From Crocosphaera sp. (GTDB lineage Bacteria > Cyanobacteriota > Cyanobacteriia > Cyanobacteriales > Microcystaceae): DNA of 32,000 nucleotides. A program made the translations under genes and the position numbers. The notes beneath the pieces are model-generated. The model worked only from the letters and a program-made list of their open reading frames with translations. It made no database searches and was not told where the DNA came from. This document shows positions 1 to 32,000 of this stretch, piece by piece. Within the stretch, counting starts at the first letter, position 1. Each line of letters starts with the position of its first letter. The stretch lies in assembly GCF_030064895.1 (NCBI RefSeq), contig NZ_JASJEB010000061.1:9084-41083 (forward strand), written 5' to 3'.

Positions 1-293
1 CCAATGGTTGCTTTTAAGAAGGGAGGTAACACATATTCAGCAAAATCTCTCATTACTGGATCATTTTTGTTTTCTTTAATAATAGAGTCTTTAAATAGCT
101 TAAAAGGAATCCATTCTTTTTGAGAACTATCATCGTCTATATCTGGAGTAGGATCAGGAAGCTCATCATAATCGTCGTTGTAATCTTCATCGTCATAATT
201 ATCGTCAAATGGTTGACTATTCATCATTGTTTCTTCATCAAATAAACTTAACTGTTGAATGTTTTGGTTTTTGTTGTGAGATTTTTTAGCCAT
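1..293 (-). CDS. Hypothetical protein, 5' part only (continues past the window edge); very acidic N-terminus (MAKKSHNKNQNIQQLSLFDEETMMNSQPFDDNYDDEDYNDDYDELPDPTPDIDDD...)
   Basis: Hand translation of the minus strand from ATG at 293-291 stays open to position 1. The start lies 5 nt after the hepT stop (299-301), which suggests co-transcription. It is absent from the ORF track because it is truncated. Confidence 0.5.
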   Translation of the reverse strand, partial: MAKKSHNKNQNIQQLSLFDEETMMNSQPFDDNYDDEDYNDDYDELPDPTPDIDDDSSQKEWIPFKLFKDSIIKENKNDPVMRDFAEYVLPPFLKATI

Positions 294-298
294 AATAG

Positions 299-721
299 TT
301 ATTCCAAAGAATCTAAGTAAGTGGTAATTTCTTTGATATAAAGAGTATATTGAGTTAAAGCTTTAGGAAAAGATTGATAAACAATTATATTATCAATTTC
401 TTCATATTGATGAACTAAACGATTACGCATTCCTGCTGATTGTGCCAATTTTCGAGATAGTTCTAAACTAATTATTCCTTGTTTTCCTGCTTCAATGAAA
501 GAATCATAATAAGTCGATGGTGTAATATTATGTAACTGTAATAGCAGATAACTATTAATATCTGAAGCAGCTTCTACTAATAATTGAATTAGTCTTTCAG
601 CAATTAACTGATAATCGAAGTTATCAAGATAGTCTGGTAAAGTGATTGATTCAAACTTTTGAAAACGATCTATATACTTTATCATCAATGTTAATCTAGT
701 TGTAATAATTTCTCTTTCCAT
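299..721 (-). CDS. hepT: HEPN-domain (DUF86) toxin of a type VII MNT/HEPN toxin-antitoxin pair
   Basis: 140 aa. R-x4-H HEPN motif is visible (RNRLVHQY). The size and all-helical character are typical. It lies 3 nt downstream of a minimal nucleotidyltransferase gene. Confidence 0.85.
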   Translation of the reverse strand: MEREIITTRLTLMIKYIDRFQKFESITLPDYLDNFDYQLIAERLIQLLVEAASDINSYLLLQLHNITPSTYYDSFIEAGKQGIISLELSRKLAQSAGMRNRLVHQYEEIDNIIVYQSFPKALTQYTLYIKEITTYLDSLE

Positions 722-724
722 TTT

Positions 725-1171
725 TTATAATCCTCTTTGCTGTAACCATAAGTAAATGCTTTGCTTTTCTGCTTGACGAAATTGAGCAGTATCAGCGTAT
801 TTTTTCCATGCTTGAATCCTAAATTTAATAAATTGACCTAAACTAGATTCATAAATAAGTTGACCATTTTTAGCTACTTGATAGCCAACTAAAGGAGAAC
901 AATGATTGAGATTGACCACATCAATCCTATCACTATTAATCTTAAAAATATCTCCTAATATCAAAGGTATCTCTAATTCTTTCCAAGCATCGCCTTTTAG
1001 ATAGTCTTCTTTTAAGGTTTCATCATACAAAACTGCAAAATCCCAGTCACTCTTAGTATGAGTTTTACCTGTTGCTTGTGAACCAAATAAGACTAACATT
1101 TTAAGATAAGGTATCTTTTCTGGAAGTTGAGAAGATAGAGAGTGTAACCTATCAACTGATAAATTAATCAT
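725..1171 (-). CDS. mntA: Minimal nucleotidyltransferase (MNT) antitoxin partner of HepT
   Basis: 148 aa. Pol-beta-type NTase signature is present (LVLFGSQATGKTHTKSDWDFAVL: G-S-x(n)-D-x-D). It sits immediately upstream of hepT in the same orientation. Confidence 0.85.
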   Translation of the reverse strand: MINLSVDRLHSLSSQLPEKIPYLKMLVLFGSQATGKTHTKSDWDFAVLYDETLKEDYLKGDAWKELEIPLILGDIFKINSDRIDVVNLNHCSPLVGYQVAKNGQLIYESSLGQFIKFRIQAWKKYADTAQFRQAEKQSIYLWLQQRGL

Positions 1172-1227
1172 TGTCTTATTTCCTTAAAGTTCATTTGAGG
1201 AAGAAAAGGGAAGCTTTTATACTGTAG

Positions 1228-1250
1228 ATATTCTATAAAATTTAGAATAT
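1228..1250. promoter_or_regulatory. 8-bp-arm inverted repeat ATATTCTA-N7-TAGAATAT in the region upstream of mntA-hepT; candidate operator
   Basis: Read directly: atattcta (1228-1235) and tagaatat (1243-1250). It lies about 60 nt upstream of the mntA start on the minus strand. A related tatagaata recurs near 1355. Confidence 0.3.
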
Positions 1251-1407
1251 AAGTTAATTAAGATTAGTGGACTTGACCAACCATTATTGGGGGTAAAGAC
1301 TACCTAAGTCTGTCCTTAACTCCGCAAGCTACCTGTTAGCTTCCCTCTGGTTTTTATAGAATAGAGAAAGGTCGATGAAAATCAACTTTTCTAATCAATT
1401 AAGGTGT

Positions 1408-1593
1408 TTATGCTGTTTTCATTTGATAGACATAAACATTATGAGAAACTTTAATCGTTTCAATGGGACATCCATCATCATCTCTTAGAGAATCAATAGC
1501 TGAACTGAATCGATGAGTGATAGGAATTAACTCCTCTTTAGTATGAGGTTTTCCGTCAGATAAAAGTTGACGTATTTTTTCTTTCTTGCTCAT
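1408..1593 (-). CDS. Small (61 aa) hypothetical protein, possibly winged-helix DNA-binding
   Basis: A strong Shine-Dalgarno AAGGAGG lies 5 nt upstream of the ATG (reverse complement of 1594-1610). The pattern IRQLLSDGKPHTKEELIPITHRFSSAIDSLRDD-GCPIE resembles BirA-N/HTH_11-type wHTH. No catalytic motif is visible. Confidence 0.5.
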   Translation of the reverse strand: MSKKEKIRQLLSDGKPHTKEELIPITHRFSSAIDSLRDDDGCPIETIKVSHNVYVYQMKTA

Positions 1594-1742
1594 ATGTCCT
1601 CCTTATTAATTTTTAAATGAGCAATCTCAAAATAACATAGGTCAATTAATTAGAACAAGGGATCGCTTAAAATTTTTATAAGTTCAGACTATTTAACCGT
1701 TAAATAAGTCAAGACATAAACTGTGGTATCCTGTGTCTAGTG

Positions 1743-1852
1743 AAGCAAACTTACTTAAGTCCCTATGAGGGATTGAAACAAATAAGTCTGAACTTATGTG
1801 TGGAAGCTTCACGTTGATTAAACTCAAGTTAATCCCTATGAGGGATTGAAAA
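1743..1852 (+). CRISPR. Degenerate mini CRISPR array: two 37-nt repeats and one 36-nt spacer
   Basis: R1 (1743-1779) is aagcaaacttacttaagtCCCTATGAGGGATTGAAAc. R2 (1816-1852) is gattaaactcaagttaatCCCTATGAGGGATTGAAAa. They match at 28/37 positions with 73-nt periodicity. The stem-loop TCCC-TATGA-GGGA followed by ATTGAAAC is the classic Cas6 hairpin plus 8-nt handle, which sets the orientation as + strand. No third repeat occurs at +/-73 nt. Confidence 0.6.
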
Positions 1853-1856
1853 ACCA

Positions 1857-4046
1857 CTAACAAATCCATGATTCACTCCCTTTTGACTTAAGACGGTAAG
1901 ATAAGGTATCTAATAACAATGCAGACTGTCCAAAAGCGATCGCATAGGGTGCAGTGAATTGATCCCTTCCCGTCTCGTCTATGGGGTAAATTTGGAAATG
2001 AATCGGTAATTGTAGGCTTTTTTTGACCGTTTCCACGTTATAAGGAACGATATAACAAACTAATCCCCGTTTTTTCAATTTTTTATTGATGTGATTTACC
2101 CATCGGTAACTCGGTTGATAAACGTGAATACCTTTCAACATCAAAACTTTCCAACTCTGTGCAACTTCTTGTAAATCTCCCCCATAACTAAAACGCCATT
2201 TCATCCGTTCTTCTCGATAACGATGTAACTTCATAAACCGCAAACAATAGTTAAACCGTCCTTTAGGAATGGGTTGATTCATGCGTTTTGCTGTTGCTTC
2301 CAACTGTTGCATAAATTCTACTTTGGTGATGGGTTCAACGTCTAAATTGCTTAAAATTCCTGGTAAATCATAAGTTTTAAACTTATCTAAGTCATATTCT
2401 TCTGTTAAATCATACAAACCGCATAAAAGGGAACTAGAACCCCGAAAGCTACTTGCTTCGAGTTCAATTAGACTTTTTTCTTGTCTTCCTGATAATTGTT
2501 CCCATTCTTCTCGCCATTGCTTGATACATCCCCACATTCTGCCAAAACGGGTATTAAATACCGTCTCAGATTGTTGTTTAAAGACTTCTCGACTTTCGGC
2601 AAATTGATCTCGAATGGTTTTATGATTTAGGCTAGAATAAATCGAACAAGATTGTATTCCCGACCATCGACTATAATATCCCCTAAAATCATTAATTTTG
2701 CGATATTTATCTTGAATTTGACTATGAAAGAAAGGACGATCATAGCTTCCCTCAAATTCCAAAGGGTGATCAGTTTGGGTAAAGAGTCTTTCTACCAAAA
2801 AGTTAGATGTTAAAGCATAAGCAGTAAAATTAGGGAATAAAATCGTTTTATCTTCCCTTTCATACCCGTCATGTCTTCCTAGTCGTCCTAAGCGTTGAAT
2901 AAAACTTCCTGAGTCTGCTGATTCAAAAATTAAGAAATTTATCTTAAAATCCACTCCAACATCAATGGTACTCGTTCCTAAGACTAAATCTGCATTCAGA
3001 GAATCATTTTTATTACTTTGTCCCGTTAAACCCGTATTCTCTGCAACCACCAGAGGATACAAAAATTCCTCAAACTTAGGTTTCAACCGCTTAACCGAGG
3101 CAATAGAATTAAGAATGATTGCCCCTTTGCTTTGGGGATATTGACTAAAATAATTGCGTATTAATTCCCGATTTTCCCATAACCATGTCTCGGATGCGCC
3201 ATAACCAGAAGTAAGGGGAACAAAAGTTAAATCAATCTCCCTTGCAACCTGTCGCCAACCCTCAGACTTTAATTGCTGTTTTTGGGCTTTTGTATCGGGA
3301 AAACGATATTTTCCTTGTTCATAGGGATTAATAATCTTATAATTAAAGCCTACCTTATCTAATCGCTCAATTAAAGCATTTTCTGGCGTTGCAGATAGAA
3401 ATAAATGCTTATGATCTCTATCTGTTACACGCATTAGTAACATAGTATTGATAATACTACCTACTTGTGGCGCACTAAGAACATGAAACTCATCATGAAT
3501 TAAGATGGTGAAAGTGGCATCTAGAAAACGCCAAAGCTTATCAGGAGCATCTTTAGGGGTGAGATAAGCATTTCTATGTAAATAGTGTAAAATATCGGGA
3601 TTTGTTAAGAGAATATCTGAATTATAAACTTTGTCCAAAATAGCTTCTGCTTTTTTTATACTTTCCCTTTCTGCGTACAATTCCAATAACGCACCACTCA
3701 AACGATTAACACGGGTAAGATCATTCGGTTGAAATTGCTCTATATAACTCTTAATTTGGCTTTCCTGATCCCTTGCTAGTTCATTAGTTGGGTAAAGTCC
3801 CATTGAATAGCGAATACATCCATTTCCTTGTTCTCCCTGCATTGCATCTAAATAAGCAGACAGACTTTTACCATCTCCTGTCATCGCTGTATTAACAATG
3901 ACATCAATATTAGGATCTTGTAAGGCTTTCCACGTTTCCAACTGATGCCACGATAATCGCCATTTTTTAGGCAATTTCAGCGAATTAGGAACATTTTCGG
4001 CTGGACAAGAATAAACTGGTTTCAAATTGACACTATAGAGAGTCAT
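1857..4046 (-). CDS. cas3: CRISPR-associated SF2 helicase Cas3' (type I-D-like, no HD nuclease domain)
   Basis: 729 aa. Helicase motifs are present: motif I TAMTGDGKS, motif II IHDEFH, motif V GTSTIDVGVDF and motif VI QRLGRLGRH. The N-terminus (NLKPVYS...LSWHQLETW) is typical of cyanobacterial I-D Cas3'. The gene is adjacent to CRISPR repeats and a divergent WYL regulator. No HD motif is visible. Confidence 0.75.
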   Translation of the reverse strand: MTLYSVNLKPVYSCPAENVPNSLKLPKKWRLSWHQLETWKALQDPNIDVIVNTAMTGDGKSLSAYLDAMQGEQGNGCIRYSMGLYPTNELARDQESQIKSYIEQFQPNDLTRVNRLSGALLELYAERESIKKAEAILDKVYNSDILLTNPDILHYLHRNAYLTPKDAPDKLWRFLDATFTILIHDEFHVLSAPQVGSIINTMLLMRVTDRDHKHLFLSATPENALIERLDKVGFNYKIINPYEQGKYRFPDTKAQKQQLKSEGWRQVAREIDLTFVPLTSGYGASETWLWENRELIRNYFSQYPQSKGAIILNSIASVKRLKPKFEEFLYPLVVAENTGLTGQSNKNDSLNADLVLGTSTIDVGVDFKINFLIFESADSGSFIQRLGRLGRHDGYEREDKTILFPNFTAYALTSNFLVERLFTQTDHPLEFEGSYDRPFFHSQIQDKYRKINDFRGYYSRWSGIQSCSIYSSLNHKTIRDQFAESREVFKQQSETVFNTRFGRMWGCIKQWREEWEQLSGRQEKSLIELEASSFRGSSSLLCGLYDLTEEYDLDKFKTYDLPGILSNLDVEPITKVEFMQQLEATAKRMNQPIPKGRFNYCLRFMKLHRYREERMKWRFSYGGDLQEVAQSWKVLMLKGIHVYQPSYRWVNHINKKLKKRGLVCYIVPYNVETVKKSLQLPIHFQIYPIDETGRDQFTAPYAIAFGQSALLLDTLSYRLKSKGSESWIC

Positions 4047-4112
4047 CGATTTTTCCTTACAAACTGTACCGAGTTACTTGCTATATCCATTATGCTCAGG
4101 CAAAATAGAAAT

Positions 4113-4127
4113 GTAAATAGTATTTAC
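4113..4127. promoter_or_regulatory. Perfect palindrome GTAAATA-G-TATTTAC in the cas3'/WYL divergent promoter region; candidate operator
   Basis: Read directly. It lies 32 nt upstream of the WYL-regulator ATG (4159) and 67 nt upstream of the cas3' ATG (4046, opposite strand). Confidence 0.3.
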
Positions 4128-4158
4128 TGACTTTTTTAAATAAAGTATACGTACACTT

Positions 4159-5016
4159 ATGGGAAGGAAAGGAGAATCGATCACCCTATCAATTAGGGAA
4201 CAGGATAAAAAGCAACTAGAAGCTTTAGCAGACTCTTATGGAATGACTTGGGGAGATAAACCCAATATTTCCCGACTAATGAAAGCGATCGCCCAAGGTA
4301 AATTACGCATTGCGCCTAATCATGATTGGACACAAGAACGTATTAGAGCATTAGACACTGCGAGAAAAGCGTTGATTGATGCAGGGAAAATGGACGAAGC
4401 TATTGAAATGGCAAAAATGCTACAAGAGCGTAGTGAGTTAACTATTCCCTTTCAACGGGAAATTTATAACTTTTTAGAATCGCCTCAACCATCTTGGCGA
4501 CAAAAAATAGACAATTTTATCCGTCGTCAACAACCGTTTTGCTTGACATACCAAGATGCAAGGGAAGTTAACTGGCAATTCACCGTCCGTTTTGCTGTTG
4601 TTCAATTCATAGAGAAGCGACAATATTTAGTCTGTCGTACTGATGAATCGGAAGGCAATCAAGACATACCGGAATTATCCCATAATTGGACATTACGATT
4701 AGATCGAATTGAAGATGCTACTGTTGCGCCTATTAACACACCTTGGTTAGATAATTTAGAACTTATTGAAGTGTCTTTTGAGTTAAGAGAAGGACTGGTA
4801 TTTGCTTATCGAAGTAAGCCAAATGACTTAAACATAGAAGATATTGAAGGGACACAACCAAAAAGAAAAGTTACAAGACAGATTTTCAATACCTTTTGGT
4901 TCTTTCGTGAAATTGCTTCTTATTATGGTGATTGTGTAATTATTGAACCTGAAAATGTACGCCTTCGTTATCTTGAGAAAATCAAATGTTTATGTGATCA
5001 ATATGAAGTCCAATAG
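4159..5016 (+). CDS. WYL-domain transcriptional regulator with an N-terminal ribbon-helix-helix-like DNA-binding segment (CRISPR-associated, Sll7009-like arrangement)
   Basis: 285 aa. The N-terminus SITLSIREQDKKQLEALADSYGMTWGDKPNISRLMKAIAQG looks RHH/CopG-like. The central HNWTLRLDRIEDA matches the WYL-domain core. Divergent placement next to cas3' mirrors the known Synechocystis I-D locus layout. Confidence 0.65.
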   Translation: MGRKGESITLSIREQDKKQLEALADSYGMTWGDKPNISRLMKAIAQGKLRIAPNHDWTQERIRALDTARKALIDAGKMDEAIEMAKMLQERSELTIPFQREIYNFLESPQPSWRQKIDNFIRRQQPFCLTYQDAREVNWQFTVRFAVVQFIEKRQYLVCRTDESEGNQDIPELSHNWTLRLDRIEDATVAPINTPWLDNLELIEVSFELREGLVFAYRSKPNDLNIEDIEGTQPKRKVTRQIFNTFWFFREIASYYGDCVIIEPENVRLRYLEKIKCLCDQYEVQ

Positions 5017-5166
5017 CCCTTTCATCCAAGGTATTTCTTTATTTTTAGCTAATTGAGAGCAAAGTTCTCGGATATCACTACGATTTGTCCTCTTGTTATC
5101 CATCCAATAAAGGAGGCAATAATTACCCGCAAATTGTCCCATTAATCATGTACTCAATCGCTTCTC

Positions 5167-5535
5167 CTAAGAGTTTCGTAGTAATTGTTTCACCGTTCCT
5201 AAGAATTCATCATGATCAAAAGGCTTGATAATATAAGCATCAGCCCCCTGTTTTAAACCCCAATAACTATCCACCTGTGTGTCTTTGGTGGAACAAAGAA
5301 TTACGGGAATATTTTCCGTTTTAGGATCGCTTTTAATACTACGACAAGCCTGATAACCATTCTTTTTAGGCATTACCACATCTAGAATAATCAAATCGAA
5401 AGCTAGAGATTTCACCTTATCTAGTGCTTCATCCCCATTTACGGCGGTGGTAACAGAAAAGTTATTTGCTTTGAGTAAATCAGAAATTATTTGAAGTTGA
5501 GTAGGGCTATCATCGGCTACTAGAATTGTAGGCAT
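5167..5535 (-). CDS. Single-domain CheY-like response regulator receiver
   Basis: 122 aa. The acidic pocket DD (ILVADDS), phospho-acceptor D (LIILDVVMP), conserved T (CSTK) and K (IIKPF) are all present. There is no output domain. Confidence 0.85.
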   Translation of the reverse strand: MPTILVADDSPTQLQIISDLLKANNFSVTTAVNGDEALDKVKSLAFDLIILDVVMPKKNGYQACRSIKSDPKTENIPVILCSTKDTQVDSYWGLKQGADAYIIKPFDHDEFLGTVKQLLRNS

Positions 5536-5815
5536 AAGCAGTCACTGAAGATTGACACTCTCCTTAATTCTAGTAAGGAGATTCATAACGTATCCCAATA
5601 GGGAGTCATTATCTTGTTTTCACAAGTTCCCAGGCTCACCACGTTTCCCTATTTAGGCGCAGTGATATTTCCTTAAACCCTGCTGATTCAGGTGTTGGGC
5701 GTAAACTTTCCGAAAGTCTTTCGGTAGGTTTTAAAGTCTTGTACTGACCGTACTGATTTTACCATATTTTGCTTGCTGGCAACATTCTAGAAAATGGGAT
5801 TATTTCTCAACATTG

Positions 5816-5878
5816 AAAAGCCCTAACTCGAGTTGGGTGGTTAGGGCCATTTTACTTCCCTAAAATGCTATGGGAAGT
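5816..5878 (-). terminator. Tandem hairpins downstream of rpsU; the distal one is a rho-independent terminator
   Basis: Hairpin 1 is ACTTCCC (5854-5860) with GGGAAGT (5872-5878). Hairpin 2 is GCCCTAAC (5820-5827) with GTTAGGGC (5840-5847), followed on the minus strand by TTTT (5819-5816). Confidence 0.6.
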
Positions 5879-5904
5879 GTCATTAGCAAACAATATTGTT
5901 TAGT

Positions 5905-6087
5905 TTAGTGGCGACGGGAACGCTGTCTCCGCCGAGTCGCTTCCTTGCGCTTGCGTTTTTCTTGTGGCGTTTCAAAAAATTGGTGCTTTTTATAGTCTGT
6001 ATAAATTCCAGCTTTAGCAACCTGTCGTTTAAATCGACGTAACGCGGATTCGATGGGTTCGTTTTGACCAACAACTACTTGGGTCAT
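5905..6087 (-). CDS. rpsU: 30S ribosomal protein bS21
   Basis: 60 aa. [28 protein letters not shown]... with a basic C-terminal tail is the canonical S21 sequence. AGGAGG lies upstream of the ATG. Confidence 0.95.
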
Positions 6088-6207
6088 TATTTAACTTTAC
6101 ACCTCCTGTTTTGTGTGTTTTATTTTCAATCCTCGTCGGCGGGCCACCAACAAGGTTGTTAAGGTATATTTGCCCAACCTATCAATTGTAACTTACTTTG
6201 AAACATC

Positions 6208-8370
6208 TTAATTAATAAGATTGATTGCTTGAATTAACCAGCGATCGCCTTGACGAACCAAATCATAACGAACCCGTAAATTCTCGTTATAGGAGCTAGT
6301 CTCTCGACTTCCTTGATAATATCGGGCAGTCTCTCTAACATTGGCATCTACTACCGCTTGATTGGGATTATTAGGACTAGGATTGAAAGAATTAACCTCA
6401 ACCTTGTGTTGATAAGTCCAGTAACCTTGATTTTGTTTTACTTGTTGTGCCTGTTTTTGCCATCGAGTCAGTACAGGATTGGCTAAAATTTTCTTGAGGG
6501 ATGCTATCTCATGATCTTTGCCGAGGGCTTGTGACTTAGTAGTTAACCAGGTTTCTACAACTTGTTGCGCCCCTTCCTTGGTTAACATACCTGTCACCGT
6601 TACCATTTGAGCATTAGCGGCCGGAATATCGATCAAAGGTCGATGGAGAGCAACAGAGTATTGTCCTTCTTCCAGAGCGGATAAAGGAGCATTAGCTTGA
6701 TTGAGCCAAGTTATTCCCATTCCGATCAATCCCACTCCGCCTAAAACTGCAACGGCCATTAAACCTAGTTTCGGGCGTAACAGATTAACTCGAGAAGGAT
6801 GCCGTCTTGGAGATTCTTTGGCTAAGGGTTGAGTTGCTGGAGTGTCCTGGGCCTTAGCTGGCTTGAGGTTTGAGGATTGTTCGGAAACTGTTTCTGGTAT
6901 GGGTTCAGGTTTAGGTCTTTGGGAGTTTCTCAAACGCTTACGACGACGGGCATCCCGAATATCGATAGGGGAAGGAGAGCGAACTGGTAAGGGGGGAAAG
7001 GGGTCTGAAACAGGGACAGCAGTTCCATGATTATAAGTATTATGACGGGGTGGTTGGAACTGCTCTTTTTTGTTCACTGACCGAGGTTTCGGCGCAATGG
7101 GAGTGAGTAGGCGATCAAGATAGTTTTGAACAGCTTTATCGGCAAAATAATCTTTTAAGGAGGCTTTTTTTGCTTCTAAATCCCGAAAATGTCCAAAAAC
7201 TTGTGTTTGTAGCCAATGCTCACCGTAATAACACAATCCTGGCAAGAGATCAGGAGATCCTTTCGATTTTTCCTTAATAAAATTTAAAGCATCCTGATCT
7301 TGACATCTCTCTAATGCCTGTGCGGCGGCTTCGGTTTGTCCCAGTAATAAAGCGACAATGGATTGTTCGATGGACACATCTTGACGGGGTTCTAGTCCCT
7401 CAAGCACTGTTTTTGCTTCTAAGATTAAAGAGGGTTGTTTGTGGGCAAAACCCTGAGCAATAAGGGCATATACCCCTAAATAAGCTGCCACAGAAGAGGG
7501 TCGCTGCGCCTCTTCCATAAAAATATCTTTTTGTTCTTTTGCTGTTAAATAAGTGCGAATTTGCTGGATAAAGCGTAAAAAATCGTCAATCCCTAATCCA
7601 GAGCCATCGTCTCCTTTGCCATCGATTCCCTGACGCTCTTCTAACATGGATTGTAATAATTCAATCCCTGTTTGACGAGGCTTCTTATTTTTCAGGGGCA
7701 GTGCTAATAATTCTAAAATTCGATAGGGGCGAAGTTTATTTAGTTCTGTCCGAATTTCTGTTTGTATGGAGGGAAACAGGTGGTTTTTTTCCAGTAAGGC
7801 TAATCCTTGTCTTCCTGCTGAGTCCGCCCCCTCGTAGGCTTGTTGATGCCATTGTTCGCGACTAATTTCCAGATAAGCTAAAGCAATGCTTAAGAATGTG
7901 TCAGTTCGCTGCTTTGTGGCTGTATCATCGATATCTAGAGATAAGGGGGAGGTGGGGAGTGTTGATAAATAACTTTCACCGTAATTGATTACTAGCTCAT
8001 ATTCTCCTAATTCATGGAAAATAAGGAGACTACCAGGTAATTGCTCTGACTCAATCTCAATCTCCCAAGTCTTTGCTAAGGAACTTTTCCCTATGGCTTC
8101 TGTCTCTGACCCTGAAGAGGCTTCCTCCTCTTGCTCCTGGTAAGTAGACTGGGCTTGCCAAAATTGGGCTTCATATTTAGCTTTTTGAGTCGGATTCGAT
8201 AACACACTATAGGCTTGCTCGAGCAACTGTCTACGGCCTTCTATGGCCTGGTTACTGTACTCGCGACGGGGTAACTGAACACCACGATCGCGATAAGCTT
8301 GTTGTAGTTGCTCATCTGTTGCTTGGGGAAAAATTCCTAATATCCTGTAGTAGTCTAGCGGTATGCGCAC
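6208..8370 (-). CDS. ftn2: Cell-division protein Ftn2/ZipN (ARC6 homologue), J-domain-like N-terminus and C-terminal ARC6-IMS/DUF4101-like domain
   Basis: 720 aa with a GTG start. MRIPLDYYRILGI...AYRDR... is a J-like domain without HPD. There is a Pro/Ser-rich linker, one TM segment (LMAVAVLGGVGLIGMGITWL) and a conserved C-terminal domain ending RYDLVRQGDRWLI. Confidence 0.85.
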   Translation of the reverse strand: MRIPLDYYRILGIFPQATDEQLQQAYRDRGVQLPRREYSNQAIEGRRQLLEQAYSVLSNPTQKAKYEAQFWQAQSTYQEQEEEASSGSETEAIGKSSLAKTWEIEIESEQLPGSLLIFHELGEYELVINYGESYLSTLPTSPLSLDIDDTATKQRTDTFLSIALAYLEISREQWHQQAYEGADSAGRQGLALLEKNHLFPSIQTEIRTELNKLRPYRILELLALPLKNKKPRQTGIELLQSMLEERQGIDGKGDDGSGLGIDDFLRFIQQIRTYLTAKEQKDIFMEEAQRPSSVAAYLGVYALIAQGFAHKQPSLILEAKTVLEGLEPRQDVSIEQSIVALLLGQTEAAAQALERCQDQDALNFIKEKSKGSPDLLPGLCYYGEHWLQTQVFGHFRDLEAKKASLKDYFADKAVQNYLDRLLTPIAPKPRSVNKKEQFQPPRHNTYNHGTAVPVSDPFPPLPVRSPSPIDIRDARRRKRLRNSQRPKPEPIPETVSEQSSNLKPAKAQDTPATQPLAKESPRRHPSRVNLLRPKLGLMAVAVLGGVGLIGMGITWLNQANAPLSALEEGQYSVALHRPLIDIPAANAQMVTVTGMLTKEGAQQVVETWLTTKSQALGKDHEIASLKKILANPVLTRWQKQAQQVKQNQGYWTYQHKVEVNSFNPSPNNPNQAVVDANVRETARYYQGSRETSSYNENLRVRYDLVRQGDRWLIQAINLIN

Positions 8371-8721
8371 GGTTGACTTCCTCAGAGCAGGGTGACTTAA
8401 CTTTATTTATTTATAATTAACAAAGATGATTATAGAAAATCATCTATGATATTTAAGGGATTTGATTATAAAATCAAAAATAGGTTTGGCAAGATTGTAA
8501 CTCAAAGATTCATTTTAGTAAAAATTTTTTTTATTTGTGGTAACTTGATACACCTCACCGGAGAATACCCATTCAGTTTAAACTAGAACAGAAGGAAATT
8601 GCTTTTTCCGCAAAAGGTTCAAAAAGCTCACCTCGATCTATCATTGTAGCGACATTTTTAATTCTTGGTTAGCTTCCTTTAGTTTTTAGTTCAATTGTTC
8701 TTAAATACGGTTAGAATTGTT

Positions 8722-9753
8722 ATGGTTTCCGAACGTACTTTGCCTGAATTTAATACAGTATCGATTCAACTGACCAAAGCAGAAGGGTTAATGTTGTATG
8801 AAGATATGACCTTAGGACGCTTATTCGAGGATAAATGTGCTGAGATGTATTATCGGGGTCGAATGTTTGGCTTTGTCCATCTCTACAACGGACAGGAAGC
8901 GGTTTCTACTGGTATTATTAAAGCGTTACGCCCCGATGAAGACTATGTATCGAGTACCTATCGGGACCACGTTCATGCTCTTAGTTGTGGGGTTCCCCCT
9001 CGAGAAGTTATGGCCGAGTTATTTGGCAAAGAAACCGGTTGTAGTAAAGGCCGTGGGGGGTCGATGCACTTATTTTCGGAAAAACACCGTCTGTTAGGGG
9101 GTTATGCTTTTGTAGCTGAGGGTATTCCTGTGGCCACAGGTGCAGCCTTTCAAAGTAAGTATAGACGAGAAATGATGGGAGATAATACAGCCGATCAAGT
9201 GACGACCTGTTTCTTTGGAGATGGGGCCAGCAATAATGGTCAATTTTTTGAATGTTTGAATATGGCCGCTTTGTGGAAGTTACCAATTATTTATGTGGTG
9301 GAAAATAATAAATGGGCGATCGGGATGGCCCACGATCGCGCGACTTCCCAACAGGAAATTTACAAAAAAGCCAGTGTCTTTGATATGGTAGGGGTAGAAG
9401 TGGACGGCATGGATGTTCTGGCGGTGAGAAAAGTGGCCCAAGAGGCCATCGCCCGCGCCCGTGCTGGAGAAGGCCCAACTTTAATCGAAGCGTTAACCTA
9501 TCGTTTTCGAGGTCACTCCCTGGCCGATCCCGATGAACTGCGATCAACTGATGAAAAGCAGTTTTGGGGTAACAAAGATCCTATTCAACGTTTAGAAGCT
9601 TATTTAATTGAGCATAATTTAGCTAATCAAAGTGAGTTGGATGAAATTAAGCAAAAGGTTCAAGCATCTGTTGATGATGCCGTAAAATTTGCTGAAGAAA
9701 GTCCTGAACCCGATCCCAAGGAGTTATATCGTTACATTTTTGCTGAAAACTAG
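8722..9753 (+). CDS. pdhA: Pyruvate dehydrogenase E1 component alpha subunit
   Basis: The TPP-binding motif [36 protein letters not shown] and [12 protein letters not shown] are present. I prefer the ATG at 8722 ([10 protein letters not shown]...) to the upstream TTG at 8695 used in the ORF track. Confidence 0.9.
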
Positions 9754-9760
9754 ATAGGGG

Positions 9761-9796
9761 GTGTGGGAAGTGTGGGAAGTGTGGGGAGTATGGGAA
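9761..9796 (+). repeat. 9-bp tandem repeat (GTGTGGGAA)x4, slightly degenerate, G-quadruplex-capable
   Basis: Read directly: gtgtgggaa gtgtgggaa gtgtgggga gtatgggaa. It starts 8 nt after the pdhA stop codon. Confidence 0.85.
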
Positions 9797-9952
9797 GAAT
9801 AGAAACATTTATATTTTGTGATATTTTGATCCTCTATCTCCCAGTATCCCCGTCCCCCAGTCTCACCATCTCCATCCCTATCTCAACAGATAATTTTGTT
9901 AATATGATTAGTTCTAAATTAATTAATACTTTATCTGGAAAATTGTTGATAA

Positions 9953-12433
9953 TTAAGTCAATATTTCTCCTCCCATTAACTTTTTATAACGACTTTCTAA
10001 TTCTTTTTTCAATGAGGGTAAACCCCCTAAATTTTTATCTGCTACAATGATTTTTTCTGCTGCTACTCTAGCTAATTCTAACACTTCTTGGTCTTCGACT
10101 AAACTAGCTAAAGCAAAGTCTGGTAAACCAGATTGACGAGTTCCTAAGACTGTTCCTGGTCCACGAAATCTTAAGTCCATTTCTGATATGAAAAAGCCAT
10201 CTTGGGACTGTTCTAGAACACTTAATCTTTGCTTAGCATCGGGTGTTTTACTACTACTCATCAATAGACAATAAGACTTATGAGAACCTCTTCCTACTCT
10301 ACCTCTTAATTGATGGAGTTGTGAAAGTCCGAACCGTTCTGCATTTTCGATTAACATTACGGTTGCATTGGGGACATCTACCCCTACTTCTATGACAGTT
10401 GTTGAGACAATAATCTGATATTCATTGTCTCGAAAAGCGGTCAAAACTTCATCTTTTTCTGCTGAAGTCATACGTCCGTGTAACAGTCCAATATTAAAGT
10501 CTGGGAACACTTTTTCTGAGAGTTTTTCATGTTCTTCTACGGCTGCTTTTACATCTAATTTTTCGGATTCTTCAATCATGGGAAAAATGATATAAACTTG
10601 TCTTCCTTGGGCGACTTCTCTGCGAATTAAATCATAAGCTTGGGTACGTTCTTTTCCTGTTAATGCTGTAGTTTGGATAGCTTGTCTTCCGGGGGGTAAT
10701 TCATCAATTTGACTAACATCTAAATCCCCGTGTAAGGTTAAAGCTAATGTGCGAGGAATAGGGGTTGCAGTCATAGTTAAAACATGGGGAGATTTACCTT
10801 TTGCTAATAGTTTTGCCCGTTGTTGTACTCCAAAGCGATGTTGTTCATCGATGACGACTAAGCCCAATTTTTGAAAGTTTACGGGGTCTTGAATTAAAGC
10901 ATGGGTTCCCACTAAAAGAGGTAATTCTGCTGTGATTAATTGACGATGTATTTCTTCTCTTTTGGCTTTTTTTGTAGAACCAGTTAACAGTTCTACGGGT
11001 AAATATAACTGATTAAACCAAGGTACTAATTTACGATAATGTTGTTCTGCTAATACTTCTGTTGGTGCCATTAATGCTGCTTGATACCCAGATTGTAATG
11101 CGGCTAAAATGGCAAAAACTGCGACAATTGTTTTTCCTGCGCCGACATCTCCTTGTACTAAGCGATTCATCGGCGTAACTGAGTTTAAGTCTTCTAAAAT
11201 TTCATTGATAACTCGTTGTTGAGCGTTGGTTAAACTAAAGGGTAATATCTTATTAAACTGCTCAATTAATTTACCTTGAGGGGTAAAGACTGCACTATTA
11301 TGGATCTGTTTTTGTTCTTGACGACGTTGCAAAAATCCTAATTGTAAATAAAAGAATTCATCAAATACTAACCTGCGTCTTGCATGAGCTAATAATTCGG
11401 GATTTTCAGGAAAATGAATGTTATTAATAGCTTCTTTTAATCCCATTAATCCATATTCTTCTCTCAATATTCTGGGTAGGGGATCTCTAATTTGTTTAAT
11501 TGCTTCTAAACTAGCAATAATTACTTTACGAATTAAATCAGCACCAACCCCTTCAGTTAAGGGATATACTGGTAAAACTCGACCAATTTTTAGGGAATCA
11601 ATACTCGACCCTAAGCTATCTAAAACTTCAATTTCTGGATTTTCTAATGTTACTCCATAGCGGTTTTGTTTCACTAATCCTGATGCTGCTACCACTGCAC
11701 CCATAGGATACAATCTTTTTTGTCTTTCTTGCCATCCCCTATTAGTAAATCTAGCACCAGCAAAAAAACGATTTAGTTTAATTTGTCCGGTATTATCTTT
11801 TAATATTAATTCAAAAATGCTCAATTTTTTGTTTTTGGGACTGGTAAAACAATTACAGCGTTTCACTGTTCCTATTATGGTCACTGTTTCCCCGGCTACT
11901 AGATGACAAATAGAGACTTGACGCGCATAATCAATATGATCACGGGGATAATAAAATAAAATATCTTTAACTGTATATAAACCCAATTTTTTTAATAAGT
12001 CTCCTCTGGAATAACCTACTTCTGCTAAGGTGCTTAAAGACTGATCTAAAGTAATAGGACGAAGTGACGATGTTTTATCCTTAATAGCTTTGGTTTTTGG
12101 TAACTTTGGGGATGGGGGTTCCGTTGGGGTTTCTAAGGTTTTTCTCAGTGAATATAAAAATTGACGGGTTTGGCTAATTAGGGTCTTTCTTTGTGCAACA
12201 GTTAGGTTGGAATAATTAGCGTATTGTGTAGCGAAATCTTGCCAACGACGGCGATCGCTAATAGGAGTCCCACTGGGAGGACTTTGACCAAAACTAAAGC
12301 ACAAAAATTCATTAAATTGATATTGATTACCCTGTAAATTGGTAAACCCTCTTTCAGCTTCAATAGAAAGAGCTTTATCTAAACGTATCCAGTCGGGGTT
12401 TTCTGATGCCATGGTCATGGATGAAGTGAACAC
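9953..12433 (-). CDS. recG: ATP-dependent DNA helicase RecG (with the long cyanobacterial N-terminal extension)
   Basis: 826 aa. Walker A GDVGAGKT, DEQHRFG, the TATPIPRTL motif and QLRGRVGRG are present. The exact start is uncertain because several Met codons occur near the N-terminus. Confidence 0.9.
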   Translation of the reverse strand: MFTSSMTMASENPDWIRLDKALSIEAERGFTNLQGNQYQFNEFLCFSFGQSPPSGTPISDRRRWQDFATQYANYSNLTVAQRKTLISQTRQFLYSLRKTLETPTEPPSPKLPKTKAIKDKTSSLRPITLDQSLSTLAEVGYSRGDLLKKLGLYTVKDILFYYPRDHIDYARQVSICHLVAGETVTIIGTVKRCNCFTSPKNKKLSIFELILKDNTGQIKLNRFFAGARFTNRGWQERQKRLYPMGAVVAASGLVKQNRYGVTLENPEIEVLDSLGSSIDSLKIGRVLPVYPLTEGVGADLIRKVIIASLEAIKQIRDPLPRILREEYGLMGLKEAINNIHFPENPELLAHARRRLVFDEFFYLQLGFLQRRQEQKQIHNSAVFTPQGKLIEQFNKILPFSLTNAQQRVINEILEDLNSVTPMNRLVQGDVGAGKTIVAVFAILAALQSGYQAALMAPTEVLAEQHYRKLVPWFNQLYLPVELLTGSTKKAKREEIHRQLITAELPLLVGTHALIQDPVNFQKLGLVVIDEQHRFGVQQRAKLLAKGKSPHVLTMTATPIPRTLALTLHGDLDVSQIDELPPGRQAIQTTALTGKERTQAYDLIRREVAQGRQVYIIFPMIEESEKLDVKAAVEEHEKLSEKVFPDFNIGLLHGRMTSAEKDEVLTAFRDNEYQIIVSTTVIEVGVDVPNATVMLIENAERFGLSQLHQLRGRVGRGSHKSYCLLMSSSKTPDAKQRLSVLEQSQDGFFISEMDLRFRGPGTVLGTRQSGLPDFALASLVEDQEVLELARVAAEKIIVADKNLGGLPSLKKELESRYKKLMGGEILT

Positions 12434-12516
12434 CTAGAATTTTTATTGTGCCACAAATAGGAAATAATGAGCCAATACTATAGAGAGTTTTTCCAAAAAT
12501 TTTCTTTTAGGAAAAA

Positions 12517-12538
12517 TTTCTAATTTGCAAATTAGAAA
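12517..12538. promoter_or_regulatory. 22-bp perfect palindrome TTTCTAATTTG|CAAATTAGAAA in the recG / ORF12629 divergent intergenic region
   Basis: Checked base by base: 11 of 11 complementary pairs around the 12527|12528 centre. Confidence 0.35.
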
Positions 12539-12628
12539 ATAATAATAGTCTATTAATTTTTACTGATTATTGATCACTTAGTTGAAAATTTGCTAAAACT
12601 AACATTGATAATAACTAAAAGACCTTCA

Positions 12629-13129
12629 ATGAATAATGTAATTTTGATGAGATGTCAAACACTTATAATGGCAGGAATGGTGTCAATCATAGCTATATTA
12701 AGTCCTCCTGCCCTTTCCCAAAAAAAAGAAGAAGAATCAATTTTAATCGAATCAACTATTACTGAGGATGTTGACCCATTAGAAGCAGTGACGGTGGAAG
12801 ACCTTAAGATCCCAGTGGATCAACTAGAATTATTGGTGAAACCATTGAGCCTTGAAGAGCTACAAACAGAGGCCGCTGCTTGGTTCCTGCTGCTCAAAGA
12901 TAAAGCTGTAGAAATTAGTACAGCAGAAATTGCGATTAAGCGAGAAAATCAAATTATTAAAGAGGGAGAAGAGGCAGATAAAGCAGTTAGCAAAGCGAAA
13001 GAAGAACTGTCTAAAGCTGAGTCAGCTTTGAATGAAACTACCTCTGGTACGCCAAGCTTCCACAAAACCATCTATCCATCTCCCTGTCAAAGTTTTCACC
13101 TTTTTAGAATACCTTTAGAATCTCCATAA
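12629..13129 (+). CDS. Hypothetical exported coiled-coil protein; possibly an N-terminal fragment of a larger (MscS/MscK-like) gene
   Basis: A signal-peptide-like MRCQTLIMAGMVSIIAILSPPALSQ is followed by an acidic then coiled-coil segment. The last ~25 aa (PSFHKTIYPSPCQSFHLFRIPLESP) look non-native. About 270 nt of non-coding DNA follow. The start is ambiguous (TTG 12590, ATG 12629 or ATG 12647). Confidence 0.4.
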   Translation: MNNVILMRCQTLIMAGMVSIIAILSPPALSQKKEEESILIESTITEDVDPLEAVTVEDLKIPVDQLELLVKPLSLEELQTEAAAWFLLLKDKAVEISTAEIAIKRENQIIKEGEEADKAVSKAKEELSKAESALNETTSGTPSFHKTIYPSPCQSFHLFRIPLESP

Positions 13130-13404
13130 ATTTATTGCAAGGAGATGTCAAAAATTAGATATGAATACGCATAATTAGATAAAATACTTTACAAAATAAT
13201 GTGAGTAAAACTCAATAACAAATAAGTTTTTTAACAAATGGTACTGGGTGACACTAATCTTGTTTTCTGGGGAGTAGAATGAGATATATGAACACTTTTA
13301 TCCTCTTGTCTTAACGAAGATAAGCATCTGAGTTGCTATTAATCAAGCCGTACGATTTGCTGCCTTCTAGTGAATTACCATCTTTGAGTGTGTCTAACCC
13401 CATT

Positions 13405-14292
13405 ATGAATATTAGTCACTTACTACGACAATATGAACAAGGCCGCCGAGACTTCCCAGAACTTAATTTAGCTGGGGTTGATTTATCTAAAGTCATGTTG
13501 ATTTCTGTTAATTTAACCAAATCAAACTTAATGGGAATTAACTTTAGTCGTGGATTTCTTACTAAATCTAATTTAAGCCAAGCTAGTTTGAATTGGAGTG
13601 ATTTAACCTACGCTAAAATGAGTGAATCTCAATTGATTGACACAGATTTGACTAAAGCTAATTTAACCGGGGCGTTTATGGTTAAATCTATTTTAAAGTC
13701 GGCTAAGTTAAGTGGGGCTAATTTATCTTATAGCAATTTTCGGGCTGCTAATTTATCTTATGCTAATTGTTGTGGGGCTAATCTTCACCAAATTAACCTG
13801 AGAGAAGCCAATCTAACAGGGGTTAATTTTAATTGGGCAAATCTATCTAAAGCCCGTCTTAGTTGTACTATCTTACAAAAGGCATCATTTTTTGGCAGCA
13901 ATTTAAGCTCTGCATTTATTAAAGAGGCCGATCTAAGACATACAAACTTAGAACAAGTTAATTTTCAAAATTCGCGCCTTAGCTATAGTAACCTAGAAGG
14001 GGCAAATCTTCAAGGGGCAAATCTTCAAGGGGCTAAATTGCGTTATATTAATTTGCGTGAGGCTAATTTACAAGGGGCAAATTTAAGGGATACGGATTTA
14101 GAAGGGGCTGATTTAACGAACGCGATTGTTGAAAATGCTGATTTTACCAATGCAAGATTTAGCGAAACTAGAGTAATTGGAACTTACTTAAAACACAACA
14201 CCATTACAGAAAATTTATCAGAATTACAACTTAAAAAAAATCCAAACTATGCAGTATCTTTTGAACTTTTATCAAGAGGTTTTGCTGTTTAA
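13405..14292 (+). CDS. Pentapeptide-repeat protein
   Basis: About 45 consecutive A(D/N)LxX pentapeptides are present (ANLTGAFM, ANLSYSNF, ANLQGANLQGAKL...). I prefer the ATG at 13405 (MNISHLLRQYEQGRRDF) to the TTG at 13333. Confidence 0.85.
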   Translation: MNISHLLRQYEQGRRDFPELNLAGVDLSKVMLISVNLTKSNLMGINFSRGFLTKSNLSQASLNWSDLTYAKMSESQLIDTDLTKANLTGAFMVKSILKSAKLSGANLSYSNFRAANLSYANCCGANLHQINLREANLTGVNFNWANLSKARLSCTILQKASFFGSNLSSAFIKEADLRHTNLEQVNFQNSRLSYSNLEGANLQGANLQGAKLRYINLREANLQGANLRDTDLEGADLTNAIVENADFTNARFSETRVIGTYLKHNTITENLSELQLKKNPNYAVSFELLSRGFAV

Positions 14293-14297
14293 TAAGA

Positions 14298-14320
14298 CCC
14301 CACCGTTAACGGTGAGGTTT
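14298..14320 (+). terminator. Hairpin CCCCACCG-TTAA-CGGTGAGG followed by TTT, between convergent genes
   Basis: Read directly. The 8-bp stem has one mismatch. It lies 6 nt after the pentapeptide gene stop. Confidence 0.45.
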
Positions 14321-14393
14321 AAATAAGAGGGGCAAATCAAATTATGTTATTGGTTTGTTATGGTATTTTATGTCGATTTGCCTTCTCCATGTC

Positions 14394-15491
14394 TTATTTA
14401 CTTTTTTGTTGATTTTTAGCTTGTTCCATAGCTATTTCTTTCATCGCTTCAAAGGAATTTCGATTAGAGGTTCCCTCAATAGCTTTCACAGCTAAATCTT
14501 GTACTTGTTTCAAGGATGCTTCTAATTGTTGAGAGAGACTTTGTTGACGAGTTTCTTGATTTTGTATGGTTTCTTCTAAGGCAGCAATTCTTAATTCATA
14601 ATTCTGTTTTTCTCCTTCTATTTCTTTGGTTCTTAAGTCTGATTTTATTTTAGCTTGATAGTTTCCTATACCTTTACCTTCTTCTTTACCTTGTTTTATT
14701 TTTTGTTCTAATTCTTCTTCTAATTTTTTCACTTTATCTTTTGCTTCTTCTTGTTTTTTCTCTTGTTCAATAATACTATCTTCTCTTTCTTTCCATTGTT
14801 TTTCCTGGGTTTCTTTACTCTCTTTTAATTCTTGATATAAGTTTTGTTTTTCGGCTTCATATTCTTCTTTATTTATTTGTCTTTCGAGTTCTAAGTTATA
14901 AATATATTGTTCTTCATCTCGTTTTTTATTGGTCAAATATTCCTGATCTCGTTCTCGAATTTCTCGGTTACGATTTAGTTTTTCTTTATGCCAATTTTTT
15001 CGTAAGTCTTCTATTTCCTTCGTTAAAATTTCCTGTTGTTTATTAAACTCTTCTTCATTGGTTTTTGCTGTAGTTTGATATTCTTCTACTAAGCGAGATA
15101 AAGTTTCATTTTCAATGGTTTCTATTTGATGTAATTCTGCTAATTCTGCTAACTCTTCTGTGGAAAATTTATTGAGTTCTGCTAATAAGTCAGCTTCTGT
15201 CATTAATTGTTCCGATAAATGACTAACTGCACTACCAAAATTACTTTGTAATTTCTCTAAGTTTTCAATGGTTAAAGTAATATTATTATTAGGGATTTCG
15301 GTTTGAGTTTTCATTATCTTTTTCTGAGAGGAGTTATCGGGTTTATTATCTTGAGAAACTGTTGATTTGACTGTAGACTTTTGTGTTTGTTGTTTTACTT
15401 GTTTTTCTAATGCTGATTTTTCTTGCATTAGTTCGTCATAAGCTTCCAATATTTGTGCTTTTGTACTTTTAGAGTTGATTTTTTGAGCCAT
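14394..15491 (-). CDS. Coiled-coil-rich protein (365 aa), function unknown; paralogue of the upstream gene
   Basis: Long E/K/Q-rich heptad-type sequence with no TM segment and no enzymatic motif. It shares N-terminal (KAQILEAYDEL vs KEQILSNFNQFL), central (YNLELERQINKEEYEAEK vs YEIQLLRKVENDEYEEKK) and C-terminal (YELRIAALEETIQNQ...LAVKAIEG vs YELKIQSLETKINQN...LALRAFQG) blocks with the neighbouring gene. Confidence 0.7.
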   Translation of the reverse strand: MAQKINSKSTKAQILEAYDELMQEKSALEKQVKQQTQKSTVKSTVSQDNKPDNSSQKKIMKTQTEIPNNNITLTIENLEKLQSNFGSAVSHLSEQLMTEADLLAELNKFSTEELAELAELHQIETIENETLSRLVEEYQTTAKTNEEEFNKQQEILTKEIEDLRKNWHKEKLNRNREIRERDQEYLTNKKRDEEQYIYNLELERQINKEEYEAEKQNLYQELKESKETQEKQWKEREDSIIEQEKKQEEAKDKVKKLEEELEQKIKQGKEEGKGIGNYQAKIKSDLRTKEIEGEKQNYELRIAALEETIQNQETRQQSLSQQLEASLKQVQDLAVKAIEGTSNRNSFEAMKEIAMEQAKNQQKSK

Positions 15492-15522
15492 GATTTTTAC
15501 CTCTTAATTAGTGAAATTATCT

Positions 15523-16500
15523 TTAGTTATTGCCTTGAAATGCCCGTAAAGCCAAGTTTTGTGATTGCTCTGTTGTATTTTGTAACTGGGTAGTTAACTC
15601 GGTAATTTGTTCATTATTTTGGTTTATTTTTGTTTCTAAGGATTGGATTTTTAATTCATATCCTTGTTTGCTTAATTCCCACTCTTTTTCAATTAAGTTA
15701 ATTTTAACTTGAGCATCTCTATCAGCTGTTTTAATGGCTTCTCCTTTGGCTTTATTGTATTCTTCTTTAACTTTTTCCTCTAATTGAGTAATTTTTTGCT
15801 CATTTTCTGTAAATTCTGTAGCTTGTTGATTTAAGACATTTTCTCGCTCGTTCCAAGCTTTTTCTTTTGCCGTATTCAACAGTTGTAATTCTCTTTCTTG
15901 TTTACGTTTTTTTTCCTCATATTCATCATTTTCAACTTTTCTTAGTAGTTGAATTTCATATTGATGATTAGCTATTTCTTGTTCCCGTTGTTTATTGATT
16001 AATTCAGCTTCCTCTTCTATTCTAGTTGTAACTTCTTGGTTCTCTTTTTCCCAAATAGCTCTAGTTTTTTCTTGTTCTTTTTCTATGGTTTCTTTTTGCT
16101 GATTACTGTCTTCTCGTAATCGTCTCAATTTTTCTTGATGTTCTTGTCTTAGAATATAAAGAGAATCCGCTACTAATCTAACTTGACGTAATTTTTGAAG
16201 TTCTTCTTGTTTAACTGTAATAGCTTTTTTTAGTTCATCTAATTTGGTAGATTCTGTTGTTAAATTATCGGATAAATTTTGAATGATTTGGCCAAAATCT
16301 AGTTGCAAAGAAGCCATACTATTAACAATATTGTTAACTGTATATTCCCCTGCTTTGTCTAGTAATTGCTGATTTTTTTCCTTTTCTAATTCCTCCTCTT
16401 TGGTAATAATACTCGATTCTTGTTGATTATATTTGTCTAAAAATTGATTGAAATTAGACAAAATTTGCTCTTTAGTCTCTGGAAATGTCTCTTGTGTCAT
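15523..16500 (-). CDS. Coiled-coil-rich protein (~325 aa), function unknown; paralogue of 14394..15491
   Basis: Same evidence as its paralogue. I prefer the start at ATG 16500-16498 (MTQETFPETKEQIL...). The 27 extra N-terminal residues in the ORF track run through a heptamer tandem repeat and look non-coding. Confidence 0.7.
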   Translation of the reverse strand: MTQETFPETKEQILSNFNQFLDKYNQQESSIITKEEELEKEKNQQLLDKAGEYTVNNIVNSMASLQLDFGQIIQNLSDNLTTESTKLDELKKAITVKQEELQKLRQVRLVADSLYILRQEHQEKLRRLREDSNQQKETIEKEQEKTRAIWEKENQEVTTRIEEEAELINKQREQEIANHQYEIQLLRKVENDEYEEKKRKQERELQLLNTAKEKAWNERENVLNQQATEFTENEQKITQLEEKVKEEYNKAKGEAIKTADRDAQVKINLIEKEWELSKQGYELKIQSLETKINQNNEQITELTTQLQNTTEQSQNLALRAFQGNN

Positions 16501-16584
16501 AATCTTAATTTTCTTCGATAAAAGTGCTGAAAAGTTGAGCAACCCATAGCAAAAGTTGACCAAACATTGAACATTGAACATTTT

Positions 16585-16638
16585 GGTTTCAAGCCTCTCC
16601 CTAAAGGGAGAAAGAAGTTTGGGAGAGGTTTCAAGCCT
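16585..16638. repeat. Small structured repeat: direct repeat GGTTTCAAGCCT (x2) flanking alternative CTCTCCC/GGGAGAG hairpins
   Basis: The direct repeat copies lie at 16585-16596 and 16627-16638. The local hairpin is TCTCCC-TAAA-GGGAGA (16596-16611). The alternative pairing is CCTCTCCC (16594-16601) with GGGAGAGG (16621-16628). Confidence 0.6.
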
Positions 16639-16947
16639 ACTTCCAAACGAATGATAAATGATAAATGAAATGACCCACTTTGTCTTGCTTAAATGTTGAT
16701 TTTTTAGTCAACATTCATATAATACTTATGTATTATATAGAAGTCAAGTGCGATTAAAAAAAATTTACCATCTAGAAACTGTCCGTGATAGTTAAAATAC
16801 GCACAAAGAACGGGAACACACTGAAAGTATGCCCATTTTGTTAACAAGAATCACAGTAAATACCAAATTTTTTGAAAAAATGGTAACATAGCCTTCTAGA
16901 CTCTAAAAAGCAGTCTCCTGATGTTAGAATATGAACGCTATAATTGG

Positions 16948-17577
16948 TTAGTTAACCAAGGCTAATTCCCCTTTATTAATGCGCCAACATCGATCAGCGA
17001 TCGCCAATAGTTCATCGGGATCATGGGAAACAATCAATAAAGTCCAATGTTGCTTTAATTTAGACAAAAGTTTAGCCAACTGTTGTCGCATTGACCAATC
17101 TAAACCTGCTGTAGGTTCATCTAATAGCAATAAATTGGGTTGACGAATTAATTGAACCGCTAGGGCCAAACGTCGTTGTTGTCCTCCACTTAAGCGATGG
17201 GGAGAGGTATTAAGAGGAATGTCTTGCAATCCAACTTCTGCCAGAGCATTTCTAATATTTTCTGTGGTAATTTCTGGATGACCCAAGCGTAATTCTTCTA
17301 AGATATTACTCCCACAAAAATGACGTTCAGGAAACTGAAAAACTAGCCCACAGAGTTCTTGTAATTCTAAAAAAGTTAATTCTTGATCACGCCAAAAAAT
17401 ACGTCCTTTTGTTTGTTGAGCTAGTCCTGCTAAAATTTCTAATAAGGTTGTTTTTCCTGAACCACTCGGACCGACAACAAGTCCTAATTCTTGTGTTCCT
17501 AATTCTAAATTAGTAGGCTTTAAAATCGGCTCAATTGTTGCAGGGGGATGATAAATAACATCTTTGAGATATAGCAT
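16948..17577 (-). CDS. ABC transporter ATP-binding protein (short, ECF/CbiO-like ATPase)
   Basis: 209 aa. Walker A GPSGSGKTT, signature LSGGQQRR, Walker B LLLLDEPTAGLD and the H-loop SHD are present. No adjacent permease gene is visible. Confidence 0.85.
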   Translation of the reverse strand: MLYLKDVIYHPPATIEPILKPTNLELGTQELGLVVGPSGSGKTTLLEILAGLAQQTKGRIFWRDQELTFLELQELCGLVFQFPERHFCGSNILEELRLGHPEITTENIRNALAEVGLQDIPLNTSPHRLSGGQQRRLALAVQLIRQPNLLLLDEPTAGLDWSMRQQLAKLLSKLKQHWTLLIVSHDPDELLAIADRCWRINKGELALVN

Positions 17578-17973
17578 TAATCAATAAATTATTCCTAATG
17601 ATTTATCCTAAGAGATAAGTCGTTTACTTTTTTATATTTCATTGTACATTAATACCCCTATCAAATTAAACCGCTATCCGGAGGAAACTAGGGATTGTCT
17701 GCAAAGTTCAAAAATCTTAGTTGAGGGACGCAGAGAAAGCAGAGGAAGCAGAGGGGGAAATTAGTTTATTTTTAATATTCTAATAGTTTGCAGACAGAGC
17801 CTAACGAAGGAACCTCTTTAAGTCTGGCTGGTTGATAGTCAGCTATACCGCTACGCGAAATTAATTTGCAGCCTCCATTGATATAAATAAATGGTATTTT
17901 ATTTACCATTGATTTTAGACTATGCTATAATCCATACTGTACTAGGACAAAAATTAATCAGGACATTTTTTGT

Positions 17974-18009
17974 ATTATTAACACCGAGGGTAGTCGAGGT
18001 GTTAATAAT
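17974..18009 (+). promoter_or_regulatory. 12-bp-stem hairpin (ATTATTAACACC / GGTGTTAATAAT, 12-nt loop) followed by a U-rich tract, immediately upstream of the mrpD-like gene; terminator or attenuator candidate
   Basis: The pairs were checked base by base. The downstream sequence is TGATTATTAATTGTTCATTG. The start codons lie at 18034 and 18052. Confidence 0.35.
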
Positions 18010-18051
18010 TGATTATTAATTGTTCATTGTCCATTGTCAATTATACATATA

Positions 18052-19512
18052 ATGAATGCTTTAACGATTATTTGGATCGCTTTACCATTATTTATTGGGT
18101 TTAGTATTTATTTGCTTCCCTCAATATGTCGCTATCTTGCTTTCGGAGTAGGGATAATTTCCCTAGCTTACGGTTTAAACACATCCATCTTATCTGCCCC
18201 CCTAGATATAAACTTACTGGATAATTTCGGGGTAATTTTATTAATTGATGAATTAAGCGGCTTTTTTATTTTAACCAATGCTTTAGTCACATTAGGGGTT
18301 ATTCTTTATTGTTGGCATAGTGATAAAACTAGCTTTTTTTATACTCAAGTAATTATCTTACATGGAAGCGTTAATGCTGCTTTTATTTGTGCTGATTTTA
18401 TCAGTTTATATGTCGCTTTAGAGGTAATTAGTATTGCTGCATTTTTACTCATTGCTTATCCGAGAAGCGATCGCTCAATTTGGGTAGCATTGCGTTATCT
18501 TTTTGTCAGTAATACTGCTATGTTATTTTATCTGGTAGGTACTGTTTTAGTCTATCAGGCACACCATTCTTTTAGCTTTGAAGGTTTAAAAGGTGCGCCC
18601 CTCGAAGCAGTGGCTTTAATTTTTTTGGGACTGTTAGCTAAAGGGGGTATTTTTGTTGTAGGTTTATGGTTACCATTGACCCATTCTGAATCAGAAACTC
18701 CTGTTTCTGCTATGTTATCAGGAGTGGTAGTTAAAGCGGCTATTTATCCTTTAGTTCGTTGTACATTAATGGTTCCTGAAGTTGATCCTATTGTCCGTAT
18801 TTTTGGCGTAGGAACGGCATTATTAGGTGTTTTTTATGCCATTTTTGAACAAGATGCCAAACGAATGTTAGCTTTTTCCACTGTTTCCCAATTAGGCTTT
18901 ATTTTAGCAGCCCCAGAAGTAGGTGGATTTTATGCTTTGACTCATGGTTTGGTGAAATCTTCTTTATTTTTGATGGCGGGAACTTTACCCAGTCGTAACC
19001 TTAGAGAACTGAAAAATAAACCCATGAATACTGCTCTTTGGATACCTTTAGTTATAGCCAGTTTTTCAATTTCAGGATTTCCCTTATTATCGGGGTTTGG
19101 TGCTAAGGTATTGACCATGAAAAACTTATTAGATTGGCAAGTTTTTGCTATGAATGTGGCTGCATTAGGTACGGCTACAGCCTTTGCTAAATTTATTTTC
19201 TTGCCCCACAAAAAAGATGGAGGAAGTAAAATAAAAAAAGGATTTTGGCCAGCTATTATTATATTATTAACTGGCTTATTGATCGCCAATGGGGTTTATT
19301 ATCAAGCCTATACTCTCGGTAATATTATTAAACCTTTGGCTACGATTTTTTTGGCATGGTTAACCTATAGTTTGATTGTACAACGAATAGTTATTAAACT
19401 GCCTCGTGTAGCTGAACAGTTTGAGCATTTGATCGGAGTTATGAGTTTAATATTAATCTTCGTCTTTTGGTTACTATTGGGCAATCAAATATCAATATCT
19501 GCTATTTCGTAG
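18052..19512 (+). CDS. Proton-conducting membrane transporter, MrpD/NuoN (NDH-1 subunit 2/4-like) family
   Basis: Polytopic membrane protein with about 14 hydrophobic segments. The family hallmark ...LPLTHSESETPVSAMLSGVVVKAAIYPLVR is present. I prefer ATG 18052 (MNALTIIW...) to TTG 18034. No other mrp or ndh genes are adjacent. Confidence 0.75.
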   Translation: MNALTIIWIALPLFIGFSIYLLPSICRYLAFGVGIISLAYGLNTSILSAPLDINLLDNFGVILLIDELSGFFILTNALVTLGVILYCWHSDKTSFFYTQVIILHGSVNAAFICADFISLYVALEVISIAAFLLIAYPRSDRSIWVALRYLFVSNTAMLFYLVGTVLVYQAHHSFSFEGLKGAPLEAVALIFLGLLAKGGIFVVGLWLPLTHSESETPVSAMLSGVVVKAAIYPLVRCTLMVPEVDPIVRIFGVGTALLGVFYAIFEQDAKRMLAFSTVSQLGFILAAPEVGGFYALTHGLVKSSLFLMAGTLPSRNLRELKNKPMNTALWIPLVIASFSISGFPLLSGFGAKVLTMKNLLDWQVFAMNVAALGTATAFAKFIFLPHKKDGGSKIKKGFWPAIIILLTGLLIANGVYYQAYTLGNIIKPLATIFLAWLTYSLIVQRIVIKLPRVAEQFEHLIGVMSLILIFVFWLLLGNQISISAIS

Positions 19513-19540
19513 TTATGTTCAGCAATTAATAATATTAACG

Positions 19541-19572
19541 TTGTAGGGGTTAACGGCCGTTGACCCCTACAA
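19541..19572. terminator. Near-perfect 32-bp palindrome TTGTAGGGGTTAACGG|CCGTTGACCCCTACAA between convergent genes (bidirectional terminator or dispersed palindromic element)
   Basis: Read directly, with one mismatch in 16 pairs. It lies between the mrpD-like stop (19512) and the txlA-like stop (19647). Confidence 0.55.
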
Positions 19573-19646
19573 AAATGTGTAACTTAACTTTAGGAGAGTC
19601 GGATTTTTGATGAAAACAGTATCAAAAATCCTTGGTTTAACTAATT

Positions 19647-20198
19647 CTAATTAGACTTAACTTGAGAACTATGACTACGGGGATCACTAATAGGGTTATT
19701 AGGACTTTTTAACTCCGAAGTTTGTCCCGTAGCAGCAGCGTAAGGTAAGGTTTGATGGTCAATTAATGCCTCTAAGTTGGCTTCCATAACTGATGAAGGT
19801 TGTTCGCCGATCGCTTGGGCAATCTCTTTTCCTTGATCATCGATAAAGACAAAATGAGGGATACCATCCACTCGGTAACGCAAAATCTCGGGCAACCATT
19901 TATTATTATCTACGTTGAACATAACAAAGTTGATCGAATCAGCGTATTTTTGCTTCAATTGAGCTAATTCTGGGGCCATAGATTGGCAACTGGTACACCA
20001 ATCGGCGTAAAATTCCGTTAAGGTGGGTTTACCGTTGGCGATCGCTACTTCTATGGGGGTTGAGTTTTTGGCTTGGCTTTCTAGAGAAACGGAACCAGTT
20101 TGGGTTTGAAAGCCAAAAAATATCGCTATACTAAGGGTAATGGCAGCAAAAGCGATGAGTGTATTTCTGATACGATTTGCATTAACAATTTCAGACAT
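19647..20198 (-). CDS. txlA: Membrane-anchored thioredoxin-like protein (TxlA / HCF164 family)
   Basis: 183 aa. It has an N-terminal TM anchor (LIAFAAITLSIAIFFGF) and a thioredoxin fold with the redox motif WCTSC. Confidence 0.75.
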   Translation of the reverse strand: MSEIVNANRIRNTLIAFAAITLSIAIFFGFQTQTGSVSLESQAKNSTPIEVAIANGKPTLTEFYADWCTSCQSMAPELAQLKQKYADSINFVMFNVDNNKWLPEILRYRVDGIPHFVFIDDQGKEIAQAIGEQPSSVMEANLEALIDHQTLPYAAATGQTSELKSPNNPISDPRSHSSQVKSN

Positions 20199-20296
20199 AT
20201 AAGTTTTTAAACAAAAAGCATTTTAACTTCTTATCTATTTTATAATATTTTATCTATTTGTGAACTTAATATTAATTCTTAGGCATAAATTCAATC

Positions 20297-20701
20297 ATGA
20301 AAAAACGAGTTACTCTTACTTTCCCCAAGCGTACGGTACAAATGCCGTTAACTTATCGTTTAGCTAAAGATTTTAATATTGCTTCTAACATTATTCGCGC
20401 CCAAGTTGCTCCCAATCAAGTGGGAAAGTTAGTGTTAGAATTGTTGGGGGATATTGATGCGATCGAAGCAGCTATTGATTGGATGCAATCTCAAGAGATT
20501 GGTGTTTCTTTAGCTAGTCGTGAAATTACCATTAATGAGGAACAATGTGTTGACTGTGGTTTGTGTACTGGAGTCTGTCCTACAGAAGCGTTAATACTTG
20601 AGCCAGACACCTTTAAGTTATCCTTTCGGCGTTCTCTTTGTATCGTTTGTGAACAGTGTATTCCTGCTTGTCCAGTACAAGCTATTTCTACTACTTTTTA
20701 A
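20297..20701 (+). CDS. NIL-domain protein fused to a 2x[4Fe-4S] ferredoxin domain
   Basis: 134 aa. The N-terminal NIL-like segment is PLTYRLAKDFNIASNIIRAQV...G.L.LEL.GD. Two CxxCxxCxxxCP motifs are present (CVDCGLCTGVCP, CIVCEQCIPACP). Confidence 0.8.
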   Translation: MKKRVTLTFPKRTVQMPLTYRLAKDFNIASNIIRAQVAPNQVGKLVLELLGDIDAIEAAIDWMQSQEIGVSLASREITINEEQCVDCGLCTGVCPTEALILEPDTFKLSFRRSLCIVCEQCIPACPVQAISTTF

Positions 20702-20733
20702 TAGTATAGAAAAAAGCTCAAAAGCAAAACCTT

Positions 20734-20759
20734 GTAGGCCGATGCACTCCCCACCTTAC
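20734..20759. repeat. Left arm of a perfect 26-bp inverted repeat (GTAGGCCGATGCACTCCCCACCTTAC) bracketing the NACHT gene
   Basis: The exact reverse complement occurs at 24786-24811 (checked base by base). The flanking AAAACCTT (20726-20733) is also mirrored at 24815-24822 with a 3-nt indel. Confidence 0.9.
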
Positions 20760-20794
20760 AGTAATGTCCTAATTTTTGATTTTTCTAGCAAAAT

Positions 20795-23700
20795 CTAGAT
20801 AATTGCACCATGTTTTTCAAGACATTTTGCTATTTCTGGTTTTATTCCAGTTGCATTTCTAAAATCAGCTTTAAGAACATTTTGAAAATGGTGAATTACA
20901 TCTACAACTTTAAATTTAATAATGTCAAATATTATCACATGACCGCTTCTAAGTAAGATAAATACATTCTGAGTAGGTACATCAAAAAAGACTTCTTTAA
21001 CACCAGAGACTATCATATTAGGGTGATATAAATTTACACAATCACTATATTTACTATCATAAATAATTTGTTTAGTTATAAAATCAATCAAGACAAATGA
21101 TGTATGAGAAGCCGCACAAATTAATGAACCCTCGTCATTAATAGCAATTTTCCTTACTCCATCAACAGCAAGTTCATCTATGATACTAAGGTCATTTGGA
21201 TTTAAAAATAAAATTCTATCTTTTTCTTTATTAGTTCTGTTAAAGAAATAATATTGAACAGCCACCAATTTTCCTGAAGGATGAAACAGAATATTTTTAG
21301 AATTGAATCTATTCCATGCTCTGTTTGATTTTACTTTTAAACTGTCAATATCCCATACTATAAGTTCAGAACTGCTCGAACTAGCTAATAGATTTTTATC
21401 AGGAATAATTGCAATACTTGTTATAGTATCCTGGTGTTTTGTGAGAACTTTGATCTCTTTATTTAACAAGACATCGTATACATAAATATCAGAATTTTGA
21501 CACAATAAAAACAACAATTTTGAATTAGACGTAAAAGTAAAATCTGATGTCAATCCATTTAAGTTAAGTTCTACATCAGAAATTTGAATAGTTGATATTT
21601 TTTCTAGTGTTTGTGAGTCTCTAATCTCAAAATTATTGTATCCACTGCTGAATAAAAATTTTCCATCTGGACTATGTTTTATATCCCCATTCCATGTAAT
21701 CTTTGTTTCAATTCTCGTTATTATTGACTGTAACTTTAAGTCCCATAAAATAATGTCATCAAATGAAACTATTGCCAATTGAGGTTTATGTGGATGAAGA
21801 GAAAAGGCTCCATCAAATTGACGAATCTGAAATTCAACTCCACTTAAATTGGTATATTGAAAGTTTGAATTGGCAATTTTTACATCACCAAAGTTAGAAT
21901 CTTCTAAATTAGCCCTTTCAAAACGAGTATTTGATAAGTCTAATTCAATCTCTCTGTAAATTCTTAAGTCATAATTATCTAATAAACTGAGGTCAAGACC
22001 AGTTAAATTTGTATCTGAAAAGTCATTATCTTTTAATGAATCTGGATTGATAAAAGAAAGCAAAGTGATAATATTACCTCCAACAAATCCTACTTCTTTT
22101 GCAGATTTGCCCCGTGTATTTTCAATTATTTTTAATAGCCTTATCTTAAGTTCTTCTTGATCTGAAATAAGCATATCCTCCATTAAAACAATAATTGCTG
22201 GAGTTAGCTTTTGCTTGCCAAAAGTTTCTGCCAATAAACAAATATCTTCAGCCACAAACTCTTGCAGATTAGCATTATTTCTCTTTGATTCTGGCAGAAA
22301 ATAGGATGACCAACTATAATTCTGTGGCGTAGTATTTACACCCAAATTAGATTTTGCTTGTGCTAGTTCTATAAAATCTGGTGCTAAAATTCCTAACTCT
22401 GCCGCAAACTTATAAGCAACAAAAAACTCTAACAAAGAACGATGAGCCGGACTATAATCTCCTTGCGCATTACGAATTAGCATAGTTTGCCCCATCATGT
22501 CATAATGCCAGTGATCTAAGTCCTTTTCTTCCTGCACAATAGAACCAAAAAGACGACGAATTCGCTCTGGAAAAAGCCGATAATTTAAACTCATAGCATC
22601 TGTTGAAAGCATCTCCCATGACAATTCACACAAGAAGTAAAGCTTATCTGATAGGGAAGTAAAAGTTCGTTCAGCTTTGATATCTCTTTGCATTTTCTGT
22701 TTAACTGCATAGAGATAAACTCGTGATATATCTATTGGTCTCTCGGCTTCAATATCTGGTAATGCTTCCAAAATTAGATCGCTCATCACCGGACGACTAG
22801 CTAATTCTAATAGTTGGGGATTACTCATCACTTTGTCAACAGTTTCTGGCTCAGCTTCAGAGGACAAAACTTGCTGGATTTGTTCTTCGGTAAATTTCTC
22901 AAGTTCCAGCACTTCAAATTGAGGAGCTTCTGCGATCAAAGCAGTAGTAGATGCTTGTAATTCACCACTCAATAAAGCTCGTCCTTCTTTCGCTTCTGGA
23001 AAGTGTTCTGTTCGACAGGTGAGAATAACTTTTGTTCCTGGAACAACAACCTTTGCTAGTTCCCAAAAATTGTTGATCATGTCTTGACGGCTAATTCGTG
23101 TTGCCATTTCATCAAAACCATCAAAAATAAGCAGTAATTTGCCCATACGGTTGAGTTGTTCAAAAGCATCGTAATGAGGCAAAGGTATTTTGTATTTACG
23201 AAAGAAAAACTCTGAAAACAAAGATTCCACACTGACAGCTTTTGCATAGTCTCGCAAAGGAATAACCAAAGGTAAACGAGGAAGTGTAACCCCGCGTTTT
23301 TGACAATCTCGATAGCGTTGTATTGTAACCCAGGCATAATGTAGAGCAAACCATGTTTTTCCTGTGCCAAATTCACCTAAAATCGAGATATGTTCTTTCA
23401 CAGGATCGTCTAACCAACGGTCGATATAACCATCTATCCAACCATCTTTTTCTCCATAAGAACTGACTGCAATTTTCTTTTGAGTATTGATGTCTATTTC
23501 TTCTTTAGTACAAGCAAGAGGAACATACTTTGTGTCAATTTTTCTCCGTTCTATCTCTCTCTCTAACCAGTCAAGATAGCCACTAAAGTCGGCATCCTGG
23601 GCTAAAATTTCATCAAAGGTATAGCAACTTAAAAAATCATTTTCTTCTTTCTCAACTTCATGAAGTGCTGCTGGTGCAATACGACGAGTAGTTACCAACC

Positions 23701-24514
23701 ACCCCTCATCAGTCTGTCGCTCTTCTACTGACTGACGTAAACACATTACATCTCGGAGTCCAACCTCACCTTCAATTCCTCGCACAAGAACCCGATCATA
23801 TCGATTGCGCCGTACAGGAATATTAATAATCCACTCAAAAAAGTTTTCTCTCCAAATTTCATCTTTTTCAAAGCGATAACCCAAGGTTTCAAACCAACTA
23901 CGCATTTCTTGAGCAAGGGCGATCGTTTGAAATTTATTTGTTTGTATGGATGGAGTTAATTTATCTACGTTTTCTGCTAGAGTCAATCGAGCTATTTCCG
24001 TTCTTATAGCTTCTATATTTGGCAGTCTTTCAAGTTTTTCATGAAGACTGATCATAGTCTGGTGCAAAGAGTCTATTTTGTGATTCGTTAGTACGTCAGC
24101 AGGAGTTCGGCTGCATTTGACGACGTTTATAAATATTACGAGAAATGCTGCAATTTCTCGCTTAATATTAATGCCTAAACTTTTAACTTCATCTCCTAAT
24201 GCATAACCTTCCACATAATGATCAACCTCGGAGAGCAAAATTGAGGAATTGCAATGATCAAATGCTTTACGAAAAGATTTTTTGATTGTTTCTTGCTCGA
24301 ACAATTGTAAAAATTGCTTTGGTTTACCAACACCGTACTCTACCAAAGCATAAGCATAAACACCTGTGAAATCATTAGGGGGATGATCAGGTTCAAGATT
24401 AAATTGTTTTAATAATTTGATGACAGTTTGACTACGTTCTGCTTTATTTTTAATAATTGGACTGCTGATACTGGCGATAGTCCCTATTAATCTACCTATA
24501 GGAATTGATGACAT
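20795..24514 (-). CDS. STAND NTPase: N-terminal helical region + REase-like segment + NACHT + helical arm + pentapeptide repeats + WD40-like beta-propeller
   Basis: 1239 aa. Walker A GEFGTGKT lies at aa 380-387 (nt 23354-23377). The NACHT-type Walker B LLLIFDGFDEM lies at aa 460-470 (nt ~23105-23137). The segment at aa ~203-285 (WFETLGYRFEKDE...RVLVRGIEGEVGLRDV...EGWLVTTRRIAPAA) resembles Mrr-type restriction endonuclease N-domains seen on cyanobacterial NACHT proteins. Pentapeptide repeats span aa ~829-896. Degenerate WD40-like blades span aa ~900-1215 (LWD, HSPDGKFL, VYD, VWD). Confidence 0.8.
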   Translation of the reverse strand: MSSIPIGRLIGTIASISSPIIKNKAERSQTVIKLLKQFNLEPDHPPNDFTGVYAYALVEYGVGKPKQFLQLFEQETIKKSFRKAFDHCNSSILLSEVDHYVEGYALGDEVKSLGINIKREIAAFLVIFINVVKCSRTPADVLTNHKIDSLHQTMISLHEKLERLPNIEAIRTEIARLTLAENVDKLTPSIQTNKFQTIALAQEMRSWFETLGYRFEKDEIWRENFFEWIINIPVRRNRYDRVLVRGIEGEVGLRDVMCLRQSVEERQTDEGWLVTTRRIAPAALHEVEKEENDFLSCYTFDEILAQDADFSGYLDWLEREIERRKIDTKYVPLACTKEEIDINTQKKIAVSSYGEKDGWIDGYIDRWLDDPVKEHISILGEFGTGKTWFALHYAWVTIQRYRDCQKRGVTLPRLPLVIPLRDYAKAVSVESLFSEFFFRKYKIPLPHYDAFEQLNRMGKLLLIFDGFDEMATRISRQDMINNFWELAKVVVPGTKVILTCRTEHFPEAKEGRALLSGELQASTTALIAEAPQFEVLELEKFTEEQIQQVLSSEAEPETVDKVMSNPQLLELASRPVMSDLILEALPDIEAERPIDISRVYLYAVKQKMQRDIKAERTFTSLSDKLYFLCELSWEMLSTDAMSLNYRLFPERIRRLFGSIVQEEKDLDHWHYDMMGQTMLIRNAQGDYSPAHRSLLEFFVAYKFAAELGILAPDFIELAQAKSNLGVNTTPQNYSWSSYFLPESKRNNANLQEFVAEDICLLAETFGKQKLTPAIIVLMEDMLISDQEELKIRLLKIIENTRGKSAKEVGFVGGNIITLLSFINPDSLKDNDFSDTNLTGLDLSLLDNYDLRIYREIELDLSNTRFERANLEDSNFGDVKIANSNFQYTNLSGVEFQIRQFDGAFSLHPHKPQLAIVSFDDIILWDLKLQSIITRIETKITWNGDIKHSPDGKFLFSSGYNNFEIRDSQTLEKISTIQISDVELNLNGLTSDFTFTSNSKLLFLLCQNSDIYVYDVLLNKEIKVLTKHQDTITSIAIIPDKNLLASSSSSELIVWDIDSLKVKSNRAWNRFNSKNILFHPSGKLVAVQYYFFNRTNKEKDRILFLNPNDLSIIDELAVDGVRKIAINDEGSLICAASHTSFVLIDFITKQIIYDSKYSDCVNLYHPNMIVSGVKEVFFDVPTQNVFILLRSGHVIIFDIIKFKVVDVIHHFQNVLKADFRNATGIKPEIAKCLEKHGAII

Positions 24515-24570
24515 AATATTTTATTTAAGAGACATTATCAATTTAATTTGGAGAGTCGTTTATAGTCGAG

Positions 24571-24713
24571 GGTAGCTAACGTGAGTTCGGAGTTCGGAGT
24601 TCGGAGTTCGGAGTTCGGAGTTATGATTTTCTTAATGAGAGAATGAACTTTTCAGACTTCTCATTTGAGTTAGTTTTCTATAAATTTCCTTATATCGAAC
24701 TCAGGTAGCTAAC
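24571..24713. repeat. MITE-like insert: 10-bp direct repeat GGTAGCTAAC flanking a ~123-bp segment with terminal inverted heptamers (GAGTTCG ... CGAACTC)
   Basis: DR1 lies at 24571-24580 and DR2 at 24704-24713. The left end is gt+(GAGTTCG)n from 24583. The right end is CGAACTC at 24696-24702 followed by a. The whole insert lies in the upstream region of the NACHT gene. Confidence 0.5.
24583..24622. repeat. Heptanucleotide tandem repeat (GAGTTCG)x5.7, STRR-like
   Basis: Five perfect copies (24583-24617) plus a partial GAGTT (24618-24622) were read directly. The repeat lies 69-108 nt upstream of the NACHT ATG (24514, minus strand). Confidence 0.9.
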
Positions 24714-24785
24714 AACAGAGTAACTATGTATAGTATATCAAAAGTAGGGAAAGTAAAATAAACAAGAGAGTTAGAAACCTAGTTA

Positions 24786-24811
24786 GTAAGGTGGGGAGTG
24801 CATCGGCCTAC
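24786..24811. repeat. Right arm of the perfect 26-bp inverted repeat (GTAAGGTGGGGAGTGCATCGGCCTAC)
   Basis: It is the exact reverse complement of 20734-20759. Confidence 0.9.
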
Positions 24812-24840
24812 AGTAAGGTTTTAAGCAATTTTTGTAGTGC

Positions 24841-24890
24841 TATAACAAAACAAGGGATATTCACAAATAGTTGGATTTTTCAGAATATCC
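24841..24890 (-). terminator. Rho-independent terminator of the recombinase-like gene
   Basis: On the minus strand, GGATATTC (24890-24883) pairs with GAATATCC (24862-24855) around a 20-nt loop, followed by CTTGTTTTGTTATA. It lies 21 nt after the stop at 24911. Confidence 0.5.
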
Positions 24891-24910
24891 TTAAGCGATT
24901 TTCCAAGGAA

Positions 24911-26233
24911 TTAAATAATAAAAGTAATCTCTAAATTCCATTCCGATTTTGAAGTTTGTTCGATATAAATCTGACGGATAAATTCTCGAAAATAAAACCG
25001 TCTTTCTGCTTCTGATAAATCTTGCCAAAATCTGGGTAAGGAAACAGCTTCGGCAATGTTTTTTAAGTTTTCTGGGGGAAGTTGTTCTAGTTTAGAGCTT
25101 AATTTACTAATTTCTATGTTTAAATTATAGCGTCTAATTTGTGCTGTTTGTTCATCAAGGATATTTGATTGAACTAAAGACGATAATTGATTAATAATAT
25201 CTTGTTTTTCGGTAATTTGCTCTTGAATATTAGTTTTATAAGCTTCTATTTGTTTAGGATCAAATTTTTTTACTTTGTTGGGAAAATGATCACAAATATA
25301 CTCAATAGTTTTTGTTAAAACTTGTTGATAGGCAATGGCTTTACATTGGGGTTTTAAAGGACATTTTTGAGGACGAATATAGAGATATTCTTTTTTTTTG
25401 TTTCTTTGTGTTACCTGATTAATTATCATTGAATTATGACATTTTTGACAACTTACTAAACCTACTAAAGAATATTTTGCACTGGCAGTTTTTGAGGATA
25501 ATTTTCTATTTCTACCTAATAAACGATCAATTTGTGCTGCTTCTTCCCGTGAAATAATGGGTAAATGAGTGTTAGAAATAATTTCGTTATTTTTATATCT
25601 TAAATCTCCTCGATAAACTGGATTTTTTAACCAGCGACTTCCCGTAGAAACAGAAATTTTTTTACCGTATCTTTTGGCTAAATAATTAACTGCACCTCTT
25701 AAGGAACCAAATAATAAAAATTGCTCAAAAAAGTCTTTAATAATAGGGGAGGTACTACGATCTATAAGATAAGATTCTTTTCCTCTACGGTATCCATAAG
25801 GTGCTTTTCCTGGAGGTGGTAATGCTTTAATTCTTCTTAAAGCTTGTCCTTTTTCAAGTGATACATCTCTTTTATTTTTACTGATATTTTCTAATAGTTT
25901 AGGATCATTGATATCAATTTCTATTGTGTTTTCTAAGCATCCTAATTCGTCTATATTTTTGAATTTATGATGATCTAAAACAATAATTTTAATTCCTAAT
26001 TTTGTTAAATTCTGATAATTACTCTTGACACTTTCACTGGTATTTCCTAGCTCTTCAATGCGACGAATTAACAAATAATTTGGAGTGATTTGTTCACAAT
26101 CTTTAAGTAGTTTTTCTAATTCATTTCTGCCTCCTATATCATGATAAAGTCGCTCTATTTTAAAGTGATTAATAGATACTTCTAAATCAGATTTTAGTAA
26201 AGGTTCACTATAAAAATAGGCAAAAATTATCAT
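24911..26233 (-). CDS. Large-serine-recombinase-like protein (resolvase N-domain, recombinase domain, zinc ribbon, coiled coil) with non-canonical catalytic motifs
   Basis: 440 aa. The recombinase domain is PPPGKAPYGYRRGKE...LRGAVNYLAKRYGKKISVSTGSRWLKNPVYRGDL. The Zn-ribbon is CQKCHNSM...CPLKPQC. A C-terminal coiled coil is present. The N-domain reads FAYFYSEPLL and LLIRRIEELGN where canonical enzymes have YxRVS(T/S)xxQ and DRLGR. Confidence 0.7.
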   Translation of the reverse strand: MIIFAYFYSEPLLKSDLEVSINHFKIERLYHDIGGRNELEKLLKDCEQITPNYLLIRRIEELGNTSESVKSNYQNLTKLGIKIIVLDHHKFKNIDELGCLENTIEIDINDPKLLENISKNKRDVSLEKGQALRRIKALPPPGKAPYGYRRGKESYLIDRSTSPIIKDFFEQFLLFGSLRGAVNYLAKRYGKKISVSTGSRWLKNPVYRGDLRYKNNEIISNTHLPIISREEAAQIDRLLGRNRKLSSKTASAKYSLVGLVSCQKCHNSMIINQVTQRNKKKEYLYIRPQKCPLKPQCKAIAYQQVLTKTIEYICDHFPNKVKKFDPKQIEAYKTNIQEQITEKQDIINQLSSLVQSNILDEQTAQIRRYNLNIEISKLSSKLEQLPPENLKNIAEAVSLPRFWQDLSEAERRFYFREFIRQIYIEQTSKSEWNLEITFII

Positions 26234-26259
26234 GGAAGAAACTTTTATTTTGAAGCAAT

Positions 26260-27240
26260 TTAAGAAAAAATAATTTGCGAACCTGGGGCATTAATTTTAA
26301 CAGAAAGTACCTGATGATTAGCAAACGCTTTTGCTAGTTTAGGATGTACTTCTGGGGGTGCAAAAAATAGCATAAAACCCCCTGCACCAGCACCTAATAG
26401 TTTACCACCCCAAGCACCTGCTTCTTGTCCTAGTTGATACATATTATCAATTTCTGGATTAGAAATGACCGTATCTAGACTTCTTTTCGCTACCCAAGCT
26501 TTATCTAATAGTTCACCAAAAGCACATAAAGATTGATTACTTGTTAAAATATTCCAACCTTGATCCACCATTTTTCTCATTTCTTTGAGGGTTTCGGTAT
26601 TATCAGCAACCCGTTTTAATTGCTTTTCAACAACTTTAGCAGCACGCCTTTTAATTCCTGTGAAAACAATAAAAATATGGGACTCAAATTCTGCTAATCT
26701 TTGGGGAGAAATAGCAACACGGTTAACAATAATATCTTCTTCTGTTCTAAATTCAACTAAGTTGAATCCTCCCATTGCTGACATTAGTTGATCTTGACAT
26801 CCAACTCGATCATTAACTAGATGACGTTCGACATAAATAGCTTCATAAGCTAAGTCTAAGGGTTTAATAAATTCTCCTTTAAAACTATGTAATGCCTGTA
26901 ATACTGATACAGTAAAAGCCGAGGATGAACCTAACCCTGTAAATGCTGGTAAGTCGGCTACATTATGCAGTTCTATATCTTTATCTAAACCGCAAAATTT
27001 TAAACACTCACGATATACTTTATGTTCAATATCTTCAACTGTTTTGACTAACTCAACTTTACGGTAAGAAACTCGAATTAAATAGTCAAATAAATGACTA
27101 GGAAAAGGACTAGCTGTAACATAAGAAAATTTATCAATTGCTGTAGCTAAAACAGCCCCTCCATGTTGTAAAAAATACTCTGGATAGTCTGTTCCGCCTC
27201 CAAAAAAACTAATCCTAACTGGCGCACGTGAAATTAACAT
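26260..27240 (-). CDS. GHMP-family sugar kinase (COG2605 / D-glycero-D-manno-heptose 7-phosphate kinase HddA-like)
   Basis: 326 aa. RAPVRISFFGGGTDYPEY at the N-terminus and the GHMP motif PAFTGLGSSSAF are present. The C-terminal GGKLLGAGAGGFMLFF is also present. Confidence 0.75.
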   Translation of the reverse strand: MLISRAPVRISFFGGGTDYPEYFLQHGGAVLATAIDKFSYVTASPFPSHLFDYLIRVSYRKVELVKTVEDIEHKVYRECLKFCGLDKDIELHNVADLPAFTGLGSSSAFTVSVLQALHSFKGEFIKPLDLAYEAIYVERHLVNDRVGCQDQLMSAMGGFNLVEFRTEEDIIVNRVAISPQRLAEFESHIFIVFTGIKRRAAKVVEKQLKRVADNTETLKEMRKMVDQGWNILTSNQSLCAFGELLDKAWVAKRSLDTVISNPEIDNMYQLGQEAGAWGGKLLGAGAGGFMLFFAPPEVHPKLAKAFANHQVLSVKINAPGSQIIFS

Positions 27241-27968
27241 TGTTCTAACAAATTTGTAAAGTTTTCTTTGATAAATGTTTCAGCTTGTGGTAAGGTTTCT
27301 GGAGTTCCAATATCTAGGAATGGTGCCTCAACAGGATGCACTTTAATTTTGATATTTTTGTTGAGCAAAGTAGGAAAAACATCGTATTCAAAACTCAAGG
27401 GAAAGTGTGAAGGAAACTGTTCTAAAATTTCATGGCGAAATAAATAAACCCCTCCATTAATAACACCTTTACCAGCCCTTTTTTCAGCAAAGTTTATCAG
27501 AGTATTTGACTGATCAAAAACTAAAGAACCATAACGAGAAGCATCATCAACTGACACCCCTAAAATGACGCATCCAACTTCTTGATCGTCTAAATAATTA
27601 ACTAATTGCTCAAAATTGGCTACAATTAAAGAGTCCCCATTCATCACTAACCATGCTTTGGGAGATAACTTAACTTGTTGCACTGCATTGATAAACCCTC
27701 CTGCTGTTCCTAATGGTTCATTTTCACGGCAACAATCCATGTCTATCCCCTTGACTTGATGGGTTTTGAAATGTTCCTCAATCACTTCTCCTAAATGGCC
27801 AGTTGAAATGATTTGTTGGGTAATTCCTTGTTGTTTAAGATAACAAATTATCCATTCTAGAAAAGGTTTATTGACTACGGAAGCCATAGGTTTGGGAATA
27901 TTAGGAAGTAGATGTTTAACTCTAGTTCCATATCCTCCTGCTAAGATGACGGCAGCAATGTTATTCAT
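27234..27968 (-). CDS. Sugar-1-phosphate nucleotidyltransferase (HddC / mannose-1-P guanylyltransferase-like)
   Basis: 244 aa. The N-terminal AVILAGGYGTRVKHLLPNIPKPMASV matches the G-x-G-T-R-L signature class. A 7-nt overlap (ATGTTAA) with the downstream kinase gene suggests translational coupling. Confidence 0.75.
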   Translation of the reverse strand: MNNIAAVILAGGYGTRVKHLLPNIPKPMASVVNKPFLEWIICYLKQQGITQQIISTGHLGEVIEEHFKTHQVKGIDMDCCRENEPLGTAGGFINAVQQVKLSPKAWLVMNGDSLIVANFEQLVNYLDDQEVGCVILGVSVDDASRYGSLVFDQSNTLINFAEKRAGKGVINGGVYLFRHEILEQFPSHFPLSFEYDVFPTLLNKNIKIKVHPVEAPFLDIGTPETLPQAETFIKENFTNLLEQC

Positions 27969-28094
27969 AGATATATTTTAGAACAATATGGATGTTTTTA
28001 ATGGATTAAGTGTGATAAAAATATATGTAATCACAGCATAAACACCTACAATTATTGACTGTTGAACAATCATTATTATTGAGTATTTTGTCTT

Positions 28095-28667
28095 ATGTTA
28101 ACTACCCTAAGTGATGCTTTAAAAGAGTGGAATATTGCTGTTAAAGCACTAGAAAAAGGTAACACAATTTTACTGTTACGTAAAGGAGGAATCAAAGAAA
28201 GTTTAGGACAATTTAAAGTTAATCATAATCCTGTGTTATTATACCCTACTTATGAACATCAAAAACCCAATCTCCTAAAATCAGAGTATACTACTTTTGT
28301 TAATTCTGTTACTTCCGGTTGGCATCCTCAAACTATTAATATTAGTAGTTGGGCTAAAATTACTAATATTGTTCAGGTTAAAGATTTTTCAATAATTAAG
28401 CAACTTTATCCTTATCATATCTGGACTGAAAACTTTGTTGAAGAACGATTTAACTGGAAACCAAAACAACCTCTTTTTGTTTTATTATTGCGTGTTTTTT
28501 TGTTACCAAACCCCGTGATTATTCCTTATGACTCAAACTATAGTGGGTGTCGTTCTTGGATTGAACTTAATCAGGATATTTCCTTGTCAGAAAGTTATCC
28601 CGTAATAGAAGATAATAACTATTATCAAACAGTAGCAGAAATCAAGAAAATTATTAGTTCTGCTTAA
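28095..28667 (+). CDS. Conserved hypothetical protein (DUF1802-like)
   Basis: 190 aa. ALKEWNIAVKALEKGNTILLLRKGGIKE matches my recollection of the DUF1802 N-terminal signature. No catalytic motif was recognised. Confidence 0.55.
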   Translation: MLTTLSDALKEWNIAVKALEKGNTILLLRKGGIKESLGQFKVNHNPVLLYPTYEHQKPNLLKSEYTTFVNSVTSGWHPQTINISSWAKITNIVQVKDFSIIKQLYPYHIWTENFVEERFNWKPKQPLFVLLLRVFLLPNPVIIPYDSNYSGCRSWIELNQDISLSESYPVIEDNNYYQTVAEIKKIISSA

Positions 28668-28717
28668 GGTCACTTCTTTGGTAAAATATAATGAGTTAGT
28701 TATTAAAATATTAGAGT

Positions 28718-29404
28718 ATGTATCTATTAATTCCAGCAGCAGGAATGGGTAAACGAATGGGAAGCGATCGCAATAAACTATTGCTAACCCTTTTAGGAAA
28801 ACCTTTATTAAGTTGGACACTTATCGCAGCAGAAAAAGCACAAAAAATTGAGTGGATTGGTATTATCGGACAACCCTATGATTTCCCTGAATTTAAAAAT
28901 ATTTTAGAGACAATTTCTCTTAACAAACCTGTGGAATTAATTACAGGAGGAGAAACCCGTCAACAATCAGTCTATAATGGCTTACAAGCATTACCAAAAA
29001 CAGCAGAAAGTGTGTTAATTCATGATGGGGCTAGATGTTTAGTAACCCCTAATTTATTCGATAAATGTGCAGAAGAAATTGCAAATAGTCAAGGATTAAT
29101 TGCTGCCATTCCCGTCAAAGATACCATTAAAATTGTTAATAGTAAACAATTTATTAAAGATACTCCCAATCGTTCCAATTTATGGGCTGCACAAACCCCC
29201 CAAGGATTTGATGTCAATCTATTAAAAGAATGTCATGAAAAAGGGAAGCAACTAGGTTGGCAAGTCACCGATGATGCAGCTTTATTTGAGAAATGTCAAT
29301 TACCAGTTAAAATTGTACAAGGAGAAGAAACTAATTTGAAAGTAACTACCCCTGTAGATTTAGCGATCGCAGAGTTTATTTTAAAACAAAGACTAACACA
29401 ATAA
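28718..29404 (+). CDS. ispD: 2-C-methyl-D-erythritol 4-phosphate cytidylyltransferase
   Basis: 228 aa. IPAAGMGKRMG....NKLLL, VLIHDGARCLV and TPQGF are canonical IspD motifs. Confidence 0.9.
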   Translation: MYLLIPAAGMGKRMGSDRNKLLLTLLGKPLLSWTLIAAEKAQKIEWIGIIGQPYDFPEFKNILETISLNKPVELITGGETRQQSVYNGLQALPKTAESVLIHDGARCLVTPNLFDKCAEEIANSQGLIAAIPVKDTIKIVNSKQFIKDTPNRSNLWAAQTPQGFDVNLLKECHEKGKQLGWQVTDDAALFEKCQLPVKIVQGEETNLKVTTPVDLAIAEFILKQRLTQ

Positions 29405-29543
29405 ATAATATCAAAATCAGTAGCACAACCTTCCAGGCTGTAATAAATACAATACTTGTGTTAAACTATGGATTACTAAAATAAAAACACTATATATTTT
29501 TGTGTAATTCCACTATTTTTTATTATTGATAAACTCAAAAACT

Positions 29544-30500
29544 ATGAACCAAAATAAACAATTTTTACCTCAAGTTTCTGTCATTGTACCTATCTATAAC
29601 GGAGAAGAAGACTTACCAGATTTAATTAGTTGTATAAAAAATCAAACCTATCCTAAAGATAAAGTAGAATACTTATTAGTGAATAATAATAGTCAAGATA
29701 CTACCTCTAAAATTCTTAATCAAGCAACCCTTGAGGCACAAAAAATAGGCATTAACTTACAAGAATTAAATGAGAATAATATTCAAAGTTCTTATGCTGC
29801 CCGTAATCAAGGAATTCGCCAAGCAAAAGGAGAAATTTTAGCCTTTACCGATGCTGACTGTCGACCATTAAATAATTGGCTCGAAGAATTAGTTAAACCA
29901 TTTGTTGACGAAAAAATAGGAATTGTTGTAGGAGAAATTGACGCATTGCCAGGCAATAGTTTTTTAGAAAAATATGCAGAAAGAAATAGTGTATTATCCC
30001 AAAAATTCTTATTAGAACATCCTTTTTTACCCTACGGACAAACAGCAAACTTAGCAATTAGAAGCACTATTTTCAAAAATATTGGTTTATTTCGTCCCTA
30101 TTTAACCACAGGAGGAGATGCCGATATTTGCTGGAGAATTCAACAACAAACAGACTATAAATTAACCTTTACACCCAATGGAATTATTCGTCATCGCCAT
30201 CGTTCTAACTTTAAAGAATTGAAAAGTCAATGGCAACGTTATGGGCGTTCTAATCTTTATTTACACGAATTATATGGAGTAGATTTAATGCGAGACTTTA
30301 CCACAAAAGAAGCTATTTATCGCTGCGCACGTTGGTTATTAAAAGAAATACCGAGAGATAGTATTAAAATTTTACAAGGTAAAGCAATACCCCTTGATTT
30401 AATAAAAATGCCCATTGATTTATTCAATTTTCATGCTAGAAGTCAAGGACAAAAAACAGCAAAATTATCAGAAAAAGCTAAAGAGATTGACTGGTTATAA
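29544..30500 (+). CDS. Family 2 glycosyltransferase
   Basis: VSVIVPIYNGEEDL, NNNSQD, FTDADC (DxD-type) and the later QWQRYGR segment are present. I prefer ATG 29544 (MNQNKQF...) to TTG 29526. Confidence 0.8.
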   Translation: MNQNKQFLPQVSVIVPIYNGEEDLPDLISCIKNQTYPKDKVEYLLVNNNSQDTTSKILNQATLEAQKIGINLQELNENNIQSSYAARNQGIRQAKGEILAFTDADCRPLNNWLEELVKPFVDEKIGIVVGEIDALPGNSFLEKYAERNSVLSQKFLLEHPFLPYGQTANLAIRSTIFKNIGLFRPYLTTGGDADICWRIQQQTDYKLTFTPNGIIRHRHRSNFKELKSQWQRYGRSNLYLHELYGVDLMRDFTTKEAIYRCARWLLKEIPRDSIKILQGKAIPLDLIKMPIDLFNFHARSQGQKTAKLSEKAKEIDWL

Positions 30501-30562
30501 ATTAATATGACAAGATGACCCTTACAATGAGACAATGGATATAATCCAATTATGAAAAATCC

Positions 30563-31114
30563 ATGTATCAGTCACTAAGAATCCTTGTCCTTACATTAAT
30601 AAGTTTAACCTTAATTAGTTGTTCCACAGGTGTAGCTGGTTTACAAAGCTATATCGATGCTGCTGATGGTTATCAATTTCTTTATCCTAATGGTTGGGTT
30701 GGGGTAGATGTCAAACAGTCTTCTCAAGGGGTTGATGTAATTTTTCGAGATATCATAGAAGAGAGTGAAAACTTAAGCGTTATCGTCAGTGATGTAGACA
30801 AAGAAAAAACATTAACCTCATTAGGAACCCCGACAGAAGTAGGCTATTATTTATTAAAACAAATGAATAATAAGGAAGAAAGTGGCCGCGAAGTAGATTT
30901 AATTAATGCTGAATCACGGGAAGTAGAAGGAAACACTTATTATAATTTAGAATATGAAGTAACTTTACCCAATCAACAAAAACGCCATAATCTTGCTAGT
31001 ATTGCTGTCAGTCGTGGCAAACTTTTTACCTTTAATTTATCCACTGTACAAAAACGTTGGGACAAAGTTAAAGACTTGTTTACAACTTCAGTCAATTCCT
31101 TTTCAGTCTATTAA
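30563..31114 (+). CDS. psbP: PsbP-like lipoprotein (CyanoP)
   Basis: 183 aa. It has a lipoprotein signal with a lipobox-like LISC. YQFLYPNGWV...NLSVIVSDV...YYNLEY is the PsbP-family pattern. Confidence 0.8.
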   Translation: MYQSLRILVLTLISLTLISCSTGVAGLQSYIDAADGYQFLYPNGWVGVDVKQSSQGVDVIFRDIIEESENLSVIVSDVDKEKTLTSLGTPTEVGYYLLKQMNNKEESGREVDLINAESREVEGNTYYNLEYEVTLPNQQKRHNLASIAVSRGKLFTFNLSTVQKRWDKVKDLFTTSVNSFSVY

Positions 31115-31138
31115 TTGTATCTATAGCAGGACAAAAAA

Positions 31139-31732
31139 ATGCAACAATCTCCACCTTTTGTACTTGCTTCCGCTTCCCCTGCACGTCTCAAACTTCTGAG
31201 AACTGTAGGGATAGAACCTATTGTTTGTTCTAGCAATTATGATGAGTCTCAAATAACAGAAACCAATCCCCTGAAATTAGTGCAAATTCTAGCACAATGT
31301 AAAGCAGAAATTGTCGCTCAAAAATACGAAAATTGTTTAGTATTAGGGTGTGATTCTGTGTTAGCTATTGATGGTAAAATTTATGGTAAACCTCACTCTC
31401 CAGAAGAAGCTATCGCCCGTTGGCAAATCATGAGAAATAACTACGGAGAATTGTACACCGGTCACGCATTGTTAGATGGAAAACAACAAAAAACTTTAAT
31501 ATCTTATGGTCTAACAAAAGTTCATTTTGCTGATATCGATAATCAGACAATTGAAGCTTATGTTAACACAGGAGAACCCCTAAAATGTGCTGGAAGTTTT
31601 GCCTTAGAAGGGAAAGGAAGTTTGTTTATTGAAAAAATAGAAGGCTGCCACAGTAATGTTATTGGTTTAAGTTTACCATTGTTAAGAAAAATGTTACAAA
31701 AACTCGATTACTCTATTCAAAGTTTTTGGTAG
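31139..31732 (+). CDS. maf: Maf-like nucleoside-triphosphate pyrophosphatase (septum-formation inhibitor family)
   Basis: 197 aa. [24 protein letters not shown] and AGSFALEG are Maf hallmarks. Confidence 0.85.
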
Positions 31733-31815
31733 TCTGGTAGAATTGATATGATTGAAAAATACTTTTTTAACTCAATTGATTCTTATTCCTGTTAACAGCA
31801 AACCTCAGATTAGTC

Positions 31816-32000
31816 ATGAACTTAAGTGAATCTTCTCTTCCTAATAATCCAGAAGAAAAACCAAGTTCACTGGTTGGCCTTCGTCGATTTCTAAAGGTAT
31901 TAGAATACATATTTCTGGATGCTTTTGCAGCAACTGTTATCATTACTTTTGTCGCAAAGAATAAACAACTATTTATTACCCTAGATGCGGTATTTTTAGC
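31816..32000 (+). CDS. Hypothetical membrane protein, 5' part only (runs off the window)
   Basis: ATG at 31816. The frame MNLSESSLPNNPEEKPSSLVGLRRFLKVLEYIFLDAFAATVIITFVAKNKQ... stays open to the window end and includes one hydrophobic segment. Confidence 0.35.
   Translation, partial: MNLSESSLPNNPEEKPSSLVGLRRFLKVLEYIFLDAFAATVIITFVAKNKQLFITLDAVFL

Follow-up and report, generated by a model that had tools for sequence, protein, structure and literature searches.

A NACHT protein of Crocosphaera sp. with the domain layout of bNACHT clade 11, an inactive-type restriction endonuclease module and a short putative sensor

The window, a 32,000-nucleotide stretch of Crocosphaera sp. DNA, contains an ORF whose product is identical to a protein (P0001) annotated as 'NACHT domain-containing protein [Crocosphaera sp.]'. 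All five modules of the product were recovered by curated Pfam domain models, and Pfam together with structure models reproduced the domain order proposed in a preliminary description of this DNA: NNH5 head, REase-fold segment, NACHT, helical arm, pentapeptides and propeller (Table 1). The gene stands alone. It is flanked directly by housekeeping genes, and neither a defence island nor an adjacent defence gene was found. No Rfam families were found in the window, and promoter and terminator scans stayed at background level.

Table 1. Features of the ORF and its surroundings, in window coordinates (feature; position; strand; details or basis)
Whole ORF, inferred bNACHT clade-11 type protein	20795..24514	minus	1239 aa, ATG start
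NNH5 (NACHT N-terminal helical domain 5), aa 7-138	24101..24496	minus	Pfam PF22736, E 7e-48
Helical linker, aa 139-199	23918..24100	minus	modelled helices
NA-iREase1, aa 200-304	23603..23917	minus	Pfam PF22722, E 4e-41
NACHT nucleotide-binding domain, aa 376-551	22862..23389	minus	Pfam PF05729, E 3e-9
Walker A GEFGTGKT, aa 380-387	23354-23377	minus	motif search
Walker B LLLIFDGFDEM, aa 460-470	23105-23137	minus	motif search
Winged-helix and helical arm of NACHT module, aa 552-829	22028..22861	minus	invariant columns
Pentapeptide-repeat stretch, aa 830-902	21809..22027	minus	Pfam Pentapeptide aa 859-895 and register scoring
Seven-bladed degenerate WD40-type β-propeller, aa 904-1207, putative sensor	20894..21805	minus	structure model and Foldseek
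Conserved C-terminal tail, aa 1208-1239 (…FRNATGIKPEIAKCLEKHGAII)	20798..20893	minus	alignment
Deletion or rearrangement scar	20787..20811	.	comparison with relative L082

The PF05729 match (37.5 bits, cutoff 26.7) and the two Walker motifs named in the preliminary description, both intact (at aa 380 and aa 460), identify the NACHT NTPase that characterizes bNACHT clade 11. The NACHT domain is nearly invariant among 42 homologues, and the PAHRSLLEFF stretch in the winged-helix/helical arm is invariant in the alignments; we infer that its histidine (H691) corresponds to the conserved winged-helix histidine of NLRs. The NACHT module and the STAND/NLR-type logic of the preliminary description were both borne out. 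NACHT was present and NB-ARC absent among the 25 families listed of the 37 matching in Pfam; an AP-ATPase or Apaf-1-like identity was rejected, the similarity to Apaf-1 being limited to the propeller.

Table S1 of Kibby et al. lists the identical string, 'NNH5+NA-iREase1+NACHT+Pentapeptide+BetaPropeller', for bNACHT clade 11, and in the same study bacterial NACHT proteins of clades 10 and 11 typically end in a pentapeptide stretch followed by a β-propeller. We infer membership of clade 11 from this match in architecture and from the 50-60% identity that the protein shares with cyanobacterial proteins of the listed architecture and species. The composite sensor had been regarded as unusual and uncharacterised, a view that the Table S1 entries and thousands of cyanobacterial homologues of identical layout contradict. 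The protein is an ordinary representative of a known family: it is related to the NLR immune receptors of animals, and its layout is on record from hundreds of cyanobacteria. The label 'Avs-like' is loose: a scan of PADLOC-DB v2.0.0, Avs models included, returned 0 families at E <= 1, and with no Avs-type STAND profile matched, an Avs/AVAST identity was rejected. An NCBIfam scan gave nothing above cutoff. Antiphage activity has been shown for NACHT proteins of other clades (Kibby et al., 2022/2023); none of the clade-11 rows of Table S1 carries a bNACHT designation, and no experimental paper on the family was found in the literature.

Heads vary on the iREase-NACHT chassis. Relatives carry a caspase (3 cases), a trypsin-like protease, HTH, EAD4, or NNH5 plus DUF4062, and Table S1 of Kibby et al. 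adds TIR, SIR2, PNPase and calcineurin-like heads. In the protein described here the variable head position is taken by NNH5, a putative adaptor or effector. The N-terminal structure model is all-helical at aa 6-210 and α/β at aa 214-306; the linker (aa 139-199) is weakly conserved, and its helices (146-163, 167-185 and 189-210) have low pLDDT. A structural search with NNH5 gave no convincing match. Elsewhere, NNH5 is the head of NB-ARC/TPR, nSTAND5 (with Metallophos) and AAA_16 NTPases and of a Ser/Thr kinase, and it is internal to one EAD1-CHAT-Macro protein. This distribution suggests an adaptor role. Kaur et al. describe homotypic effector-associated domains distributed across NTPases and effectors as NNH5 is here. 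By the definition of Kaur et al. (2020), such a domain is non-enzymatic and is found both on an NTPase or sensor and on a separate effector, usually encoded by an adjacent gene. A second NNH5 gene lay nearby in only 2 of ~80 loci, both times as another STAND paralogue, and an adjacent NNH5-bearing effector as partner was unsupported.

The preliminary description had counted about 13 pentapeptide repeats and about seven degenerate propeller blades, and both estimates were close to what we found. Register scoring gave 12 pentapeptide units, with three at aa 830-844, a 13-aa break and nine contiguous at aa 858-902. Pfam defines pentapeptide proteins by at least eight contiguous units forming a quadrilateral β-helix; here PF00805 matched aa 859-895 above cutoff (26.1 bits, cutoff 20.2), and the stretch was modelled at pLDDT 33-58 only. 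In an AlphaFold2 model of aa 800-1239, aa ~904-1207 form 28 strands in seven sets of four. This propeller part of the model is confident, and Foldseek matched it to seven-bladed WD40 propellers at E ~1e-17 (Gβ, WDR61, TLE1); Pfam WD40/propeller families match at aa 905-1086. The C-terminus therefore has the pentapeptide-then-WD40/β-propeller order of bNACHT clade 11. WD40 sequence signatures are mostly gone from the propeller, and no DNA-level tandem repeats were found in it. In most relatives the C-terminus comprises ~14 canonical WD40 repeats and ~6-7 pentapeptide units, and the protein is ~240 aa shorter than most of them. The conserved C-terminal tail is also present in long-form relatives (…NITGVKGLT…LKALGAVE).

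A sensor-only homologue search (aa 820-1239) was uninformative: it returned two marginal WD40 matches and missed the query itself, probably as WD40 words crowded the candidate step. WD40 proteins dominated a profile search of the full alignment against the PDB, in which 2YMU was the solved sequence nearest to the family profile (E 1e-134). This highly repetitive WD40 propeller protein represents the long-form sensor, and its match was driven by long-form members of the alignment. The chassis (aa 1-829) had no match to PDB sequences by phmmer.

Relatives make up more than 1789 protein clusters and are encoded at over 422 species-representative loci, nearly all of them cyanobacterial. The family centres on filamentous, multicellular cyanobacteria, and several genomes have more than one paralogue. 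The window's neighbours were shared by none of 80 related loci (the best 80 of more than 422), and no Crocosphaera species representative was among these 80. When a conserved partner gene or operon was sought in ~80 related loci, none recurred; the only recurrent neighbours reflect within-genus Microcoleus synteny, and a conserved partner was rejected. The fixed synteny of a housekeeping family, which the preliminary description had set against its own reading, was likewise not found in the 80 related loci. In L082, a relative with 95% nucleotide identity, the gene is deleted; a 25-nt scar is the only part of the gene retained and is joined there to a cobalamin riboswitch. L081 carries the NACHT protein together with a GHMP kinase and a recombinase. 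Exact-protein contig look-ups for these three proteins returned no record, though L081 carries all of them. A scan of viral contigs (IMG/VR) found no relatives.

The modules evolve at very different rates. Against an 85% relative, dN/dS was 0.27 in NNH5, 0.62 in the linker, 0.10 in the iREase, 0.09 in the NACHT nucleotide-binding domain, 0.26 in the arm, 1.02 in the pentapeptide stretch and 0.89 in the propeller. The iREase-NACHT chassis is under strong purifying selection (dN/dS ~0.1). In the propeller, the same comparison showed 39% of the loop positions substituted, against 22% of the strand positions (p = 0.001). A constrained chassis joined to a fast-evolving sensor, with changes mostly in loops, is the pattern of immune receptors.

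We favour, with a probability of roughly 0.6, the reading that the gene product is an NLR-like conflict sensor of bNACHT clade 11, contained in a single polypeptide, with a putative antiphage function. The five modules detected, the exchangeable heads on the same chassis, the spread of NNH5 over NTPases and other proteins, the contrast in dN/dS between chassis and sensor, the non-syntenic, accessory distribution with a deletion in a close relative and the identical architecture in clade 11 of Kibby et al. speak for this reading. Against it stand the lack of a PADLOC match, the housekeeping neighbours, the lack of IMG/VR relatives, the clade-11 rows without a bNACHT designation, the rarity of a second NNH5 gene nearby, the lack of a convincing structural match for NNH5, and the concentration in filamentous species, which also fits cell death or self-recognition. 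As a conflict sensor, the protein would bind a protein ligand through its propeller, either a phage protein or a perturbed host protein, and the pentapeptide solenoid might serve as a rigid spacer or an additional surface. Ligand binding would release autoinhibition, upon which NACHT would bind NTP and oligomerise, gathering the NNH5 heads. Since there is no enzymatic head, the output would most likely be proximity-driven. Clustered NNH5 could recruit other NNH5-bearing proteins homotypically (kinase and CHAT-Macro types exist), or the helical bundle could be toxic by itself. The iREase would be a catalytically dead structural or regulatory platform beside the NTPase, possibly binding nucleic acid, rather than the effector.

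A more speculative extension, which we consider doubtful, makes NNH5 a Death-domain-like homotypic adaptor that wires NACHT, NB-ARC and nSTAND5 sensors to unlinked NNH5 effectors (Ser/Thr kinase, CHAT protease-Macro) in a dispersed network. The short degenerate-propeller sensor would then be a distinct ligand specificity, moved by recombination between chassis lineages and sensing a cyanophage or stress protein in a unicellular marine diazotroph. If true, this would mean dispersed signalling instead of one self-contained defence gene.

Alternatively, although we think it unlikely, the protein may regulate programmed cell death, kin or self-recognition, or stress signalling through an endogenous ligand, comparable to HET-E/NWD proteins. 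This alternative would account for a family found mostly in filamentous multicellular cyanobacteria with several paralogues per genome, for sister architectures with caspase heads, and for a gene adjoined by housekeeping rather than defence genes. Kaur et al. and Kibby et al. tie such systems to multicellularity and apoptosis-like processes, which also favours it. However, the copy described here is from unicellular Crocosphaera, and presence/absence variation among close relatives together with a sensor dN/dS of ~1 fits an arms race with a fast-evolving external ligand; the same signals also fit allorecognition.

The REase-like module calls for separate consideration. Pfam's curated name for NA-iREase1 is 'NACHT-associated inactive Restriction Endonuclease 1', and Foldseek matched the segment to EcoT38I, MspJI, EndoMS and Rpb5-N. 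Both PF22722 and Foldseek agree with the earlier proposal of an Mrr-like REase fold at aa ~203-285 that lacks a clean triad; a fold other than that of a nuclease, which would have counted against the proposal, was not what Foldseek indicated. The segment has the α/β core fold in common with Mrr-type PD-(D/E)xK restriction endonucleases, and Mrr_cat covers only its C-terminal half (E 0.007; 16.9 bits, below the cutoff of 21). The positions mapped to the PD-(D/E)xK triad, from modelled secondary structure and alignment by eye, are E227, L243 and R245, so that the D ... (D/E)xK triad of an active Mrr-type nuclease was not found. All three residues are invariant or nearly so in the 42 homologues and in proteins with diverse heads. 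Mrr-type endonucleases have (D/E)xK where an invariant hydrophobic-x-Arg (L243, R245) stands here, and because of this replacement catalysis is presumed lost. The module lies directly N-terminal to the NTPase, as in bNACHT clade 11. Judged from sequence, the iREase is a constant module beside the NTPase and outside the effector slot. The effector-NTPase-sensor reading of the preliminary description stood in its STAND logic but not in placing the REase-like segment in the effector slot, since NNH5 takes the variable head position.

It is very unlikely that this module is instead an active nuclease and the effector, with DNA cleavage switched on by oligomerisation. Such cleavage has been proposed for bNACHT25, which carries a Mrr-like REase head, and this precedent, the REase-like fold and the conserved acidic residues E209, E216, E227 and D240 would be consistent with activity. 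They are outweighed by L243 and R245 at the mapped (D/E)xK site, an Mrr_cat match confined to the non-catalytic C-terminal half, and a curated family name that says inactive. In addition, the module coexists with enzymatic heads (caspase, trypsin, TIR, SIR2 and PNPase) and invariably adjoins the NTPase, never occupying the variable terminus.

It is also very improbable that the short degenerate sensor is a decaying remnant of a gene becoming a pseudogene. The 410-codon sensor frame is open (chance probability ~8e-17), with 37 and 59 stops in the other two frames, and insertions and deletions keep the frame. Conservation is higher in strands than in loops, the propeller is modelled with confidence, and four or more other lineages retain the same short form at 40% identity. 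These observations outweigh those expected from decay, namely the sensor dN/dS of ~0.9-1.0, its lowest GC content (28%), the loss of most WD40 signatures, the reduced length and the deletion in a close relative, and the open-frame and strand/loop tests led us to reject decay. That the protein is a housekeeping signalling ATPase of cyanobacteria, fixed in its cellular role, is scarcely credible: residues 1-830 show very high conservation between genera and synteny is kept within Microcoleus, but synteny is absent outside that one genus, Crocosphaera is missing from the species representatives of the best 80 loci, copy number is variable and a close relative has lost the gene.

The finding itself adds little: names and catalogue entries exist for the architecture, for the two N-terminal domains and for the sensor of pentapeptides and propeller, and the existing annotation of the protein says NACHT. 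Its value is as an example of clade 11, a large, cyanobacteria-rich clade whose commonest form carries no enzyme. With its single short propeller, its origin in an ecologically important marine nitrogen fixer and the loop-focused sensor diversification seen against a close relative, this member makes a compact experimental candidate for asking how output arises from an NNH5 head and what job a presumably dead REase fold has beside the NTPase.

Among known systems, the clade-11 proteins WP_083776698.1 (Acaryochloris marina), WP_096653106.1 (Calothrix parasitica) and WP_096678658.1 (Fischerella) have the same domain string and are likewise cyanobacterial and stand-alone. The protein described here differs from clade 11 in its unicellular Crocosphaera host and in having one degenerate seven-bladed propeller with ~12 pentapeptides, against the ~14 WD40 repeats and ~6-7 pentapeptides of most relatives. 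Validated proteins such as bNACHT01 and bNACHT25 share the NACHT module with its winged-helix histidine, the single-gene layout and, presumably, an oligomerisation-driven output. They belong to other clades, however, with NNH1 or active Mrr-like REase heads and with short C-terminal extensions, LRR or HEAT as sensors, and their sensing mechanisms, for instance the sensing of DnaJ perturbation by bNACHT25, are not transferable to this protein. Avs/AVAST proteins (Gao et al.) share the tripartite logic of effector or adaptor, STAND NTPase and repeat sensor, but are non-NACHT STAND clades with mostly TPR-like sensors. In Apaf-1 and bacterial AP-ATPase-WD40 proteins, a STAND NTPase is also followed by a WD40 propeller, through which the Apaf-1 PDB match arose; Apaf-1 has NB-ARC instead of NACHT and a CARD or caspase head, and lacks the pentapeptide stretch and the iREase. 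Fungal HET-E/NWD proteins, which function in allorecognition, also combine NACHT with a hypervariable WD40 sensor. The clade-10 NACHT proteins of Mortierella and its endosymbionts have a pentapeptide stretch between NTPase and propeller, as here, but these and the HET-E/NWD proteins carry different heads (HET and others) and no iREase.

The open reading frame of the NACHT gene was confirmed as real, and Pfam recovered the modules of its product in the order that the preliminary description had proposed for all five (table below). Both the Walker A (GEFGTGKT, aa 380) and the Walker B (LLLIFDGFDEM, aa 460) motifs were found. Register scoring of the pentapeptide stretch gave three units, a 13-aa gap and nine units in a row. 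In the AlphaFold2 model of aa 800-1239, 28 strands formed seven sets of four and resembled seven-bladed WD40 propellers (E ~1e-17); the pentapeptide part was modelled poorly. The N-terminal model consisted of helices up to aa 210 followed by a compact alpha/beta domain, which Foldseek grouped, with weak E-values, with EcoT38I, MspJI, EndoMS and the Rpb5 N-domain, all of which are restriction-endonuclease-type folds.

Coordinates of the features in the NACHT protein (aa), the window and related contigs (L-numbers)
Feature	Location	Strand	Details
NACHT gene	window 20795-24514	-	1239 aa
NNH5, "NACHT N-terminal helical domain 5"	aa 7-138		Pfam, E 7e-48
NA-iREase1, "NACHT-associated inactive restriction endonuclease 1"	aa 200-304		Pfam, E 4e-41
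NACHT	aa 376-551		Pfam, 37.5 bits (cutoff 26.7)
Pentapeptide	aa 859-895		Pfam
WD40/propeller families	aa 905-1086		Pfam
XisF-like large serine-recombinase homologue	window 24911-26233	-	440 aa; NF041201 135.8 bits, far under cutoff 375
Defence-type gene cluster	window 299-5016		~17 kb from NACHT gene
HepT/MNT toxin-antitoxin pair	window 299-1171		
Type I-D CRISPR Cas3' helicase	window 1857-4046		TIGR03158 334.8 bits, above cutoff
Divergent WYL/WCX-like protein	window 4159-5016		
Stand-alone pentapeptide-repeat protein	window 13333-14292	+	319 aa; PF00805 E 2e-58, six stretches
Low-GC segment	window 14001-16600		GC 0.30-0.31; strongly negative AT skew, -0.30 to -0.39
ORF in low-GC segment	window 14394-15491	-	no significant Pfam family
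ORF in low-GC segment	window 15523-16581	-	no significant Pfam family
Cobalamin riboswitch	L082 655-801		RF00174, 53.3 bits
ParE-toxin gene with small upstream ORF, then DUF1902 gene, beside P0003 gene	L085 14228-14799		
Second NNH5-headed STAND NTPase, then highly repetitive WD40 ORF	L056 713-5539		Nostoc sp.

The preliminary description had hesitated to call the second module a nuclease, and this caution was well judged. The PD-(D/E)xK triad positions, mapped from the model strands, are occupied by E227, L243 and R245, which are invariant or nearly so among homologues, and the Mrr_cat match was under its cutoff and restricted to the non-catalytic half of the iREase. Judging from sequence and model, catalysis by the iREase has probably been lost. 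A HMMER search with aa 1-330 against 1.84 billion representatives returned 539 clusters, in which NNH5 and the iREase were found independently of each other. The iREase-NACHT chassis without NNH5 carried a caspase (three cases), a trypsin-like protease, HTH or EAD4 as its head, one chassis protein had NNH5 plus DUF4062, and further heads in Table S1 of Kibby et al. are TIR, SIR2, PNPase and calcineurin-like. Because the heads vary on the same chassis, the iREase is a constant module fixed beside the NTPase and NNH5 an occupant of a variable effector or adaptor slot.

NNH5 was also found at the head of NB-ARC/TPR, nSTAND5 (with metallophosphatase) and AAA_16 NTPases and of a Ser/Thr kinase, and inside an EAD1-CHAT-NNH5-Macro protein. 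According to Kaur et al., a homotypic effector-associated domain is a non-enzymatic domain common to sensors and effector-type proteins. NNH5 may be such a homotypic adaptor, as its distribution supports. However, a second NNH5 gene was located nearby in only 2 of ~80 loci, where it encoded another STAND paralogue. Four proteins from the aa 1-330 search (P0158, P0173, P0223 and P0267) carry NNH5 outside NACHT, in CHAT-Macro, Ser/Thr kinase, nSTAND5 + calcineurin-like phosphoesterase and NB-ARC/TPR contexts. In the Nostoc locus L056, the second NNH5-headed gene sits ~4.5 kb upstream of a clade-11 homologue on the opposite strand, as a local STAND paralogue pair; locus L022 has a similar second NNH5 match.

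Selection was analyzed by the Nei-Gojobori method in a comparison with an 85%-identical relative, P0002, encoded on contig L084. dS was 0.13-0.20 across all regions. dN/dS was 0.10 in the iREase, 0.09 in the NACHT NBD, 0.27 in NNH5 and 0.26 in the helical arm, versus 1.02 in the pentapeptide stretch and 0.89 in the propeller. Receptors for immunity or recognition are expected to show this combination of a constrained chassis (aa 1-829) and a ligand-binding surface that diversifies. Instead of sensing phage, the protein may act in cell death or self-recognition, which is the main rival explanation. Decay of the sensor (aa 830-1239) was rejected because its 410-codon frame is open (probability by chance ~8e-17 at this base composition, with 37 and 59 stops in the other two frames), its indels are in-frame, and residues were substituted nearly twice as often in loops as in strands (39% vs 22%; Fisher p = 0.001).

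The majority of relatives are ~1475 aa long, with ~6-7 pentapeptide units and ~14 canonical WD40 repeats. Together with P0002, P0003, P0004 and P0008, the window's protein represents a minority short form (1230-1250 aa), which has a longer pentapeptide stretch, one degenerate propeller and the same conserved C-terminal tail as the long form. Identity to the closest long forms (P0005-P0011) was 70-74% in NNH5, 80-84% in the iREase and 84-87% in the NBD, compared with 46-51%, 62-69% and 78-82% to the short forms P0003, P0004 and P0008, whereas propeller identity was 19-23% to the long and 39-40% to the short forms. The more distant long forms P0083, P0041 and P0101 showed lower identity in head and chassis. 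Thus, among P0003-P0011, the head and NTPase are nearer to long-form proteins and the sensor is like that of short forms only. This mosaic suggests that the sensor module was exchanged by recombination or that the ancestral sensor was replaced in the long-form lineage, and fits either.

In the proposed mechanism, a protein ligand would be bound by the propeller and the pentapeptide stretch, upon which the NACHT module would bind NTP and oligomerise, clustering the NNH5 heads. The output could be recruitment of NNH5-bearing proteins, or the helical bundle could be directly toxic, with the iREase serving as a structural or regulatory platform that possibly binds nucleic acid.

The NACHT gene is flanked by ordinary genes (NIL-ferredoxin, thioredoxin, an Mrp/NDH antiporter subunit, GHMP sugar kinase and nucleotidyltransferase), and the XisF-like homologue lies immediately upstream. 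None of the window's neighbours recurred beside homologues in 80 loci, and these loci had no recurrent partner gene except for vertical synteny within Microcoleus. These best 80 of >422 loci included no Crocosphaera species representative. Two metagenomic contigs of close relatives (95-98% nucleotide identity) track the window to ~20709-20724 and then diverge. One of them, L082, retains only a 25-nt piece from the extreme 3′ end of the NACHT gene, directly followed by a cobalamin riboswitch; this border is the junction of a deletion or rearrangement in a strain 95% identical at the nucleotide level. The window itself had no Rfam matches. Given the lack of recurrent neighbours and the loss in L082, the NACHT gene is accessory, and not the housekeeping gene with fixed synteny that the preliminary description had considered as evidence against its reading. 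A scan of viral contigs turned up no relatives.

In the XisF-like protein, a Recombinase domain was detected, together with a weak match to a zinc ribbon. Because a Resolvase catalytic domain was not detected in its N-terminal ~150 aa and the usual R-V-S motif reads, by eye, F-Y-S-E-P, it may be catalytically degenerate. On L085, the ParE gene and small ORF beside the gene of P0003 are likely a toxin-antitoxin pair; the surroundings are otherwise housekeeping (a ribosomal protein operon and XFP phosphoketolase). The stand-alone pentapeptide-repeat protein in the window is unrelated to the short pentapeptide stretch of the NACHT gene.

An identical protein is entered in public databases under the name "NACHT domain-containing protein [Crocosphaera sp.]". 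It has matches in at least 1789 clusters (90% identity), the best 120 of which are cyanobacterial, 50-60% identical and of the same Pfam set, and the >422 loci coding for relatives in species-representative genomes often include several per genome. NNH5 and NA-iREase1 owe their names to the work on bacterial NLRs by Kibby et al. Experimental papers on this family were not found in the literature searched. The bNACHT designation is on none of the clade-11 rows of their Table S1, indicating that no clade-11 member was tested in that study. The architecture had been thought novel, but the exact string "NNH5+NA-iREase1+NACHT+Pentapeptide+BetaPropeller" is already listed there in clade 11, for Acaryochloris, Calothrix and Fischerella. 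The clade-11 layout is a variable head followed by iREase, NACHT or nSTAND4, Pentapeptide and WD40/propeller, in Cyanobacteria, Actinobacteria, Myxococcales and Firmicutes; clade 10 combines Pentapeptide with a propeller, and its members extend to Mortierella fungi and a foraminiferan. Since both clades have it, the placement of a pentapeptide solenoid between an NTPase and a propeller is standard. The NACHT protein is an additional putative member of a kind already known and catalogued; its short sensor is specific to its lineage.
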